Shown one piece after another: positions 1 to 64,000 of a DNA stretch of 64,000 bases. The DNA lies in NCBI GenBank assembly GCA_963692915.1, contig OY843584.1, positions 192,001-256,000 of the forward strand. Reading direction: 5' to 3'. The stretch is from Cenarchaeum sp. GTDB taxonomy: Archaea; Thermoproteota; Nitrososphaeria; Nitrososphaerales; Nitrosopumilaceae. Position 1 is the stretch's first letter; every line of letters starts with the position of its first letter. Both the position numbers and the translations under genes were made by a program. The notes beneath the pieces are model-generated. The model was not told the origin of the DNA. It worked only from the letters and a program-made list of their open reading frames with translations, and ran no database searches.

Positions 1-539
1 GCAAGCACGGAGTTTTCCGACGTGGCCTCGGCGAACACGCCAAAGCCCGTGACGCACCGCGACGCGTCGTCGAGGAACACTATGAGGTGCGAGCCCGCAA
101 GTGGCCCGTATTTCATTATGTGCCAGTCCACGTGCCACAGCGCGCCGGAGTGCGCGCGCTCGAACCTGACCCACTTTCGCCTGCGCGACTTCGCCCGCGA
201 CCTCGTGACGAGCCCCTCCGCCAGCATGATGCGGTACACCGACCAGTACGTTATTTTTGAGTTGTTGCCGCGCAGCCCCTCGGCCACGCGCACGACGCCG
301 GCCGGCCGGTCGGCGTGCTCGCCGAGGACCTCGGCCACCTCGCCGTCGGTGACGTCCCTGCGCGGCCTTCCCATCGGCCGCGGCTCCGGCGGCGCGCCGG
401 TGCGCCGGCAGTGCGCGCGAAGCCTGTACGACCACGCCCTGGAGATCCCCAGCTCGCGCGCCACCTCCTCGGCGCTCCGCGTCGCCAGCGTCCTGGCCAC
501 GTACCGGAGCGCCCTGTCGTCAAGCCTCCTGACCGGCAT
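1..539 (-). CDS. IS481-family DDE (rve integrase-core) transposase, 5' part; absent from ORF track because it runs off the edge
   Basis: Manual translation: MPVRRLDDRALRYVARTLATRSAEEVARELGISRAWSYRL (HTH) ... KWVRFERAHSGALWHVDWH ... LIVFLDDASRCVTGF (first catalytic Asp WHxD and DDxSR motifs). Confidence 0.9.
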   Translation of the reverse strand, partial: MPVRRLDDRALRYVARTLATRSAEEVARELGISRAWSYRLRAHCRRTGAPPEPRPMGRPRRDVTDGEVAEVLGEHADRPAGVVRVAEGLRGNNSKITYWSVYRIMLAEGLVTRSRAKSRRRKWVRFERAHSGALWHVDWHIMKYGPLAGSHLIVFLDDASRCVTGFGVFAEATSENSVL

Positions 540-663
540 GGCGCGCCGGCGGCGGAGCCCCCCAAACGTATGTTTCGGCAGCCTGCCGGATCCCGGGGCG
601 CCCCCGGGGCTCCCGGATCTGCGCCCGGCAAGCATTCCTGCCCAGTCTACTACTTTTCGTACA
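1..663 (-). mobile_element. IS481-family insertion sequence, left part (truncated by window edge)
   Basis: Minus strand starts TGTACGAAAAGTAGTAGAC at 663 (5'-TGT end typical of IS481), followed by a transposase ORF from 539. Confidence 0.75.
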
Positions 664-724
664 AGGCATTATCGTCGGCCACGCCCACAACAATTTATAT
701 CATTTTTGTCGCGCACGGCCAGCC

Positions 725-1939
725 ATGGCGCTAGTCATAGACGCACAGGTTGCCGGAATATCCGGAGACATGCTCCTGTGCTCGCTGGTTCACATGGGGG
801 CCGACCCCGCAAGGATAGAGTCTGCGCTCATGCGTGCGGCCTCTGGCCTTCAGGGCGAGGAGGTCAAGGGCATCTCCTTTGAGCGCGTGAGGCGCCATGG
901 GCTCGAGGCGACTGCGCTGCGCGTTGACTCGTCTGGCGCGCCACACTCGCGCGCCGCCTCGGAGCTCGCAGCGCACATTGCGTCCTCGGCCGCATCATGC
1001 AAGATATCCGGACACGCCGCCTCGTTTGCCTCGCAGAGCGTCCAGACTCTCATCGCCGCCGAGTCGGCAGTTCACGGCGTTGGCGCATCGTCGGTTCACC
1101 TCCACGAGGCCGCCGGAGTCGACACGCTCATTGACATACTCGGCACGGCAATTGCGCTCGATGACCTCGGCATCCTCTCCGAGCGCATAACATGCACTCC
1201 CGTGGCAGTCGGCGGGGGACTCTTAGAGTTCTCCCACGGCGTCGCGTCCAACCCCGCCGGCGCGATACTTGAGATATTCCGCCGGCGCGGCATTGAGATC
1301 CGCGGCGGGCCGGCTGACGTGGAGCTCACGACGCCGACTGGCGCTAGCATGCTAGTCAACCTCGCCTCCTCGTGCGAGCGGTTCTACCCACCGCTCTCGC
1401 CGACTGGCATCGGATATGGCGCCGGCAGCGCCGAGCATGACGCGTTTGCAAACGTTCTCAAGGTCGTGCGCGGCACCGAGTCTGCCGCGCTTGCAGCCGA
1501 CACGGTCCGCGTGCTTGAGACCAACCTCGATGACGTCACCGGCGAGCTCCTCGGCCACGTCATCGACGAGCTCATGCGCAAGGGTGCGCATGACGTAACT
1601 GTCTCGCCGGCGGTCACAAAAAAGGGGCGGCCCGCAAGCTTGCTGACTGCAATATGCGACGCGCGCTCGTATGATGACGTGCTGCGCGCGCTAGTCGAGG
1701 AGACCGGAACGCTCGGCGTGCGCGTGCGCGACTCGAACAGGGTTATCGCAAGGAGGGACTCGGCGACTGTCAGGGTCACCGTTGAGGGCAGGCAGTTCGA
1801 TGTGCGCCACAAGGCAGCGCGCGGGGGCATTCCAAAGGTGGAGCACGACGACGTGGCCCGCGTGGCCTCTGAGCTCGGCATGCCGCTGAGGAGAGCCCGC
1901 CGCCTCCTCGATGATGCCGTCTCGGGAGGCCGGCAATGA
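725..1939 (+). CDS. larC: Nickel-pincer cofactor nickel insertase LarC
   Basis: AGISGDML, ESAVHG..VHLHE, ELTTPTGA, GYGAG, LETNLDD, KKGRP and ETGTLGVR motifs. Confidence 0.93.
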   Translation: MALVIDAQVAGISGDMLLCSLVHMGADPARIESALMRAASGLQGEEVKGISFERVRRHGLEATALRVDSSGAPHSRAASELAAHIASSAASCKISGHAASFASQSVQTLIAAESAVHGVGASSVHLHEAAGVDTLIDILGTAIALDDLGILSERITCTPVAVGGGLLEFSHGVASNPAGAILEIFRRRGIEIRGGPADVELTTPTGASMLVNLASSCERFYPPLSPTGIGYGAGSAEHDAFANVLKVVRGTESAALAADTVRVLETNLDDVTGELLGHVIDELMRKGAHDVTVSPAVTKKGRPASLLTAICDARSYDDVLRALVEETGTLGVRVRDSNRVIARRDSATVRVTVEGRQFDVRHKAARGGIPKVEHDDVARVASELGMPLRRARRLLDDAVSGGRQ

Positions 1940-2733
1940 CGCGCATCGCCGCGCTGCGATCGTGGTTTGAGGGCCATGACTGCCCGCTAGTGGCGCTCTC
2001 CGGCGGCGTCGACAGCGCGCTAGTCGCGCACGCGGCCCACTCGGTGACGCCCCGCGCAATCGCGTTCACGGCCGACTATCAGGCACTGCCGCGCGAGGAT
2101 CTCGAGGCGGCGCGCAAGACGTGCGATGAGATTGGCATCGAGCACATGGTCGTGCAGTACGACGAGCTCCTCAACGAGTCCTATGCGACAAACACGCCTG
2201 ACCGCTGCTTTCACTGCCGCACAGAGCTCGGCGAGCGCCTAGTCGAGGCCGCTCGGCGCGTCACTGCCGATGTCATAGTCGACGGGACGCATCTCGATGA
2301 CATGGGCGACTATCGTCCCGGCCTTGAGGCCATGCGCGCTGCCGGCGTGCGCAGCCCGCTCGCCGAGTCTGGACTCACAAAGGACGACGTGCGCGAGTGC
2401 GCGCGCGCCGTCGGGCTCTCGGCATGCGACAGGCCGGCCAACTCGTGCCTCGCCTCGCGAATACCGTGGGGCCGGCGCGTCACCGCCAAAAGGCTCGCGC
2501 GCATAGAGCTTGCCGAGAGGATTGTGCGCCAGGCCACGGGCATTGGCATCGTGCGCGTTCGCGACACGGGTGATGAGACTGCGCGCATCGAGGTTCCGCA
2601 CGACAGCATCGGTGAGCTGCGGCGCTCGATGGACTCGCAGATATCGCCGCGCCTGCGCACACTGGGGTACCTCGAGGTGAGCGTGAGCGAGCGCGGATAC
2701 TCGCAGGGCGGGGCAAACGCGGGGGCGCAATGA
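1936..2733 (+). CDS. larE: ATP-dependent sulfur transferase LarE (PP-loop)
   Basis: SGGVDS PP-loop, RCFHC, DGTHLDD.GDYRPG, CLASRIP; overlaps larC stop (ATGA). Confidence 0.92.
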   Translation: MTRIAALRSWFEGHDCPLVALSGGVDSALVAHAAHSVTPRAIAFTADYQALPREDLEAARKTCDEIGIEHMVVQYDELLNESYATNTPDRCFHCRTELGERLVEAARRVTADVIVDGTHLDDMGDYRPGLEAMRAAGVRSPLAESGLTKDDVRECARAVGLSACDRPANSCLASRIPWGRRVTAKRLARIELAERIVRQATGIGIVRVRDTGDETARIEVPHDSIGELRRSMDSQISPRLRTLGYLEVSVSERGYSQGGANAGAQ

Positions 2734-3887
2734 TCTACCTCGACAATGCCGCATCGACGCCGATCCACGAGATCGTCCTTGAGGCGATGATGCCGCACCT
2801 GAGCGCCGGCTATGGCAACCCGTCATCGATCCACCGCAGCGGGCGCGATGCGGCGCGCGCAATCACTGCGGCGCGCGCACAGGTCGCGGCCCTCATAGGC
2901 GCAGCACCGCACGAGATCATATTCACGTCGGGCGGGACCGAGTCCAACAATATGGCGATACTCGGCCTCGCGCGCGCGCAGCCGCACTCGCATGTGATAA
3001 CGACGCAGATCGAGCACGAGGCGGTTCTTGAGCCGTGCGCGCTCCTCGAGTCAGAAGGCCATGATGTCACGCGCGTGCGTGCCGGCCATGACGGGATCGT
3101 CGATCCGGCCGACGTTGCGTCTGCGATGACCGAGCGCACGTCACTCGTGTCAGTCATGGCGGCCAACAACGAGGTCGGCACGGTTCAGGACATCGCCTCG
3201 ATCGCCTCTGCGTGCGCGCGCCATGGCGTGCCGCTCCACACCGACGCGATCCAGGCCGTCGGCAAGATCCCTGTAAATGTCGCCACGCTCGGCGTCTCGC
3301 TCCTCTCGCTCTCGTCGCACAAGATCAACGGCCCAAAGGGTGCTGGCGCCCTCTATGTGCGCGACGGACTGCGCCCGTCGCCGATCGTGCGCGGCGGCGG
3401 GCAGGAGCGCGGCGTGCGCTCTGGAACCGAGAACGTCGCGGCGATCGTCGGCATGGGTGCGGCATGCGGGCTCGCCTCAAGTCAGATGGGCGATGACGCC
3501 GCGCGCGTGGCTGCCATGCGCGACGCGCTAGTCGCCGGCGTCAGGGCGAGAATACCGCACTCGTCGCTCAACGGCGATGCCGCAAGGCGCCTGCCGGGCA
3601 ACGCGCACTTTGCGTTCCTCGGCATCCAGGGAGAGGACCTGATCATAAAGCTCGACGAGTGCGGCGTCGCAGCATCTACTGGCTCGGCGTGCTCGATACA
3701 CACGCAAAAAGAGTCGCATGTCCTGCGCGCAATGGGCATGGGCAAGGAGTCCATCGACGGCTCGTTGCGCATGACTGTCGGCCCGCAGAACACGCAGGCC
3801 GAGATCGACTCGGCCATAGACGCCCTCGAGTCATGCGTCGCGGATCTCCGCCGTGTCTCGCCGTTCAGGCAAAAGTACGGGTTTTAG
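2730..3887 (+). CDS. iscS: Cysteine desulfurase (IscS/NifS)
   Basis: IYLDNAAST, FTSGGTESNN, SSHKINGPKG (PLP Lys), STGSAC catalytic Cys. Confidence 0.95.
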   Translation: MIYLDNAASTPIHEIVLEAMMPHLSAGYGNPSSIHRSGRDAARAITAARAQVAALIGAAPHEIIFTSGGTESNNMAILGLARAQPHSHVITTQIEHEAVLEPCALLESEGHDVTRVRAGHDGIVDPADVASAMTERTSLVSVMAANNEVGTVQDIASIASACARHGVPLHTDAIQAVGKIPVNVATLGVSLLSLSSHKINGPKGAGALYVRDGLRPSPIVRGGGQERGVRSGTENVAAIVGMGAACGLASSQMGDDAARVAAMRDALVAGVRARIPHSSLNGDAARRLPGNAHFAFLGIQGEDLIIKLDECGVAASTGSACSIHTQKESHVLRAMGMGKESIDGSLRMTVGPQNTQAEIDSAIDALESCVADLRRVSPFRQKYGF

Positions 3888-4708
3888 GCTCGTGCAAAGC
3901 GTGCCGATGCGACTGTTGCTGCGGCAACTGCGACTACGAGCACGGCCATGGCCACTGCGCCAAACTCGGGTATCACGCACGTTCCGATGACCTCTATTCT
4001 CCTCTCACCCTCAAAAAAGTCCACGCTGAACGTGTTGGCCGACTCGCCGCGCTCAATGGTGTATCCGGCCGACTCGTCGACCTGCCTTCCGTCGACCAGG
4101 ACGATAAAGCCCTCGTCGCTGCCCTCGCATCCGGACGACCTTGCATCAAAGTATGACCTGCTAGCCGTGAACGATATGCTCCCGTCAGACATTGGGTTGA
4201 CATAGACTGTGAGGCCCAGTGCCTCGCGACTGATCGCCATGTCGGTGACAGTCCCGCCAGATATCGTGTACGCTATGCTGCCATCCTCGCCGTCGCCAAT
4301 ATCTACTATGGACGTGCCCTCGACAGTCTCCAAACTGTCCGTGACGGGCTCGAGGCTCAGCTCAAATGACTGCCGTGCCGTGACGCCCTCCTTGTATGAC
4401 GCCTGTACGCTGTACTCGCCCTCCTCCCAGACGTCGCCATCGGTGTTGATTATTGTCGCAAACGACCCGTCGCGCGAGACGTCGAGCTGGTCGGCTGCCA
4501 CGAAGTTGCTGCCCCGCTTTACCTGGAGCGTCACGGGTATGTCGCCCACGCGCGGCTCGACGGTGCCTGATATGACGATCTTGTCCCCACGCTCATAGAC
4601 AGAATCTAGCTCGACTACGGTGATAGTTTGGGCTGCTGCCGGAACGGCCATCGAGACGACTGCGATTGCGACTATGATTGCGAGATTTCTCACGCCGGCC
4701 ATGGCCAT
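3884..4708 (-). CDS. PEFG-CTERM surface protein
   Basis: Signal peptide, beta-rich body, C-terminal IPEFG + TM helix + basic tail. Confidence 0.88.
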   Translation of the reverse strand: MAMAGVRNLAIIVAIAVVSMAVPAAAQTITVVELDSVYERGDKIVISGTVEPRVGDIPVTLQVKRGSNFVAADQLDVSRDGSFATIINTDGDVWEEGEYSVQASYKEGVTARQSFELSLEPVTDSLETVEGTSIVDIGDGEDGSIAYTISGGTVTDMAISREALGLTVYVNPMSDGSISFTASRSYFDARSSGCEGSDEGFIVLVDGRQVDESAGYTIERGESANTFSVDFFEGERRIEVIGTCVIPEFGAVAMAVLVVAVAAATVASARFARA

Positions 4709-4720
4709 GCGCGCAACGTC

Positions 4721-5587
4721 CTAGTATTTTGGCATTATGCCGATGCGGCCTCTACTTGAGGCTACAACCACGGCGATCACTGCCAAAACGAGAACCATAG
4801 CGGTGAGGGCGCCAAACTCGGGCACGACGCATGCGCCGATGATCTCCACACTGCTAGCGCCCGCAAAGAGGCTTACTGTGAGGCTGTCGCCAACTGCACT
4901 AGTGTCATCCCACTCTTGGCCGTCGACTAGGACGATATAGCTTGTGTCACCACACGCCATCCTGTTGGGGAATACCGTCAGCGAGCCTGGCTCTGTTGCG
5001 TCAACGTTGAGCAGCAATGCAGTCCCGCCACCCTCGCCGGCATACATTGCCGACGCGCCAGTCACGATCCCGCCGCTCATCGTGTACCTTACACAGTCGG
5101 CTCCGACGCTGAGCTCGCCTGCGGCGCACTCTTGTGACATTGCCTCGGGCTCCATTACGGACTCGTCCCTGACGGGGTTTGTTATTCCGCTTCCTGTGAG
5201 GTCGACATGGGCCTTGTTGCTTGCGCCCTGGCCGACGCCGTACTGGACCTTTATCGTGTAGCGGCCGTCATAGTTCCACAGGATGCCGCCGGTGTTGATC
5301 GTAGTCGCGTACGTGTTCGTCTCGGGCTCGACGTCTATCTGCTGGAGGTTGACACGGTTTCCCTGTGGGCTGATGACGACTAGCGTGACGGGCGTTCCGG
5401 GCTTGTATGTCTTTACTGCCCCGCTGACCTCTATGGTCGAGCTGTGGGTGTACTCTTGGGCGTCGGTACTGATGGTGATTGGTATGATTGCTGGCTCGAG
5501 GATGCCGCTCTGGGCCTGGACAGGATGCGCGCCGATAAGCGAGGCGGCCGCCACTGCCATGACGATGTATGCGGCTCTGCGATCCAT
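4721..5587 (-). CDS. PEFG-CTERM surface protein (paralog of neighbour)
   Basis: Probable start MDRRAAYIV signal peptide; C-terminal VPEFG + TM helix + basic tail. Confidence 0.88.
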   Translation of the reverse strand: MDRRAAYIVMAVAAASLIGAHPVQAQSGILEPAIIPITISTDAQEYTHSSTIEVSGAVKTYKPGTPVTLVVISPQGNRVNLQQIDVEPETNTYATTINTGGILWNYDGRYTIKVQYGVGQGASNKAHVDLTGSGITNPVRDESVMEPEAMSQECAAGELSVGADCVRYTMSGGIVTGASAMYAGEGGGTALLLNVDATEPGSLTVFPNRMACGDTSYIVLVDGQEWDDTSAVGDSLTVSLFAGASSVEIIGACVVPEFGALTAMVLVLAVIAVVVASSRGRIGIMPKY

Positions 5588-5725
5588 CAGGGCAAGCGCC
5601 CACCTGTGGCTATTTATGTATATTTGATTGAGGTGGATTGCGCACACTCGATATGGCCCTGTGATCCGGCGCGCAGACTCCCCTGCGCCAATGGGCGCTA
5701 GTCGAGCCAAAAAGTTAGAGTGTGG

Positions 5726-6301
5726 TCAGATTACCTGCCACGGGCGCGTTGCGAACGTTATCACATAGCCCACGCCGATGATTATCGACTGGTATGCGAT
5801 GTTCGTGTACGGTATGGCCTTTATGATGTGCTCGCCGTCTACTATGACAGTCTGCCCCGGCCCGAGCCCCGGACCCACACTGGCCACGTTGAGCTGCGTG
5901 TGTACGTGGTATGCACCTGGCTCGAGTGCCATTGCGCATATCTCGTACGGCAGTATCTCGTTGCCTGCAAGGTCAAAGACGTTGCCCGGAGGATCCCTTG
6001 AGAGGATCTCCCACCTGTTGCCAGCGTTCGTCGACTCTGCGAATATGGATATCCAGCCACGCAGATCCCTCTCTACGAGGCTGACGAGCTGCCCGCTAAG
6101 GCACAGTGTCTCGCCAGTCGTGAGGGACTGCCTGGTGAACTCCTCGTTGTCTATCTCCACAAAGCGGCTCTGGAGCTGCGCCTGCACGCCATGCGCTTCT
6201 GCGGATGGCAGGGCAAACTCAACCCAGTCAAAGCCAGCCGTGCCAAGCGCTAGTATTGCGCCTAGCCCGACGACGATTGCCTTGTTGCTGTTTGCGTTCA
6301 C
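5726..6301 (-). CDS. amoB: Archaeal ammonia monooxygenase subunit B
   Basis: AHGVQAQLQSRF, STNAGNRWE, YHVHTQLN, GPGLGPGQT, ITFATRPWQVI; GTG start at 6301 gives 191 aa. Confidence 0.97.
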   Translation of the reverse strand: MNANSNKAIVVGLGAILALGTAGFDWVEFALPSAEAHGVQAQLQSRFVEIDNEEFTRQSLTTGETLCLSGQLVSLVERDLRGWISIFAESTNAGNRWEILSRDPPGNVFDLAGNEILPYEICAMALEPGAYHVHTQLNVASVGPGLGPGQTVIVDGEHIIKAIPYTNIAYQSIIIGVGYVITFATRPWQVI

Positions 6302-6326
6302 GGTGCCCCGCGGCCATCGGGGCGCG

Positions 6327-6338
6327 TTATATAGTTTT
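6327..6338 (-). promoter_or_regulatory. BRE/TATA box of amoB
   Basis: AAAACTATATAA on the minus strand about 26 nt upstream of the GTG start. Confidence 0.6.
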
Positions 6339-6878
6339 CCGGCTCTCAGGCCGCTCCTCACGCCTGAGGGATCCCTCACTGACCCCCTGATCGCAGTCCT
6401 CAGGAGCCCAGCGCCTAGTTTGGGCGCCAAACCGGTACCTGAGGGGGCCTCCGGTTCTCCGGCCGGCGAGGTGGTGCGGCATCGTCTCGACGACATTGTC
6501 GATCTTTTCGAGCGAGTTGTCAAAGAGGCCCCTGTCAGCCGAGTCGACGACAAAGGAGACGGCCGGCTCACCGCCAAAGTCGAGGTTGACTATGAGCGAG
6601 CCGGCTCCGCCGCCGCGCCTCCTCTTCATCTCCCTGAGGAGGGCCTTGAGCCTCTCCCACCTCTTGAACCCAAACCACGCAAAGAACTCGTCGCCAAACT
6701 CGACGGGAAGCGCGATGCGCATACGGCTCGTCTCATCGCCGGCCGGCCCGTCGAGCTCGGACTCGGAGAGCTCAAAGACTGCGCCCAGGCACTCGTGGGC
6801 GACTTCGACCTCCCAGGGCGAGATGCCGTAAAACTCGACGATTGCAGTGAGGCTGCCGCCTGCCATCACGCGTCGCAC
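6327..6878 (-). CDS. Hypothetical protein
   Basis: Protein-like ORF (EFYGISPWEVEV, WERLKALLREMKRRRG) codirectional with neighbours; start may be 6866. Confidence 0.75.
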   Translation of the reverse strand: MRRVMAGGSLTAIVEFYGISPWEVEVAHECLGAVFELSESELDGPAGDETSRMRIALPVEFGDEFFAWFGFKRWERLKALLREMKRRRGGGAGSLIVNLDFGGEPAVSFVVDSADRGLFDNSLEKIDNVVETMPHHLAGRRTGGPLRYRFGAQTRRWAPEDCDQGVSEGSLRREERPESRKTI

Positions 6879-6912
6879 ACACGGTGTTTTGTAAAAACCC
6901 TTTGCCGGCCCG

Positions 6913-7875
6913 CTAGGCGCGCAGCGCGTCTAGCATCGCCGTGACGTCAGTTATCGCCCGCCCGCCGGATTCGACTGCCTGCAGGGCTGGCGGGTTTTCT
7001 GCATAGTTGTGTATCTGGTCGCGTATGCGCCCGCTGTATGGCGTGACAGTCTCGTTGCGGTAAAAGACTCCCGTAGGTATGCGCTCGCCCCACTCTAGTG
7101 ACCTTGCGAGGGCCTGGCTGAGCTTTGCGTTGAGCTCGGCGGCGTCGGCAAAGTGGACTATGGGGTCATAGTCGGTGTCCTCTAGCCTGTATATGCGCGA
7201 GTGGCGCTCCCCGCCGTCGCCCTCTAGCCCCTCGCCGGCAAACCAGTCGCGCGTGTTGATGTCATTGTATGTCGGGCATGGCGAGAGGACATCGACGAAC
7301 GCAAGGCCCTCGTGGCTTATTGCGGCCTTTATGATCTCCTTTAGGTGCGCAACGTCATACGAGTATGCGCGCGCGACGAACGTAAAGCCGCTAGTCACGG
7401 CAAGGCCGACGGGGTTTACGTTATAGTTTACGTTTGGCGCGGCAAGTGACTTTGTCTTTGTTCCAAGCTTTAGAGTTGGCGATGCCTGGCCCTTTGTGAG
7501 CCCATAGACGCCATTGTCAAATATGATGTACGCCATGTTGACGTTTCTCCTCCCGGCGGCGACAAAGTGGCCTGCGCCGATGCCGAGGCCGTCGCCGTCA
7601 CCGCCGACTGCGACTATTCTCATGTTTGGGTTTGCGAGCGCTGCGCCCTGCGCAAAGGGCAGGACGCGGCCGTGGAGCGTGTGGATGCCGCTGACGTTGA
7701 CAAAGTGCGCAGTCTTGCCCGAGCAGCCTATTCCGGAGAATATCGCCGCCTCGTGGCGCGCAATGTCCATCTCGGCCAGGGCCATCTGCACGGCATTGAG
7801 TATGCCAAAGTCGCCGCATCCGGGGCACCAGTCGTTGTGGACGTCAGTCTTGTAGTCAGCGAGCCTAGGCGCCAT
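6913..7875 (-). CDS. 2-oxoacid:ferredoxin oxidoreductase beta subunit
   Basis: WCPGCGDF, SGIGCS, HTLHGR, GGDGD TPP motif, YGLTKGQ.SPT. Confidence 0.95.
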   Translation of the reverse strand: MAPRLADYKTDVHNDWCPGCGDFGILNAVQMALAEMDIARHEAAIFSGIGCSGKTAHFVNVSGIHTLHGRVLPFAQGAALANPNMRIVAVGGDGDGLGIGAGHFVAAGRRNVNMAYIIFDNGVYGLTKGQASPTLKLGTKTKSLAAPNVNYNVNPVGLAVTSGFTFVARAYSYDVAHLKEIIKAAISHEGLAFVDVLSPCPTYNDINTRDWFAGEGLEGDGGERHSRIYRLEDTDYDPIVHFADAAELNAKLSQALARSLEWGERIPTGVFYRNETVTPYSGRIRDQIHNYAENPPALQAVESGGRAITDVTAMLDALRA

Positions 7876-9787
7876 AGTCTAGAACCTCCCTTTTTGATGC
7901 CGTGCCGCCGGCAACCCTGCGAAGCGCGCCGGCGACCTCTGTGCTCGTCATCGCGCGTCCCGTGTACTTTAGCACATAGTGATCCGGCTCGCGCCCCATG
8001 TTCTGCCGGAACAGCGCGCCAAGCTGCGCCGTATAGTTTGACTCAATGTCCACTATTGTCGTTGCGCCCTCGAGGAGGTGCCTCACATAGTCGGCCGGAA
8101 ACGGGTGGAGCATCTTTACCTGCACAAACCTGATGCGCGGCCCGCCGCCGGCCTGAACCTCGGCTATCGCGTCAAGTATTGGCCCCTTCGTCGAGCCCCA
8201 CCCAATAACTGCAATGTCGCCATCGCCGTGCAGGACCGCCTGCTCGCCGTCAGGTATGGCGCGCAGCGCGAGGCTCTCCCTAGAGAGCCTCTTGCGCATC
8301 ATCTCTGAGCGCATGACGGGGTCCTCGGTTATGTGGCCCACCTCGTCATGCTCATCACCCGTGCACCAAAACTCGCCGTTCTCGACGCCAAGGCGCGCGC
8401 GCTCTGACACGCCGTCCCCGCCGAGGGCAAACCTGCGATAGTCCCCCTCCATCTTGCCCGTGACAAGCTTGCCGCGGTCTATGGATATCCTGCCGGCATC
8501 AAAGCGCGCACACGTCAGGACGGTGCTTGCCAGGTACTTGTCCATCATGTGTATGACGGGAACCTGGTAAACGTCCGCATAGTTAAAGCAGCGCGCCGTG
8601 TCGTAAAAGCTCTCCTCGACGTCGCCAGACGCATACACGATCCTCGGAAACTCGCCGTGGCCCGCATGGACCGCAAAGAGGAGGTCGTCCTGGCCGTGGC
8701 GCGTCGGCAGTCCGGTCGCCGGACCGCTCCGCTGGTAGAGCGTGATGACTAGGGGAACCTCGTTGATTCCTGCCCAGCCGAGGCACTCGGCCATTAGCGA
8801 AAAGCCGGGTCCGGACGTGCATGTCGAGGATCGCGTGCCGGCGATCGCGCTTCCTATGGCCATGCCTATGGCGCTCAGCTCGTCCTCGCACTGGACCACG
8901 AGCGTCGAGCCGGGCCTGTGCCCGCTGACCTCAAGTGAAGGGTGGGACTCGAGGTAGACGCTCTCATCGGAGGCCGGCGTTATCGGATAGTACGACTGGA
9001 AGCGGCACCCTGCGGCGATCTTGCCGATCGCCGTGCCGTGATATCCCTGCGCGAGAATCGTGCCCTCAGGCGTTGCGCCACACGGTCCGAGGACGGCGCG
9101 CGCGCCGCCGAACTCGGCATCAGCTGACGCGTATGCGCGAGACGCTGCCATCTCGTTGAGCTCGGCTATTGCCGGCTTTGCGGCAAACGCGTGCCGCACG
9201 GCCTCGCGCGTGCGCTCCTCGGGAACGCCGAGGGCCTTCATAGAGAGGGTCGCGCCGATGACGTTGAACATGCGCGTCATGCCGCGCAGCTTTGGGTTGC
9301 CTGCCGACTCGGCAAGTGACGCCAGTATTGACCGGAACGAGACTGCATGCGCTGCGACTCCGGCCTCGCGCGCCGCGCTGACTGCGCCCTCGACTCCGGC
9401 AGCACGGCCTGCGCCCTCGAGTGCGGCCTGCGCGCGCGCCGCATAGTGCTCATCCATCGTGCGAACGTCGTCGATCGACGCCTTTTCCATCGCCGAGTCG
9501 TAGATTATCGTGCCGCCGTCCCGAATGTCCGTATAGTGGCGCAGGAGCGTCTCGGCGTCATATGCGACCATGATATCCGCACCGCTGACATTGGAGTGTA
9601 TCTCCTCACTAGAGACCCTGACGACAAAATAGCTGTGCTCGCCCTTTATGTTGGAATAGAACTCGCGCTTGCCAAACACGTGATACCCCATCGACGCGCA
9701 CGCGCCGGCAAATATTCCGGCTGCTGACTCTACGCCGCTCCCCTGCGGGCCGCCGACTAGCCATGACACGTCAACCCTGTCTCCCAT
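7865..9787 (-). CDS. 2-oxoacid:ferredoxin oxidoreductase alpha subunit (gamma-alpha fusion)
   Basis: GGPQGSGV, YPITPAS, EDE, TSGPGFSLM, QRSGPATGLPT. Confidence 0.95.
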   Translation of the reverse strand: MGDRVDVSWLVGGPQGSGVESAAGIFAGACASMGYHVFGKREFYSNIKGEHSYFVVRVSSEEIHSNVSGADIMVAYDAETLLRHYTDIRDGGTIIYDSAMEKASIDDVRTMDEHYAARAQAALEGAGRAAGVEGAVSAAREAGVAAHAVSFRSILASLAESAGNPKLRGMTRMFNVIGATLSMKALGVPEERTREAVRHAFAAKPAIAELNEMAASRAYASADAEFGGARAVLGPCGATPEGTILAQGYHGTAIGKIAAGCRFQSYYPITPASDESVYLESHPSLEVSGHRPGSTLVVQCEDELSAIGMAIGSAIAGTRSSTCTSGPGFSLMAECLGWAGINEVPLVITLYQRSGPATGLPTRHGQDDLLFAVHAGHGEFPRIVYASGDVEESFYDTARCFNYADVYQVPVIHMMDKYLASTVLTCARFDAGRISIDRGKLVTGKMEGDYRRFALGGDGVSERARLGVENGEFWCTGDEHDEVGHITEDPVMRSEMMRKRLSRESLALRAIPDGEQAVLHGDGDIAVIGWGSTKGPILDAIAEVQAGGGPRIRFVQVKMLHPFPADYVRHLLEGATTIVDIESNYTAQLGALFRQNMGREPDHYVLKYTGRAMTSTEVAGALRRVAGGTASKREVLDYGA

Positions 9788-9789
9788 GC

Positions 9790-9927
9790 CTAGCCGCCTC
9801 CAGTCGCCGAGTCAAAGAGCGCACACTCGCACGCGTCACGCTCGCCGCAAAACTCGCAGACGCACTTGCACGCGCTGAGCAGCTCCCCGCACGTGACGCA
9901 GCACGCATAGTCGTCCTTTTCTGCCAT
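9790..9927 (-). CDS. Small Cys-rich protein (45 aa, 9 Cys)
   Basis: MAEKDDYACCVTCGELLSACKCVCEFCGERDACECALFDSATGGG; TATA-like TTTTATA about 27 nt upstream; ends 2 nt before the oxidoreductase alpha start. Confidence 0.75.
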   Translation of the reverse strand: MAEKDDYACCVTCGELLSACKCVCEFCGERDACECALFDSATGGG

Positions 9928-10352
9928 CGCCGCGCGCGCGTGGGGCACGTTTGTATAAAAGTGCTTGAGTTGTGTGTTGGGCATATGCCGCGCATCTGAC
10001 CCTATGAGTTGTAGATAGATTCGATATGCAGCATGGCAAGCATTATCTGCCTCATGTGGGCTACACTTACACCCCGCTCCTATCGTGGCATATCCGCACA
10101 CTGGAGATTTTGATGGCCGAGACCATGAATTGTTTATTTGTTCACACCAAACACCAGAAATAATCTCTATCTATATAGCTACATACTCCGCCCCCAATGC
10201 CGATCATGTAAATCATATACAACGTATGCGTGAAGCCAATGTGAGATTACATGTGTAGGTTGTTCACAACACTTGATGTCACTAACAGGACATAATAATC
10301 TAAGTTTAGTTTTGACGTTGCACACATAAATTCTCATCTTCAAACTGATATT

Positions 10353-11838
10353 TTACCTGATCTTCAACTCACGCAGGCGCGTAATTAGATACTCCATGGT
10401 CTTTTTTCCTTTTATTCTATTACAGCTGCTACACAACAACTGTAAATTTTCGTCATCATCGACCCCGCCTCTAGCTTTTGGTATTATGTGATCCACATCC
10501 ATGAGTCTGATCTCTGTCCATTTTTTGCAACCCTTGCATACTCCCTCTTGTCTACCATACAGGATACACTTAATGTCCCTAGAGCGTTTACCTACTCGTG
10601 TTGGAATATCTGTTCGGTGTATGATCTTATCAATGTATTTGGAAATGCCTATTTCTCGCTCCATTCTAATTTTCATCAAATCAGCTGCCTTTGATGACTT
10701 ATCAATTCCGATCCAGTTTCGTTTTAATTTTTCTGCAGCTGCACATGCTGTAGCACATCCACAAAAAGGATCAAGTACCAAATTGTCTGTGTCGGATGAT
10801 GCCTTTATTATGCATCAATAGTTCTAATGGTTTCTGTGTGGGATATCCAAGATCTTCGTTCCCTTTGACATTTCCAATATCTGCCCATATGTCGCCCATA
10901 TTTTCACCTTTGTATGAATCGAAATAAATCTTTCTTGTTAATTTTCGTTTAGAGATGGTTTTTTTAATAGTTTTCCCATTCGCTAATTTTTTCGTTATCT
11001 TTTTTTCAATTAAATCAATTGAAAAATTTCCCTTCTGGTATTCTTCTTCTAATCTGTCTTTAGACAGTCTCCAACCTGTCGGGTAGGGATTTTTAAATCC
11101 TCGCCATTCATAACACAAATTTGGTCTAGCGCCTTGCGATCGTGAACGAAATATGTGGGCTGAGTTGTCTTTCCAACGCCTACCATCTGAATCGACATTT
11201 GGGAATTCCTCTCTAATTTTTTCTTCCGTATCTAGATTGACTGTTATTTTTGGAATATTGAAAATAGACTTCCGAGAATTCTTTGCATAAAACAAAATGA
11301 CATCATGATTAGAGCCTAATTTTCTTGGTTTGTGTTGACTACCCTTGTTTCCTGTTGTTCGTTTCCAAACTATCTCATTTTTAAAATTTGTGCGTTTGAA
11401 TACGGCATCTAAAACACTTTTCAGATAATGGCTTATAGTTGGATCACAATGCAAGTAAATTGAACCGCTGTCTTTTAAAATTCTGCGCATTTCCAGTATT
11501 CTGACTGCCATGTAAATTAAATATGCTTTGACGCTTTTTCCTCCAACTATGCCAGATGATTTTAGTACTTCGTATAATCCTGCATTGTCGTGCTGAATCT
11601 CGCCCCACCATGCCTCATCAATATCCTTTAATGTCCAAACATCTGTAAATTCAGCACCTGTTGATTCTGTGCCTAATGGTGCCGCATAGTCATGATCTGA
11701 TTTAAACGGTGGATCGAGGTATATTAAATCAAACAATTCGTCGGGTAATCCTCGCATTATGTCTAGATTATCGCCGGTAAAAATGGTTCGATTTTTTAGG
11801 CTATTGCCCCCCCCCCCAACTAGATTACTGTTCTTCAA
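10353..11838 (-). pseudogene. Beta-class N6-A/N4-C DNA methyltransferase fused to C-terminal HNH nuclease, frameshifted near 10815
   Basis: GDNL, IYLDPPF (motif IV) and YPTQKPLELL lie in one frame; IIKASS..VLDPFCGCAT (motif I) and CKGC..DHIIPKARGG..NLQLLCSSCN (HNH) lie in the shifted frame. Confidence 0.82.
11807..11817 (-). repeat. G11 homopolymer tract in 5' coding region of the methyltransferase
   Basis: 11 consecutive C on the + strand, encoding GGGG in MKNSNLVGGGGNSLK. Confidence 0.9.
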
Positions 11839-12140
11839 TTGTCACAAAGGCCCCCTCGATACTGTGAAATGTCTTGTTGCAAGACTGGCGCAAATAAAAT
11901 TTAGGTTCTAAAATATGTAAAAAATTCATATTTGTGTTTTTATTGCTAATCAAATGCAGTGACCCGTGTACTTTGCCCATCTGTGTGGCACTCAGTCTCT
12001 ATATCTTGCTATATTAACATACTCTGTCTTATTAGCATGAGTTCGGCACTTCTCTGTTTATTGGGCCAAACGGGTGTGATCCTGTCGATATACTTACCTC
12101 GGCATGTCTGTCTGAGCACGAACGAGATGTGGTGCCACGC

Positions 12141-12452
12141 TCACATCATGCCGGCCTCGTGCATCGCCGTCGCATAGTCGCACTCGGCTCCCATGCGAAG
12201 GTACGGGATGAGGCGATAGTGTATCGAGTAGAGGTTGCCCTCGCGGAACAGGACGCCCTTTTGGGCAAGCGAGGCCAGGCCACGAGCTGCCATGTGGACC
12301 TCGGCCCCGCTGCACTCCTCTGCCCGCCTCTTTTGGTACTGGGCCAGCGTAAAGGACGGCTCGCCGAGCTCGAGTATGAGGGGCCATATGACGCGGGTCC
12401 ACACGAGCCTCCGCCGCTCGGTCGCCAGCGCGTACTTGCCCTTGCCACTCAT
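12141..12452 (-). CDS. Hypothetical small protein, possibly winged-helix
   Basis: 103 aa, RGLASLAQKGVLFREGNLYSI resembles recognition helix plus wing. Confidence 0.7.
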   Translation of the reverse strand: MSGKGKYALATERRRLVWTRVIWPLILELGEPSFTLAQYQKRRAEECSGAEVHMAARGLASLAQKGVLFREGNLYSIHYRLIPYLRMGAECDYATAMHEAGMM

Positions 12453-12483
12453 GCCATTAGCGTTATAATGTCCGCTACTATAT

Positions 12484-13206
12484 TTGGTTCACGTGTCCTC
12501 GCAGGAGGAGGTGCGCGAGTCCCTCGACGCCCTCATCAAGATGGGGTGGGAGGTCGACCCCGCCATACGAGACCTCACGCTAGGTCGGGCGACTGCAGTC
12601 TCTGACCGGACCGTGAGGGTCGGCTCGGTGACGTACCACATACCATATCTCGAGTCAGTCTCGCGCCACGTCCTCTGGAAGTGCCACTGGCCTGACTGCA
12701 CCAACTGCTGCGAGCGCCAGGGCCGCCTCCCGCTCACGTCTGATGACCTCATCACGATAGGGAGCGGCATGAAGTACGCGCGCGTCTCCGAGTTTGTCGC
12801 AGCCGAGACGATCATCAGCACGTGGGGCGCGCAGGGCCAGTCGGGCTCCTCCTCGGCGACCATGACTAGCATCAACCTAAAGCGGTCTGCCGGCGAGACG
12901 GCCGCGCAGGACGGCACGCGCATACCGTGCCGCTTCCTCGGCAGTGATAGCGCATGCACGCTCCATCCGGGGCGGCCCGGCGTGTGCTACCTCTATCCGT
13001 TTACGACATGGCTAGAGAGCAACCATGGCGTGCCGCAGGTTCACGCGACATTCCAGTTCACGGGGGACTGTCCGGGATTCTACCTTGCCGAGTCCATTGA
13101 TGACATGCGCGCCACGCTTGAAGAGTATGCCGGGATCATCCACGGGTACAACATGGCATACGCGCGCACGCAGCGCGAGGGCTATGCGTCCTCGGCGATG
13201 GACTAG
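12484..13206 (+). CDS. YkgJ-family (CxxxxCxxCC) zinc/iron-chelating protein
   Basis: CHWPDCTNCC, CRFL..ACTLH..RPGVCYLYPF, CPG. Confidence 0.85.
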   Translation: MVHVSSQEEVRESLDALIKMGWEVDPAIRDLTLGRATAVSDRTVRVGSVTYHIPYLESVSRHVLWKCHWPDCTNCCERQGRLPLTSDDLITIGSGMKYARVSEFVAAETIISTWGAQGQSGSSSATMTSINLKRSAGETAAQDGTRIPCRFLGSDSACTLHPGRPGVCYLYPFTTWLESNHGVPQVHATFQFTGDCPGFYLAESIDDMRATLEEYAGIIHGYNMAYARTQREGYASSAMD

Positions 13207-14213
13207 GCGCGTGCGACCTTTATGAGGTTGCGCATCTCTATGTCCATTCCAAACCGCGCCTCGTTTTTCTTCATATAGCGGTATATCGAGAGCATATCAA
13301 GTCCCTGCCTTAGCATGCTAAACCTGCCCATTAGCTTTGCGTGTACAAACCTGAACACCTTTGCGTACACCTCAAAGTGCTCGCGAACCTCGCGCTCGTA
13401 TGCTGCCACGTTGCCAATGTTCCTGGTAAATATGTCCGCGCAGACCATGCTCGGTATTATGCCCTCGCCGAGCAGCGGGAACACCGTGCCGATCGACTCG
13501 CCAACGCCGACAACCTTGCCGTCGCTGTACGGCATGCACATGTTCGGAGTCGCCAGCCTTATTGGACGGCCGACAGTCTTTGTTATCTTGCCGCCGTGCC
13601 TCTTCATAAACTCGCCTGTCTCCCTGACGTGCGCCTTTTGATAGTCGCCGGCCCCAATGTGCGCCGAGTTCTTTCCTAGCGGAAAGTACCAGAAATACCC
13701 TGACATCCCGCGAAACGGCCTAATGTAAAAGTCATCAAAGGGCACGCCGTTCTCGTACTCGACCTTGTGCTCGTATGTCGGCAGGTAAAAGTCGTTCTTG
13801 ATCTTTGGGAGGTATGACCTGTGAAACCCCGTGCAGTCGACTATAACGTCAAAGTCGCGCTCTAGGTCGCTGCGCGCCGGCGCGGCCCCGTAGCGTATCT
13901 CGCAGCCGTCGACGAGGTCGCGTATGAGGCCGATCTTGTCATACGTGCACAGCCCGTCGAGGCCTATGTGGAACTTTTCCTGGCCGTCGACCTCGACGTG
14001 CATCCTCCTTCCGTCATGCGTGACATACTTTGCAAAGTCCACGCCCGAGAGCGCGCAGAGCTCCTCCATCTTTGGCCTGCACGTGCCCCACGCGCATATC
14101 GAGTCATGCCTGTCTGCGTGCATGCGCTCAAAGCCGACGACCTCGTGCTCGCGCTTTAGCCTTGAGGCAAGATAGCTTCCCGCAACGCCAATGCCGGCTA
14201 TTGCGACCCTCAT
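13203..14213 (-). CDS. FAD-dependent oxidoreductase (geranylgeranyl reductase-like)
   Basis: MRVAIAGIGVAG Rossmann motif, CAWG, GYFWYFP, VGESIG.V.PLLGEGI. Confidence 0.88.
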   Translation of the reverse strand: MRVAIAGIGVAGSYLASRLKREHEVVGFERMHADRHDSICAWGTCRPKMEELCALSGVDFAKYVTHDGRRMHVEVDGQEKFHIGLDGLCTYDKIGLIRDLVDGCEIRYGAAPARSDLERDFDVIVDCTGFHRSYLPKIKNDFYLPTYEHKVEYENGVPFDDFYIRPFRGMSGYFWYFPLGKNSAHIGAGDYQKAHVRETGEFMKRHGGKITKTVGRPIRLATPNMCMPYSDGKVVGVGESIGTVFPLLGEGIIPSMVCADIFTRNIGNVAAYEREVREHFEVYAKVFRFVHAKLMGRFSMLRQGLDMLSIYRYMKKNEARFGMDIEMRNLIKVARA

Positions 14214-14298
14214 GGGAGGGGCACGCCGGACTCCTTGTAATAACCTGTGCGCTGCTGCACGCCTAGAGATATTAAGGGGTTTTCGCGCCTCGTGCGCA

Positions 14299-14748
14299 AT
14301 GCGCTCACACGTGCTGCAGGAGAGGCAATGGACACGCATGTGGCGGGAGAACTCGCCTGACCTGCGTGAGCGCGTCGTAAAGTGGCGCCGCGAGAACGCA
14401 GTCACTAGGATCGAGCGGCCCACGCGCCTGCAGAGGGCACGGCGCCTCGGGTACCGCGCAAAGCAGGGAATCGCCGTGGTTCGCATGCGCGTGGGAACCG
14501 GCGGCATGCGCAGGCAGCGCCCGCGCGGCGGCCGTAGGCCAAAGCACCTCGGCGTGACGAGGATAAAGGGCGATGACAGCCTAAAGACAGTGGCGCAGAG
14601 GCGCGTCCTGGAGCGCTTTCCAAACATGCTTCTCCTCGGATCGTACTTTGTCTACCGTGACGGCATACACTGCTGGTATGAGGTCATACTCGTGGATCCC
14701 GAGCACCCGAGAATATCTGGCGATCGCGAGCTCGCCGACCGCATATAG
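14299..14748 (+). CDS. rpl15e: 50S ribosomal protein L15e
   Basis: RIERPTRLQRARRLGYRAKQG, GRRPK, WYEVILVDPEHP. Confidence 0.96.
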   Translation: MRSHVLQERQWTRMWRENSPDLRERVVKWRRENAVTRIERPTRLQRARRLGYRAKQGIAVVRMRVGTGGMRRQRPRGGRRPKHLGVTRIKGDDSLKTVAQRRVLERFPNMLLLGSYFVYRDGIHCWYEVILVDPEHPRISGDRELADRI

Positions 14749-14924
14749 CGCAGCGCGCGCCTCTCGTGGGGTGCCGGCATGCCCTCATTGATCTGGACCA
14801 TTGCCATTCCCGCTTGCCATGCATGGCGCAAGTCTGCTCTGCGTGCCTTTACGGGCCGCACGCGCGCCTAGCTAGAGCTAAAAAACCGACTGCTATTTAA
14901 CGCGCCGCGTCCTGCGACGATCGC

Positions 14925-15926
14925 ATGACCACGAGAATGGTGATTGCCGCCGTCGCCACGGTGGCCGCACTGGGTCTAGCCGTTGCGCTGTATGCGGCAG
15001 CCGGCACGGAGGAGGCAGTGCGCGTGGCCTTTCTTCCCAGTGTGAGCCATGCCATACCGATCGTGGGCACGGAGCGCGCAACGTTTGCAGCCGCGCTGGA
15101 TCCGCTGCGCGTGGAGGCGCGCGTGCTTGAGAGCGGCACGCAGGCCGTACAGTCGCTACTGTCCGGAAACCTCGAGCTCGCATATGTGGGACCAGGCCCG
15201 GCAGTCAACGCGTTTGTGCGCTCCTCGGACGGAAATGTCGTGATCCTCTCGGGTGCGGCAAGCGGTGGCGTGAGCCTCGTCGCGCGCGCCGGCTCGGGCA
15301 TATCGGGCATTGCGGATCTCGACGGCATGCGCGTTGCGGTCCCGCAGGTGGCCAACTCGCAGGACGTCTCGCTGCGCCACCACCTCGCAGGGGCAGGCCT
15401 GGTTCCGGCTGACCGCGGCGGAACGGTGCAGGTGATCGCAGTCGCCGGTCCGGAGATGGTCACACTAGTATCGCGCGAGTTTATCGATGCCGCATGGGTC
15501 GCCGAGCCGTGGGCAACGCTCATCGTAGAGTCAGCCGGCGCAGTCAGGGTTCTTGAGGAGTCTTCCCTCTGGCCAGAGTCGCGATTCTCTTCAGTCGTCC
15601 TCGTCGCGCGCGCCGACTATGTGCGCGAGATGCCCGAGGCCGTCTCGTCGTGGATTCAGGCGCACGAGGAGACGGCCATGTGGATCGCCGCCAACCCCGA
15701 GCCCGCGCGTGAGGCGTACGCGTCATTTGCCGAGGGCGAGGCTCTCGCGGCGCTGCCGGCCGGCGTTCTTGAGGAGTCGTTCTCACGCGTAGAGATCACC
15801 ACAGACGCCCTCGAGCCGTCGATAGCCGAGTTCGCCGAGCGTGCCGCCGCGCTCGGGTATCTCGGCCGCTCGCCGCCAGAGATCAGTGGGATATTTTACG
15901 GGGGCGCCGCAGCGCAGGGCGGCTAG
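14925..15926 (+). CDS. ABC transporter substrate-binding protein (SsuA/TauA/NitT type)
   Basis: N-terminal TM, AYVGPGPA, VPQVANSQDV, AWVAEPW. Confidence 0.88.
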   Translation: MTTRMVIAAVATVAALGLAVALYAAAGTEEAVRVAFLPSVSHAIPIVGTERATFAAALDPLRVEARVLESGTQAVQSLLSGNLELAYVGPGPAVNAFVRSSDGNVVILSGAASGGVSLVARAGSGISGIADLDGMRVAVPQVANSQDVSLRHHLAGAGLVPADRGGTVQVIAVAGPEMVTLVSREFIDAAWVAEPWATLIVESAGAVRVLEESSLWPESRFSSVVLVARADYVREMPEAVSSWIQAHEETAMWIAANPEPAREAYASFAEGEALAALPAGVLEESFSRVEITTDALEPSIAEFAERAAALGYLGRSPPEISGIFYGGAAAQGG

Positions 15927-15932
15927 GGAGAG

Positions 15933-16709
15933 ATGGCAAAGCTAGAGTCTCGTGGAATCACAAAGTCCTTTGGCGGGGGCGGGGGGTACACGCTGCGCGC
16001 ACTCGGGGGAATCGACCTGTCCGTCGAGGCCGGAGAGTTTGTCTGCCTCGTCGGCCCGTCTGGATGCGGCAAGTCGACGTTCCTGAGGATCGTCGCCGGA
16101 CTCGACACGCCGGACTCTGGTGAGGTCATATTTGACGGGAGGCCAGTCGACGGGACCGGTCCGGAGCGCATCATGGTGTTCCAGGAGGGTGCGCTGTTCC
16201 CGTGGCTGAGCGTTGCTGACAATGTGTCATTTGGCCTCAGCGTCAACGGCGTGCCGGCCGCCGAGCGGGCCGAGATATCGGCGCGCTACCTCGAGATGAT
16301 GCAGCTAGGCCAGTTCTCCTCCTACTATCCGCACCAGCTCTCAACTGGCATGAAGCAGCGTGTTGCGATCGCGCGCGCGCTTGCGATGGATCCTGACGTC
16401 CTCTTGATGGACGAGCCGTTTGCCGCACTAGACACGCAGACGCGATACACGCTCATCGGCGAGATGCAGGAGATATGGCAGCGAACCAAAAAGACGATAC
16501 TCTTTGTGACGCACAATGTCGCCGAGTCGGCCGCACTCGCCTCGCGCGTCGTGGTGTTTGGCAACAGGCCATCGCGCATCAGGGCAGAGTTTCGCATAGA
16601 CCATCCGCGGCCGCGCCACGCCGAGGACGGTAGCCTCGCCTCGATACAGCGCGAGATACTCGCCGCGCTGCGCCCCGAGGTCACAAGGCAGGAGGGCCTA
16701 AATGGATAG
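15933..16709 (+). CDS. ABC transporter ATP-binding protein (SsuB/TauB type)
   Basis: GPSGCGKST, LSTGMKQRVAIARAL, LLMDEPFAALD. Confidence 0.93.
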   Translation: MAKLESRGITKSFGGGGGYTLRALGGIDLSVEAGEFVCLVGPSGCGKSTFLRIVAGLDTPDSGEVIFDGRPVDGTGPERIMVFQEGALFPWLSVADNVSFGLSVNGVPAAERAEISARYLEMMQLGQFSSYYPHQLSTGMKQRVAIARALAMDPDVLLMDEPFAALDTQTRYTLIGEMQEIWQRTKKTILFVTHNVAESAALASRVVVFGNRPSRIRAEFRIDHPRPRHAEDGSLASIQREILAALRPEVTRQEGLNG

Positions 16710-17460
16710 GCGCGCTGCGGCGCGCCGCGCTGCGTTCTATGCGGCCATTGTCATATCATGGCAGGCCGCCTCGTCTGCCGGAGTCCTGCCGCCTGACCTG
16801 CTGCCGTCTCCCTGGGAGGTCGCCGAGGATATTGCGCACGGCATTGCAGATGCGAGCCTGCTAGTTGGGATCGCCACGACGCTCTGGCGCCTCATAGTCG
16901 GCCTTGCCATCGCGATCGGCGCCGGCGTCCTCCTCGGCGTCGCCATGGCGAGGATCAGCCTAATCAACGAGACTATCGGCTCACTCGTCCTTGGCCTGCA
17001 GTCAATACCGTCCATAGCGTGGGTTCCCGTCGCGCTCATATGGTTTGGCGTGAGCGATGCGGGAATAGTGTTTGTGACTGCAGTCGGCGCAGTCTTTGCC
17101 GTGACTACTAGCATATACTCTAGCGTGCGCAACATACACCCGCACTATGTCGAGGCGGCCCGAAACATGGGCGCGCGCGGGACGCAGCTAGTCACGCGCG
17201 TCCTCCTGCCGGCCGCGTTCCCGCACATGCTCTCGGGCTTCAAGCAGGGGTGGGCATTTGCGTGGCGCGGAGTCGTCGGCGCCGAGATGCTCTTTTCGTT
17301 TCTTGGCCTGGGATTTTTGCTCAACGTCGGGCGCCACACAGTCGACATTTCACAAGTCGTCGCGGTCCTGGTCGTTATAATGGCCATGGGCATGGCCCTC
17401 GACGTTGCCCTCTTTCGCCGCCTCGAGGATCGCGTCATGGGCCGCTGGGGGCTGCGCTAG
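16702..17460 (+). CDS. ABC transporter permease (SsuC/TauC type)
   Basis: Multiple TMs, QSIPSIAWVP, EAARNMGA EAA motif. Confidence 0.92.
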   Translation: MDRRAAARRAAFYAAIVISWQAASSAGVLPPDLLPSPWEVAEDIAHGIADASLLVGIATTLWRLIVGLAIAIGAGVLLGVAMARISLINETIGSLVLGLQSIPSIAWVPVALIWFGVSDAGIVFVTAVGAVFAVTTSIYSSVRNIHPHYVEAARNMGARGTQLVTRVLLPAAFPHMLSGFKQGWAFAWRGVVGAEMLFSFLGLGFLLNVGRHTVDISQVVAVLVVIMAMGMALDVALFRRLEDRVMGRWGLR

Positions 17461-18413
17461 TGACAAAGCAGGCCTTTGCTGACGCGCTGCGCGAACGGAT
17501 ACTCGTCCTCGATGGCGCAATGGGCACGGAGATACAGCGCCTCGAGCCGACAGCCGAGGACTTTCCTGGCGGCCATGACGGGTTCAACGATGGCCTAGTC
17601 GCAAGCCGGCCTGACTGGATACGACGCATACACCGCTCGTACCTCGAGGCCGGAGCCGACTGCGTCGAGACTGACACGTTTGGCTCCAACAGGATAAAGC
17701 TTGCCGAGTACGGGATGGGCGACCGGACAGTCGAGCAGAACCGCCAGGCCGCCGAGCTCGCAGCCGCCGAGGCTGCCGCAGCACCACCGCCGACGCGCTA
17801 TGTCATCGGAACCATGGGGCCTACCGGATACCTGCCGAGCTCATCAGACGCCGACCTTGGCCAGATGCCCCTAGACGAGATACGCGAGGCCTTTGCGCTC
17901 CAGGCCGAGGGCCTAGTGTCTGGCGGCGTTGATGCCATACTGATAGAGACGAGCCAGGACATACTAGAGGTAAAGCTCGCCATACTTGGCGCAAGGGACG
18001 GCATGGCAAAAGTGCGGCGCGACGTGCCCATCATCGCAAACGTGACGCTTGACCGCTACGGCAAGATGCTACTTGGCACAGGGGTGCAGGCCGCATACAC
18101 GACGGTGTGCGACATGGGCATAGACGTCTTTGGCCTCAACTGCTCGACCGGACCTGAGGAGATGGAGCCTAGCGTGCGATGGCTTGACGAGAACGCCGCA
18201 CATCCAGTCCTTGTGGTCCCAAACGCCGGCATGCCCGAGAACGCCGATGGCGTGGCGATATACCGGATGGGAGCCGAAGAGATGGCCAACCGCCTCGCCT
18301 CCTTTGTGGACACGTACTCGCGCGTGCGCATCATCGGCGGGTGTTGCGGGACGAGGCCGGCGCACATATCGCGTCTGCGCGCCGCCGTTGACGAGCGCGC
18401 CAAACACTCTTAA
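17460..18413 (+). CDS. Homocysteine S-methyltransferase domain (N-terminal part of split B12-dependent methionine synthase)
   Basis: LDGAMGT, YLEAGAD, GLNCSTGP, PNAGMP, GGCCGT Zn ligands; GTG start overlaps the permease stop. Confidence 0.9.
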   Translation: MTKQAFADALRERILVLDGAMGTEIQRLEPTAEDFPGGHDGFNDGLVASRPDWIRRIHRSYLEAGADCVETDTFGSNRIKLAEYGMGDRTVEQNRQAAELAAAEAAAAPPPTRYVIGTMGPTGYLPSSSDADLGQMPLDEIREAFALQAEGLVSGGVDAILIETSQDILEVKLAILGARDGMAKVRRDVPIIANVTLDRYGKMLLGTGVQAAYTTVCDMGIDVFGLNCSTGPEEMEPSVRWLDENAAHPVLVVPNAGMPENADGVAIYRMGAEEMANRLASFVDTYSRVRIIGGCCGTRPAHISRLRAAVDERAKHS

Positions 18414-18444
18414 GCCAAACTCGGCAAGGCGCGATCCTAGAGAG

Positions 18445-19194
18445 TTGCTTCCGCTGCGTGATGAGAATCCACACCCTCCGGGATTCAAGCCAAAGGTGAC
18501 AATATTCCTAATCATCGCCAACGTTGTGGTGTTCTTCTTCGAGGTGGCGATCACCGGACAGTTCTGGGAGTTTGGCAACAATGCGGCTGCGCGCATGTTC
18601 TACGAGTGGGGCGCCGTGCCGGCGTGCGTCACGGGCACGGCTAGCATAGTCTCCTCGTGCCCCGAGATGCCATACTTTTCAATGCTGAGCTCGACGTTCA
18701 TGCATGGCGGCCTCATGCACCTTGGCGGCAACATGCTATTTCTGTGGATATTTGGCGACAATATCGAGCTAAAGTTCGGGCGTGGGGCATTTTTGGCAAT
18801 ATACCTCGCATGGGGCATACTCGCCGGCCTTGCGCATATCGCAATAGACCCCGACAGCATGATTCCGGCAGTTGGCGCCTCTGGCGCAATATCAGGCGTG
18901 CTCGGCGCGTACCTTGTCCTGTTTCCGAGGGCAAAGATAATGACATTCATGATGCTCGGCTTTTTTTGGCGCATGATGCACATCGAGGCAAAGTGGTTTC
19001 TGCCCTTTTGGCTCGTCTTTCAGAACCTCCTGCCGTTCTTTGTCAGCGGGTTTGGCATAGCGGGCGGGGGCGTGGCGTACATGGCCCACATTGGCGGCTT
19101 TGTCGCCGGAGTCGCCGTCGCGTATGCGTACAAGAGAACGCACCGCTCTGACTATATGTACGGGAGGCGGTACGGGTATGGGCAAGAGGGCTAG
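18445..19194 (+). CDS. Rhomboid intramembrane serine protease
   Basis: HGGLMHLGGNMLFLWIFGDNIE, VGASGAISG, AHIGGF. Confidence 0.93.
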   Translation: MLPLRDENPHPPGFKPKVTIFLIIANVVVFFFEVAITGQFWEFGNNAAARMFYEWGAVPACVTGTASIVSSCPEMPYFSMLSSTFMHGGLMHLGGNMLFLWIFGDNIELKFGRGAFLAIYLAWGILAGLAHIAIDPDSMIPAVGASGAISGVLGAYLVLFPRAKIMTFMMLGFFWRMMHIEAKWFLPFWLVFQNLLPFFVSGFGIAGGGVAYMAHIGGFVAGVAVAYAYKRTHRSDYMYGRRYGYGQEG

Positions 19195-19249
19195 CGCGCC
19201 GGCCTCGCACATGCCCCGTGCGCATTTGCGCATTCATGCGCGTCGTGCA

Positions 19250-19450
19250 CTATTGCCCCTGGCCAGACATGAGGAGCCTGCGGCTGCTGCGCCATATCTT
19301 TGGTCCCCACTCCCAAACCAAATAGCCAATGGACGAATACCCAAATGCGGCAAATGCAGTAACGAAAAACTCTCTCCATATGTTGTCCATGGGGAGAAGG
19401 AAAGGCCACGACAACCAGTATAGGATTTCAGAAATGTCCATGTCGTACAT
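19250..19450 (-). CDS. Possible small membrane protein or gene remnant
   Basis: 66-aa Trp/Phe-rich hydrophobic ORF in a lower-GC patch; in-frame stops upstream separate it from another hydrophobic stretch. Confidence 0.3.
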   Translation of the reverse strand: MYDMDISEILYWLSWPFLLPMDNIWREFFVTAFAAFGYSSIGYLVWEWGPKIWRSSRRLLMSGQGQ

Positions 19451-19870
19451 CTCGCGTCAGCTCGTCTGGGATCACCTGGATGCCATGGCGGCCTTTGTGA
19501 CCATGGTCACTCGACTCGGTCATCTTTTGGCCGCGAGACCAAAAATGATGGCTGCCATAGCGACTAGTCCGATCACAATGCCGATGGTGCCTGTCTCTGC
19601 CACTATTATAGGAGTCTTCAACGGACATGGAGTCATTGGGCTGTGCGGATGGCTTTACAAAGTTGGACAACGCCATTATTGGTTTCCTGCCGAGCAGTCT
19701 TTTCGGCGCGCTCGGCTGGAATGTTCCGGTTGTGGTCATGAGGACACCAGGGAACGCAACACGTGGCATGAGCATATTGGCGTGGATGGCCACACGAGCG
19801 CAGATCGCATTATTCATCAAGACGGCAAAACGCACATTGCTATATCATTGTTGGCGCCGATCTCAGGTGC

Positions 19871-19925
19871 TGCCTTGCACGAAAAGTAGACTGGGCAGGA
19901 ATGCCTGCAGGGCGCAGATCAGGAA
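19871..19925 (+). mobile_element. Degenerate isolated copy of the IS481 left end
   Basis: TGCCTTGCACGAAAAGTAGACTGGGCAGGAATGCCTGCAGGGCGCAGATC closely matches the reverse complement of about 614-668. Confidence 0.75.
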
Positions 19926-20049
19926 CCGCGCTAAACGACGAACACATGCGCCCCCAAGACTCCCCCGGCGGGCCGTTGGCACCTGCGCATGATCGGCTGC
20001 CGGCCCGCGCCGACTCGGTTAAATTGGGCCACATGTGGCGCGCAGGACA

Positions 20050-20226
20050 ATGCCCCTCATAACCGTCTCAATGTACCCTGGGCGCAGCGCCGAGCAAAAG
20101 GAAAAGTTTGCCGCCGCCGTGACCGAGTCTGCCAAGAGCATCCTCGGCGCCGGCGAGTCGCACGTCATAGTGGTCTTTGAGGAGAACGAGCGCGAGAACT
20201 GGTACCAGGCCGGACGGCGCCTCTAG
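20050..20226 (+). CDS. 4-oxalocrotonate tautomerase family protein
   Basis: Catalytic Pro after Met: MPLITVSMYPGRSAEQK...ENWYQAG. Confidence 0.9.
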   Translation: MPLITVSMYPGRSAEQKEKFAAAVTESAKSILGAGESHVIVVFEENERENWYQAGRRL

Positions 20227-20267
20227 GGCACGATGCCTTATTTGGGGCGCGCCGGAGGCTGCAGGCC

Positions 20268-21062
20268 ATGACGCGCGTGGGAGTCGTGCAAATGCGCGCC
20301 TCAACTGACAAGGCGGCCAACCTGGAGGGCATACTAGATGCCATCTCGCGTGCCGCCTCGATGCGCTGCGCGCTAGTGGCGTTTCCCGAGTACATGATGT
20401 TCTATGTGGGCGCGCGCACGCCGCGCGAGGTTGCCAATGACGCCGAGGGGCTTGACGGCGACTTTGTCAAGTCGATATCGCGCGTGGCGCGCGAGCGCCA
20501 AATCCATGTCATTGGGACGATATACGAAAAGAGCCGGCTCGCCAACCGCGTGCATGACACGGCGTTTCATGTCGACTCGGCAGGTCGCCTTGCCGCAGCA
20601 TACCAAAAGGCGCACCTCTATGACGCGCTGGGAACCAAAGAGTCGCGCATACTCTTGCGCGGCGACCGCTTTGCGCGACCACAGCCCACGCCGGCAGGCA
20701 GGACCGGGATGCTGATCTGCTATGACCTGCGCTTCCCCGAGGCATCGCGCCGCCTCGCCCTGGACGGCTCGGACATGATAGTCGCGCCATCAGCCTGGGT
20801 TCGCGGGCCGGGAAAGGAGTCGCAATGGGTTGCGCTAAACCGCGCGCGCGCAATAGAGAACGGCTGCTATGTCATTGCGCCCGCACACGTCGGAAACGCC
20901 TACTGCGGGAGGAGCCTTGCCGTCGATCCCTCCGGAAAGGTTCTCCTTGACATGAAAAAGCGACGCGGAATATCCACAGTTGACGTCTCTGCTGCAGTGG
21001 TGCGCCGCGTGCGCCGGGCGATGCCGCTACTTGCGAGCCGACGAACCGACATGTACCGCTAG
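20268..21062 (+). CDS. Carbon-nitrogen hydrolase (Nit1/nitrilase family)
   Basis: FPE, YQKAHLYD, ICYDLRFPE catalytic triad, ARAIENGCY. Confidence 0.92.
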   Translation: MTRVGVVQMRASTDKAANLEGILDAISRAASMRCALVAFPEYMMFYVGARTPREVANDAEGLDGDFVKSISRVARERQIHVIGTIYEKSRLANRVHDTAFHVDSAGRLAAAYQKAHLYDALGTKESRILLRGDRFARPQPTPAGRTGMLICYDLRFPEASRRLALDGSDMIVAPSAWVRGPGKESQWVALNRARAIENGCYVIAPAHVGNAYCGRSLAVDPSGKVLLDMKKRRGISTVDVSAAVVRRVRRAMPLLASRRTDMYR

Positions 21063-21535
21063 GGACTTGCGCGCGCGGGGCACTCGTGGTTTGTGCACAT
21101 TCTGGTCCACTTTGCGGTTCGCGTATAGCGGTATATCGCCATGGGCCATGCGCACTCGGGGCACGCCTGCTTTAGGGCGCGCAGGCGCGCCCTCTGCGGC
21201 AGCGGCGAGGACGCGTCGCACCCGTTGAGATAGTTTGAGCACCCGATGAACCTCTTGCGCGTCCTGCGCGAGCGAACTAGCATGAGCATGCCTGTCCGGC
21301 ACGAGGGGCACCTGACTAGCCCGCTGCGCGGCGAGCGGGTTCCCAGGATCGTATAGATGCGTGCACGGGTCGACCATGCGAGGTAGCCTCCAGGGTCGAG
21401 ATACTCGTCGAGCTCTGCCCTGAGCAGGCGCACGTCGCGCGCGCCGCTAGAGGCCGTATGGCTTCCGGCAGGGCGCATCGCCACCACGCGCGCCGATTCT
21501 GATGCCCGTCTTGCCATCACCGCCATGTCGGTCAC
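21059..21535 (-). CDS. Protein with topoisomerase C4 zinc-ribbon repeats
   Basis: CPSC..KRFIGCSNY..C and CPEC..CTNHEC. Confidence 0.8.
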   Translation of the reverse strand: MTDMAVMARRASESARVVAMRPAGSHTASSGARDVRLLRAELDEYLDPGGYLAWSTRARIYTILGTRSPRSGLVRCPSCRTGMLMLVRSRRTRKRFIGCSNYLNGCDASSPLPQRARLRALKQACPECAWPMAIYRYTRTAKWTRMCTNHECPARASP

Positions 21536-21569
21536 GCGTTTTTATAGGGGCCACAAGTCATCTTTCTTT

Positions 21570-22724
21570 GTGGAAAAGGTGTGTGTGCTGGGAGCCGGCA
21601 GCACGCGATATGGCAAGCTCGACGAAAGCCTCGTGGAGATGATAGTTGACTCGTCGGCCGGCGCCATGGACGATGCGGGAATTGAGCCGCGCGAGATTGG
21701 CGCTGCCTACATATCCAACGTCTTTGGCATAGCCGACAAGCAGGTTCACCTCGGGCCAGTTATTATGAGCCGCCTTGGAATACCCGAACGCCCATCGCTG
21801 TCCATAGAGTCAGCATGCGGGAGCGGCTCAGTCTCGTTCCGCGAGGCATACGCCAACGTGGCAGCGGGGTTCTATGACGCGGTTCTCGTGACTGGCGCAG
21901 AAAAGGTCACGCACACGGGTACGGCGTGGACCACGACCTACTTTGCCTACTGTTCGGACTTTTTCTACGAGGGCAGCGCCGGCGCGTCGTTTCCTGGACT
22001 CTTTGCGTCTATGGCCCGCGCGTACATGTCCGAATATGGGGCGACTGAGGAGGACTTTGCGCGCGTCGCAGTCAAGAACCACGACAACGGAATCCTGAAC
22101 CCAAAGGCCCACCTGCGCAAAAAGATAAGCGTCGATGACGTTCTGGGCTCAGCAGTGGTCGCAAGCCCGCTAAAGCTGTATGACTGCTGCCCGTTCTCTG
22201 ATGGCGCAAGCTCTGTCATACTCTGCAGCGAAAAGTTTGCAAGGGATCATGGTGGCAAGTACGTCGAGGTCGCCGGCTCTGGCCGTGGGGGCTCGCCGGC
22301 TGCCCTGCAGGACAGGGGACACATGACGACGATCGACAGCACGCGCATAGCGTCAGAGGCGGCCTACAAGATGGCCGGAGTGACGCCCTCTGACATTGAC
22401 TTTGCGGAGGTTCATGACTGCTTTACGATAGCCGAGGTCGTCAACAGCGAGGATCTCGGATTTTTTGAAAAGGGCAAGGGCGTAGAGGCCGCACGCGATG
22501 GCAAGACGGCACGCAACGGCGAGATCCCACTAAACCCGTCTGGAGGCCTAAAGTCAAAGGGGCACCCAATCGGTGCCACTGGCGTGGGCCAGGTCGTCGA
22601 GGCATACGAGCAGCTTACCGGCGCTGCCGGAGAGCGCACGGTTTCTGGAGCCGAGATTGGCCTGACACACAACTTTGGCGCAACAGGTGCAAGCTGCGCG
22701 GTTCACATATTTCGGAGCGTATGA
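21570..22724 (+). CDS. Acetoacetyl-CoA thiolase (archaeal SCP-x-like)
   Basis: ESACGSG, KNHDNG..NPKAH, EVHDCF, SGGLKSKGHPIGATG. Confidence 0.93.
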   Translation: MEKVCVLGAGSTRYGKLDESLVEMIVDSSAGAMDDAGIEPREIGAAYISNVFGIADKQVHLGPVIMSRLGIPERPSLSIESACGSGSVSFREAYANVAAGFYDAVLVTGAEKVTHTGTAWTTTYFAYCSDFFYEGSAGASFPGLFASMARAYMSEYGATEEDFARVAVKNHDNGILNPKAHLRKKISVDDVLGSAVVASPLKLYDCCPFSDGASSVILCSEKFARDHGGKYVEVAGSGRGGSPAALQDRGHMTTIDSTRIASEAAYKMAGVTPSDIDFAEVHDCFTIAEVVNSEDLGFFEKGKGVEAARDGKTARNGEIPLNPSGGLKSKGHPIGATGVGQVVEAYEQLTGAAGERTVSGAEIGLTHNFGATGASCAVHIFRSV

Positions 22725-23092
22725 TCATGTCAACTAGGGAAGAGTTTGCAAGCAGCGCAAAATCAGGCAAGGTTCTTGCGTCAAAGTGTCCCAAGTGCGG
22801 CACGCTCCACCTCGCAATGTCGTTGTTCTGCTCAAAGTGCGGCGCTCGCGGGCTAGTGCCCGAAGAGGTTGATGGGCATGGGACAGTTGTGACATACACC
22901 ATAATCACCGTCGCCCCTGACGGATTTGAGGCTCATACGCCATACGCGTGGGTTGTCATGGCCATCGAAGGCACGAAACTGCGCGTCTCGGGGTTTATGG
23001 CTGCCATAGCCACGCCGGCAGACCTTCCGGTGGGGACGCGCGTGAAGATCGTTGGCCATGACGAGCGTGGCATTCTCATAGAGCGCAGCTAG
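22721..23092 (+). CDS. DUF35 Zn-ribbon/OB-fold thiolase partner
   Basis: CPKC..CSKC followed by OB fold; coupled to thiolase. Confidence 0.9.
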   Translation: MIMSTREEFASSAKSGKVLASKCPKCGTLHLAMSLFCSKCGARGLVPEEVDGHGTVVTYTIITVAPDGFEAHTPYAWVVMAIEGTKLRVSGFMAAIATPADLPVGTRVKIVGHDERGILIERS

Positions 23093-23163
23093 AAACAATT
23101 TACGCGCATACGCAACAAATTGCGATCCCACGGTTAATTACTTGCCACGTGTCGTGCCTGCCC

Positions 23164-23331
23164 ATGTCAGTGGACATTGTCTGCGGCGAGTGTGGCAAGC
23201 TCATACACAGGACGAGCATGCTAAAGCCCGTCAAGGAGGTTGTGACCAAAGAAATGGAAACTTGCGACCGGTGCGGCAGCATGCTCTCCACTAGCGAGTT
23301 CTCTGTTGACGCCCGCGAAATTGGCGAGTGA
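23164..23331 (+). CDS. Small zinc-ribbon protein
   Basis: MSVDIVCGECG...CDRCGSML; TTAATTA upstream. Confidence 0.75.
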   Translation: MSVDIVCGECGKLIHRTSMLKPVKEVVTKEMETCDRCGSMLSTSEFSVDAREIGE

Positions 23332-23628
23332 GCGCACGCGTGGGCGTCAGCGCACCCGTGCCCCACACACGGTTCCGTCATGGCCTGGGCGTGGGCGGCA
23401 CCACCGTGGAGATCGGCGTGCCTGACTCTGCTCTGTTCGGGATATGGTAGATTCCTGCTGCCCAGGGTCTCCCTGGCGCCTGCGCGTGTGACAGGGAACC
23501 ACAGTGTGGTCATGGCGCAAAACGCCGCCTGGCATGGGTGAGTCAGGCCCGGCGATGCGCGCATGCGACACGGGAGGGCGGCGGCTCCCCATGGGCGCAG
23601 CTGAAAAACCTGCAGGTCGGTGTGGCGT

Positions 23629-23681
23629 CACATGCGATCTAGATCGCATGTGGTGCGATGATCCTGCGATCTAGATCGCAG
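23629..23681. promoter_or_regulatory. Two perfect palindromes sharing the core TGCGATCTAGATCGCA (candidate operators)
   Basis: CACATGCGATCTAGATCGCATGTG (23629-23652) and CTGCGATCTAGATCGCAG (23664-23681); centres 32 bp apart. Confidence 0.55.
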
Positions 23682-23883
23682 CGATGCCTCCTCGGGTCAG
23701 ATACGTGGCCGCACTAGGCCATTTCCATGCCATAAACATTCCACGTTAATGCAAAATATGGCGCAAACTCTGAAAAATGTGGTTAACAGTGTCCAAATTG
23801 TGCCGACGCTGATCGGTGGATGCTAAAAACTGCGATCACGAGAGCGCTCCGGGCACACTGCACAAGTTTTATCTACAAGCCTT

Positions 23884-25983
23884 ATGCCTGCGGTGCGCAT
23901 GGCCATGGAGGAACCAAATGAGCCGCGCCGTGACGGCCTAGAGCGATCTACATCGCGCAGGGTTCGCATGATATTTTCGGTCATGGCTAGCCCAAATCGC
24001 ATAGACATCCTCCGAATACTCAACTCAAAGGGGCCGCTCACCTACTCGGAGCTAAAGTCGCTAGCCGGATTCAAGTCAAAAAAGGAGAGCGGCAAGTTCG
24101 CCTACCACCTGCGCAAGCTCCTCAAGCAGGCACTCGTGACGCTCAACAAGTCCGAGAAGCGCTATACCATAACCAACCTTGGCAAGCTCGTCCTGAGCCT
24201 TGCCCGCCAGATCGAGGAGCGCTCGATCATCGAGAGCGGCAAGATGTACGTGCGCACGTCGCACGAGTCCATCGAAGAGTTCAAGCCCTACAAGATAACG
24301 CAGTCGCTGACCCGCGAGGGTGGCCTCCCGCCAGAGCTTGCCCAAAAGATCACCGAGGAGGTAGAGAACCGCATCTACAAGTACCAGACGACATACCTGA
24401 CCGGCTCGCTCATACGCGAGATGGTCAACTCTGTCCTCCTAGAGCACGGCAATGAAGAGTACCGCAACAAGCTCGCGCGACTTGGTCTGCCCGTCTATGA
24501 CATAAACGAGATGCTCTCTAACGTGGTCAACGAAGACAATGGAGTCGAGGGTCTACTGTTCCGCACGGGTCAGGAAGTCTTCGCCGAACACCTCCTCACT
24601 AACATGCTCTCAAAGGATGTTGCTGACTCGCACCTTTCCGGTGACCTGCACATAACAAACCCCGGCGTCTGGTCAATGCTGCCTGACACGATATTTGTCA
24701 ACATCAAGGATCTCCTCGACGAGGGCATCGACTTGGGTGGCAAGCTTCCTGATGCGGCACGGCCAGGCGCGCCAAAGTCCGCCGAGGATTTGGGCGCGCT
24801 CCTATCAGTCGCGATATCGCTCCTCTCGCGCGAGGCCTCGCAGGAGCTTGTCATTGACGGCCTTGTGCCCATGATGACTAGGCACTCAAAGGAGGGCGTC
24901 GACCTTGAGAGGAGAATAGCTGACGCGCTAGTGACGTCATCTGTTGCGCCAAAGTACAACTCGCATCCAACGCTCGTCACAATTCGCGTTCCGCTAGGGC
25001 ATGACACAAAGACCGTCTCGACGATCCTTGCGGCATACCTGCGCTATGCGCGCCTCACACCAACGCCACGCGTTGGGATACTAATCGACAACTCGCGTGG
25101 CAAGGTGTCTGACGTGTCAGATGCAGTCTCTGAGATTGTCGCACTGGGCGGCCACGTTGCATTTTCAAAGGGTCTATCCTCGTGGGGCGGCATTGCAGTC
25201 GCGCCACACGAGACCAACGGGTCGCTCTCTGTCCACCTCGCCTCCGTCTCGCTAAACCTCCCGCGCCTCGCCCTAGAGTCAAACAAGGACGAGGTGTACT
25301 TTCGTGCGCGGCTTGCGCTGATAATGACACCTGTTCTCGAGTCCATGGCTCACCGTAAAAAGGCCATCTCTGACCTGACTAGGCGCGGTCTCAACCCGAT
25401 TCTGGCACGAAACACGCAATACATGCAAAAAATCTCCTTTTCGCTCGACGTGAACATCATAGGCCTGCGCGAGGCCGTCACTGACATACTCCAGTGCGGT
25501 GATCGCAGCGAAGCCGTCATGCAAAAGGTTCTCGAGACTACCCTTGACATCGCCTCCAAAAAGGGCAAGGAGACCGGAGATGACGTGCGCGTGAGCATGA
25601 TCGACAGCGACGCGAAGGCTCGCTTTGCGTCACTCGACGGCGCAAAGTACGGCAAGAACTCGCTCCTGAGCCTGCTCAACTCCGAGTCATACTCTGCAGG
25701 CGTCTCAGTCGCGGCAGCCGACCTGCCGGATCTAAAACCCAAGAGCGCCTCTGTCCTCGAGGCCGCACGCATGTCCGCAGCACTGGGGGGAAGCCTCCTC
25801 GTTTCAGTCAACCTGCCAGAGGGCTCCGAGCCGGCTGCGATCAAGTCGGCCGTCGAGTCGGCCGCCGGTCTCTATGGCGCGTTCCGCCCGTCGATGAGGG
25901 TGCGCACGTGCGGCGAGTGCGGCCACAAGGGCGTCGCGGCGGGATCAAAGTGCCCCAAGTGCAAGTCGCCCTGCGTCGTCTAG
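23884..25983 (+). CDS. ArsR-like wHTH + ATP-cone + degenerate class III RNR (NrdD-like) fusion
   Basis: ASPNRIDILRIL..LTYSEL..FAYHLRKL (wHTH); VRTSHESIEEF..KITQSL..IREMVN (ATP cone); SHLSGDLHI and SLNLPRLA (NrdD-like); terminal CGEC..CPKC with no following RxxGY loop. Confidence 0.85.
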   Translation: MPAVRMAMEEPNEPRRDGLERSTSRRVRMIFSVMASPNRIDILRILNSKGPLTYSELKSLAGFKSKKESGKFAYHLRKLLKQALVTLNKSEKRYTITNLGKLVLSLARQIEERSIIESGKMYVRTSHESIEEFKPYKITQSLTREGGLPPELAQKITEEVENRIYKYQTTYLTGSLIREMVNSVLLEHGNEEYRNKLARLGLPVYDINEMLSNVVNEDNGVEGLLFRTGQEVFAEHLLTNMLSKDVADSHLSGDLHITNPGVWSMLPDTIFVNIKDLLDEGIDLGGKLPDAARPGAPKSAEDLGALLSVAISLLSREASQELVIDGLVPMMTRHSKEGVDLERRIADALVTSSVAPKYNSHPTLVTIRVPLGHDTKTVSTILAAYLRYARLTPTPRVGILIDNSRGKVSDVSDAVSEIVALGGHVAFSKGLSSWGGIAVAPHETNGSLSVHLASVSLNLPRLALESNKDEVYFRARLALIMTPVLESMAHRKKAISDLTRRGLNPILARNTQYMQKISFSLDVNIIGLREAVTDILQCGDRSEAVMQKVLETTLDIASKKGKETGDDVRVSMIDSDAKARFASLDGAKYGKNSLLSLLNSESYSAGVSVAAADLPDLKPKSASVLEAARMSAALGGSLLVSVNLPEGSEPAAIKSAVESAAGLYGAFRPSMRVRTCGECGHKGVAAGSKCPKCKSPCVV

Positions 25984-26189
25984 GGCATCATCACAGGAGC
26001 TCCGATGCGCATTGGTGCGGATGTCGCACATGGAATTGCCATATTCGGCACTATTTTACCCCTTATCGAATGAATCCGTCATTTTTATCCGAATGCCGCA
26101 GGTCAATTTTCTCTCTAGTCCCGGTTGGTCCATGATCACAAGATAATCTTATAACCCGAGGGGTTTGACGCCCTGCCGGTCAGCTCATT

Positions 26190-28832
26190 TTGGACACAAC
26201 CCAGACCCAAACCCCGATCGAAGCGATCAGAAAACGCAACGGGGAGACGGCCACCTTTGATCGCACAAAGATCACCAACGCAATAGACAAGGCGTTCGCC
26301 GCAGTTGGCCGCAGCGATCCAGATGAGGCCGAGCGCCTGACTGAGAAGGTCATCAAAAAGCTCTACGTGCAGGGCTTCTCGGTCGCAAAACCTAGCGTGG
26401 AGGACATCCAGGACATGGTCGAGTCGACGCTCATCGAGAACGAGCACAGCACGGTGGCCAAGGCGTTCATACTGTACAGGCACGAGCGCCGCAAGGTTCG
26501 CGACGAAAAGATGCGCGTCCTCAACACAACATCACTGGATCCCGTGTCCTCGGACTTTGATGTCAACTCGCTAAGGGTTCTTGCGTCACGATACCTGCTG
26601 CGCAACAACCGCAGCGAGATAACCGAGTCGCCCTCGCAGATGTTCAGGCGCGTCGCCGTGCTCGTGAGCGTAGCCGATGTCTTGCATGACCCACGAATCT
26701 TTGAGCGCGACGGCAGGCACACGCAGAGCGTGGACGAGGCAGAGTCGTACATATCAAAGCTTGACAGCTTTGACCAAAAATTCCGCATAGGCGAGGATTA
26801 TCTCAACAAGTGGCACTTTAGGGCGCTCATAAAACACTATATCGCGCTTGCGCGCACGGGCTCGATGAAGATAGGCTTCAAGGATCTCCTGACGATGCTC
26901 GCGAGCAAAAAGTTCGACTCGTGCGCATCAAAGATTGACGAGTACTATGAGCTCATGGTGTCGCAGGACTTTTTGCCAAACTCTCCGACCATGATGAACG
27001 CCGGATGCAGACTCGGCCAGCTCTCAGCATGCTTTGTGCTTGACATGCCCGACAACATGGAGGGGATCATGAAGTCGACGGCTGATGCGGCACTCATATT
27101 CCAGTCCGGCGGCGGTGTCGGCATCAACTATTCGCGCCTTAGACAGGAGGGCGACATTGTCGCATCGACGTCCGGCGTGGCATCAGGCCCCGTCTCTTTC
27201 ATGAACATCATAAACACGGTGACCGAGGTGGTAAAGCAGGGTGGAAAGCGCAGGGGCGCCAACATGGGCATAATGGAGTCGTGGCATCCGGACGTTGAAA
27301 AGTTCGTGACAAACAAGACAAAGCCCGGCGTCCTTGAGAACTTTAACGTGAGCGTCGGGATTTGGGCCGACTTTTGGAAGGCCCTCGTGGGTGGCGGCGA
27401 CTCAAAGTATGTCCTGCGCAGTCCCCGTGACAGGTCTCCTGTGGGGGAGATCAGCGCGCAGCACCTCCTAGACTCGATCGCACAGTCAGCATGGAAGAGC
27501 GCCGAGCCGGGCCTCATATTCTTTGATCAGATAAACAAGCACAACGTCTTTGCCAAGGCCCGCGGCGAGCCGCTAAGGGCGACAAACCCGTGCGGTGAGC
27601 AGAGCCTCTACCCGTACGAGTCATGCAACCTCGGCTCGATAAACCTCGCCAACCTTGTCAAGCGTCGTGCTGACGGCGAGTATGACTTTGACTGGCAGCG
27701 CTACGAGGAGGCCATCCGCAAGACGACAAGGTTCCTCGACCACATCATCGACGTCAACCTCTACCCGATCACCGAGATCGACAAGGCCTCAAAGGACTCG
27801 CGCCGCATCGGCCTCGGTGTCATGGGCGTCGCAGACCTCCTCTACAAGCTGCGCATACCATACAACTCAAAGGAGGGCTATGACATGCAGTCAAAGCTAG
27901 CCGAGGCCCTGACGTACTATTCGATGGAGGAGAGTGTCGCGATAGCAAAGTCGCTTGGAGCATTCCCGCTGTGCTCAAAGACCGAGTATGCCGAAGGCAA
28001 GATACCTGTCGCCGCATACTATGAAAAGCCAAAGGAGCTCCACACGTACGACTGGGATGCGCTCATCGAAAAGATAAAGGTTCATGGCATACGCAACGTG
28101 CTCACGACGACTGTGGCGCCGACGGGCACGCTCTCGATGATAGCACAGTGCTCCAACGGCATGGAGCCAATGTTTGCGCTCGTCTTTGAAAAGCGCGTCA
28201 CAGTCGGCAAGTTCCTCTACGCAAACAAGGTTCTCGAGGGAGTCTTGCGCGAGAACGGCATGTACTCTGATGAGACGCTCGCGGCCGTGGCGTCCAACTA
28301 TGGCTCGATGCGCGGTCTTGACTCGGTTCCCGAGTGGATGCAGAACGTGTTTGTGACCGCAATGGACATACACTGGTCTGACCATCTCCTCGCGCAGGCC
28401 GTCTGGCAGCAGTGGATAGGCAACGCGATCGCAAAGACGATAAACATGCCGTATGACGTGACCGTGGATGACGTAAAGGCCGCGTACCTCCTGGCGCACG
28501 AGCTCGGCCTAAAGGGCATCACGATATACCGTGACGGCTCGCGCCACACGCAGGTTCTCCACATGACTGACGAGGGCGCCGAGAAAAAGTTCGACGTGCG
28601 CCCAAGCGAGTTTGTCACCGAGTTCGTCTCTGCGAACATAAAGAACGCGTACGTGCGCGAGCAGGTCGACAAGGCACTAGAGCTGCGCGCACCCTCCGAG
28701 CGCGCCCTCGAGACGGCTCCAACAGAGGTGCCCGAGGAGTCGCTCTGCCCGACGTGCAAGAACACGCTCGTCTTTGCCGAGGGCTGCAACATCTGCATAG
28801 AGTGCGGCTTTAGCGGCTGCACGTCCGGCTAG
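26190..28832 (+). CDS. nrdJ: Adenosylcobalamin-dependent class II ribonucleotide reductase with ATP cone
   Basis: IRKRNG ATP cone, PNSPTMMN, LSACF, QGGKRRGANM, TNPCGEQ, ESCNLGSINL, APTGT, C-terminal Cys pairs. Confidence 0.95.
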   Translation: MDTTQTQTPIEAIRKRNGETATFDRTKITNAIDKAFAAVGRSDPDEAERLTEKVIKKLYVQGFSVAKPSVEDIQDMVESTLIENEHSTVAKAFILYRHERRKVRDEKMRVLNTTSLDPVSSDFDVNSLRVLASRYLLRNNRSEITESPSQMFRRVAVLVSVADVLHDPRIFERDGRHTQSVDEAESYISKLDSFDQKFRIGEDYLNKWHFRALIKHYIALARTGSMKIGFKDLLTMLASKKFDSCASKIDEYYELMVSQDFLPNSPTMMNAGCRLGQLSACFVLDMPDNMEGIMKSTADAALIFQSGGGVGINYSRLRQEGDIVASTSGVASGPVSFMNIINTVTEVVKQGGKRRGANMGIMESWHPDVEKFVTNKTKPGVLENFNVSVGIWADFWKALVGGGDSKYVLRSPRDRSPVGEISAQHLLDSIAQSAWKSAEPGLIFFDQINKHNVFAKARGEPLRATNPCGEQSLYPYESCNLGSINLANLVKRRADGEYDFDWQRYEEAIRKTTRFLDHIIDVNLYPITEIDKASKDSRRIGLGVMGVADLLYKLRIPYNSKEGYDMQSKLAEALTYYSMEESVAIAKSLGAFPLCSKTEYAEGKIPVAAYYEKPKELHTYDWDALIEKIKVHGIRNVLTTTVAPTGTLSMIAQCSNGMEPMFALVFEKRVTVGKFLYANKVLEGVLRENGMYSDETLAAVASNYGSMRGLDSVPEWMQNVFVTAMDIHWSDHLLAQAVWQQWIGNAIAKTINMPYDVTVDDVKAAYLLAHELGLKGITIYRDGSRHTQVLHMTDEGAEKKFDVRPSEFVTEFVSANIKNAYVREQVDKALELRAPSERALETAPTEVPEESLCPTCKNTLVFAEGCNICIECGFSGCTSG

Positions 28833-28895
28833 GCCGCGCGTGGCCCACACCCAATCGCAGCGTTTTTACAAGTATGCTGATCGCCCCGTGCGCAC

Positions 28896-30014
28896 ATGAG
28901 GACAGCCACGCTCGTCGTCGCCCTTGCAGTCTCGGCGGCCACGCTTGCGGCAGGAATTGCGTTCATCCTGGCTCCAGGCATGTCCACAGACGACGAGCCT
29001 ATCGCCGGCCAGGGCACGCCAGCAGACATGGCGCTGCCGGACAACTTTGGCGTCATCGTCAACACGCCGGGTCGCGAGGCGAGCATACTGGAGCTCAACT
29101 CGCTCTATGCCAAGGTCGCCGGCCTGGGAGCCACGCGCAGCAACGTGTACGTGTTCTGGAACGCCCTTGAGCCCTCGCCGCGCGAGTACGCCTGGGCCCA
29201 GACGGATGCGATCATGACGATGCACGAAAGGCACGACCTTGCGGCGACACTCTTCTTTTCGCTAGTCAACGGGCGCACGCTCGGGCCGCTGCCCGACTGG
29301 ATGGGGCACCCGACGCTTGATGCCATACCGCCCGATGACGTCTCATCGGCGATCGGCGCAATCCTTGCGAGATATCCGAGAATCGACACCGTCGTCATGG
29401 CCGGCGAGGCTGACTCGCACTTTGAGCGGTATCCGGGCATGCTCGATGCGTACAATGACCTCTTTGAGGATGTTCGCGACGACCTTGCCGCCGAGCACCC
29501 CGACGTCATGGTGGGAAACGCCATCTCCCTTGACCGCATCATCAACCGCGGCAATGAGCGGATCGTCTCGGATCTTGCAGCGGGGGACTTTGTCGCCTTT
29601 ACGTACCGGCCGCTAAACCTGCTCAACGAGGTCTCGCGCACGCCACAGGATGCCATCGGCGACATGGAGACGATGCTTCGCATCACCGGCGGCCAGCGCG
29701 TCGCGCTGCTTGAGGCTGGATGGAGCTCGTCTGCGGACATTGGCGGGGATCCCGCAAGCCAGGCCGAGTTTGCCGTCGCGCTCTCCGAGCTCGCATCTTC
29801 AGAGCCCCGCCTCGAGTTCGTCACGTGGTACCGGCTCCATGACAGGCCAGACGGGTCGTGCACAGTCGGCCCGCTCGATGATGACACCTCGCTGCTGAGC
29901 ACCGACGGGGGCACGTACGCCGCATCAGGCCTTGGGAGCTATATCTGCGGCGCCGGCCTCCTTGACGTTGATGGTGCGCCAAAGCCGGCATGGGGCGCAC
30001 TTGGCGGCCGCTGA
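28896..30014 (+). CDS. Membrane-anchored/secreted glycoside hydrolase-like TIM-barrel protein
   Basis: N-terminal TM, FWNALEP..Y.W, AGEAD, LLEAGW, GLLDVDGAPKPAW resemble clan GH-A. Confidence 0.6.
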   Translation: MRTATLVVALAVSAATLAAGIAFILAPGMSTDDEPIAGQGTPADMALPDNFGVIVNTPGREASILELNSLYAKVAGLGATRSNVYVFWNALEPSPREYAWAQTDAIMTMHERHDLAATLFFSLVNGRTLGPLPDWMGHPTLDAIPPDDVSSAIGAILARYPRIDTVVMAGEADSHFERYPGMLDAYNDLFEDVRDDLAAEHPDVMVGNAISLDRIINRGNERIVSDLAAGDFVAFTYRPLNLLNEVSRTPQDAIGDMETMLRITGGQRVALLEAGWSSSADIGGDPASQAEFAVALSELASSEPRLEFVTWYRLHDRPDGSCTVGPLDDDTSLLSTDGGTYAASGLGSYICGAGLLDVDGAPKPAWGALGGR

Positions 30015-30146
30015 GGCGCAGGCGGACATGCTGTTCTGCCGTGACATACTGCGGCCATGACCTCAGGGCTGATCCTGCCCTGGCACGTCCGGGATTGCGC
30101 ATGGGGAAAAAACAGTTAATTGCTGCGCGCCTGCGCCTGCGCCTGC

Positions 30147-30219
30147 GCGGTCATAGTATAGCCTGGTAGTACGCTGGCCTTCCAAGCCCGTCACCCGGGT
30201 TCGAATCCCGGTGACCGCA
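30147..30219 (+). tRNA. tRNA-Gly(TCC)
   Basis: Acceptor stem GCGGTCA/TGACCGC, anticodon loop CTTCCAA, T arm CCGGGTTCGAATCCCGG. Confidence 0.93.
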
Positions 30220-30261
30220 CCCACAACACTTAACGCACCCCCAGCGTGCGCACACACCCTG

Positions 30262-30654
30262 ATGCGCCAGAACCGAAAGGCAGTCGCCCTTGAGAGGATG
30301 CGCACGCTCGTGGCCAATGCGTCGGCAAACCTGCGCGCCGAGCCTGCCCTGGCCGAGCGGCAGGCGGCCCTGGCATGGAGGATATGCACGCACACGCGGA
30401 CGCGCATGCCATACGAGCTTCGCATGGCGTTCTGCCGCAAGTGCAAGAGCTTTGTGGGGTATGGCCAGCGCGTGCGCATACGCGTCGGCAACGGCGAGGT
30501 TCGCCTGACCTGCGGCCTCTGCGGGCACGTGCGCCGCAAGGTGCTGCATGGGGTCAGCACCCCTGGCTCCGCCTGCTCAAATGGGCGCGATCCCGCCGAT
30601 CCATCTGGCACAAGGGCGCCAGACGGGACAGCGGGCCTGCCGCGCCCTGGATAG
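30262..30654 (+). CDS. rnp4: RNase P protein component 4 (Rpp21)
   Basis: ALERMRTL, FCRKCKS, RVRI, TCGLCGHVRR. Confidence 0.88.
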   Translation: MRQNRKAVALERMRTLVANASANLRAEPALAERQAALAWRICTHTRTRMPYELRMAFCRKCKSFVGYGQRVRIRVGNGEVRLTCGLCGHVRRKVLHGVSTPGSACSNGRDPADPSGTRAPDGTAGLPRPG

Positions 30655-30856
30655 AGCCGCCACGCGCACGTTCCTGGCAGATGGCCGGCCATGTGGTCAT
30701 GCCGTCACGTCTGGTGCCTGCAGTGAAACGGTGTGCAGTCGATCCGCCACGGCGCCGGGGACACCCGCTGGCCACTCCGGGCACATGTCATTGTCAATCC
30801 CAACATCAGGAGGATACACAACTACAATGGAGACCGGGCGGGTCATTCACATCCCA

Positions 30857-31093
30857 TCAAAACTCCACCCTTACACTTATGTTGCTGACGTCCCTGCCCG
30901 CCAGCTCGATGAGCTCGTCCATGCGTGCCACGGCGTCGTCGGCGGAGGCAACCTCGCGCTCCCCGATATGGTGATATGCCGCATACGGCGAGGCGTCGCT
31001 CACCTTGCAGTCGTGCATCAGGGTCTTTATGCGCGCACACGCCTCCTTGTCGTCCTCGTTGCGGCATAAAACGCGAAACCATGCCTTTGCCAT
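30857..31093 (-). CDS. Hypothetical small protein
   Basis: 78-aa ORF MAKAWFRVLC...NISVRVEF with AT-rich TATA-like element upstream. Confidence 0.55.
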   Translation of the reverse strand: MAKAWFRVLCRNEDDKEACARIKTLMHDCKVSDASPYAAYHHIGEREVASADDAVARMDELIELAGRDVSNISVRVEF

Positions 31094-31304
31094 GACACAC
31101 CGGCTAGCATGCACGTGATATATTACTGATTAGGCGGATCCCGCGTATGAGATCAGCATCCTGCTGCCCACTTGATCTAGGCGCGATCCTGCCGGTCTGC
31201 CTCTGCCGAGTCAGCGCCTGTCTAGGCACGAACGAGCCGTGGTGCTGAGCTCGTACAGGACACTGCCTCATTGATTTATAACCCGCCGCGCGCGCGCAGC
31301 CCCG

Positions 31305-31763
31305 TTGGCAAAAGCGTATGACGTTCCGGCAGACAGGCTTATCGCACGCCTCGCCTCTGACCTGAGGGCAGAGGGCGTGAGCGCGCCAAAGTGGACACCG
31401 TTCGTAAAGACCGGAGTTCACGCCGACAGGCCGCCGCACGAGCGCGACTGGTGGCACACGCGCTGCGCCTCGCTCCTCCGCAAGATATACCTCAACGGCC
31501 CGATAGGCGTGGGCAGGCTCTGCGCAAAGTATGGCGGCGCGTCTCGCTCCTCGCACGGCTATGGCTCGGCGTACCACCGTGACGCCAGCGGGGCGATCAT
31601 ACGCGGCGCGATCCATGCCCTCGAGTCCCTCGGGTACGTCGAGCGCCACTCGACTGGCGGGCGCATAATATCTAGCGCGGGGATGAAAAAGATCGACGGC
31701 GTCGCCACGGAGATCCTCAAGGAGATGGCCGTCGACGAGCCGACCCTAGGGCTGTACAGATAG
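31305..31763 (+). CDS. rps19e: 30S ribosomal protein S19e
   Basis: YDVPAD, PKWTPFVKTG, DWWHTRCASLLRKIY, ASGAIIR. Confidence 0.96.
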   Translation: MAKAYDVPADRLIARLASDLRAEGVSAPKWTPFVKTGVHADRPPHERDWWHTRCASLLRKIYLNGPIGVGRLCAKYGGASRSSHGYGSAYHRDASGAIIRGAIHALESLGYVERHSTGGRIISSAGMKKIDGVATEILKEMAVDEPTLGLYR

Positions 31764-31770
31764 GCCGGCA

Positions 31771-32070
31771 ATGAGCCAAAACCCGTATCCTGATGACGTC
31801 GCAGGCAACCCTGCGGGAGACGCTGTGGGCAACGCCGAGACCATCGCGCAAAAGGACGCCGCACTCCGCATGATACTCGATCCTGACGCGCGCTCGAGGC
31901 TCTCCAACATACGCATGGTCCGCCCCGAGCTCGCCGCCGGAGTCGAGAACTATCTGCTCGGCCTCGCCTCGCAGGGCCGTGCGCCCTCGCAGATAACTGA
32001 CTCGCAGCTAAAGCAGATACTAGTCTCAATCCAGCAGCCGCGCCGCGACTTTAAGTTCAGCCGCGTCTGA
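31771..32070 (+). CDS. PDCD5-like dsDNA-binding protein
   Basis: ILDPDARSRLSNIRMVRPE, ITDSQLKQIL; usual neighbour of rps19e. Confidence 0.9.
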   Translation: MSQNPYPDDVAGNPAGDAVGNAETIAQKDAALRMILDPDARSRLSNIRMVRPELAAGVENYLLGLASQGRAPSQITDSQLKQILVSIQQPRRDFKFSRV

Positions 32071-32838
32071 TCCGCCCGCGCGCAGCCCGCGCGCATAGAC
32101 GCACTCGGCAGCATTCACTGCGGCCTCGCCGGCCTCGCCGCGCGAGGACGTGAGGCGCACGCCCGAGCCGCGCACTATTGCAATGGGGGTCGACTCGGAG
32201 CCCTCGCCCATCTCGTGGTTTGCCATAGTCGCAATGCTGTCTGCCACGGCGCTCTTTGTGACGGCAAGCGGCCTGCCACGCAGGTCGAGCCTCCCCCTGC
32301 CGTCGCGGACCGCCTCGATTCCGGCAAACGCGACGGCGACGCCGCACGTGCCGGCCCTCATTGGCATGAGCCGGCTGTCCGAAAGGATGACGCCGACGCG
32401 CACGCCGAGGCCGAGGAACGCCTTTCGGCGAACGTGCTCGGCGAGCTCGTGCGCGGCATCGGGATACAGTATGATCCTCCCCGCACCGGCATTCGAGCTG
32501 TCGATTCCGGCGTTGGGAGCCAGGATTCCGCCGGTGACTGCCATGGCAAATCCGGCAACTCCGCCCATGACGTCCTCGGACTCGCGGATGACGGCCTCGG
32601 CGAGGCCTGTCCTCATGCCGAGGCGCCGTGCCAGCGCGCGCGCGGGCTCGGATGCGGCCACAGAGGCCTCGAGGATCATGCGGCCCTGCGAGACGGCGGC
32701 GTACTTTGAGGAGACGACGAGGACATCGCCGTCGATGAGCGTCGTGCCCGAGGAGCCTAGCGCACCGGCTATCTCGGCATAGAGGTCAAAGGGTCCGGTC
32801 TGAACGGGCGCGCGCAGCGCCATCGCCGTGGTGGCCAT
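32026..32838 (-). CDS. cofE: Coenzyme F420-0:gamma-glutamyl ligase
   Basis: GDVLVVSSK..VSQGR, PNAGIDSSN, SDSRLMPMRAG, MGEGSESTP. Confidence 0.9.
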   Translation of the reverse strand: MATTAMALRAPVQTGPFDLYAEIAGALGSSGTTLIDGDVLVVSSKYAAVSQGRMILEASVAASEPARALARRLGMRTGLAEAVIRESEDVMGGVAGFAMAVTGGILAPNAGIDSSNAGAGRIILYPDAAHELAEHVRRKAFLGLGVRVGVILSDSRLMPMRAGTCGVAVAFAGIEAVRDGRGRLDLRGRPLAVTKSAVADSIATMANHEMGEGSESTPIAIVRGSGVRLTSSRGEAGEAAVNAAECVYARGLRAGGSDAAELKVAARLLD

Positions 32839-32928
32839 GTGGGCGCATCGCGCACGCGGCCGGATTTTACCCTTTTGGGCACTCCCACCACAGGAGGGCC
32901 ATTCGGCGACGGGCGGGGCAGGTCATGA

Positions 32929-33007
32929 TGGTGCTCCCGCCGGGATTTGAACCCGGGATCACTGCCTTGAGAGGGCAGTATGCTTGACCGGACTACACCA
33001 CAGGAGC
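32929..33007 (-). tRNA. tRNA-Glu(CTC), CCA encoded
   Basis: GCTCCTGTGGTGTAGTCCGG..CTGCC CTCTCAA GGCAG..GGTTCAAATCCCGGCGGGAGCACCA. Confidence 0.95.
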
Positions 33008-33058
33008 GTAAGCGTCGGCGCGCTGCGGTCTTAATTTAAATGCCGCGCCGCCTGCGCC

Positions 33059-33976
33059 ATGGCCGCATTGGGGAGCGCACCGGCCGCATGGCTGGCTGAC
33101 TGCATCGACTCTGGCGCACCGGCCGCGCTTGGGGGGTGCCGGTGCGGCAAGGAGAGCTTTGGGTGCTGCGAGTACAACGTGACTGTCTTTGACGGGGGTC
33201 ATGCGGTCGAGGAGGCAAGCCATGACGGCCAAACGGTGATCATTCGGCACGACTCGGTGACTGACCCGTCATCGGGGACGTTTGCGCACCTGGCCGGAAT
33301 GCGCGTCATCACCGATCCCGAGTGGGAGATAGGACCACGCCTCTCGGCAATGGCGGCCAGGCGCGAGTGGGCGTTTCGCCACGCGATGAAGTCGGCCCTA
33401 GTCGATGCGGGAATGATGGCCACCAGGGCACGCGCGTCACTGGGGCGCCATCCCGCAACTGCGCCGTTCTGGCTAAAGTGCGCCGCGTACAGTCTTGCCG
33501 ACTCGATATCATACGGCAACATGGTCGAGCCGAGCCCCGCGCACATGATGGCGCGATTTCGCGCAATGCCAAAGTCTACGACCAACGAGGGCCTCTCAAC
33601 GGTCGGCGAGTGCCTCGGCCTCGAGCGTGCGACGCCGTCACTTCTTGACAGGATGGCAAAGTCGGCAGCCGGCTTTGCCGGCATGGCAGGCCTCGGCGAG
33701 CTTGCAGTGGCCGCGATGCTCGCAAAGGCGCGCCACCTCGAGTCCGAATCGCTCCTTGCGGACTGTCACTATTACATCGGATATGCGACGTGCTCGGCAC
33801 TGCGCTCACGCCGCGAGTATGCGCGCGCGCTGCCTGATGCCGAGCTCTACGCGCTAAAGGTCGCCCTGGATCCCGAGGGCAACGCGCAGCGCGTGGAGAG
33901 GCAGATCGGCATGGTCGAGTCGGCCGCCGCAGCACTCATGGCGCACGCCCGCGGCGATGCGGCCGAGAACGCGTGA
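33059..33976 (+). CDS. Hypothetical protein (possibly degenerate nucleotidyltransferase-like)
   Basis: 305-aa ORF with TTTAAA upstream; LGGCR..CEYNVTVF, PSPAHM, LGLERATPSLL. Confidence 0.75.
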   Translation: MAALGSAPAAWLADCIDSGAPAALGGCRCGKESFGCCEYNVTVFDGGHAVEEASHDGQTVIIRHDSVTDPSSGTFAHLAGMRVITDPEWEIGPRLSAMAARREWAFRHAMKSALVDAGMMATRARASLGRHPATAPFWLKCAAYSLADSISYGNMVEPSPAHMMARFRAMPKSTTNEGLSTVGECLGLERATPSLLDRMAKSAAGFAGMAGLGELAVAAMLAKARHLESESLLADCHYYIGYATCSALRSRREYARALPDAELYALKVALDPEGNAQRVERQIGMVESAAAALMAHARGDAAENA

Positions 33977-34036
33977 GCTTGCGCACGCTTAACAATGTTT
34001 GAGATTTTCTTAATAATTATGGCCATGTTCTAAACC

Positions 34037-34043
34037 TTTAAAA
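34037..34043 (+). promoter_or_regulatory. TATA box for the metallothionein-like gene
   Basis: TTTAAAA ending 25 nt before ATG 34068, within an AT-rich stretch. Confidence 0.6.
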
Positions 34044-34067
34044 TCCGGCCCACTAGGCGTGGCGTGC

Positions 34068-34211
34068 ATGACGGATCAAGCCTGCGGCTGTGAGGCCGAT
34101 AGCGGCGACCCAGCCTATGCGTGCGACTGCGAGATGCAGGGGCACTGCATCTGCAGCGCGGACTGCCGCTGCAACACAAAGACCTGCAAGGAAGCAGTGT
34201 CCTCTCTCTAG
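34068..34211 (+). CDS. Metallothionein-like 47-aa protein (below ORF-track cutoff)
   Basis: MTDQACGCEADSGDPAYACDCEMQGHCICSADCRCNTKTCKEAVSSL*: four CxC motifs, 9 Cys, 1 His. Confidence 0.75.
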   Translation: MTDQACGCEADSGDPAYACDCEMQGHCICSADCRCNTKTCKEAVSSL

Positions 34212-34233
34212 GGGACACGCTTCCACTTTTTGC

Positions 34234-34398
34234 CTACTCGTCGGCCGCATAGCCCCACGACTTTACGAGCTCCTTTTGGAACTGGTCTGCCTGCTTGGCG
34301 CCAAGCGCGCTTCCGCAGTTCTTGTGCGTGGGGACTACCACCATTCCGGCGAGCTTGAACTCGACTTCGTACATGTGAACCTTGGGGCACTCGCACAC
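34234..34398 (-). CDS. Small hypothetical protein with CxC..H..C motif
   Basis: VCECPKVHMYEVEFKLAGMVVVPTHKNCG..FQKELVKSWG; GTG start inferred from upstream AT-rich box. Confidence 0.7.
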   Translation of the reverse strand: MCECPKVHMYEVEFKLAGMVVVPTHKNCGSALGAKQADQFQKELVKSWGYAADE

Positions 34399-34453
34399 GA
34401 TGCGCGCGCGCAGGGCAGCTCCATTAATATTTAATCGCCCCCACGCCTGCCTC

Positions 34454-35935
34454 ATGGTGGTCATGAACGCAGCCCTCCTCGCCTCACTGGCGGCGATCGC
34501 CTCACTGGCCGCAGCCGCCTCAATCCCAGATGTGGCCGCACAGGCCCAGATCGGCGGCGTGAACGTTGAGGGCGAGTGGTACGTCGGCGAGGGCCTCGGC
34601 GTTGGGGACTATTTCTCGTATAGCATGTGCCACACGGGATACAAGGAGTGCAAGGAGTTTCAAATTGACTTTTGGATAGAGGCCGACAGGCGCGTGAATA
34701 ACGAGAGCAAGTGGATAGCGCAGACTGTCGTGTATGACGGGACCAGGGTGTCAAAGGGCACGATGGAGCTCGGCAAGGTGGCACCCGAGCCGACGGGCGG
34801 CTCGATCGACCTAGAGTACCGCAGCGCGTTCAAGTCATCAATCGTGTGGCTCTCGGCGTTTGCGACATCATATGGCGGCAGCGGCGGCGATGGCCCAAAG
34901 AGGTTCGACGCGCCGGCGTGGGGCAAGATTGCCAACATTGGCGGCGAGCAGATACTCCCAAAGTCAGTGGAGCGAGTCAAGGTCAAGGGCGGCACGTTTG
35001 AAGAGTCAGTCATTGTGTCGTGGCGGACCGGCGGCGCCGAGAGCAGGGTCTGGCTAGTCGACGAGTTTCCGTTCCCTGTAAAGGCGCACACGTGGGTTCA
35101 CGTGTCCGAGGGAATACCGCCACAAGAGTATGCCTTTGAGCTCCTTGCCTATGGCACAAGCGAGTCCAATCCATATGCTGATGTTATTGCAGTCGACGAT
35201 GCGGCAGCAGCCGAGTGGTGCCCCGAGACGCGTGAGCTTGTGTCGACAAAGCGCGCAACTGCAGAGGGCAAGTATCTCATAAACGTGCGCCACGGGCCGG
35301 AGATGCCGGTGGCCGGATGCGACATGACGCTACTTGTCAGCTTTCACAGCAAGTATGACGAGACCGAGTTCCTAAACCAGGTCCAGTATGACATACTCGT
35401 TACTGACTCGTCTGATGGCGTCATTCACACGGTGTCTGAGGCCGAGGGCTCGAGGGTTCTGTACTCGGGCTCGGGTCAGACGCGCAACGACGAGACGTGG
35501 GTTCCTGACACGGCCGGTGACTATACGTACGCCATAGTCATCCATGGCCTCGCCCCGCTCAACACGGTCACGCGCGCCGACGAGCTTGACGTGCTTCGCG
35601 TGCCGGTGACCGTGGTGGCCGCCGATCGCGGGCAGGTGCTGCCAGTCACGCCGCCGGCCGCCACGGCGACGGTTCCGTCGTGGATAAAGCAGACGGCCGG
35701 ATTCTGGGTTGACGGGCACACCGGCGATGCCGAGTTCGTCGCGGCGATCGAGTTCCTCATCTCCCGCGGCGTCATTGACGTCGGCCCACAGGTCACGCCG
35801 GCGGGCAGCGGCGGGTCTGTCCCGTCGTGGATAAAGCAGACGGCCGGATTCTGGGTTGGCGGGCACACCGGCGATGCCGAGTTCGTCGCGGCGATCGAGT
35901 TCCTCGTGGGCCGTGGAGTCATCTCGGTCAGCTAG
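34454..35935 (+). CDS. Secreted protein with two C-terminal thaumarchaeal PxWIK..AGxW repeats
   Basis: Signal peptide; VPSWIKQTAGFWVxGHTGDAEFVAAIEFL twice. Confidence 0.82.
   Translation: MVVMNAALLASLAAIASLAAAASIPDVAAQAQIGGVNVEGEWYVGEGLGVGDYFSYSMCHTGYKECKEFQIDFWIEADRRVNNESKWIAQTVVYDGTRVSKGTMELGKVAPEPTGGSIDLEYRSAFKSSIVWLSAFATSYGGSGGDGPKRFDAPAWGKIANIGGEQILPKSVERVKVKGGTFEESVIVSWRTGGAESRVWLVDEFPFPVKAHTWVHVSEGIPPQEYAFELLAYGTSESNPYADVIAVDDAAAAEWCPETRELVSTKRATAEGKYLINVRHGPEMPVAGCDMTLLVSFHSKYDETEFLNQVQYDILVTDSSDGVIHTVSEAEGSRVLYSGSGQTRNDETWVPDTAGDYTYAIVIHGLAPLNTVTRADELDVLRVPVTVVAADRGQVLPVTPPAATATVPSWIKQTAGFWVDGHTGDAEFVAAIEFLISRGVIDVGPQVTPAGSGGSVPSWIKQTAGFWVGGHTGDAEFVAAIEFLVGRGVISVS
35675..35905 (+). 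repeat. 84-bp near-identical direct repeat, 147-bp period
   Basis: 35675-35758 versus 35822-35905, one mismatch seen. Confidence 0.9.
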
Positions 35936-36002
35936 CGCACGCGCCTGCCCCTGCCCCTGCCCGCGCTATCCTTAAAATCGGGAGCCTGCGCGCAACACGC
36001 CG

Positions 36003-36359
36003 ATGGCGAGCCTCTTTAGATACCCAAAGCGCAAGCTGCGCAAGCTGCTCAACGCCGGCGACTATGCCGAGGCACTAGAGTACGGCAGGTCACTGGAGCC
36101 AAAGCACTCTGGCGATCCGGACTTCTTGTTCATCATGGGCAGCGCGCACTATGTGCTCGGCGATGCCAAGGAGTCAACGCGCTACTTTGAGCGGGCCATC
36201 GAGATAAACCCGTACGATGCTGACTCTATGCTGCTCCTTGCGCGACTCTGTGCGCACAGCGGCAATGCCGCCGAGGCCCGTCGGCTATGCAAGCGCGTAT
36301 TGGACGTGGATGACGAGCGCGCCGATGCGCGCGAGCTCCTCGACGGCCTGCCCGAGTAG
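36003..36359 (+). CDS. TPR-repeat protein
   Basis: MGSAHYVLGD..YFERAIEINP, LARL..G..AEA...VLDVD. Confidence 0.85.
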   Translation: MASLFRYPKRKLRKLLNAGDYAEALEYGRSLEPKHSGDPDFLFIMGSAHYVLGDAKESTRYFERAIEINPYDADSMLLLARLCAHSGNAAEARRLCKRVLDVDDERADARELLDGLPE

Positions 36360-36362
36360 GCC

Positions 36363-36818
36363 CTACTCGCGCCCATAGACGTGGCGCATGAGCCACTCAC
36401 AGTACGACGTCACAGCCGGCGTGAGCTCGCACCAGACGTGGAGCGAGTGTGGCAGTATGTCGATTCGGCCACCGTCATGGAACACCTTGACGCCCTCCTT
36501 TCCCTCGTACATGTACGCGTCCTCGGTCCGCGCCCCGTGTATGTGCCGCACGGCCTCCTCCTTTACCTTTGCGCGCGGTATGGGAAAGCGCGTCCTCTCC
36601 CTGTCCACAATTACGCTCAGGTCGCGCCTTCCGTACATAGAGTACTCGGAAATCTTGTCGCGTCCGGGAAAGTTGACGACTAGCCTCACCCCGTGCCTCT
36701 TGCCCACACCCTCGCCAATCTCGACGATTCGGGCGTATGCCGTGGCCGGATTGCGCAAGAGCAGGAGGCGAACCTGTGCCATGTCCGAGGCGAGCGCGCG
36801 CTGCAGGTCTGTGGCCAT
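36363..36818 (-). CDS. Hypothetical protein
   Basis: EDAYMYEGKEGVKVF..GRIDILPHSLHVWC; protein-like composition. Confidence 0.75.
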   Translation of the reverse strand: MATDLQRALASDMAQVRLLLLRNPATAYARIVEIGEGVGKRHGVRLVVNFPGRDKISEYSMYGRRDLSVIVDRERTRFPIPRAKVKEEAVRHIHGARTEDAYMYEGKEGVKVFHDGGRIDILPHSLHVWCELTPAVTSYCEWLMRHVYGRE

Positions 36819-36911
36819 GCCGGCAAATCCCATACGCGCACAGGGGCCGCAGCGCCGAGTTATATTCATGGCGTAGTGTTTTTTATGTGCCTCGCGTGAG
36901 CCGCAGCGCAG

Positions 36912-37553
36912 ATGGCGCTTCCTATGGCCGGTCAGGGTGGGTATGGCGACGAGTTCTCCGAGCGCGCAAGCAGCCTAGAGGACTACAAGGTGACGTGCAT
37001 ACGATTCGTGCGCGACATATCTGCTGACTATCTTGCGTGGGTGGACCGCTATGCGCTAGAGTCCGGCGAGGATGCGCTCCGGCGCGAAGGGATAACGTCA
37101 GTTGTGGGCAGGGCCGACGAGTGGATATCGCGCGTTGCCCGCTCGATAAAGGGCGTAGACGTTGTCATGAACGACGCGATCCAAAAGATGGCCGAGGCGA
37201 CTGCGGGCAGGCCGTTCCCGATAGACGTCACAGTCGGAGGATTCTCCGCATACACGCGCGCAAGGCCAGGTTCTGTGGACATACGCCTCAGGGCGAGCGC
37301 GAGGGACGGGCGCACGGCTCTCCTGGGACACCACTCGCGTGATGAGCGGTTTCGGATCGAGTCGACGTTTCCTGCCTCCATTGACGAGGGGGGCATCGAG
37401 GGGACGCCAGATGCGGCAGACCTTGCGCTCCACCTCGACGCGTCATCCTCGGCGCACGATGACGTCGTCTCCTTTACCGTCATTGTGCAGGAGACTGACG
37501 GCAATGTCGAGACTGAGAGGCGCGGCGTGAGCACAATAGTCCATATCAGCTAG
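36912..37553 (+). CDS. Hypothetical protein
   Basis: 213-aa ORF with typical codon bias and TTTTTAT upstream. Confidence 0.7.
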   Translation: MALPMAGQGGYGDEFSERASSLEDYKVTCIRFVRDISADYLAWVDRYALESGEDALRREGITSVVGRADEWISRVARSIKGVDVVMNDAIQKMAEATAGRPFPIDVTVGGFSAYTRARPGSVDIRLRASARDGRTALLGHHSRDERFRIESTFPASIDEGGIEGTPDAADLALHLDASSSAHDDVVSFTVIVQETDGNVETERRGVSTIVHIS

Positions 37554-37662
37554 TGCGGGCACGCGCCGGTCAAGTAATTTTGCGCACAAGGCTGAAAACA
37601 ATAACACTCTTGCTCATAAGCGCACACTCGGATGCGTGCGCATGGCAGCAAGGCTGGCTGGC

Positions 37663-38094
37663 ATGCCCAAGAATGTGACGACCACGCGTGACTTTACCGG
37701 TCGCCGCGTAGTTGACAGGGAGGGCATCGAGTACGGGCGCGTCAGGCGCGTCCACATCGACGAGGACACGCTCGGCGTGGCCGGCATGACGGTCAGATAT
37801 GGAGTTCTCAAAAAATACTATCTCCCGCGCTCTAGCGTGTCGCGGATCACAGACGAGAGTGTCCTTCTCACGACGCCGCCAATCCGCACCGGCGTCAGGG
37901 TCGATGATGTCGACGGCCACAAGATTGGCCGCGTGCGCCGCGTCAACCGCAACACCGAGACTGGTGACGTCGAGTCGATCCTGGTGTCACACGGCATATT
38001 TGGATCAAAGGTAGTCTCACTGGCCTCGATATGGGGCGTCGGCAAGGCCGTCACGCTAAAGATGACGCGCTCCGAGTTCGCCTCGCGCTCCTAG
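37663..38094 (+). CDS. Tandem PRC-barrel domain protein
   Basis: GRRVVDREG..YGRV and GVRVDDVDGHKIGRV; start could be 37642. Confidence 0.82.
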   Translation: MPKNVTTTRDFTGRRVVDREGIEYGRVRRVHIDEDTLGVAGMTVRYGVLKKYYLPRSSVSRITDESVLLTTPPIRTGVRVDDVDGHKIGRVRRVNRNTETGDVESILVSHGIFGSKVVSLASIWGVGKAVTLKMTRSEFASRS

Positions 38095-38198
38095 CGCTCT
38101 CTTGCCCTTGCCTCTAGGCACGTGCGGCATATGGTCATCGCGCCATCCACGGTGACCTCGACGTTTGAGGCAAGGCACTTGTCGCACAGGCCCTTCAT
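38091..38198 (-). CDS. 35-aa zinc-finger micro-protein
   Basis: MKGLCDKCLASNVEVTVDGAMTICRTCLEARARER; TTTTATC about 25 nt upstream. Confidence 0.6.
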   Translation of the reverse strand: MKGLCDKCLASNVEVTVDGAMTICRTCLEARARER

Positions 38199-38444
38199 GG
38201 GGACGCGCGCGACTCCTCTGCGATAAAACGGTTTGTGGGGGCGCCTGCAGCCACGTGTCGGCTCGCCGGTCAGTGGGGGCATGCCTTTCAGGGGCACGCA
38301 CACGCGCCGTCAGGTGACTCGAACCACTAGGTTTGCCGAGGCCATCTCGGGGCACGGGGGAGACGTTTTGGAGCCGTCTAGGGCACACGTTCGACTGCCG
38401 GTGAGCACAATCGGTTTATAATTGCGCAATGCGCGCGCACGCCC

Positions 38445-39440
38445 GTGCTGGCAATCCAGACAGAGTCGCTTGTAAAGACGTACGGCAGCGCCAATGCCGT
38501 CGACAACATCAGCATAGGCGTCGAGGAGGGCGAGATATTTGGCTTTCTGGGCACAAACGGGGCCGGCAAGTCAACCACAATGATGATCCTCACGACGCTC
38601 CTAAAGCCCACATCAGGCCGCGCAAGCGTCGTGGGCCATGACGTTGTGGACAGCCCAAAGGAGGTCCGGCGCAACATCGGCTATGTGCAGCAGGACACGG
38701 CAGTCGACGAGTTCCTCACGGGCCGCGACAACCTTGTCCTGCAGGCCCGCCTCAACCGCCTGCCGGCTGACGTGCGCAACTCGCGCATAGACGAGATACT
38801 AGAGATGATCGAGCTCGGCGAGCGCGCCGATGACGCGACGGTAAAGTATTCTGGCGGCATGAGAAAGCGCCTCGACATAGCCGGCGGCCTGCTCCACATG
38901 CCGCGTGTCCTCTTTCTTGACGAGCCGACCGTGGGCCTTGACATACAGACGCGACGCAAGATATGGGAGTACATCAAGCGCGTCCATGATGAGTATGGCA
39001 TGACGATATTCCTGACGACGCACTATATGGAGGAGGCCGACAGCCTGTGTGACAGGGTCGGCATAATCGACCGCGGGCGCATAAGGACGGTGGACTCGCC
39101 GTCGTCGCTAAAGTCTGCCATGGGCAGCGAGGTCATCACGATGCGCGTCGAGGGCAACACCGAGGCGCTCGTCTCCTCGATACACGCGCTGCCAGGCATA
39201 CGCGAGATGTCGCGCGACGGCGCGGAGATCACCGTCTACACGTATGACGGGACATCGGTAATACCAAAGATATTTCGCGAGTCAGCCGAAGTTGGCGCGA
39301 GGATTGGATCAATATCGCTAAAGCAGCCGACGCTCGATGACGTGTTCATCTCATACACGGGCCACGAGCTGCGCGACGGCGAGGAGGCCGGCTATGACAG
39401 AAAAAAGGCGTACAGAAAGACGCGGGAGCTGCGCACATAA
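38445..39440 (+). CDS. ABC-2 exporter ATP-binding protein (DrrA-like)
   Basis: GTNGAGKST, YSGGMRKRL, FLDEPTVGLD, TTHYMEEA. Confidence 0.93.
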   Translation: MLAIQTESLVKTYGSANAVDNISIGVEEGEIFGFLGTNGAGKSTTMMILTTLLKPTSGRASVVGHDVVDSPKEVRRNIGYVQQDTAVDEFLTGRDNLVLQARLNRLPADVRNSRIDEILEMIELGERADDATVKYSGGMRKRLDIAGGLLHMPRVLFLDEPTVGLDIQTRRKIWEYIKRVHDEYGMTIFLTTHYMEEADSLCDRVGIIDRGRIRTVDSPSSLKSAMGSEVITMRVEGNTEALVSSIHALPGIREMSRDGAEITVYTYDGTSVIPKIFRESAEVGARIGSISLKQPTLDDVFISYTGHELRDGEEAGYDRKKAYRKTRELRT

Positions 39441-40240
39441 TGGGGGACACTAGTGCGCTCATGCCGCATATCGTCCATGACACGTATACGGTGTTCTGGC
39501 GCGAGCTAAAGCGGTACCGCAAGTCGCGCAGCGGCATACTCATCAGGATGATCCAGCCGGCGATATGGATCATCGTTATCGGCAACACGTTTGCCGGCAC
39601 GCAGCCGCTCATCGAGTCAGTCGGGTTTGACGGCAAGTACATCGACTTTATGGCACCGGGCGTCATAATCCTCACTGCCATATTTACGAGCATCTTTGGC
39701 GGCGTCAACACGCTCTGGGATCGCCGCTATGGGTTTATGGCCAAGACGATAACGTCACCGATCTCGCGCTCGGCCATAGCGCTCGGCAAGATGGGCGCCA
39801 TATCGCTCGTGGCTGCAATGCAGGCCGGCATCATACTTGCGATCGCCCTGCTCATCGGCGTTGACATGGACCTCTTTGCGGTAATGCCAATCATGGCCAT
39901 AGTCATCCTCTTTTCACTGGGCTTTTCGGGCATATCGGTGAGCGTCGCGGCCCTGGCAAAGTCGCAAGAGACGTTCTGGGGACTCATCAACTTTTTGGGA
40001 ATGCCGCTCTTTATGCTCAGCCCCGCGCTCTTTCCGCTCGAGCTCCTCCCCGACTGGCTCGCTGCGGCAGCCAGCGTGAATCCCGTGACGTATGCGATAC
40101 TCATCGTGCGCGGCCTCATGTCCGGCACGCTCGATGCGGCCACGGCGATCCTTGCCATGGGCGTCATCTCGGCCTTTGTCGCCGTCATGGTCGGCGTGAC
40201 GACGTACGTCTTTATGCGCGAGGTCAGCAGGCCGTTCTAG
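39440..40240 (+). CDS. ABC-2 exporter permease
   Basis: Six TMs, FMAPGVI, WDRRYG, LPDWL..VNPVTY. Confidence 0.92.
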   Translation: MGDTSALMPHIVHDTYTVFWRELKRYRKSRSGILIRMIQPAIWIIVIGNTFAGTQPLIESVGFDGKYIDFMAPGVIILTAIFTSIFGGVNTLWDRRYGFMAKTITSPISRSAIALGKMGAISLVAAMQAGIILAIALLIGVDMDLFAVMPIMAIVILFSLGFSGISVSVAALAKSQETFWGLINFLGMPLFMLSPALFPLELLPDWLAAAASVNPVTYAILIVRGLMSGTLDAATAILAMGVISAFVAVMVGVTTYVFMREVSRPF

Positions 40241-40343
40241 CGTCTGGCGCGTGCCGGCACAGCCCCCCGAGTTGGTCAATTTGACCCAATCGGCAACAAA
40301 TAATGACGCACGTGCCCATTTTTGGCCTCCGAGACCCACGCCT

Positions 40344-43300
40344 ATGGGAGCCCCAACACTCGCAGCAGTGGCACTCGTCGCCCTCGCGGCGCTATACGCG
40401 GTGCCGGCAGCAGCCGAGGGGCCGGCCCACGAGTTCATCACGTCATGGGGCTCCCTTGGAGCCTCCGGCGAGGGCAGGTTTAGCGGCCCGACGGGCATCG
40501 CCTCTGACCACGAGGGCAACGTCTATGTGACTGACACGGGCAACGGCCGCGTCCAAAAGTTCAACAACTCGGGGGGCTTTGTGGCCGAGTGGAGCGCCAT
40601 GGGCAACTCGACTGAGTCGCTCTCCTCGCCCATGGGCATTGCGGTTCTCGACAACAGGGTCTATGTCATTGACAGCATTCTCGAGTCAGTCGTCGTGTAC
40701 GACCTTGATGGCACCTATGTCTCATCATGGGGATCGCACGGGGGCGATGCGGGGGAGTTTTTGCAGCCACGCGGGATAGCCGCCGGCAACGGAAGGATCT
40801 ATGTTACTGACACGGGCAACTCGCGTGCCCAGGCGTTCAGCGCAGAGGGAGCGCACATATCCACGTTTGGCACGGACAGGGACGAGGCGGCGCACCTCAG
40901 GTCACCAGTGGGCATTGCAGTTGCCAATGACGCAAGCGTGTTTATCGTTGATCCGGGCAAGATGTCACTGTTCCACTATGGGGTTGACGGGGAGCTCCTC
41001 GATGTCTTTGACGGCACGGTGGCCGGCAAGTCGTTGCGCGCCAGGGGCATGGCAGTCGACGGTGATGGCAAGCTCTATCTGGCCGATGCCCGAAACGACC
41101 GCGTTCTTCGCCTCGAGCCTGACGGCCTGACGCTCTCGGCATGGGGGGATGCCGGTGCAGGCGCGTACAAGTATCTGATGCCGACTGATGTCACCGTTGA
41201 CATATACGGGCAGCTCTTTGTCGTGGACTCGGGCGGGCACTCGATAAAGAAATACTCTACACCGCTTGCGCTAGATGACTCTGAGCGCATCGCCGTGCAC
41301 GAGGAGGCCGCCAGGCAGTTTAGGATCTCACAGGGCCTAGAGGAGCCCGAACAGGCCGCCGAGCCCGCACAAGAGTCGGCGCCACCGGCCGCCCGGCCAG
41401 CACCCCCACCGGCACAGCCGACGGCGCAGCCCGCACCGACAGCACCAGTCGCGCGCTCTGCCCCGCCGACGACGCCACCGGCAGCGCAGCCTGCCCCCGT
41501 CGCGACGGCGACGCTGCAGGTTACGCAGCAGCCCGTGGCCACGGCCCAGCCCGCGCGCGTCATGGCAGTGCCCGGCGACCTCACAAAGCCGACGATATAC
41601 GCCCCGCATGACATCACGGCCGAGGCTTCCGGACCGCTCACAAGGATAAACGTCGGAATGGCCACTGCGAGCGACGAGAGCGGCATACACTCGATCACAA
41701 GCAACGCGCCCTCCGAGTTCTCGCTGGGCACGAGCCTGGTGATCTGGACGGCCATAGACGGTGCGGGCAACCTGGCAATCGCAAGGCAGGAGGTCACCGT
41801 CTCGGACACGACGCCGCCGGCCATGGCAGGCGTGCCTGACATCTCCGTTGAGGCCGTCAGCCCGGACCGCAACTATATCGAGATTCGCGCCCCCGTTGCC
41901 ACCGACGCAGTCGGCGTGCTCGACGTCTCCTCTGATGCGCCAGACCACTATCCGGTCGGGCAGACGACGATCACGTGGACTGCCCGTGACATCTCGGGCA
42001 ACACGGCATCAGCCACGCAGGTCGTGAGCGTCCTGGACACGTCGGCCCCGCAGATCGTCGCGCCGCCGGAGATCACGGCCGAGGCGACAAGCCTGGATGC
42101 GACAGTGGTCTTTCTGGGTGACGCAAGCGTAGTTGACAATGGCCGTATAGTCTCAGTCACGAATGACGCGCCACCGTCATTTGCGCTTGGCAACACGACT
42201 GTCATGTGGATCGCGGTTGACTCGTCGGGAAACCGCTCGCATGATGCGCAGGTTGTGGCCATAGTCGACACGACACCGCCGGAGATCATCGTTCGCGAGG
42301 GAACCGTGGTGGAGGCCGAGTCAGCCGACTCTACCGCCGTGGACCTTGAGGAGCCTGAGGTCAGCGATGTCCAGCGCGTGAGGCTCACAAGCGACGCGCC
42401 TGCGTCGTTTGCCCTCGGCGAGACGACAGTCACGTGGACGGCGACGGACCCCTCGGGCAACACGTCGACTTCTGCACAGCTAGTCACGGTGGCTGACACG
42501 ACGCCGCCGGCCATCGACATCACGCGCACCATCACTGCTGAGGCCAGCAGGTCTGAGGGCAACACTGTCAGCCTCGGCGAGGTTGCAGTCACGGATGTGA
42601 GCGAGATTGCGGGCCTTGCCAATGACGCGCCCGAGTCATACGCGCTAGGCGAGACGACAGTCACGTGGAACGCCACGGACATACACGGCAACACGGCCAC
42701 AGCAGAGCAGACCGTGATCCTAGTCGACACGGTCTCCCCGTCGATCTTTGCGCCAGCTGACGTGACGGCCGAGTATGCCGGCGAGGCAGGAAACAGCGTA
42801 AACGTTGGCACTCCGGTCGCCGCAGACCGCGTGGGCGTCGCCTCGGTGTCAAGTGACGCGCCAGACACATTTGGCCTCGGCGAGACGACAGTCACGTGGA
42901 CCGCGACGGACACGTCAGGCAACGAGTCGACTGCATTGCAGACAATCACAATAGTGGACACGCTAGCGCCTGCCATACGCCCGCCGCCAGACGTGAGCGC
43001 CGAGGCCACTGCAGAGTCCGGCACGGCCGTTGAGGTGGGCCGGGCCACTGCCGCAGACGAGTCCGGCGAGGTCACAGTCACAAGCGACGCGCCTGCCCTC
43101 TTTGAGCTCGGAACCACGACAGTCACGTGGACCGCGACGGACACGTCAGGCAACATGATGAACGCGACGCAGAGGGTGAGCGTGACTGACACGATCCCCC
43201 CAGAGATCAGCGCACCTGCAGGCATACGGGCAGAGGCTGACTCGGAGGACGCAAACACTGTGGATCTCGGCACGGCCCGCGCAACTGACGCGGCAGGCAG

Positions 43301-45380
43301 CGTCACGGTGACAAGCGACGCGCCACTGGCGTTCCCCGTGGGCACCACTACAGTCACGTGGACCGCCGTCGACTCGTCAGGAAACGAGTCCACTGACACG
43401 CAAGAGATCACGTTTGTGGACACGACGAAACCGACAGTTTACGCGCCCGGCGACGTTACGGCCGAGGCCGGTCCGGACGTGCGCCTTGACATAGGCGAGG
43501 CCACGGCCACTGACGCGGTGGGCGTGGATGCGATAACGAGTGACGCGCCAGACTCGTTTGGGCCCGGCGAGACGACAGTTACGTGGACCGCGACGGATGC
43601 GGCGGGAAACTCGGCGAGCGCAACGCACACTGTGACGATAATTGACACGACGCAGCCGCTCATCGTGCCGCCACTGGCGCGCACCATCGAGGCGATGTCT
43701 GAGAACGGCAGTGCCGCAGACATTGGGTGGCCGACGCACTCTGATGCGGGTGGCGGCGTCACGATCGAGGGCGACGCGCCTGCAACGTTTCCCATCGGCG
43801 TGACTGCCGTGACATGGACTGCGACAGATGCGGCAGGCAACGTGCGCTCGGCTACGCAGAGCGTGACCGTCTCGGACACGATCGCCCCGTCAGTCACCCC
43901 GCCTGCTGACATTACCGCAGAGGCGACATCGCGCAACTTGACTGTGGTCGAGATCGGCGAGGCCACGGCCACTGACGCAGTGGGCGTGGTTGCGATAACG
44001 AGCGACGCGCCGGCGGCCTTTGCGCTCGGCGAGACGACAGTCGCGTGGACCGCGACGGATGCTGCAGGAAACTCTGCTAGCGGGCTCCAGATGGTCACCA
44101 TAGTCGACACGACCCCGCCGAGCCTCTCGGCGCCTGCCGATGTGACTGCCGAAGCCTCCTCCTCGGGCACGACTAGCGTGGATATCGGCGAGCCCGAGTC
44201 CACTGACACGGTCTCTGAGGAGATTGTCATCACCAGTGATGCGCCAGACGGCTATGAGCTCGGCGAGACGACAGTCACGTGGACCGCGACGGATGCGGCA
44301 GGCAACTCTGCCTCGCATGAACAGCTTGTGACAGTGGAGGACACGACCCCGCCGACAGTTGTGCCGCCGGCTGACATTGTGGCCGAGGCTGAGTCATCAG
44401 ACGGCTCAGTCGTGGACATTGGGATTGCCGGAACAGAGGACTCTGTTGGCACGATTTCGCTCACAAGTGACGAGCCGGCACTGTTCCCAATCGGCGAGAC
44501 GACAGTCACGTGGACTGCGACGGATGCGGCAGGCAACGAGGGAACCGCAGCACAGCTCGTGACTGTCACTGACACCGTTGCGCCGCGAATCGTCTCACCG
44601 ATTGACATTGTTGCCGAGTCTACCTCAACGAACGGCACGCGCATTGTCCTAGGTGACGCATCCACGTCTGATGCCGTTGGCGTGACGTCCGTGTCCAATG
44701 ACGCGCCAGAGCTCTTTGGACTGGGCAGGACGATGGTCACGTGGGAGGCCACAGATGAGGCAGGCAACATTGCCGTCGCGCTCCAGTCCGTGACCCTCCG
44801 CGACACTGTCGCCCCGCAGATTGAGACTCCTTCAGGCATGACACTCAACGCAACGGCGCCGTTCACGTCAGTCACGCTATCCATACCCATCTTGTCTGAC
44901 GCGGTGGACACCTCGCCTGTCCTGGTCTCTGATGCGCCTGACTCGTTTGCGCTCGGAACGACCATGGTGACCTGGAACGCAACAGACGCGGCCGGCAACA
45001 CGTCAAGCGTCGTCCAGCCAGTCACGGTCCTTGCGTGCGGCACTGCGCACTCGACGTACAACGTGATACGCGGCACGGCCGGTGACGACTCGCTAGTCGG
45101 CACCAGCGCCGCTGACCTGATCTTTGCGCTAGCGGGCAACGACGTCATTAGCGCCGGCGGCGGCAATGACTGCGTGATCGCCGGCGACGGTGATGACGTT
45201 GTCATCGGCGGCGACGGCGCGGACATCCTTGGCGGCAACGCCGGCGATGACGTTGTGCGCGGCCAGGACGGCGATGACCTGCTTGACGGCGGCGAGGGCT
45301 CTGATGTCATCGACGGCGGCGACGGCTCTGACTCGTGCGTGGCCTCTGCAGGCGACTCTGTCCTCCGCTGCGAGGCGTAG
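40344..45380 (+). CDS. Large secreted protein: NHL beta-propeller, Pro/Ala linker, 15 HYR-like domains, C-terminal RTX/hemolysin-type Ca-binding repeats
   Basis: PTGIASD..VYVTDTGNGRVQKF (NHL); repeated DTTPP..FxxGETTVTWTATDAAGN; GGxGxD nonapeptides. Confidence 0.9.
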   Translation: MGAPTLAAVALVALAALYAVPAAAEGPAHEFITSWGSLGASGEGRFSGPTGIASDHEGNVYVTDTGNGRVQKFNNSGGFVAEWSAMGNSTESLSSPMGIAVLDNRVYVIDSILESVVVYDLDGTYVSSWGSHGGDAGEFLQPRGIAAGNGRIYVTDTGNSRAQAFSAEGAHISTFGTDRDEAAHLRSPVGIAVANDASVFIVDPGKMSLFHYGVDGELLDVFDGTVAGKSLRARGMAVDGDGKLYLADARNDRVLRLEPDGLTLSAWGDAGAGAYKYLMPTDVTVDIYGQLFVVDSGGHSIKKYSTPLALDDSERIAVHEEAARQFRISQGLEEPEQAAEPAQESAPPAARPAPPPAQPTAQPAPTAPVARSAPPTTPPAAQPAPVATATLQVTQQPVATAQPARVMAVPGDLTKPTIYAPHDITAEASGPLTRINVGMATASDESGIHSITSNAPSEFSLGTSLVIWTAIDGAGNLAIARQEVTVSDTTPPAMAGVPDISVEAVSPDRNYIEIRAPVATDAVGVLDVSSDAPDHYPVGQTTITWTARDISGNTASATQVVSVLDTSAPQIVAPPEITAEATSLDATVVFLGDASVVDNGRIVSVTNDAPPSFALGNTTVMWIAVDSSGNRSHDAQVVAIVDTTPPEIIVREGTVVEAESADSTAVDLEEPEVSDVQRVRLTSDAPASFALGETTVTWTATDPSGNTSTSAQLVTVADTTPPAIDITRTITAEASRSEGNTVSLGEVAVTDVSEIAGLANDAPESYALGETTVTWNATDIHGNTATAEQTVILVDTVSPSIFAPADVTAEYAGEAGNSVNVGTPVAADRVGVASVSSDAPDTFGLGETTVTWTATDTSGNESTALQTITIVDTLAPAIRPPPDVSAEATAESGTAVEVGRATAADESGEVTVTSDAPALFELGTTTVTWTATDTSGNMMNATQRVSVTDTIPPEISAPAGIRAEADSEDANTVDLGTARATDAAGSVTVTSDAPLAFPVGTTTVTWTAVDSSGNESTDTQEITFVDTTKPTVYAPGDVTAEAGPDVRLDIGEATATDAVGVDAITSDAPDSFGPGETTVTWTATDAAGNSASATHTVTIIDTTQPLIVPPLARTIEAMSENGSAADIGWPTHSDAGGGVTIEGDAPATFPIGVTAVTWTATDAAGNVRSATQSVTVSDTIAPSVTPPADITAEATSRNLTVVEIGEATATDAVGVVAITSDAPAAFALGETTVAWTATDAAGNSASGLQMVTIVDTTPPSLSAPADVTAEASSSGTTSVDIGEPESTDTVSEEIVITSDAPDGYELGETTVTWTATDAAGNSASHEQLVTVEDTTPPTVVPPADIVAEAESSDGSVVDIGIAGTEDSVGTISLTSDEPALFPIGETTVTWTATDAAGNEGTAAQLVTVTDTVAPRIVSPIDIVAESTSTNGTRIVLGDASTSDAVGVTSVSNDAPELFGLGRTMVTWEATDEAGNIAVALQSVTLRDTVAPQIETPSGMTLNATAPFTSVTLSIPILSDAVDTSPVLVSDAPDSFALGTTMVTWNATDAAGNTSSVVQPVTVLACGTAHSTYNVIRGTAGDDSLVGTSAADLIFALAGNDVISAGGGNDCVIAGDGDDVVIGGDGADILGGNAGDDVVRGQDGDDLLDGGEGSDVIDGGDGSDSCVASAGDSVLRCEA

Positions 45381-45476
45381 GCGCGTTTAGGGCCAATTTT
45401 CTATATAGTTAATGGCCAAATACCATATTTTCCTATATTCCATGTGTCAGGTATATATCCAGTGCGATGTGGGATA

Positions 45477-47030
45477 ATGCCAGTGCGACCGGCCACTGCC
45501 CTCATTATTGCGATCACGGCAACGCTTGCGGCCGCTGCGCTAGGCGGGGCGGCCCACGGCCAGCTCGCCGCGCCAAACCCGTCAGTTGACTTTTCGATCA
45601 ACGCCGCCGGCGCGACGTTTCCGTTCCCGCTCATCGACAAGTGGCGCGTCGAGTACGCCAAAGAGTACCCGAACGTGAGCCTCAACTACCAGTCGATCGG
45701 CAGCGGCGGGGGCATAAAGCAGCACATCGAGAAGACCGTCAACTTTGCGGCCAGCGACGCTCCGATGAGGTCAAGCGAGGCGGCCCTTGCGCCAGACACG
45801 CTGCACATCCCCGAGTCCCTTGGCGCAGTGACAGTCGCGTACAACGTCCCCGAGATTCCGGATAGCGGGCTGCGCCTTGATGGCCAGACTGTTGCGATGA
45901 TCTACCTTGGCGAGATTACGCGCTGGAACGACGAGCGCATAGCGGAGCTCAACCCCGGCATCGAGCTTCCCGACGCCGAGATCATCTCAGTGCAGCGCGC
46001 TGATGGCTCGGGGACGACGTTTGTCTTTACTGACTATCTCTCTGCCGTGTCAGCCGAGTTTGAGGAGATGATCGGCAAGGGCAAGAGCGTTCCGTGGCCA
46101 GTCGGCGTGTCCTCACCGGGCAACGAGGGGGTTGCCGGAACCGTGCGCTCAACGCCATACTCTGTGGGGTATGTGGAGCTCGCCTATGCCTTCCAGACGA
46201 GCATGTCATACGCGTATATCCAGAACGGTGATGGCACCGCATACGTAGAGCCGTCGATCATGTCAATAGGCGCAGCATCAGCCGGCGCGTCCACGTCGCT
46301 TCCCGAGGCGGCCGAGTCCTGGGAGGGCGTGAGCATAGTCAACGCGCAGGGCGCTGACTCGTACCCGATATCGAGCCTGACGTACCTCCTCGTGTACAGT
46401 GACCTCGGCGACGTCACGGACTCGATCGACGAGGCACATGCCGTGGTCCACATCATAGACTGGATGCTCACAAGCGGCCAGGCCCACTCCGAGTCGCTCC
46501 TCTACGTCCCGCTGCCAGAGGACGTCGTGCGCATTGGCACAGACGCGCTGCGGCTCATCACGTACAATGGCCGGTCAGTGTGGGCACTAGAGCCTGCCAC
46601 GGCTGCCGAGGGCGCAGCGTCGCAGGCGCCAGGCGAGGGGACCGGCGGGGGCGGATGCCTCATAGCCACGGCCGCATACGGCACGGAGATGGCCCCGCAG
46701 GTCCAGGCACTGCGCGAGATCCGCGACTCGACGCTGCTCGCCACGCCATCAGGCTCGGCGTTCATGTCGCACTTTAACGGCGTGTACTATGCGCTCTCGC
46801 CGGCAGTCGCCGACCTTGAGAGGCAGAGCCCCGAGTTTAGGCATCTCGTGCGCGCCCTCATCACTCCGATGGTGTCGTCGCTTGCCATAATGTCGCTTGC
46901 CGACGGTGGCTCGGATGCTGACGTTCTTGCGCTTGGCCTCTCTGTCATTGCGCTAAACGTGGGCATGTACGTCGCCATGCCGGCTGCCATATCGTCGTGG
47001 GCATGGCGCGCATCGCGCAGGCGGGCGTGA
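45477..47030 (+). CDS. pstS: Phosphate ABC transporter binding protein with CFI-box-CTERM anchor
   Basis: AGATFPFP, YQSIGSGGG, RADGSGTT, YPIS; C-terminal GGCLIATAAYGTE. Confidence 0.95.
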   Translation: MPVRPATALIIAITATLAAAALGGAAHGQLAAPNPSVDFSINAAGATFPFPLIDKWRVEYAKEYPNVSLNYQSIGSGGGIKQHIEKTVNFAASDAPMRSSEAALAPDTLHIPESLGAVTVAYNVPEIPDSGLRLDGQTVAMIYLGEITRWNDERIAELNPGIELPDAEIISVQRADGSGTTFVFTDYLSAVSAEFEEMIGKGKSVPWPVGVSSPGNEGVAGTVRSTPYSVGYVELAYAFQTSMSYAYIQNGDGTAYVEPSIMSIGAASAGASTSLPEAAESWEGVSIVNAQGADSYPISSLTYLLVYSDLGDVTDSIDEAHAVVHIIDWMLTSGQAHSESLLYVPLPEDVVRIGTDALRLITYNGRSVWALEPATAAEGAASQAPGEGTGGGGCLIATAAYGTEMAPQVQALREIRDSTLLATPSGSAFMSHFNGVYYALSPAVADLERQSPEFRHLVRALITPMVSSLAIMSLADGGSDADVLALGLSVIALNVGMYVAMPAAISSWAWRASRRRA

Positions 47031-47036
47031 GCTACA

Positions 47037-47990
47037 ATGCTGCATGCGTCACGGCCACGGCGAGCAATATCTGACAAGATATTCAAGGTCGGCGCCACAA
47101 TCGCCGGCGCATACGTCCTAGTTGTCATCGTGCTCATGGTCTTTGAGCTCACGACCGAGTCAGCACCCGCACTCACCGAGTATGGCCTCGAGTTTGTGAC
47201 GGGCACGGACTGGAACGCAGTCGAGGGCCGCGAGTCCTTTGGCGTCCTGCCGTACCTCTTTGGCACGCTCATCACGTCGGCGATGGCGATGGCAATAGGC
47301 GTCCCGCTCAGCATAGGGATCGCGATGTTCATATCTGATGCGCCTGCGCGCATAGGGCGGCCGCTGGGGTTCGTAGTCGAGCTCCTGGCCGCGGTCCCGA
47401 GCGTCATATACGGGCTCTGGGGCCTCTATGTGTTTCGCGATTACTTTGTCGATTGGGTCGAGAGGCCGCTCCATGCCGTTCTCGGTGACAGCGTGTGGCT
47501 CTTTTCGGGCACGCCATTTGGCCTCGACGTACTCACCGCAAGCGTCGTGCTCGCCATCATGATAATCCCGACAGTCTCGGCCGTCTCGCGCGAGGTCATG
47601 GCTGCCGTCCCGCAGCAGCAAAAGGAGGCCGCATTCATGCTCGGCGCGACGCGCTGGGAGATGTTTCGCCTCGCGATATTCCCCTACTCGCGCATTGGCC
47701 TTGCAGGCGCCGCAATCCTTGGCCTCGGGCGCGCCGTGGGCGAGACGATGGCAGTGACGATGCTCATAGGCAACGCAAAGGGCGCCTCGGCGTTTCCGGC
47801 CTCGCTCTTTTCGCCGAGCCAGACGATGTCGAGCATCATCGCCAACGAGTTCGTCGAGGCCTCGCCTGCATCGCTCCACCTGCCGGCGCTCATCGGCGTG
47901 GGTCTCGTCCTCCTTGCCACGGCCATCCTGATAAACGTCGTTGCGCACCTGCTAGTCAGTCGCATGCGCTCCTCGCGGGGGGGACTCTAG
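47037..47990 (+). CDS. pstC: Phosphate ABC transporter permease PstC
   Basis: ELLAAVPSVIYGLWG, LGLGRAVGETMAV. Confidence 0.95.
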   Translation: MLHASRPRRAISDKIFKVGATIAGAYVLVVIVLMVFELTTESAPALTEYGLEFVTGTDWNAVEGRESFGVLPYLFGTLITSAMAMAIGVPLSIGIAMFISDAPARIGRPLGFVVELLAAVPSVIYGLWGLYVFRDYFVDWVERPLHAVLGDSVWLFSGTPFGLDVLTASVVLAIMIIPTVSAVSREVMAAVPQQQKEAAFMLGATRWEMFRLAIFPYSRIGLAGAAILGLGRAVGETMAVTMLIGNAKGASAFPASLFSPSQTMSSIIANEFVEASPASLHLPALIGVGLVLLATAILINVVAHLLVSRMRSSRGGL

Positions 47991-48914
47991 GTGGACACGT
48001 CGCAAAAGCGCCTAAAGTACAGGGCACTCTTTAGGCAGAACGTGCGCGGGCGCCTGATAAAGGACAAGGCCATGCGCTGCGTCGTCATCGCGTGCGTCAT
48101 AGTGGCCATAGTCCCGCTTGGCAGCATACTCGCCGAGGTCGTGGCCAACGGAGCAATGGCGCTCAGCGTGGGATTCATCACGGAGGTTCCCGGCTCGGCC
48201 GGTTCTGGCGAGGGCGGAGTCGGGCCGGCAATACAGGGGACGCTCATCATCGTCGGCCTCGCAAGCCTCATGGGCGTGCCCATCGGCATCATGTCGGGCA
48301 TATTCCTCTCCGAGTACGGCACGAGCAGGCTTGCCGGCGCCGTACGCTTTTTCACCGACGTCTTTATGCAGTTCCCCTCGATCGTCATGGGGATATTTGC
48401 GTTCTTTGTCATCGTCCTGGTCCTCGGGCACTTTTCTGCATGGGCCGGCGCCTTTGCGCTCTCGCTCATCATGTTTCCGATAGTGTCGCGCACGACTGAG
48501 GAGTCGCTTCGCCTCGTCCAGGGAACGTACCGCGAGGCCGGAGTCGCCCTTGGCCTAAAAAAGTGGACAGTAACGGTGCGCATAGTCATGGCCGCCGCAA
48601 GGGACGGCATGGTCACGGGCATACTCCTCTCCGTCTCCCGCGTCGCCGGCGAGACGGCCCCGCTAATCATGACGATACTCGGGAGCAGCCAGTTCTTTGG
48701 CGGGTTTGGCGGGCCAATGGATGCGCTCCCGCTGCGCATATGGCGCCTCTCGCTTTTGCCCTATGACAGCGCGCAGCTCCACGGGTGGGGCTCGGCCCTG
48801 GTCCTCATTGCGATAATACTCGTCGTCAACGTCTGCGTGCGCTATGCCTTTTCTGGCCATAACCGCGGCGCACTCGCCATGGCCCTCAGGCGGCGCATGG
48901 GGGCGCGGCCTTGA
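47991..48914 (+). CDS. pstA: Phosphate ABC transporter permease PstA
   Basis: [28 protein letters not shown]. Confidence 0.95.
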
Positions 48915-49777
48915 GCACAGTCGGCCTCGAGCCCGGGGTGGAGGCAGCACAGGGGAGCCAGACCATGTCATCTGGGAGCAATCCGTCCGAGTCGCACGTT
49001 GAGAAGAACTCCGGCGAGGCCTCGTACAAGATGACTGCCGAGGGCGTCGGCGTCTCGTACTCGGGCAAGCAGGCAGTGCGTGATGTCACGATGGGATTCA
49101 GGGAGCGCTCAGTCACGGCGCTCATTGGACCGTCCGGATGCGGCAAGACGACGTTTCTGCGCTGCCTGAACCGCATGCACGACATGACGCCGGGGGCGAC
49201 GGTGACGGGAAAGATAATGATAGACGGCGTTGATATGTACTCTGGTGACGTTGACCCGATATACCACAGGCGCAAGGTCGGCATGGTGTTTCAAAAGCCA
49301 AACCCGTTTCCGACAATGTCAGTCTATGACAACGTCGTCGCCGGCCTGCGCCTCAACGGCGTGCGTGACAGGAGGGCACTCGACGAGATAGCCGAGGACT
49401 CGCTGCGCATGGCGTTCCTCTGGGACGAGGTGCGCGACTCGCTATCAAAGCCGGCAATCGAGCTCTCCGGCGGGCAGCAGCAGCGCCTCTGCATAGCGCG
49501 GGCGCTGGCAATACAGCCCGAGGTTCTCCTCATGGACGAGCCGGCCTCGGCCCTTGACCCGATAGCGACACAAAAGATAGAGGAGGCCATAGTCGACCTA
49601 AAGCGCGAGCTTGCCGTCATCATTGTCACGCACAACATGCAGCAGGCCGTGCGCGTGTCTGACTATACGGGGTTTATGTACATGGGTGACCTCGTCGAGT
49701 TTCGTGACACGCGCAAGCTTTTCACTGACCCGCGCCACGAGCTCACCGAGCAGTATGTAAAGGGGAACTTTGGGTGA
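48911..49777 (+). CDS. pstB: Phosphate ABC transporter ATPase PstB
   Basis: [46 protein letters not shown]. Confidence 0.96.
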
Positions 49778-49783
49778 TGTGCG

Positions 49784-50464
49784 ATGACTAGGCTAATAGA
49801 GCCCCACATGGAGCGACTCTCGCTGCTGATGTCGAGCATGGGCGACATGGTAGTCGAGTCGGTATCGCTTGCGATGGACTCGTACCTCGAGGGTGCTGAC
49901 ACGATGAACCGCGTCATTGCGCTCTCGGACTCTATACGATCAAAGTACTATGAGGTAGAGGATCTCACGTTTGAGATGCTCCTGCGCTTCCAGCCCGTCG
50001 CTGATGACTTTAGGATGATCCGCTCGTCAACGGAGATATCGTATGCGTTCTCGAGGTTTGGGCGCTACGCGTATGACATTGCGCAGGTCCGTGACACGTT
50101 TGGCGACCTCACCGAGTGCCGCAACGCCGCGCTCTATGAGGCCTCAAAGAAGGTTCGCCATCTCATCCGGGAGGCGATACTCTCGTTCGCCGAGCTCGAC
50201 GTGCGTCGCGCGCAAAAGATACGCGAGGACGAGGAGTTTATCGACAAGATATACGTCGAGCGCATGGGACACCTGATCGAGTCGCGCGACACGCGCTGCG
50301 CACTCGCCGAGGCCCTCCTCCTAAGATACCTCGAGAGGATTGGGGACCATGCTGTCTTTATGAGCGACGCGGTAAACTATATCGTCACAGGCAAGCACAG
50401 GCCAAGCAAGGAGCGCATCGATGCGCGCACTGCGCGCGGACTGACGCGCCACAGCGAGCGCTAG
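49784..50464 (+). CDS. phoU: Phosphate uptake regulator PhoU
   Basis: QPVADDFR, RYLERIGDHA; follows pstB. Confidence 0.93.
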   Translation: MTRLIEPHMERLSLLMSSMGDMVVESVSLAMDSYLEGADTMNRVIALSDSIRSKYYEVEDLTFEMLLRFQPVADDFRMIRSSTEISYAFSRFGRYAYDIAQVRDTFGDLTECRNAALYEASKKVRHLIREAILSFAELDVRRAQKIREDEEFIDKIYVERMGHLIESRDTRCALAEALLLRYLERIGDHAVFMSDAVNYIVTGKHRPSKERIDARTARGLTRHSER

Positions 50465-50528
50465 GCCGGCCGAATCGGCAGGGCGCGCTCCAAGGGTTAA
50501 ATAGAAACGGCACGACGCGCCTGGCCTG

Positions 50529-51395
50529 ATGACAGCCACTAGGATGGACGGCATCGTCGTGGCCGACGCAGTAAAGTCGCGCGTTGCCGCCGCAGTAGCT
50601 GACCTGCGCGAGCGCGGCACGTCGCCGTGCCTGGCCACGGTTCTCGTCGGCGATGACGCGGCGTCTGCAACATACGTGCGCAACAAGCACGCCGCATGCA
50701 AAAAGGCCGGCATACTGACGCGCGACCACCGCCTCCCCGGCTCAACCACGCAGGCGGAGCTCGACTCGGTCATCGACGCGCTCAACTCCGAGGCCGCGGT
50801 CCACGGCATACTCGTGCAGCTTCCCCTCCCGCAGCAGATCGACGAGTTCTCGGTGACATCGCGCATACTGCCGCCAAAGGACGTCGACGGCCTGACGCCG
50901 TTTAGCGCCGGAATGCTCGCAGTCAGAAAGGCGGTCCTTGCGCCGTGCACGCCCTCGGGAATAATCGAGATGCTCGACCATTATGACATCGGGATCGCCG
51001 GCACGCGCGTGGCCATCATAAACAGGAGCAACCTCATAGGCAAGCCGCTCTCGCAGATGCTCCTTGCGCGAGACGCGACGGTGATGATGTGCCATTCCAA
51101 AACGCGCGACATTGCGCGCCACACGCGCGATGCCGACATTGTCATCAGCGCAGTGGGTGACAGGCAGCGCTTTGAGCTCACGCCGGACATGGTCGCCGAG
51201 GGCGCCGTAGTCATTGACGCCGCAATCCAGAGGCACATGGGCAAGCTTGCCGGCGATGCCGACTATGGCCCGATGGCCGAAAAGGCCTCGCATATCACGC
51301 CTGTTCCCGGCGGCGTCGGGCCGATGACTGTGGCAATGCTCCTGAAAAACACGGTAACTGCGGCCTCGATGATCGCCCATGTCAGTGGAAGCTAA
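50529..51395 (+). CDS. folD: Methylenetetrahydrofolate dehydrogenase/cyclohydrolase
   Basis: YVRNK, HGILVQLPLP, KDVDG, PCTP, TPVPGGVGPMT. Confidence 0.96.
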   Translation: MTATRMDGIVVADAVKSRVAAAVADLRERGTSPCLATVLVGDDAASATYVRNKHAACKKAGILTRDHRLPGSTTQAELDSVIDALNSEAAVHGILVQLPLPQQIDEFSVTSRILPPKDVDGLTPFSAGMLAVRKAVLAPCTPSGIIEMLDHYDIGIAGTRVAIINRSNLIGKPLSQMLLARDATVMMCHSKTRDIARHTRDADIVISAVGDRQRFELTPDMVAEGAVVIDAAIQRHMGKLAGDADYGPMAEKASHITPVPGGVGPMTVAMLLKNTVTAASMIAHVSGS

Positions 51396-51984
51396 AAAGG
51401 CCGCCCTGCGCACGACGCTTGGAGCGCGGCGCGATGCGCTCTCGCATGACATGGTCGCGCTCTGCGAGGAGCATGTCCGCCGGCGCCTTGTGCGCATCGG
51501 CGCATACAAGGAGTCGCGCACCATCGCATGCTATTGGTCAGCCGAGGGCGAGCTTCCCACGCGCAGGGTCGTCCTCGGCGCGCTCTCTGAGGGAAGGCGC
51601 GTGTGCCTTCCGCGCGTGCGCAACGGCGAGCTAGAGTTTGCCGCCGTGAGCGGCCCGGACGACCTCGTGCGCGGCGGCCTCGGGATGCGCGAGCCGGCTC
51701 CGCACTGTGAGCCATGCGGGACCGCCGACATTGCGATCGTGCCGGCCGTTGGCCTCACGCGAGAGGGCGTGCGTCTCGGACGCGGAGGCGGCCACTATGA
51801 CAGGTTTCTGGCGGGGTTTGCCGGCGTGTCAATAGCGCTGGCATTTTCAATCCAGGTCGTGCGCTCGCTGCCCGAGGATGCGCATGACATGAGCGTTGAC
51901 TGGGTGGTGACCGAGGACTCTGCGTTCGGGCCGCTAGGTGCGCGCAATGCCGGCGGCCCCAATGTCGCTGCGGCAGAACCTTGA
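51379..51984 (+). CDS. 5-formyltetrahydrofolate cyclo-ligase
   Basis: KAALR, IVPAVG..RLGRGGGHYDRFL, HDMSVD. Confidence 0.92.
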   Translation: MSVEAKKAALRTTLGARRDALSHDMVALCEEHVRRRLVRIGAYKESRTIACYWSAEGELPTRRVVLGALSEGRRVCLPRVRNGELEFAAVSGPDDLVRGGLGMREPAPHCEPCGTADIAIVPAVGLTREGVRLGRGGGHYDRFLAGFAGVSIALAFSIQVVRSLPEDAHDMSVDWVVTEDSAFGPLGARNAGGPNVAAAEP

Positions 51985-53184
51985 TGCCCACGATATGGGC
52001 TCCGCGCGCGCGTACGCGGCACTCACGGCGCCCTCTAGCGTGTCGCCGAGGGCAGTGACGCCAAGAACCCTTCCGCCTGACGTGAGTATGCGCCCGCCCT
52101 CGCGCCTGGTGCCTGCGTGAAAGACGACTGTGGCCTCCGAGTCAGCGCCGATCCCCGTTATCTCCTCGCCGGTGGGATATTGGCCGGGATAGCCGCGCGA
52201 GGCGAGCACGACGCATGCGGCGTGGCGCGCACTCCAGCGCATGGGCTCCATCGACGCAAGCCTGCCGCGCGCGGCCGCATCAAGGTAGGCATAGAGGTCA
52301 AAGTCGGCCCGCGCCATTATTGCCTGGCACTCTGGATCCCCCATCCTTGCGTTGAACTCTAGAACGCTAATCCGGCCGTCCCCGCCGATCATGACGCCCG
52401 CATACATGAATCCGCAAAACGGCATCCTCTCCTCGCGCATTCCGGCCATCGCGCGCTCTATGACGCCAGATTGTATAGAGTCAGCAACACTGCCGTCCAC
52501 AAAGGGCGTCGGCGAGTACGCGCCCATGCCGCCCGTGTTCGGGCCGGTGTCAGCATCGCCTGCGCGCTTGTGGTCCTGGCTTGCGGCCATTGGCATCGCC
52601 GTCGTCCCGTCGCACAGCGCGATGAACGAGGCCTCGACGCCCTCGAGTCGCTCCTCGAGGACGACGCGCCTGACTCCTGCGCCCATCATGCGCACTATCT
52701 CGGTCTCGGTCTCTGCGGCACTCGAGCAGACGCTCACGCCCTTGCCGGCTGCAAGGCCGTCGGCCTTTACGACTAGTGGGCCGGCGCACTCCCTTGCATG
52801 GGCGACTGCGCCATCCACGTCATCAAATGACGCGTGGGATGGCGTGGGTATGCCGTGGCGCAGCATGAACTCCTTTGACCATGACTTGCTTGACTCTAGG
52901 CGCGTCGCCGCGCGCGTGGGCCCGACAATGCGCAGGCCGGCTGCGACAAACTCGTCGGCGATGCCGGCTGCCAGCGGGGCCTCCGGGCCCACGACTGTCA
53001 GGCATTCATTCTCGCGCGCAAAGTCGGCTAGCGCGCCAATGTCGCCGGCCTGTATGTCGACGCTGTTCCTCGTGCCGCCGTTGCCCGGCGCAACGTACAC
53101 GGTCCCTGCGCTCTTGCTCTTCGAGAGCCTCCACGCCAGCGCGTGCTCGCGACCGCCAGAGCCCACGACAAGGACATTGCCCAA
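51934..53184 (-). CDS. purD: Phosphoribosylamine-glycine ligase
   Basis: VVGSGGREHAL, VVGPEAPL, KADGLAAGKGV, QDHKR..GPNTGGMGAY, EFNARMGDPE. Confidence 0.96.
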   Translation of the reverse strand: MGNVLVVGSGGREHALAWRLSKSKSAGTVYVAPGNGGTRNSVDIQAGDIGALADFARENECLTVVGPEAPLAAGIADEFVAAGLRIVGPTRAATRLESSKSWSKEFMLRHGIPTPSHASFDDVDGAVAHARECAGPLVVKADGLAAGKGVSVCSSAAETETEIVRMMGAGVRRVVLEERLEGVEASFIALCDGTTAMPMAASQDHKRAGDADTGPNTGGMGAYSPTPFVDGSVADSIQSGVIERAMAGMREERMPFCGFMYAGVMIGGDGRISVLEFNARMGDPECQAIMARADFDLYAYLDAAARGRLASMEPMRWSARHAACVVLASRGYPGQYPTGEEITGIGADSEATVVFHAGTRREGGRILTSGGRVLGVTALGDTLEGAVSAAYARAEPISWASRFCRSDIGAAGIART

Positions 53185-53381
53185 CGTTGCGGTGCTGCCG
53201 CGCGCGTCAATATATTCCAAGTAGTGGAGGGGTGCTGTGGGGCACGCATGTCCGTGCGCACCTGCCCAAAATGCCCGCACGTGGCCATTCACGCCCATGC
53301 TGCCAGGCACAAGCTAAATTCCATAAACGCGCCGTGAAGTTTTTTCTGACCGTGGGTGAAAAATCCACCCCATGTGAGCGC

Positions 53382-53543
53382 ATGGCGATGGATTCACAAA
53401 AGGCCGCCGCTGTGGCCCCTGGCCAGTCGTTCCACTCAGAGTGCATGGAGTACCTTGAGCACCTGCGCAGGACGGGCAGGGAGGACTATGCGTTTGAGGA
53501 CGAGTACTATTTCACGATGCCAGCAGTGTCCGGCTCGCCCTAG
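53382..53543 (+). CDS. Small hypothetical protein
   Basis: MAMDSQK..FHSECMEYLEHLRRTGREDYAFEDEYYFTMP; protein-like 53 aa. Confidence 0.55.
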   Translation: MAMDSQKAAAVAPGQSFHSECMEYLEHLRRTGREDYAFEDEYYFTMPAVSGSP

Positions 53544-53613
53544 GCGTTCTGCCTTTTGGCACTGTTGTGTGTGTCTAGTCTATCCTGTTTTTGGTCATCC
53601 TTATGACCGTCTC

Positions 53614-53913
53614 TCAACCCTTCTCCTTCTCGTCATCGAAAGGATCGTGCTTTTTCTTTCTTGTCCAATACATCGGCTCGGTGATATCCCAGTCCCTGAT
53701 CATCCTGGTGGCCCACTCGGCCTCCGTCTCCTTTCCGTTCTCGTCTGGCATGACCATCCTTGTGGGCATCTCTCGATCCTCCTTCTTCCTCGCATCCACG
53801 AAAGGATCGTGCTTTTTCTTTCTTGTCCAATACATCGGCTCGGTGATATCCCAGTCCCTGATCATCCTGGTGGCCCACTCGGCCTCCGTCTCCTTTCCTT
53901 CCTCGTCTGGCAT
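53614..53913 (-). CDS. Small charged protein made of a tandem duplication
   Basis: MPDExGKETEAEWATRMIRDWDITEPMYWTRKKKHDPF twice; TTTTTAAA upstream. Confidence 0.5.
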   Translation of the reverse strand: MPDEEGKETEAEWATRMIRDWDITEPMYWTRKKKHDPFVDARKKEDREMPTRMVMPDENGKETEAEWATRMIRDWDITEPMYWTRKKKHDPFDDEKEKG

Positions 53914-53917
53914 GACC
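53637..53917. repeat. 119-bp direct repeat, 162-bp period
   Basis: 53637-53755 versus 53799-53917, nearly identical. Confidence 0.92.
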
Positions 53918-54156
53918 CATATTACACGATGGTCTTTTTAAAAATTATGCGTATTTTGAGGCCTAGAGCCCGGTGACGGGACAGGCCGGCGCGCCCCGTT
54001 CACCATATTGCCCCGCTCGTCCGGTTCAGGCCCACGCGGGGCGATCACGCGCGCCAAGCCCTGATGTGAGGTGGCGCTGAGCTTTTGCCCCGTCAGTTGC
54101 CCCGTGGCCGACTTGTCGCCGCCATTGAGTTATAACGACCCAAAGCGTGCCGTCCC

Positions 54157-55986
54157 ATGATGCTCAAGGTTGTAGCCGACGCAGGCGCCATGGCAAGTGG
54201 GGAGCTTGGACGGATGCTCGAGTCCGGCGAGCTGCGGGGCTCGGGCATCGTCGTTCCGGCCGCAGTGATCGACGAGCTCCACGCGATGGCGACCTCGGGG
54301 GACTCACGCGGCACGCGGGGACTAGACGAGATTGCGCAACTCCAGCGCAACGCCGCCGATGCCGGAACGTCGATCAGGGTAGTCGGGGAGGGCGCCCCGT
54401 TCACCGACAATGCGTCATCTGACAGGGCAGCAGTTGCGGCAACGGTGCGCAAGATCGCCCTCGAGTCTGGCGCGACCCTGTGCACGACGAGCCGCGCGCA
54501 CGAGCTTGCGGCGGCGGCGGCCGGAATTGCAGTCAAGAGGTGCAGGGTTCAGGGCCAGGGCGAGCGCCCGTGGTTTCTGCGGTACTTTGATGAGACGACG
54601 ATGAGCGTTCACATAAAGGAGGGCCTGCCGCCAATGGCAAAGCGCGGAAAGCCGGGCAGCGTGTCACTCGTCGAGGTGGGCACGGAGACGCTCTCACAGG
54701 ACGACATGAGGCGCGCGCTCTCGCTAGTCGAGGGCATTGCCGGCTCGACGGGTGCGGACATTTCGCTGCCCGGCGCGCTAGTCGTGCAGCACGAGACGTA
54801 CCGCATAGCCGCGACGTTTCCGCCATTTTCCGAGGCCGCCGAGATTACGATCGTGCACCCCACAGTCACGCTCTCGCTGGCCGACTATGAGATGCCTGAC
54901 GGGTTTCGGGAGCGCCTCGCCTCTGGCGCGTCTGGCATACTGATATCAGGATCGCCGGGCTCGGGCAAGTCGACACTCGCCTCGGCACTCGCAAACCACT
55001 ATGCGGCCTCGGGCAAGACGGTAAAGACGTTCGAGTCCCCGCGCGACTTGCAGGTGGGAAATGCCATCACGCAATACTCGCGCCTTGATGGCGACTTTGC
55101 AAACTCGGCAGACCTCCTGCTCCTAGTGAGGCCAGACTATACGATATTCGACGAGGTCAGGAGGCGCGAGGACTTTGAGGTCTTTGCCGACCTGCGCCTC
55201 GCCGGAGTCGGCATGGTCGGCGTGGTCCACGCGAGCTCGCCCATAGACGCCGTGCAGAGGTTTATCGGCAAGATAGAGCTCGGCATAATCCCGCACGTTC
55301 TTGACACCGTCGCCTTCGTCGAGGCCGGCCGCGTGGGCAGCGTCTACTCGCTGAGCATGCGCGTAAAGGTTCCCTCGGGCATGTCCGAGCAGGATCTCGC
55401 AAGGCCCGTCATCGAGATCCACGACTTTTCGACTGGCGAGCTTGCGTATGAGGTCTATGCGTTTGGCGAGGAGAACATGATCGTGCCCGTTACTGGTGGC
55501 GCCGAGCCGTCCGGAGTCGACCACCTGGCGTGCGAGCGCGTTCGTGATGTCATGCGCAGGTTTGACCACGACCCGCAAGTCGAGATAGTCTCGCCGGGCA
55601 GCGTGCGCGTTGCAGTCTCAAAGGAGAACATTGCGCCAATCATCGGGCGCTCAGGCTCGAACATTGGCGCCCTGGAGCGCGAGCTCCACGTGCACATTGA
55701 CGTTGTAGAGTCGACTGGCGCACGCCATGCAAGGGGTGGGCGGGGCGGCCATGGGGCCACTGACGTCGATTTTGACATCCACGAGTCAAAGGCGTTTCTA
55801 GTCCTGGAGGTCGATCGCAGCCACGCCGGTTCGCACGCTGACATCTATGTGGGCGACGATATTGCCGCGACGTCTCGCGTGGACCACAGGGGCCGAATCC
55901 GCCTGCCGCGACACTCCGGCGGGGGACGCGACGTCGCGCGCGGCTTTTCAGAGGGGCGCGTGCGCGTGGACCTCAAGAGTCCATAA
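54157..55986 (+). CDS. PIN-domain/ATPase/KH protein (PINA-type)
   Basis: Degenerate PIN (VPAAVIDEL), FDETTMSVHIKEG, GSPGSGKST, RPDYTIFDEVR, KH IIGRSGSNI. Confidence 0.9.
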   Translation: MMLKVVADAGAMASGELGRMLESGELRGSGIVVPAAVIDELHAMATSGDSRGTRGLDEIAQLQRNAADAGTSIRVVGEGAPFTDNASSDRAAVAATVRKIALESGATLCTTSRAHELAAAAAGIAVKRCRVQGQGERPWFLRYFDETTMSVHIKEGLPPMAKRGKPGSVSLVEVGTETLSQDDMRRALSLVEGIAGSTGADISLPGALVVQHETYRIAATFPPFSEAAEITIVHPTVTLSLADYEMPDGFRERLASGASGILISGSPGSGKSTLASALANHYAASGKTVKTFESPRDLQVGNAITQYSRLDGDFANSADLLLLVRPDYTIFDEVRRREDFEVFADLRLAGVGMVGVVHASSPIDAVQRFIGKIELGIIPHVLDTVAFVEAGRVGSVYSLSMRVKVPSGMSEQDLARPVIEIHDFSTGELAYEVYAFGEENMIVPVTGGAEPSGVDHLACERVRDVMRRFDHDPQVEIVSPGSVRVAVSKENIAPIIGRSGSNIGALERELHVHIDVVESTGARHARGGRGGHGATDVDFDIHESKAFLVLEVDRSHAGSHADIYVGDDIAATSRVDHRGRIRLPRHSGGGRDVARGFSEGRVRVDLKSP

Positions 55987-56437
55987 ACTCCTCGATGACC
56001 CTCGGGTTGGAGTGGAGGTATGTGACGAACTTGCGCAACTGCCTCGTCGTCTTTGGGTTTAGGTGGTGCTCGACGCCCTCGGCGTCGATGTTTGCCGTGT
56101 CGCGGTCTATGCCGAGCATCTCAAAGAACTCGACGAGCGTGCCGTGCTTTTGGCGTATGGCCTCGGCGAGCTCGCGACCCCGCGGCGTGAGGTCTATGCC
56201 GCGGTACTTTTCGTGGCGGAGGAGCCCGTTGTCATCAAGGCGCTGTATCATGCTAGTCGCGCTCGGCGCGCTCACGTTCATGTAGCGCGATACGTCGATC
56301 GTAGTCGCATACCCCTTGAACTCTACGAGCTCTAGTATGACCTCAAGATAGTCCTCCATCCGCTCCGTCGTGCGTGGCCGCTTGCCCTTGTGGGCCGACC
56401 TGATGGACTCGAGCCTCCTGCTGCGATCCCTGGCCAT
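55973..56437 (-). CDS. DtxR/MntR-family metal-dependent regulator
   Basis: EDYLEVI, NVSAPSATSM, LTPRG, H..L..FF, AEGVEHH. Confidence 0.92.
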   Translation of the reverse strand: MARDRSRRLESIRSAHKGKRPRTTERMEDYLEVILELVEFKGYATTIDVSRYMNVSAPSATSMIQRLDDNGLLRHEKYRGIDLTPRGRELAEAIRQKHGTLVEFFEMLGIDRDTANIDAEGVEHHLNPKTTRQLRKFVTYLHSNPRVIEEFMDS

Positions 56438-56607
56438 GGTAGCCCGGCTGGCTCGCTGTAATTTAGCGTTTGTGGGGGATCCGGCAGAGCTGCGCGACAC
56501 GTCCGTGATGGGGTGGGCCTAAAGATGCGTCCCCCTGCGCATGTCACCAATTTTTGACCCATGTGTAATGCCATCCGATCATCCCGCCTTAATTATGCGG
56601 GGCATGA

Positions 56608-56967
56608 ATGGTGTATACAGTGCAGGATGATCCCCTAAAGGCAAGGCTAGAGCGCATTCGCGCATGTGCCTCGTCGGCACGGAGGCGCGCCGGACTCTAT
56701 GCCGAGGTCGCCGGTATGGGTGATAGCGGCACAGCCGAGTCCCTCGGAGCGCTCCAGAGGGCACCGGCTCCGGGCAAAAAGCTCCAAAAGGCCGGATTCA
56801 TCATGCTCTGGATACCCGAGCCAACCGGAGTCACGCTGGCTGTGGGCGCGCCCATGATCCTAGCAGGCCGCTACCTGGATACAAAGTACAACGGCTCGAC
56901 TATATCGGACATCGGCCATGGCGTAAAGTCAGTCTCGAGCACCCTGTCCGATATCGGCACGCTCTAG
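56608..56967 (+). CDS. Hypothetical membrane-associated protein
   Basis: GKKLQKAGFIMLWIPEPTGVTLAVGAPMILAG hairpin motif. Confidence 0.7.
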   Translation: MVYTVQDDPLKARLERIRACASSARRRAGLYAEVAGMGDSGTAESLGALQRAPAPGKKLQKAGFIMLWIPEPTGVTLAVGAPMILAGRYLDTKYNGSTISDIGHGVKSVSSTLSDIGTL

Positions 56968-57022
56968 GCGCGCCTGCCGGGTCTCTAATGGTTTAAAGCA
57001 GACACTCTGGCCGGCCGTGCGC

Positions 57023-57514
57023 ATGGCGAGCAGGGCGCAGGTTCTCATACCGGTTACGATTGCCGCCGTGATAATAGGCATGGCCGGCATACTCACCATA
57101 CCGGCAGACCACAAGCTAGAGTCCACCGAGTTTCCGCGCGGGACTGTTCGCATCGACGGGAATCTCTTTGGCGTCCAGGTCGCCGACACGCCCCCGCTCC
57201 GCACGCGCGGCCTAATGTTCCAGGATCCGCTGCCGCTCGACGAGGGGATGATCTTCATATTTGAGACGCCGGCTCGCCACTCGCTCTGGATGATGAACAT
57301 GCAGTTTGGCATTGACATGATGTGGTTTGATGCTGACGGCGTCCTCGTCCACGTCGAGCTCGACGTGCCCCCGTGCCAGAGCGCCCTAGAGGCCGCAACG
57401 TGCACCTCGTTGGCCCCGCCAGTCGACACTGTCTATATCCTCGAGGCCACCGCCGGCTTTGCCGAGGCGCACGGCATCGGCGTCGGCTCTGTCCTCGAGA
57501 TCGTTTCAGTCTAG
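57023..57514 (+). CDS. DUF192-domain protein
   Basis: VADT..RTRGLMF, GMIFIF, WMMNM.F.IDM.W, YILE. Confidence 0.9.
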   Translation: MASRAQVLIPVTIAAVIIGMAGILTIPADHKLESTEFPRGTVRIDGNLFGVQVADTPPLRTRGLMFQDPLPLDEGMIFIFETPARHSLWMMNMQFGIDMMWFDADGVLVHVELDVPPCQSALEAATCTSLAPPVDTVYILEATAGFAEAHGIGVGSVLEIVSV

Positions 57515-57747
57515 GGCTCTGGCGCGCCGAACTTGTGGGTGCGCCATTGGGCGTGACTGGGTCAATACAGTTGAAATTATCACATATTATGTTATCATTT
57601 TCTATATTATTTACATTAAATTGGCTCAAATACTGTATTGGTCAGTTCGCAAGCTCTAAATTCTTGTAAATACCTATTCGTGAAAACCTGCCGGCAGCAA
57701 AATATATTGATCTATCCTTATATACTTTCAATTCCTATAGGAAACTA

Positions 57748-57987
57748 ATGACGTGCAAAGGAATCTGTGTGAGGTACAAGGCGCAAAAGCCAGTCGGTAG
57801 CGGACGCTACGCGACGGGGCAGCGCAGGTGCCAGATATGCGAGATCTTCATAAAGTGGGCCGGACTCTGGTGCCCCTGCTGCGGCTATCGGCTTCGCACA
57901 AAGCCGCGAAACCTAAAGTACAAGGCAAAGCTGCGAGCGCGCGTCCAGGCCGACTCGGGTGCTGACGCAGTCGAGGTAAAGGCATAG
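57748..57987 (+). CDS. Small basic Cys-rich zinc-finger protein
   Basis: MTCKGIC..RY..GQRRCQICEIF..WCPCCGYRLRTKPR. Confidence 0.85.
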   Translation: MTCKGICVRYKAQKPVGSGRYATGQRRCQICEIFIKWAGLWCPCCGYRLRTKPRNLKYKAKLRARVQADSGADAVEVKA

Positions 57988-58004
57988 GCGCGTGATGCTG
58001 CGCG

Positions 58005-58340
58005 TTGAACGCGGGGCAGCCATATGCAGAGTCCACAGTAGAGGCCGCAGGCCGCAAGTTTTCCATCCGCGTGCTCACTTTTGAGAATGGCGCGTTCGTC
58101 TCCGTTCACGAGGGCAGCACGCCTCGCATAGGCCCGATGACAGTCTCGATGCACGTCTCGCAGGTTCCGGTGACGACGCCGGTCATACCGGCGAAGACAG
58201 AGTCGCTCTTTCTAAAGATGGTCTCCGAGATGGTCGCAAGCCGCACGCGCGGAATTGCGGCAGTCACCGTCTCGACCGGCCAGGGCATATCGGCCGAGGC
58301 AACGCGCGCGATAATGCAGGGTATCATGGAGATGGTCTGA
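58005..58340 (+). CDS. Hypothetical protein (proteasome assembly chaperone 4-like)
   Basis: FENGAFVSVHEG..IGPMTVS; coupled to ubiD. Confidence 0.6.
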   Translation: MNAGQPYAESTVEAAGRKFSIRVLTFENGAFVSVHEGSTPRIGPMTVSMHVSQVPVTTPVIPAKTESLFLKMVSEMVASRTRGIAAVTVSTGQGISAEATRAIMQGIMEMV

Positions 58341-59650
58341 TGCAGGACCTGCGAACGTACATCGCCGATGTTCGCCGTGCCCGCTCGCTAAAGAGGTTCA
58401 CAAAGCCAGTCTCGGCGCGCCACGAGATCGCCGCCGAGACTGCGCGCCTCGAGGGCTCGGACGCTGCGCTCTTTGAGAGCGTCCGTGGGAGCCGCCTGCG
58501 CGTCGTCTCAAACCTCGTCGGGACGCGCGCGCGCTTTGCCATGGCCATAGGCGCGCGCGAGCCGGCGATCCACCGCAGGATATTCTCAGTCTCGGGGCGC
58601 ACGCGCGCGCCGCGCGAGTCGCCGCGCGCCCCGCCGTTTGCCAAAAACTCGACGCGCACGCTCGCAGCCCTGCCCGTTGTGACGCACTTTGCCAAGGAGC
58701 CAGGCGCCTTTATGACGGCGTCTGTCGTCCATGCCGAGAACCCCGAGACGCGCGCGCAGAACATGTCGTTTCACCGGATCATGCCCTTTTCTGCCCGCCG
58801 CGCCTCGATCCGCATGGTCGAGGGCCGCCATCTCCACCGCTGCTTTGTGGACGCAAAGGATCACGGCGAGGACCTGCGCGTCTCGGTGAGCATAGGCGTC
58901 CATCCGGCGGTCCTCGTCGCCGGCGCATACCAGGCAGAATGGGGCAGCGCCGAGCTTGCGATGGCCAATGCCATGATGGGCGGAGGCCTCGAGGTGTCAC
59001 GATGCGCATACTCGCGCATGATGGTCCCGTCACACTCTGAGATTGTGATTGACGGGCGCATACTGCAGGATGTCACGCGCGAGGAGTGGATGGTCGAGAT
59101 GCTGCGCACGTATGACCACAAGAGGCGCCAGCCGGTGCTGGAGGTTGACCGGATATACCATCGCGATGGCGCAATATTCCACGACATACTGTCCGGATTC
59201 GGCGAGCACAGACTGCTCATGGGAATGCCTGCAGAGTCAAAGATTGACGGACATCTCCGCAAGGCATTCCCGTCAACGGTTCGCGCAGTGTCGCTGACTG
59301 GCGGGGGATGCAACTGGCTTCATGCCGCCGTCGCGATCAAAAAGACGCACGCGACGCGCGTGCGCAGGATAATCGACGCGACATTTGGCGCGCACAGGTC
59401 ATTAAAGCAGGTGACAGTCGTTGATGATGACATTGATGTCAACTCGGCCGAGTCGATCGAGTACGCTATGGCGACAAGGTTCCAGGCCGACAAGGGACTG
59501 CACGTGACGCGCAACGTTCGCGGATCGAGCCTCGATCCGTCAAGCGACCAAAAGAGGCTTCGAACATCAAAGCTCGGCATTGACGCCACGCGCCCGCTCT
59601 CAAAGAGGCCAGAGGGCTTTGAGATCGCAAAGATTCCCGGCTATGGCTAG
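58340..59650 (+). CDS. UbiD-family prFMN decarboxylase
   Basis: QNMSFHR, EIVIDG, EH.LL, VVDDDIDV, ATRFQAD, SSLDPS, KLGIDAT. Confidence 0.92.
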   Translation: MQDLRTYIADVRRARSLKRFTKPVSARHEIAAETARLEGSDAALFESVRGSRLRVVSNLVGTRARFAMAIGAREPAIHRRIFSVSGRTRAPRESPRAPPFAKNSTRTLAALPVVTHFAKEPGAFMTASVVHAENPETRAQNMSFHRIMPFSARRASIRMVEGRHLHRCFVDAKDHGEDLRVSVSIGVHPAVLVAGAYQAEWGSAELAMANAMMGGGLEVSRCAYSRMMVPSHSEIVIDGRILQDVTREEWMVEMLRTYDHKRRQPVLEVDRIYHRDGAIFHDILSGFGEHRLLMGMPAESKIDGHLRKAFPSTVRAVSLTGGGCNWLHAAVAIKKTHATRVRRIIDATFGAHRSLKQVTVVDDDIDVNSAESIEYAMATRFQADKGLHVTRNVRGSSLDPSSDQKRLRTSKLGIDATRPLSKRPEGFEIAKIPGYG

Positions 59651-59754
59651 TCGAGTCCGGTCTTTTTTCTATAGCACTTTGTGCAGAGGCGCCCTGCGCA
59701 GATTATCTCCCCCCCGGACAGGTCTGTCCCGCACGCCGAGCACTCTATCTTCAT
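59647..59754 (-). CDS. 35-aa zinc-finger micro-protein
   Basis: MKIECSACGTDLSGGEIICAGRLCTKCYRKKTGLD; ATG overlaps the upstream stop (ATGA). Confidence 0.6.
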   Translation of the reverse strand: MKIECSACGTDLSGGEIICAGRLCTKCYRKKTGLD

Positions 59755-60092
59755 TTCAGCTCTGGGAGCATGCTGAGCAGGTCGTACTCTACCTTGTTTG
59801 CGTCGGTTCGTATGGCCGTGCCCGAGCCGACCCTGTGGAACCTTATCGTGTCGCCTAGCCTCCACTTGGAGTTTGCGTCAAAGACTGTGGAATAGCGCAC
59901 GCCCTTTTTGATATTGGATGCCAGCGTGCTGCGGTCGATTATCGTGCCCTCGCCGAGCTCCCCGCCGGTGTCCTCGTGCTGCATGACGCGCTCGATCTTG
60001 CGGCCTGCGCCGTACTCTACTGCCGAGACGAGATAGTCGGCCCACTTTTCGCCCATCAGGGCCGCCTCGCCGGACGGCAGAATATAAACCAA
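59751..60092 (-). CDS. Hypothetical protein
   Basis: KWADYLVSAVEY..NSKWRLGD..IRTDANKVEYDLL; N-terminus resembles DUF3892; start may be the internal MGEKW. Confidence 0.7.
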   Translation of the reverse strand: MVYILPSGEAALMGEKWADYLVSAVEYGAGRKIERVMQHEDTGGELGEGTIIDRSTLASNIKKGVRYSTVFDANSKWRLGDTIRFHRVGSGTAIRTDANKVEYDLLSMLPELK

Positions 60093-60233
60093 AAAATGGC
60101 CTGTGGCGGGTCTGCCCCGCGCGCGCTAGGCGTGGATCAGGGGACAGACGGGCATATGGTAAGCTGCCTTTTAGCTTGATATGCCACAAGTTTACACACT
60201 CTTTATAATTACCAAAACGCCGAATGCGATGCG

Positions 60234-63200
60234 TTGACAAGTTCATGGATTGCCCTGATGGCCGTGCTTGTTGCACTGGCCGCCGTCGCGCTTGTGGCGC
60301 CGGCTGAGGCCGCGGTTCTGACGCTCACGGCTGATGAGACTTCGTATGCGGCCGGCTCGTCGATGACACTGAGCGGAACAAGCAACCAGCCCAGGGAACT
60401 AATCCAGCTAAGGATCGTGTCGCCGGACAACACCACTATTGACTGCAACAGTGTTGACTATTGTGCCGGCGATACCTCAAAAAGAGACAAGACGTTTGAG
60501 TTTGCCACGATCCCTGTAGATGACGCGTTTAGTGCTGCAGGGACGTATAGGATATTGGCACATTCAGGTGCACAACACGAGGACGACGCAAAGGCGCTCC
60601 TTGTCAGCAAGTCTGGCAGCACGGTGACGGTTCTCGGCGGAGTGCTTGAAATAGAGAACATCTCGCGCCGATCCGCCACCGCGTTCTCTGAAATGACGTT
60701 TAACGCACAGGTCAAAGGATCCGATGATGGCGTCACGTTCTCACTAAAAGCTCCAGTGCTAGACGGCACACGCATCACCGAGGCAGGCAAATTTACTTGG
60801 ACGCCAATCACATCCGAGGTGCAGTCTAGGCCACACGAGGTCACCATAGTCGCGGCGGGTCGTGGGCAGACTGCAGAAAAAACCGTCGAGATTCTGGTGA
60901 GCGCGTATCGGGCACCATCAGGAACTGGCGTAACGTCAGTTATCACGGACGAGACCACGTACACAAACACCGACTCGATCATGTTTTCTGGTAGGATTGA
61001 GGGGAGCTCAAGTAACACCATAGTGCGGCTCGGCATCACGCCTCCAACCGCATCTGGCTCGCCAGGAACCCAAGCCGTGGTTGTGCTTTCCACCACCACC
61101 GCATCTGGTGGCACATTTACGATGCCGTCACAGGCAGTAAACTTGGTGTTTGATCCTGATACTCTTGGGGAATACGTTGTAAGGGCGTACACGGTCGAGC
61201 AAACGGTCGACAACGCGCACACATCATATTTCACATACAGCAACAACAGGGCCGAGTTCACCGGCACGCGCTTTGCGCTAGCGGACATACCGCGACAGGA
61301 GACATTTGCCGGCTCGAGGGTCGCGTTTCTCGTAACGCCCTCTGACTCCTCGCTCGGCAACGTCGACTATAGCCTGACAACAAAGCCATCAGGCGCCAGA
61401 ATCGACAACGATGGCGTGTTCACGTGGACTCCGAGCGAGTCTGATGCGGGAAGCGGCACATCTGCCGAGGAGCACCCCGTAACGATCAGAGCCGAGGTGG
61501 GCTCGGGAGACACCGAGCAGACCGCGACAAAGAACGTCATTATAGCCGTCAAGGCAGCCCCTGCCAACGCGCCTGCCCCGACCACACAGGGAGGCGGGAG
61601 CCAGGAGCCTGCAACGCCGCCGTCGGGAACGAGTCCGGACACAGAGTCGCGCGTGCTGACCATCAAGACTGATGCCGTCTCGTATGACAAGGACGACAGG
61701 ATCACGTTCAGCGGAACCACAGAGGGTGCTGCTACCCGGGAGATCGTGACTATCGCGATAAAGCCGCCAAGCGGAAACACCAAGATTCGCAGCGGGCTCT
61801 CCACGGCGACTAACACGTTCACAATCTCGCCAATAGACGTCAGGGACGCATTCAAGCGGGCCGGCGTGTACACCATACAGGCGTTCACAAACGACCAGGG
61901 CGCCGCCAACGCCGCCACCCTGCAGATGGAGTACGGAAACGAGCGCGCGAGCATAAAGTTTGAGAGCCCGCTGGTGATCGCCTCCATACCCAACCAGTCC
62001 GTCGAGGTTGGCTCGAGGCTCAAGTTTACGGCGGCTCCGACAGAATCGTCGTATACAGGCCTCACATGGACCCTTGGGGGCATAGCGCTAGACGGCGCGA
62101 CGATCAGCGACCGTGGGGTCTTTGAGTGGACTCCGCAAACGCTGCGCAACGCGCAGGGTGAGTCATTCCAGATCAGGGTGATGGCAACAGACGGGCAACA
62201 GTCCACCGGCACGACTGTCATGATTGCCGTGACGCCAAAGGCTGCGGCGCCCGAGCCGACACCGCCGACCACTGCGCCAACGCCTGCCCCCACACCGACG
62301 CCAACGCCGACTGCTCCAGAGCCTGCACCGGCACCTGACCCGCTTGCGGCAAAGCGCGCACAGTTCCTCACCACGGTTCAGGGAGCCACGCCACAGTCGC
62401 TCATAGACCGCTACGAGAACGATGCGGGATACAAGACATGGTATGACGGCAACTTTGCCGGCCTTGACATCCGCGAGGCGCTGGGAGTCACGTTGGCCAC
62501 ACCGCCACCTGCAGGCCCGGACTCAACGTTCGTCCCCTACATGACGCAGGGCGACGACCCGCAGGTCTACGTCGACAGGTACGCCTCGGACGCCGCGTAC
62601 AAGGCGTGGTTTGACTCGTCGTTCCCCGACCTCACGATACAGCAGGCAGCCGGCCTTGCCGTGGCCGCGCCGGCACCCGCGGCACCCGCACCACCTGCTG
62701 CACCCGCGGCACCCGCCCCGCTCCCAGACCCTGATCCGGATCCAAAGTTCGTCCCCTACATGACGCAGGGCGACGACCCGCAGGTCTACGTCGACAGGTA
62801 CGCCTCGGATCCCGCGTACAAGGCGTGGTTTGACACGTCGTTCCCAGACCTTACGATACAGCAGGCAGCCGGCCTTGCCGTGGCCGCGCCGGCACCCGCG
62901 GCACCCGCACCACCTGCTGCACCCGCGGCACCCGCCCCGCTCCCAGACCCTGATCCGGATCCAAAGTTCGTCCCCTACATGACGCAGGGCGACGACCCGC
63001 AGGTCTACGTCGACAGGTACGCCTCGGATCCCGCGTACAAGGCGTGGTTTGACACGTCGTTCCCAGACCTCACGATACAGCAGGCAGCCGGCCTTGCCGT
63101 AGCCGCGCCGGCACCTGCGGCACCGGCTGCACCAGCGGCTCCCGCCCCGCTTCCGGACCCTGATCCGGATCCAAAGTTCGTCTCCTACATGACGCAGGGC

Positions 63201-64000
63201 GACGACCCGCAGGTCTATGTCGGCAGATACTTTTCAGACCCCGCCTACAAGGCGTGGTTTGACACGTCGTTCCCAGACCTCACGATACAGCAGGCAGCCG
63301 GACTGGCTGCAGACGTGCCGATTATGCTGGCCGCTGCCCCGCAGCCCGACCCCGACCCCTCGTTTGTCCCCTATATGACTGCCGGTGACGATCCGGCAAC
63401 ATATGTCGAGCGCTACAACACGGATACGACATACAGTGAGTGGTTTGACTCGGCGTTCCCCGACCTCACGATAGAGCAGGCGACCGGATACGTAAAGCCT
63501 GCTTCCATCTCATGTGCGCCGGGCACCGAGATGATCGACGGCAAGTGCGCGCCAATAAAGTCATCGCCGGTTCCGGCTCCGGCCGTGGGCGGCTGCCTCA
63601 TAGCGACTGCTGCGTACGGGACGGAGCTTGCGCCACATGTCCAGGCACTGCGCGAGGTTCGCGACTCGACGCTCCTGACGACTGCGTCAGGCACGTCGTT
63701 CATGTCGGCGTTCAACGGCATCTATTACACGTTCTCGCCGACAGTTGCGGACTGGGAGAGGCAGAGCCCCGAGCTGCGCGCAGCAGTCCGCGCGGCGATC
63801 ACGCCGATGGTCATGTCACTCTCGATAATGTCGATGGCTCCCGACGGCTCGGAGTCTGGCGTCCTGGCCCTCGGCCTGGCCGTCATTGCGCTAAACGTCG
63901 GCATGTACGTCGCCGCGCCGGCCGGCGTGGCCCTGGCGGCACGATCCGCAATCCTCCGTCGAAAGGGGGTTTTGGTGCGGAAGGTGGGATTCGAACCCAC
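60234..64000 (+). CDS. Large CFI-box-CTERM surface protein with Ig-like domains and tandem repeats (no stop inside the window, absent from ORF track)
   Basis: Signal peptide LTSSWIALMAVLVALAAVALVAPAEA; three G.F.WTP Ig-like modules; Pro-rich linkers; GGCLIATAAYGTE near 63590 in the same frame as the start. Confidence 0.85.
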   Translation, partial: MTSSWIALMAVLVALAAVALVAPAEAAVLTLTADETSYAAGSSMTLSGTSNQPRELIQLRIVSPDNTTIDCNSVDYCAGDTSKRDKTFEFATIPVDDAFSAAGTYRILAHSGAQHEDDAKALLVSKSGSTVTVLGGVLEIENISRRSATAFSEMTFNAQVKGSDDGVTFSLKAPVLDGTRITEAGKFTWTPITSEVQSRPHEVTIVAAGRGQTAEKTVEILVSAYRAPSGTGVTSVITDETTYTNTDSIMFSGRIEGSSSNTIVRLGITPPTASGSPGTQAVVVLSTTTASGGTFTMPSQAVNLVFDPDTLGEYVVRAYTVEQTVDNAHTSYFTYSNNRAEFTGTRFALADIPRQETFAGSRVAFLVTPSDSSLGNVDYSLTTKPSGARIDNDGVFTWTPSESDAGSGTSAEEHPVTIRAEVGSGDTEQTATKNVIIAVKAAPANAPAPTTQGGGSQEPATPPSGTSPDTESRVLTIKTDAVSYDKDDRITFSGTTEGAATREIVTIAIKPPSGNTKIRSGLSTATNTFTISPIDVRDAFKRAGVYTIQAFTNDQGAANAATLQMEYGNERASIKFESPLVIASIPNQSVEVGSRLKFTAAPTESSYTGLTWTLGGIALDGATISDRGVFEWTPQTLRNAQGESFQIRVMATDGQQSTGTTVMIAVTPKAAAPEPTPPTTAPTPAPTPTPTPTAPEPAPAPDPLAAKRAQFLTTVQGATPQSLIDRYENDAGYKTWYDGNFAGLDIREALGVTLATPPPAGPDSTFVPYMTQGDDPQVYVDRYASDAAYKAWFDSSFPDLTIQQAAGLAVAAPAPAAPAPPAAPAAPAPLPDPDPDPKFVPYMTQGDDPQVYVDRYASDPAYKAWFDTSFPDLTIQQAAGLAVAAPAPAAPAPPAAPAAPAPLPDPDPDPKFVPYMTQGDDPQVYVDRYASDPAYKAWFDTSFPDLTIQQAAGLAVAAPAPAAPAAPAAPAPLPDPDPDPKFVSYMTQGDDPQVYVGRYFSDPAYKAWFDTSFPDLTIQQAAGLAADVPIMLAAAPQPDPDPSFVPYMTAGDDPATYVERYNTDTTYSEWFDSAFPDLTIEQATGYVKPASISCAPGTEMIDGKCAPIKSSPVPAPAVGGCLIATAAYGTELAPHVQALREVRDSTLLTTASGTSFMSAFNGIYYTFSPTVADWERQSPELRAAVRAAITPMVMSLSIMSMAPDGSESGVLALGLAVIALNVGMYVAAPAGVALAARSAILRRKGVLVRKVGFEP
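62529..63490 (+). repeat. Five intragenic tandem repeats (periods 219, 219, 210, 186 bp)
   Basis: Unit FVPYMTQGDDPQVYVDRYASDPAYKAWFDTSFPDLTIQQAAGL + Ala/Pro linker starting at 62529, 62748, 62967, 63177, 63363. Confidence 0.93.
63973..64000 (-). tRNA. 3' end of a tRNA (T arm, acceptor strand, CCA); probably tRNA-Leu, anticodon outside the window
   Basis: Reverse complement GTGGGTTCGAATCCCACCTTCCGCACCA. Confidence 0.75.

Follow-up and report, generated by a model that had tools for sequence, protein, structure and literature searches.

A candidate regulator of ribonucleotide reductase genes in ammonia-oxidizing archaea built on an apparently dead class III reductase

Ribonucleotide reductase (RNR) genes of bacteria are regulated by the ATP-cone protein NrdR, according to PMC12051234. 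NrdR is laid out as an N-terminal C4 zinc ribbon followed directly by the ATP-cone, in ∼150 aa. Control of RNR transcription in archaea is, to our knowledge, not understood. In a 64,000-nucleotide stretch of Cenarchaeum sp. DNA (the window), we analyzed a gene lying directly upstream of nrdJ whose product departs from the NrdR layout, having a winged helix-turn-helix (wHTH) at its N terminus and a length of 694–699 aa. By analogy, this candidate regulator may work like NrdR, yet it is no member of the NrdR family. The other system that bears on it is the class III RNR, NrdD, for which the roles of the radical cysteines, the NxN substrate flap, and the TPAE residues are taken here from PMC11226230.

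The open reading frame of the candidate regulator (23884..25983, forward strand) encodes 699 aa, or 694 aa when read from the ATG at 23899. The latter is probably the true start, because the 694-aa product equals the database protein P0001 and this ATG lies ∼23 nt past the TATA-like box at 23864–23876; the transcript is probably leaderless. From the N to the C terminus, the product carries a winged helix and an ATP-cone, followed by the barrel of a class III RNR (NrdD) and a C4 zinc ribbon (Table 1). An initial annotation had read the 699-aa frame as an ArsR-like wHTH, an ATP cone, NrdD-like motifs, and a terminal ribbon, and these are all present; its start has been corrected to the probable one at 23899. 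Both HTH_20 (32.9 bits, cut-off 27) and DUF7347 (41.6 bits, cut-off 27.6) match residues 30–104, and the metalloregulator subfamily NF033788 scores 24.2 bits, under its cut-off of 55. The domain is thus ArsR-like in fold and, by its score, no metalloregulator. The ATP-cone (PF03477) matches residues 121–193 with 36.5 bits against a gathering score of 25.8 (40 bits in the genome scan). In it, R124-T125 stand where the canonical Lys-Arg of KRDG is expected, and the intact neighboring NrdD T086 carries the same VRTS-type variant. The barrel matches NRDD (PF13597) with 73.7 bits (cut-off 26.2) and retains the NrdD-like motifs SHLSGDLHI and SLNLPRLA, and the score against the NrdD equivalog TIGR02487 is 61.6 bits, far under the cut-off of 326.35.

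Table 1. Features of the candidate regulator locus (coordinates of the window)
Feature	Position	Strand	Remarks
55-aa C4 zinc-ribbon ORF directly upstream	23164..23331	+	Sub-threshold zinc-ribbon Pfam matches only
24-nt perfect palindrome CACATGCGATCT / AGATCGCATGTG, holding the first TGCGATCTAGATCGCA copy	23629..23652	.	Repeat search
Second 16-nt palindrome TGCGATCTAGATCGCA, 32 nt from the first; candidate operator	23665..23680	.	Repeat search
Two promoter-proximal GATC sites, CTGATCGG and CTGCGATCAC	23811..23837	.	Upstream of TATA-like box
TATA-like element AAGTTTTATCTAC of the candidate regulator gene	23864..23876	+	Aligns with AAGTCTTATTTAC in 28 Nitrosopumilaceae loci
wHTH / ATP-cone / pseudo-NrdD coding sequence	23899..25983	+	ORF opens at 23884
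wHTH domain, aa 30–110	23971..24213	+	Pfam HTH_20 and DUF7347; putative recognition helix SGKFAYHLRKL
ATP-cone, aa 118–195, variant	24235..24468	+	Pfam ATP-cone; VRTS where KRDG is canonical
NrdD-like alpha/beta barrel, aa 205–670	24496..25893	+	Radical and substrate-binding residues gone
C4 zinc ribbon C676, C679, C690, C693	25909..25962	+	CxxC..CxxC; NrdD would continue into the glycyl-radical loop
Spacer between candidate regulator gene and nrdJ	25984..26189	+	T-runs; sequence and alignment of 31 spacers
Conserved block CCGCAGGTCAATTTT in the nrdJ spacer (here GTCAATTTT)	26102–26110	+	31-spacer alignment
Single GATC in the nrdJ spacer	26134–26137	+	Sequence
TATA-like TCTTATAACC for nrdJ	26148–26157	+	Sequence
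nrdJ, B12-dependent class II RNR with its own canonical ATP-cone	26190..28832	+	Only RNR in the genome

The AF2 model of the protein has a pLDDT of 86.5. Its top Foldseek matches in the PDB are all class III RNRs (9d3x at an E value of 1e-18; T4 1h7a with a TMt of 0.64 and an rmsd of 5.0), and a profile of the family finds 9d3x at 1.9e-41. Together with the PF13597 match, these results place the protein in the NrdD superfamily by both homology and fold. A symmetric homodimer of the barrel was predicted with an ipSAE of 0.84 against 0.00 for the best control. Of 30 proteins with solved structures as homodimers, 20 reach this mark, compared with 1 of 23 solved as monomers, although the pass may simply mirror the likeness to solved NrdD dimers. 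Across three runs, contact agreement was at least 94% and the pLDDT of the partner at least 84.

The residues required for radical chemistry were compared between true archaeal NrdDs and members of the family. The glycyl motif SR[VI][VT]GY is present in all nine aligned NrdDs and in none of 29 family members; in the candidate regulator no RxxGY loop is found, and the chain ends 6 residues past C693. The same split (9/9 versus 0/29) holds for the first-strand Cys, in whose place the candidate regulator has T269, and for the TPAE glutamate motif, and the NxN flap (ENAN) occurs in 8/8 true NrdDs and 0/29 family members. The finger-loop Cys is lacking in all 10 short forms; SWGGIAVA stands at that place in the candidate regulator, which has no Cys from residue ∼395 to N458. 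NrdD of T. maritima, however, has Ile359 and is active (PMC4493059), a point that we counted against the inactivity argument. The case for inactivity rests on the missing glycyl loop and the missing activase. NrdG is absent from the whole genome (99.86% complete, one contig), in which TIGR02495 scores at best 51.2 bits (cut-off 131.15) and TIGR02491 at best 29.5 bits (cut-off 126.1); the best radical-SAM match there is QueE-like. These comparisons strongly support the assignment of the protein as a dead class III RNR. They bear out what had been noticed at the outset, namely that the Gly loop and the finger-loop Cys are missing and that the window holds no nrdG, and they extend the latter to the complete genome and add the first-strand Cys, the flap, and the TPAE glutamate to the losses. 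The specificity-site residues of the T. maritima enzyme, Gln161 and Gln218 (PMC4493059), could not be mapped onto the family because these positions are not conserved even among the aligned true archaeal NrdDs.

The family was matched in 290 of 301 sampled Nitrososphaeria genomes (274 of the 278 of high quality) and in every one of 191 sampled Nitrosopumilaceae; a search of 37 of the latter with TIGR02487 returned no true NrdD. Its conservation across the genomes of the class marks the protein as functional. Homologues in other ammonia-oxidizing archaea had been expected to hide under an enzyme annotation, and the family search found them so, with anaerobic RNR as the database label. Such a label could mislead metabolic reconstruction, so that anaerobic DNA synthesis would be attributed to ammonia oxidizers. 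Our literature search found no paper describing the family. Longer forms without the glycine (∼740–800 aa) also exist; the nearest of them carry Bathyarchaeia names at NCBI and are likewise annotated as anaerobic RNR.

Conservation within the family is uneven. Identity to other Nitrosopumilaceae is 94% in the wHTH, 88% in the ATP-cone, and 43–62% in the barrel. Among 90 sequences, G70, F72, Y74, H75, and L76 of the wHTH are at least 85% conserved, as are 29 of the 78 positions of the ATP-cone; in the middle of the barrel, none of 115 positions reaches this level, and identity drops to 43% within one family. At least 85% of the 90 members nevertheless keep a set of residues shared with NrdD (H250, G253, N458-L-P460-R461, G527, E530, D585, Y603, and G636-G637). 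In these alignments, constraint peaks where a regulator would need it, in the wHTH and the ATP-cone.

The gene that begins 200 nt downstream encodes NrdJ (712.7 bits against TIGR02504, cut-off 399.95), and the ATP-cones of NrdJ and of the candidate regulator are the only two in the complete genome. A survey of gene order found nrdJ directly downstream on the same strand in 29/29 testable Nitrosopumilaceae loci and in 3 Cenarchaeum loci. The linkage is weaker elsewhere: in other Nitrososphaeria families, an RNR gene adjoins in 16 of 27 loci, and none is nearby in 10 (within about 5–7 kb in nine, and on a stretch of only 2.4 kb in G049). Among 12 loci of the long forms, four precede a true nrdD, two of these with a glutaredoxin gene between, and one precedes a class II RNR; in the other seven, no RNR gene lies within about 5–7 kb. 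The true NrdD encoded beside the gene in Bathyarchaeia is a close paralogue, with 31–35% identity over the full length. The neighbor thus switches between lineages, nrdD lying on the downstream side of the Bathyarchaeia forms and nrdJ on that of the ammonia oxidizers.

Upstream of the candidate regulator gene, the 55-aa ORF has a C terminus (CxxC...STSEFSLDV) to which a similar end is found directly upstream of the gene in Nitrosopumilaceae (L011–L038). Both 16-nt palindromes lie 200–250 nt upstream of the gene. The 12-mer CGATCTAGATCG has two copies in the 1.64-Mb genome, both at this site, and the second copy of TGCGATCTAGATCGCA is kept in a 97%-identical relative (L010/L006). An Rfam scan of 23000–29000 gave nothing at family threshold.

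Each of 28 Nitrosopumilaceae loci has GATC arrays ahead of the gene, at a density of 38.2/kb versus 3.3/kb in control non-ORF DNA; the count runs from stop to TATA and excludes an acidic N-terminal coding extension that is rich in GATCTAGAT in some genomes. The 250-nt upstream stretch in the window contains 7 GATC; in all, its genome has 25 such places. Across Nitrosopumilaceae, dense arrays mark three places: the promoter region of the candidate regulator gene, the nrdJ spacer, and the RFC/GINS-MCM spacer. The first and the last of these hold the two densest arrays of the complete genome G070. This distribution hints at a wider DNA-synthesis regulon. In the window genome itself, the nrdJ spacer has a single GATC and the RFC/GINS spacer none. 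Elsewhere in G070, GATC-rich or GATC-W4-GATC sites adjoin genes that are unrelated or of unknown function, namely those for EF-2, glutamate dehydrogenase, an MT-A70 methylase, a tubulin/FtsZ-like protein, and a 1206-aa protein without a Pfam family. No arrays were found upstream of the gene in the 25 loci examined from Bathyarchaeia and families other than Nitrosopumilaceae. We note that this restriction is at odds with the conservation of the putative recognition helix across all families examined.

Several candidate markers were tried and rejected. The pair pattern TGATC-N5-7-TGATC, counted in five genomes, barely exceeded its reversed-pattern control (e.g. 19 versus 14 in G070), and the 195 copies of the 8-mer CTGCGATC in the window genome, in 16 small clusters that fall mainly within repeated genes, show no clear regulon. 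A replication origin at the GATC/palindrome cluster was likewise set aside: in the window genome, the cumulative GC-skew extremes are at ∼640–656 kb and 1.43–1.46 Mb and the gene is at 216 kb, and in G070 the extremes are at ∼1 kb and 773 kb versus arrays at 212 kb and 1,486 kb. A scan of 31 window ORFs between 10.3 and 40.2 kb gave no Cdc6/Orc1 domain.

On balance, we consider it probable that the protein is a pseudoenzyme transcription factor working like bacterial NrdR; that it binds DNA and nucleotides is inferred, and so are its operator, its ligand, and the direction in which it regulates. In the history proposed here, an ancestral class III RNR of the Bathyarchaeia/Nitrososphaeria lineage would have been duplicated. 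One of the copies would have acquired an ArsR-like winged helix at its N terminus and shed all that radical chemistry and substrate binding require, while keeping the ATP-cone, the zinc ribbon, and the barrel as a dimerization scaffold. With its ATP-cones, the dimer would sense whether ATP or dATP prevails, and this adenine nucleotide state would change its conformation or oligomeric state. It would then bind or release operators at its own promoter and at that of the neighboring RNR gene, nrdJ here and nrdD in the anaerobic relatives, so that RNR supply would be matched to dNTP demand. The idea of a nucleotide-sensing transcription factor for nrdJ, put forward in the initial annotation, agrees with the conservation of gene order, with the neighbor's change from nrdD to nrdJ, and with the gradient of constraint; it agrees less well with the VRTS variant of the ATP-cone and with the 10 of 27 distant loci that have no RNR nearby. 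ATP-cones that bind no ligand do exist, as reported for the second cone of P. aeruginosa NrdA (10.1101/2022.04.23.489257).

Other readings of the same protein were weighed. As an inactive paralogue, it might act on the protein level, binding an active reductase or reductant system and modulating its activity or assembly, with the winged helix serving for protein contacts or as a nucleoid tether. The close paralogy to the adjacent NrdD of Bathyarchaeia would suit such a role, and the predicted NrdD-like dimer interface makes heterodimers with NrdD conceivable. But the family is universal among the sampled Nitrosopumilaceae, where the search described above found no true NrdD, the only RNR of the window genome is of class II, and the most constrained part, the wHTH with its putative recognition helix, points to nucleic-acid binding, so that we hold a protein-level partner to be quite improbable. 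That the old barrel still runs some non-radical nucleotide chemistry is hardly credible: the NrdD-shared residues survive, but the middle of the barrel has no position conserved at 85% or more, and neither the flap nor the TPAE glutamate nor either of the two cysteines is left.

A DNA-binding regulator could also serve mainly non-RNR genes of nucleotide metabolism or the cell cycle, with RNR adjacency a leftover of the duplication. Along with the distant loci that have no RNR nearby and the two densest arrays of G070, this would account for the pyrB/pyrI genes (aspartate carbamoyltransferase) that adjoin in 7 of 26 extended loci and for the NUDIX gene upstream in two f12 loci. It is unlikely, however, in that adjacency was kept while the neighbor changed from nrdD to nrdJ, which a historical leftover would not explain. 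Possible but doubtful is a further step, in which the relic would be a master switch of a DNA-synthesis regulon in ammonia-oxidizing archaea. Its ATP-cones, and perhaps a specificity site that survives at the old dimer interface, would read the dNTP state, and the dimer would bind helically phased arrays of GATC boxes and thereby co-regulate its own gene, nrdJ, RFC, GINS, MCM, and Hel308. If true, this would couple precursor supply to replication and the cell cycle.

The candidate regulator of RNR genes that we favor occurs in almost all genomes sampled from a group of nitrifiers that is abundant worldwide. If the proposal is correct, an enzyme scaffold has been recycled into a ligand-sensing transcription factor, and if the link to the GATC arrays holds, it makes the control of replication and of the cell cycle in Nitrososphaeria accessible to study.

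Compared with NrdR, the archaeal protein has in common a DNA-binding module joined to an ATP-cone, the context of RNR genes, and, by analogy, the proposed reading of ATP and dATP. It differs in having a winged helix instead of the N-terminal zinc ribbon and in being about four times larger, with a whole dead enzyme as part of it; homology is limited to the ATP-cone, and no NrdR-box-like operator is defined for it. With NrdD (1h7a of T4, 4coi of T. maritima, 8p23 of P. copri, and 9d3x of S. thermophilus), it shares the N-terminal ATP-cone, the ten-stranded alpha/beta barrel, the C4 zinc ribbon, and probably the dimer. In contrast to NrdD, it carries an extra N-terminal winged helix, is found in obligate aerobes, and is without the glycyl-radical loop, the radical cysteines, the NxN flap, and the TPAE glutamate, in a genome without the activase. 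Its homology to NrdD is clear, with descent from an archaeal NrdD clade. The long, Bathyarchaeia-named relatives belong to its family, match it in wHTH, ATP-cone, and barrel, and have likewise lost the first-strand Cys, the flap, and TPAE, but whereas the candidate regulator has no tail, they keep one homologous to the glycyl loop, with the Gly replaced (e.g. SRSLAKYLP). The finger-loop Cys is present in 2 of 19 of them, some stand directly before a true nrdD, and one (G498) passes TIGR02487 at 329.9 bits (cut-off 326.35). With the loop kept and its glycine replaced, these long forms appear to be surviving intermediates in Bathyarchaeia.

The pseudo-NrdD is an NrdD homologue that lacks every catalytic feature tested. 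Pfam matches place an ArsR-like winged helix at residues 30–104 (HTH_20, 32.9 bits; DUF7347, 41.6 bits; each exceeding its cut-off) and an ATP-cone at residues 121–193 (36.5 bits vs a cut-off of 25.8). The match to the NRDD family scored 73.7 bits; the curated NrdD equivalog TIGR02487 gave 61.6 bits, below its cut-off of 326.35. A profile of 90 family members matched the class III reductase structures 9d3x (E = 1.9e-41), 8p23 (1.1e-38), 4coi (8.9e-33) and 1h78 (2.1e-31). The AlphaFold2 model from the 90-member alignment was confident (mean pLDDT 86.5, pTM 0.76), and Foldseek's top PDB hits for it were all class III RNRs (9d3x, E = 1e-18; 4col, TMt 0.62; 1h7a, TMt 0.64, rmsd 5.0). The true start is likely ATG 23899, giving 694 aa, the same as database protein P0001; because this ATG lies so close behind a TATA-like element, the mRNA is probably leaderless, as judged from the sequence.

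Coordinates of the features discussed, in window positions
Feature	Position	Strand	Remarks
Low-GC island	10001-12000		38% GC vs ~62% around; probably what remains of a mobile restriction-modification system
N6/N4 DNA methylase, apparently divided between two overlapping ORFs	10353-10781, 10771-11838	-	HNH nuclease domain on the second ORF
55-aa C4 zinc-ribbon ORF	23164-23331		Directly upstream of pseudo-NrdD; no Pfam family cut-off reached
16-nt palindrome TGCGATCTAGATCGCA, two exact copies	23633-23648, 23665-23680		~200-250 nt upstream of pseudo-NrdD
TATA-like AAGTTTTATCTAC	23864-23876	+	ATG 23899 only ~23 nt after
pseudo-NrdD ORF, 699 aa	23884-25983	+	ORF confirmed as real
nrdJ, class II B12-dependent RNR	26190-28832	+	TIGR02504 712.7 bits; own canonical ATP-cone 82.7 bits
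NrdJ C-terminus	28770-28832		Also a Cys-rich CxxC...CxxC ribbon (CPTCKNTLVFAEGCNICIECGFSGC)

We aligned the window protein and nine other short forms with 19 long forms and nine true NrdDs from Thermoproteota genomes. The working parts of the P. copri NrdD are Cys416, Cys171, Gly711-Tyr712, Glu581 and the NxN flap (PMC11226230). As the alignment shows, the glycyl motif SR[VI][VT]GY followed the zinc ribbon in all nine true NrdDs and in none of the 29 family members; the short forms, window protein included, end just past the ribbon, and the long forms either keep the tail with Gly replaced by K, R, T, N, S or A or have it curtailed. The first-strand Cys was found in 9/9 true NrdDs and 0/29 family members (T269 in the window protein), and no family member carried TPAE (9/9 true NrdDs) or the ENAN of the NxN flap (8/8 true NrdDs covering the region). 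The finger-loop Cys was missing from all 10 short forms and from 17 of the 19 long forms; since T. maritima NrdD is active despite Ile359 at the tip of this loop (PMC4493059), its loss alone is no proof of inactivity. No activase (NrdG) was found in the window's one-contig, 99.86%-complete genome, where a QueE-like radical-SAM protein gave the best profile matches (TIGR02495, 51.2 bits vs a cut-off of 131.15; TIGR02491, 29.5 bits vs 126.1). The initial annotation had claimed the loss of the glycyl-radical loop and the finger-loop Cys and the absence of nrdG from the window; alignment with NrdDs bore out both losses, structure prediction gave a class III fold, and the absence of nrdG extends to the whole genome. 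Missing glycyl loop and missing activase together prove that the pseudo-NrdD cannot be a reductase.

Identity between the window protein and other Nitrosopumilaceae was 94% in the winged helix, 88% in the ATP-cone, and 62%, 43% and 54% in three parts of the barrel. Positions at least 85% conserved among 90 family members numbered 13 of 81 in the winged helix (G70, F72, Y74, H75 and L76 of the putative recognition helix among them), 29 of 78 in the ATP-cone, 0 of 115 in the middle of the barrel and 13 of 215 in its C-terminal part. This pattern of constraint is the reverse of what an enzyme would show.

In Nitrosopumilaceae, nrdJ starts ~180–570 nt downstream on the same strand in all 29 testable loci, the thirtieth stopping at a contig edge, and the same order was found in three Cenarchaeum loci. 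For 27 loci from nine other families of the class, an RNR gene was adjacent in 16: nrdJ downstream on the same strand in nine, a class II RNR with a TSCPD domain in that arrangement in two, an adjacent convergent nrdJ in four and a convergent nrdJ 1.2 kb off in one. The other 11 comprise one locus cut by a contig end and 10 without an RNR in the DNA examined, which for nine of the 10 was extended to ~5–7 kb on each side. The linkage to nrdJ that the initial annotation wanted surveyed holds in the testable Nitrosopumilaceae and the Cenarchaeum loci; in these 10 of the 27 it was not seen over the DNA covered. For long forms we used 12 loci of other Thermoproteota, from 15 near- or sub-threshold TIGR02487 matches (those of genomes G340, G403 and G354 were not used); a true nrdD follows directly on the same strand in four, a class II RNR follows in one, and seven have no RNR nearby. 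A small glutaredoxin gene intervenes in two of the four (L085:6233-6559 and L088:6052-6357), which we take to fit a glutaredoxin-dependent class III RNR subtype. The window's genome holds a single RNR, NrdJ, and only two ATP-cones, that of NrdJ and that of the pseudo-NrdD. Because the neighbouring RNR switches between nrdJ and nrdD with the lineage, we propose a functional tie between the two genes; that the pseudo-NrdD adjoins whichever reductase the lineage uses is hard to explain otherwise. In addition, pyrB and/or pyrI (aspartate carbamoyltransferase) adjoins the pseudo-NrdD, mostly convergently, in seven of 26 extended loci (L086, L090, L091, L092, L095, L103 and L110), which hints at a nucleotide-metabolism gene neighbourhood.

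The first TGCGATCTAGATCGCA copy upstream of the window's pseudo-NrdD is nested in a 24-nt perfect palindrome, and in the 1.64-Mb genome the core 12-mer is confined to these two copies. The 250 nt with both copies contain seven GATC and are one of 25 such places in this genome. In other Nitrosopumilaceae, 28 loci gave 129 GATC in 3380 nt (38.2/kb) between the stop of the small upstream gene and the TATA box, each locus exceeding 10.6/kb; the spacer before nrdJ had 108 in 7080 nt (15.3/kb, 27 loci) and the pseudo-NrdD coding sequence 3.0/kb. Non-ORF DNA in a control of 120 kb at arbitrary coordinates from three genomes had 3.3 GATC/kb, with 41 of 42 intergenic segments at or below 10.6/kb. The sole outlier (44.9/kb) was the spacer separating the RFC small subunit gene from the divergent GINS-MCM-Hel308 row, a spacer that across 30 Nitrosopumilaceae genomes (L118:11786-11963 in the complete genome G070; L122-L151) held 164 GATC in 4214 nt (38.9/kb), with the conserved blocks GATCAATTGATC ... 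AATTGATCGATC. G070 as a whole (2.77 GATC/kb) has 26 places with at least four GATC in 150 nt; the RFC|GINS spacer and the pseudo-NrdD region are the richest, with eight each, four of those at the pseudo-NrdD falling inside an acidic N-terminal coding extension. This extension, of D/E-L-D repeats, was seen in L017, L020, L023 and other loci of genus g3, its codons (GATCTAGAT) adding GATC within the coding sequence. In Nitrosopumilaceae, an ORF with a C-terminus similar to that of the 55-aa ORF ends directly upstream of the pseudo-NrdD, its stop codon overlapping the first GATC box.

These arrays are candidate sites, and their reader may be the pseudo-NrdD, another factor or a methylation system. 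Upstream of the pseudo-NrdD, 25 loci from outside Nitrosopumilaceae showed no arrays; the window itself has a single GATC in the nrdJ spacer, and its genome has none in the RFC|GINS spacer. In G070, further GATC-rich sites lie next to unrelated genes. Adjacent GATC pairs lay 10–12 nt apart in 43 of 146 cases, in a scanned stretch that reaches coding sequence in some genomes and in related genomes that are not independent; a scan for this pair pattern in five genomes gave no clear rise over control. GC skew ruled out the arrays as replication origins, and no Rfam family accounts for the non-coding DNA. In G070, four GATC in direct repeat lie just upstream of an MT-A70-family adenine methyltransferase gene (L202:6715-7632). 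B12 is the cofactor of NrdJ. In the GC-rich genome of the window, where GATC is common, another GATC/TGCGATC-rich intergenic stretch, outside the window (G000:C1:1401905-1402260), precedes two ORFs whose N-termini look, by eye, like precorrin methyltransferases of cobalamin synthesis.

We consider it moderately probable that the pseudo-NrdD is a dimeric transcription factor. The ATP-cones of the dimer would read ATP versus dATP, and their nucleotide state would gate winged-helix binding at promoters of the pseudo-NrdD gene and the reductase gene beside it. Dimerisation would rest on the dead barrel, and the old specificity site at the dimer interface might retain a nucleotide; the residues with which TmNrdD reads its effectors are not conserved even among true archaeal NrdDs. 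For two copies of the barrel alone (residues 205–694), a symmetric homodimer was predicted through helices 295–312 and 335–353, with ipSAE 0.84 vs 0.00 for the best control, contact agreement of at least 94% among three runs and partner pLDDT of at least 84; among proteins of solved structure, 20 of 30 pairs of one chain attained this ipSAE mark, as did 1 of 23 single chains. The predicted dimer may be a mere likeness to solved NrdD dimers. Ligand-dead ATP-cones exist (10.1101/2022.04.23.489257). An intact NrdD encoded next to a family member carries the same VRTS variant, which argues that this form of the ATP-cone is a working allosteric domain.

The long forms are 31–35% identical over the full length to T086, a true NrdD encoded beside one of them, and share with such NrdDs an unusual ATP-cone start (VRTS/VRRTDG/VRGTDG, not the canonical KRDG). 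A maximum-likelihood tree of 44 barrels put 15 true enzymes on one side of a branch (SH-aLRT 99) and 10 short forms in a clade (100), with the long forms between. These results agree with one duplication of an archaeal NrdD, followed by winged-helix fusion, loss of chemistry and later shortening in Nitrososphaeria; with an unrooted tree from a quick search, that order is only inferred.

The family was matched (E ≤ 1e-3) in 290 of 301 sampled genomes of the class, three flagged unpublished (G265, G213, G114) included, in 274 of the 278 of high quality and in 191/191 of the window's own family. Four of the 290 matches were weak (G011, G027, G031 and G043; E 1e-6 to 1e-11), and re-examination of G011, G027 and G043 placed theirs on the N-terminal part only. 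Among 1.8 billion cluster representatives searched, 1053 clusters matched at E ≤ 1e-3, 156 of them at E ≤ 1e-30; the nearest relatives of the long form P0163, of ~740–800 aa, bear Bathyarchaeia names wherever NCBI gives one. Database labels include 'anaerobic ribonucleoside-triphosphate reductase', 'helix-turn-helix domain-containing protein' and 'ArsR family transcriptional regulator', in agreement with the initial annotation's expectation that homologs in other AOA stand under an enzyme annotation. Moreover, a Gly-less long form in G498, a winged-helix paralogue (L096:4631-6922, G498:C4) with the tail GRSSAQYTP, scored 329.9 bits, just above the TIGR02487 cut-off, so automatic annotation will name it a true anaerobic reductase.

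Our full-text literature search found no description of the family; subscription journals lay outside its coverage, so one may exist elsewhere. Term look-ups in the accessible text of two broad RNR phylogeny papers returned no Thaumarchaeota, Nitrosopumilus, helix-turn-helix fusion or non-catalytic form. What appears to be new here is a putative archaeal regulator of RNR genes that joins an ATP-cone and a recycled reductase to a winged helix. Bacterial NrdR senses nucleotides through an ATP-cone that gates RNR promoters, and the pseudo-NrdD, which is not a member of the NrdR family, may work alike.

Follow-up and report, generated by a model that had tools for sequence, protein, structure and literature searches.

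Does a 47-codon, cysteine-rich open reading frame in the genome of an ammonia-oxidizing archaeon (AOA) represent a gene and, if so, does its product bind metals in the manner of a metallothionein? The window analyzed here, i.e., the whole 64,000-nucleotide stretch of DNA under study, comes from a 1.64-Mb genome (G000) that is assembled in one contig, with 59% GC and a completeness of 99.86%. The initial annotation had described a 47-aa frame with four CxC motifs, nine Cys and one His, and translation confirms this description exactly. The coding sequence, hereafter the Cys9 gene, extends on the forward strand from ATG 34068 to the TAG at 34209–34211, and its product carries Cys at positions 6, 8, 19, 21, 27, 29, 33, 35 and 40, with the spacing CxC-x10-CxC-x5-CxC-x3-CxC-x4-C, that is, four CxC pairs and a single Cys. 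Cysteine accounts for 9 of the 47 residues (19%), the sole His is H26, and the sole aromatic residue is Y17. The protein is very acidic, with a net charge of about −5 before metal, and has no signal peptide.

A near-universal gene under purifying selection

Taken by itself, the Cys pattern could have arisen by chance: of the 31,498 open frames with 30 aa or more in the genome, 9 contain at least four CxC pairs within 45 residues, most of these being obvious Arg/Trp-rich junk. What shows the Cys9 gene to be real is its conservation. A six-frame search of 60 related genomes, a comparison of Cys spacing across AOA that had been proposed at the outset as a check, yielded a match in 35 of the 36 genomes of the same family, all with E < 0.01 and 33 with E < 0.001; the sole family genome without a match (G004) is 91% complete in 130 contigs. 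Among the 24 genomes representing 19 other families of the order, the search produced only two matches, both non-significant (E 0.18 and 0.27). The gene was extracted from 20 loci, 18 of which hold free-standing genes of 47–49 codons. These free-standing orthologues are 72–94% identical to the window protein at a local GC content of 29–72% and a GC3 of 16–89%. Among 14 pairs chosen out of the 190 possible, 4 were saturated at synonymous sites, and the 10 unsaturated pairs gave dN/dS values of 0.07–0.29. The Cys9 gene is real, occurs in nearly every genome of the family and is subject to purifying selection; the lack of conservation that had been named beforehand as a reason to abandon the claim is clearly not what is seen in this family-wide gene with low dN/dS.

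All 18 free-standing orthologues begin with M-[T/V/A]-D-Q at the ATG corresponding to 34068, and the start was therefore placed there and not at the upstream GTG 34059. GC3 of the Cys9 gene is 0.79, with 0.72–0.80 in the neighboring genes and 0.57 in an overlapping 114-aa frame. Several overlapping frames are present on both strands at this locus.

In an alignment of 39 sequences comprising database homologues, every Cys position is either invariant or conserved to at least 90%, with the exceptions of C19S in P0026, C29S in P0050, and the frameshifted C-termini of P0051 and P0062. A second, selected alignment of 44 sequences, from which these four and the N-terminally extended P0002 were dropped and to which distant members were added, shows the nine Cys together with G7, D20 and Q24 invariant across the free 47–49-aa proteins, the free 44-aa proteins and the fused tails described below, and conservation reaches at least 90% at D3, A5, A10, M23 and K41. 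Conservation spans all 47 residues. The residue at position 26 varies (H, A, T, S or E), so that H26 is not an obligate ligand, and Y17, which the 47-aa type keeps as Y or F, has no counterpart in the 44-aa type or in the tails.

Searching 1.84 billion representative proteins with a Hidden Markov Model of the family returned only 28 matches at E ≤ 0.001. Of the 17 that were inspected, 16 belong to the Cys9 family; the exception, P0110, is a His/Cys-repeat protein whose match was judged compositional, and hence the inspected matches offered no link to the metallothioneins of bacteria or eukaryotes. The exact window protein is absent from a collection of 15 billion proteins in which close homologues are present, and the named homologues come from Nitrosopumilus, which makes Nitrosopumilaceae the presumed identity of the family. 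Most public homologues are labeled “hypothetical protein,” and some bear the automatic names “Metallothionein” (UniRef) or “metallothionein 4” (JGI); some database entries also carry wrong N-terminal extensions. The gene had been presented as unannotated, which does not hold for the family. Full-text literature searches found no study of the Cys9 protein.

Family members are of four kinds: free proteins of 47–49 aa, free proteins of 44 aa, and, in other genera than that of the window, the C-terminal tails of two membrane proteins, of about 455 aa and of 129 aa. The larger protein begins with a signal peptide and an ectodomain of some 300 residues, followed by a single transmembrane helix; beyond the helix come a basic stretch, about 70 residues of low-complexity linker and, at the end, the Cys9 module. 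Because this tail is separated from the ectodomain by the membrane helix and the adjoining positive charges, it is predicted to be cytoplasmic. The ectodomain produced no significant Pfam match, the only candidate being DUF2749 at E 0.03, below the cut-off, and the AlphaFold model (mean pLDDT 52.7, with residues ~40–200 confident) had no Foldseek match at E ≤ 0.001. The 129-aa protein contains two transmembrane helices ahead of its Cys9 module. Judged by open-frame length with the window protein as the query, a fused copy is present in 13 of the 36 family genomes. In one genome (L007), the M-T-D-Q start of the free form is still seen in the tail, whose identity to the window protein is 83%; this indicates that free and fused copies have been exchanged. 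In the window genome, the orthologues of both membrane proteins stop just where the Cys9 tail would begin, and the free gene is thus the only Cys9 copy there.

Promoter, terminator and gene neighborhood

The surroundings of the Cys9 gene have a GC content of about 65%, interrupted by an AT-rich island at 33990–34045 that contains the promoter (Table 1). The TATA element AACCTTTAAAAT occurs once as a 12-mer in the 64-kb window, compared with 0 occurrences expected from 100 shuffles; its core, TTTAAAAT, begins 31 nt before the ATG, and the center of the box lies about 27 nt before it. In all 18 free-standing orthologues, a TTTAAAA or TTTATAA box, preceded by aaC(c/t), is located 28–31 nt before the ATG. 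A genome scan for TATA-like heptamers identified 382 sites, 159 of which precede the start of an ORF of 100 aa or more by 15–80 nt, and in 48 of these 159 the start codon is 30–33 nt downstream, the sharp leaderless peak of this genome. The initial annotation had placed a TATA box at the expected distance, and the 31 nt measured here fall within that peak. No Shine-Dalgarno-like sequence precedes the ATG, and the TATA spacing suggests that the mRNA is probably leaderless or near-leaderless. Downstream of the stop codon, each of the 20 loci has a T-rich run, which is likely to terminate transcription of the gene. That this is a true small gene with a promoter of its own, as had been proposed, is borne out by conservation, selection and the fixed TATA box.

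Table 1. Features of the Cys9 locus, in window coordinates
Feature	Position	Strand	Evidence or remark
Upstream neighbor, 305-aa protein	33059..33976	+	Syntenic in 15/20 loci (tblastn)
AT-rich element with both dyads and a T-run, GATTTTCTT	33990..34022	+	Aligns in four genus loci only
Promoter, BRE-like AAC followed by TATA box TTTAAAAT (34037–44)	34033..34044	+	Unique 12-mer, conserved spacing
Cys9 coding sequence, 47 aa	34068..34211	+	Translation, orthologue starts, GC3, dN/dS
Oligo-T run TTTTT, likely archaeal-type terminator	34227..34231	+	16 nt after the stop codon
Convergent neighbor, 54-aa protein, GTG start	34234..34398	-	tblastn match in 16/20 loci
Downstream neighbor, ~493-aa secreted/surface protein	34454..35935	+	Syntenic in 17/20 loci

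Upstream of the promoter, the two short dyads that had been pointed out in the AT-rich stretch, AACAATGTT at 33991–33999 and ATAATTAT at 34012–34019, are indeed present; the operator role suggested by them is not supported. The window contains the first dyad once, as do 11 of 100 shuffles, so its presence is not beyond chance. The element that contains both dyads is alignable only among the high-GC members of the genus (L001, L002, L004 and L005), with base changes inside both dyads: AACAATGTT is exact in two of these four loci and becomes AACAAGGTT in the other two, and ATAATTAT is exact in the window only. In the other 14 free-standing loci, the AACAA[T/G] word is missing or found at shifting positions. 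As a family-wide metal operator the dyads were rejected, given that they are not positionally kept outside the genus. Because the element contains a T-run and is positioned just after the 305-aa gene, it may be the terminator of that gene; alternatively, it may be a genus-specific regulator site.

The gene order at the locus is that of the 305-aa protein, the Cys9 gene, the convergent 54-aa gene, and the secreted protein. The 305-aa protein, for which no Pfam, NCBIfam or PDB-profile match was found, has an additional fragmentary tblastn match in L020. Its gene is more widespread than Cys9, being present in 35 of the 36 family genomes and in 15 of the 24 genomes outside; stop codons interrupt it in G034 and no copy was found in G011, and Cys9 is intact in both. 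The 54-aa protein starts with M-C-E-C, contains a conserved THKNCG motif, and is preceded by a conserved promoter of its own. The tblastn matches to it start at residue 23 of a 76-aa frame in 11 loci and cover the whole frame in L001, L002 and L004. It has no Pfam match, and the protein atlas gives unnamed clusters only; it is possibly a small Zn-binding protein. The ~493-aa protein, with a duplicated C-terminal motif and a signal-peptide-like N-terminus, belongs to no Pfam family. The wider neighborhood encodes ribonucleotide reductases, ribosomal protein S19e, a dsDNA-binding protein and an F420 ligase and, further, TPR, PRC-barrel and ABC-transporter proteins and a giant surface protein. 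No metal sensor or transporter of a recognized family was detected in this neighborhood. With the dyads limited to the genus and no metal-homeostasis gene nearby, the suggested metal regulation of the Cys9 gene is left without support. The sequencing runs listed for the locus number 13, all of DNA or of unknown kind, with none recorded as RNA among them.

Likeness to metallothioneins and alternative readings

The best explanation of these observations, which we consider moderately probable, is that the Cys9 protein is a putative metallothionein-like housekeeping buffer, store or chaperone that holds a small metal-thiolate cluster. Most likely, the nine invariant Cys of this cytoplasmic, acidic protein would fold around a single cluster; by analogy with the animal beta-domain, this would accommodate three divalent ions (Zn/Cd) or between four and six Cu(I) ions. 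A strong TATA promoter of the gene's own, invariant in its placement, would drive transcription, probably of a leaderless mRNA that ends at the oligo-T run, and in the marine AOA family the protein would have a housekeeping role in buffering, storing or chaperoning metal, not that of an inducible detoxifier. We infer metal binding, its stoichiometry, the identity of the metal, and the physiological role from the amino acid composition, the invariant Cys and the genomic context. A weak hint at Cu(I) comes from the near-invariant Met23 beside the second CxC pair.

Several general features of metallothioneins are found in the Cys9 protein: small size (47 aa, with homologues of 44–49 aa, compared with an upper limit of about 10 kDa), conserved CxC-rich Cys, few aromatic residues, and no obligatory His. 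The metallothionein-like character claimed in the initial annotation holds as far as this make-up is concerned; membership in the described families by sequence does not, in the absence of a significant Pfam match. At E ≤ 1, the window protein had no match in either Pfam or NCBIfam. When the 44 aligned members were scanned against Pfam at E ≤ 10, weak matches to PF00131 (Metallothio) were obtained for 11, with a best E of 0.01, and the remaining 33 had no PF00131 match at all. In the match that was examined, residues 18–45 align with positions 5–32 of the 64-position profile, i.e., with its N-terminal (beta) half, and score 15.1 bits where the cut-off is 23. In the same scan, 19 of the 44 members produced weak matches to PF22906, an unrelated Cys-containing domain, and none matched PF02069 (SmtA/BmtA). 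A language-model search placed metallothionein clusters (0.86, 0.78 and 0.77) after the unnamed clusters of the family itself, a result that serves as a lead only.

The phmmer search of PDB sequences gave 0 matches at E ≤ 10. AlphaFold, run with the 44-sequence alignment, produced a moderate model (pLDDT 72.5) with two short helices, and an amphipathic helix is predicted at the C-terminus, at residues 38–46. Foldseek found no counterpart of this model in the PDB, and none of the 48,161 chains compared with VIA-align reached Z ≥ 2, which fits a fold that would be dictated by the metal.

The beta-domain of vertebrate metallothioneins contains nine Cys, arranged as four CxC pairs and a final single Cys. 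The Cys9 protein resembles this domain (PF00131) in the same arrangement of nine Cys within a short, nearly aromatic-free peptide. It differs in that its linkers (10, 5, 3 and 4 residues) are about twice as long, it is acidic instead of Lys-rich, it consists of a single domain with a predicted C-terminal helix, its non-Cys residues are strongly conserved, and the scores of its relatives stay under the family cut-off. The resemblance is most likely convergent and not homologous. SmtA likewise has nine Cys, and its cluster includes two conserved His in a zinc-finger-like fold. The Cys9 protein is similar to SmtA/BmtA and to mycobacterial MymT as a small, prokaryotic, cytosolic, Cys-rich putative metal binder by its make-up, but its His is not conserved, and no conserved Cys9His2 ligand set is present. 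Moreover, smtA is paired with the SmtB repressor, as described in a passage of the source cited (PMC12193353), whereas no regulator gene adjoins the Cys9 gene. The metallothionein beta-domain usually binds 3 metal ions, according to a section of a 2013 review (PMC3600143). The likeness to Csp (PF03860) is one of proposed role, that of a cytosolic thiolate Cu(I) store in a Cu-dependent ammonia oxidizer, as set out in part of a study of soil AOA (PMC7785015); Csp is a four-helix bundle of about 120 aa with ~18 Cys, unrelated to Cys9 in sequence and in size.

Unusual for a metallothionein is the conservation of the non-Cys residues (A5, G7, A10, D20, M23, Q24 and K41, at least 90%), which speaks for a specific fold or partner instead of a generic buffer. 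Together with the use of the module as a tail, it keeps alive the roles of a partner-specific chaperone or sensor and of a structural zinc module. For the latter, the Cys9 protein would be a zinc-finger-like structural or interaction module with one to three structural Zn ions and a partner-binding surface, devoid of metal buffering; the free form might, for instance, control the membrane-protein tails or compete with them. Such very high conservation at non-Cys positions is atypical of metallothioneins, the appearance of the tail on two different membrane proteins is reminiscent of docking or signaling domains, and the predicted amphipathic helix is compatible with this role. The sole PDB profile match also points in this direction: the UBR-box zinc finger (3ny1 and relatives) aligns with residues 4–33 through a G-x-x-Y-x-C-D-C-like stretch. 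However, at E 0.023 this borderline match is not significant and comes with Cys bias, the UBR box employs CxxC and His ligands where Cys9 has CxC, and there is no structural match to it. Four CxC pairs typify clustered bridging thiolates and not independent tetrahedral Zn sites, and neither Foldseek against the PDB nor VIA-align over the 48,161 chains returned a zinc-finger fold. We consider the structural zinc module unlikely.

A less likely reading still is that of a small Fe-S or other redox-active cluster protein, acting as an electron carrier or as a redox/thiol sensor. Clostridial-type ferredoxins are small, very acidic proteins with 8–9 Cys, and CxC pairs can ligate 2Fe-2S clusters in CDGSH proteins. 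The Cys9 protein shares the size, acidity and Cys number of the former, and its CxC pairs could be 2Fe-2S ligands as in the latter. Yet neither the CxxCxxCxxxCP nor the CDGSH motif is present in the Cys9 sequence, no Fer4 or other Fe-S Pfam family was matched by any of the 44 members even at E ≤ 10, and the conserved His required at CDGSH-type sites is missing, H26 being variable.

It is highly improbable that the small Cys-rich ORF encodes the precursor of a RiPP processed by a neighboring enzyme, e.g., the conserved 305-aa protein that it adjoins in 15 of the 20 loci. The sequence has no split into leader and core, all 47 residues being conserved; the module also forms the C-terminus of the 455-aa and 129-aa proteins; and no radical-SAM, cyclodehydratase or lanthipeptide family is encoded nearby. 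Furthermore, the 305-aa gene is differently and more widely distributed than Cys9 and is dispensable, being a pseudogene in G034 and not found in G011, two genomes in which Cys9 is intact; this argues against an enzyme-substrate pairing. Finally, the notion that the frame is no gene and merely happens to be open in GC-rich DNA, for which eight other genome frames with at least four CxC and the overlapping frames on both strands could be cited, is effectively excluded by the conservation of the protein over 29–72% GC, the low dN/dS, and the fixed promoter and terminator.

Metal handling in the family and implications

The metallothionein-like reading gains circumstantial support from the inventory of metal-binding proteins. 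In the window genome, no PF00403 (HMA), PF00122 (P-type ATPase) or PF03860 (Csp/DUF326) domain was detected; a second Cys-rich mini-protein, of 33 residues, is encoded elsewhere in the genome, and it and the Cys9 protein are therefore the only recognizable cytosolic thiolate metal binders. HMA domains, mostly within ATPase-sized frames of about 820 aa, are present in 9 of the 36 family genomes compared with 16 of the 24 outside, and Csp in only 1 of the 36, counts that derive from related genomes and not from independent samples. The Cys9 gene is also present in the 9 family genomes with HMA proteins. AOA are heavily dependent on Cu and run their energy metabolism on copper enzymes, as stated in part of a study (PMC7785015) that, in the same portion, describes Csp, two P1B ATPases and CopZ in the soil ammonia oxidizer Nitrososphaera viennensis and the use of Csp, CopA and CopZ by soil ammonia oxidizers.

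An extended version of the metallothionein-like reading is possible, although we hold it to be rather doubtful: Cys9 as the first archaeal metallothionein family and the principal cytosolic Cu(I)/Zn(II) buffer and donor of marine AOA, replacing the set of CopZ, P1B-ATPases and Csp that is missing from most of these genomes, with the fused form reporting or handing over metal at the membrane. Cys9 would be an independently evolved, lineage-restricted family of the metallothionein type that is present in databases without characterization. The gene is of relevance for annotation as well, being handled unevenly by gene callers.

Marine AOA are among the most abundant cells in the ocean, and most genomes of the family, including that of the window, show no HMA chaperone, P-type ATPase or Csp store. 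The near-universal and, by the look of its gene, strongly expressed Cys9 protein is a candidate for the missing cytosolic metal buffer of these organisms. If metal-cluster binding holds true, it would overturn the textbook-type view expressed in a passage of a 2013 review that “MTs are absent in archaea” (PMC3600143) and would add a new, independently evolved metallothionein family.

Genes surrounding the Cys9 gene

The 305-aa protein encoded upstream of the Cys9 gene contains, at its N-terminus, the motif G-G-C...C-C-E-Y-x-I-T-x-F-D, and searches of Pfam, NCBIfam and PDB profiles yielded no matches to this protein. In the smallest genome among those searched (G034, about 0.9 Mb), several stop codons interrupt the gene for this protein, and the adjoining Cys9 gene is still intact. 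The convergent 54-aa gene is conserved and preceded by its own promoter, which is likewise conserved; its product matched no named family in family and protein-cluster searches and is possibly a small Zn-binding protein. The secreted protein, for which no family was found in a Pfam search, carries a motif of approximately 35 residues twice at its C-terminus (PSWIKQTAGFWV.GHTGDAEFVAAIEFL...).

Features in the window, elsewhere in its genome (G000, contig C1; extracted loci L026 and L028) and in the genomes of relatives (G016, with locus L007, and G034)
Feature	Location	Strand	Remarks
305-aa protein, conserved	window 33059-33976	+	present across the order
305-aa upstream gene, broken	G034:C2:82609-83327		several stop codons
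54-aa protein, conserved	window 34234-34398	-	M-C-E-C start, THKNCG motif, acidic C-terminus
Secreted protein	window 34454-35935	+	C-terminal motif, two copies
126-aa open frame	window about 9870 (G000:C1 about 201870)	-	CKCVCEFC...CEC
1709-aa surface protein	window 40251-45380	+	NHL, eight HYR, RTX calcium-binding repeats
Cys-rich mini-gene	G000:C1:1469663-1469761; L028 861-962	-	33 aa, 10 Cys; outside window
~455-aa membrane protein with Cys9 tail	L007 268-1647 (G016)	+	tail of free 47-aa type
Orthologue of ~455-aa tail-bearing membrane protein	G000:C1:549703-550869; L026 1342-2715	+	outside window
Orthologue of two-TM tail-bearing membrane protein	L028 616-864	+	outside window

Other cysteine-rich frames

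The genome-wide CxC scan identified a 126-aa frame with three consecutive CxC motifs. The 33-aa Cys-rich mini-protein, retained in 34 of the 36 family genomes and in both genomes of one other family, showed no kinship with the 47-aa Cys9 protein in sequence comparison; its gene abuts, in convergent orientation, the truncated two-TM membrane protein gene.

Apparent exchange and loss of the Cys9 tail

In the 455-aa membrane protein of G016, the M-T-D-Q start is still present in the tail, which suggests recent recombination between the free Cys9 gene and the membrane-protein tail. In G000, the orthologues of both tail-bearing membrane proteins terminate just short of the point where the Cys9 tail starts in other genera, and thus the high-GC genus to which this genome belongs appears to have lost both tails, retaining the free Cys9 gene alone.
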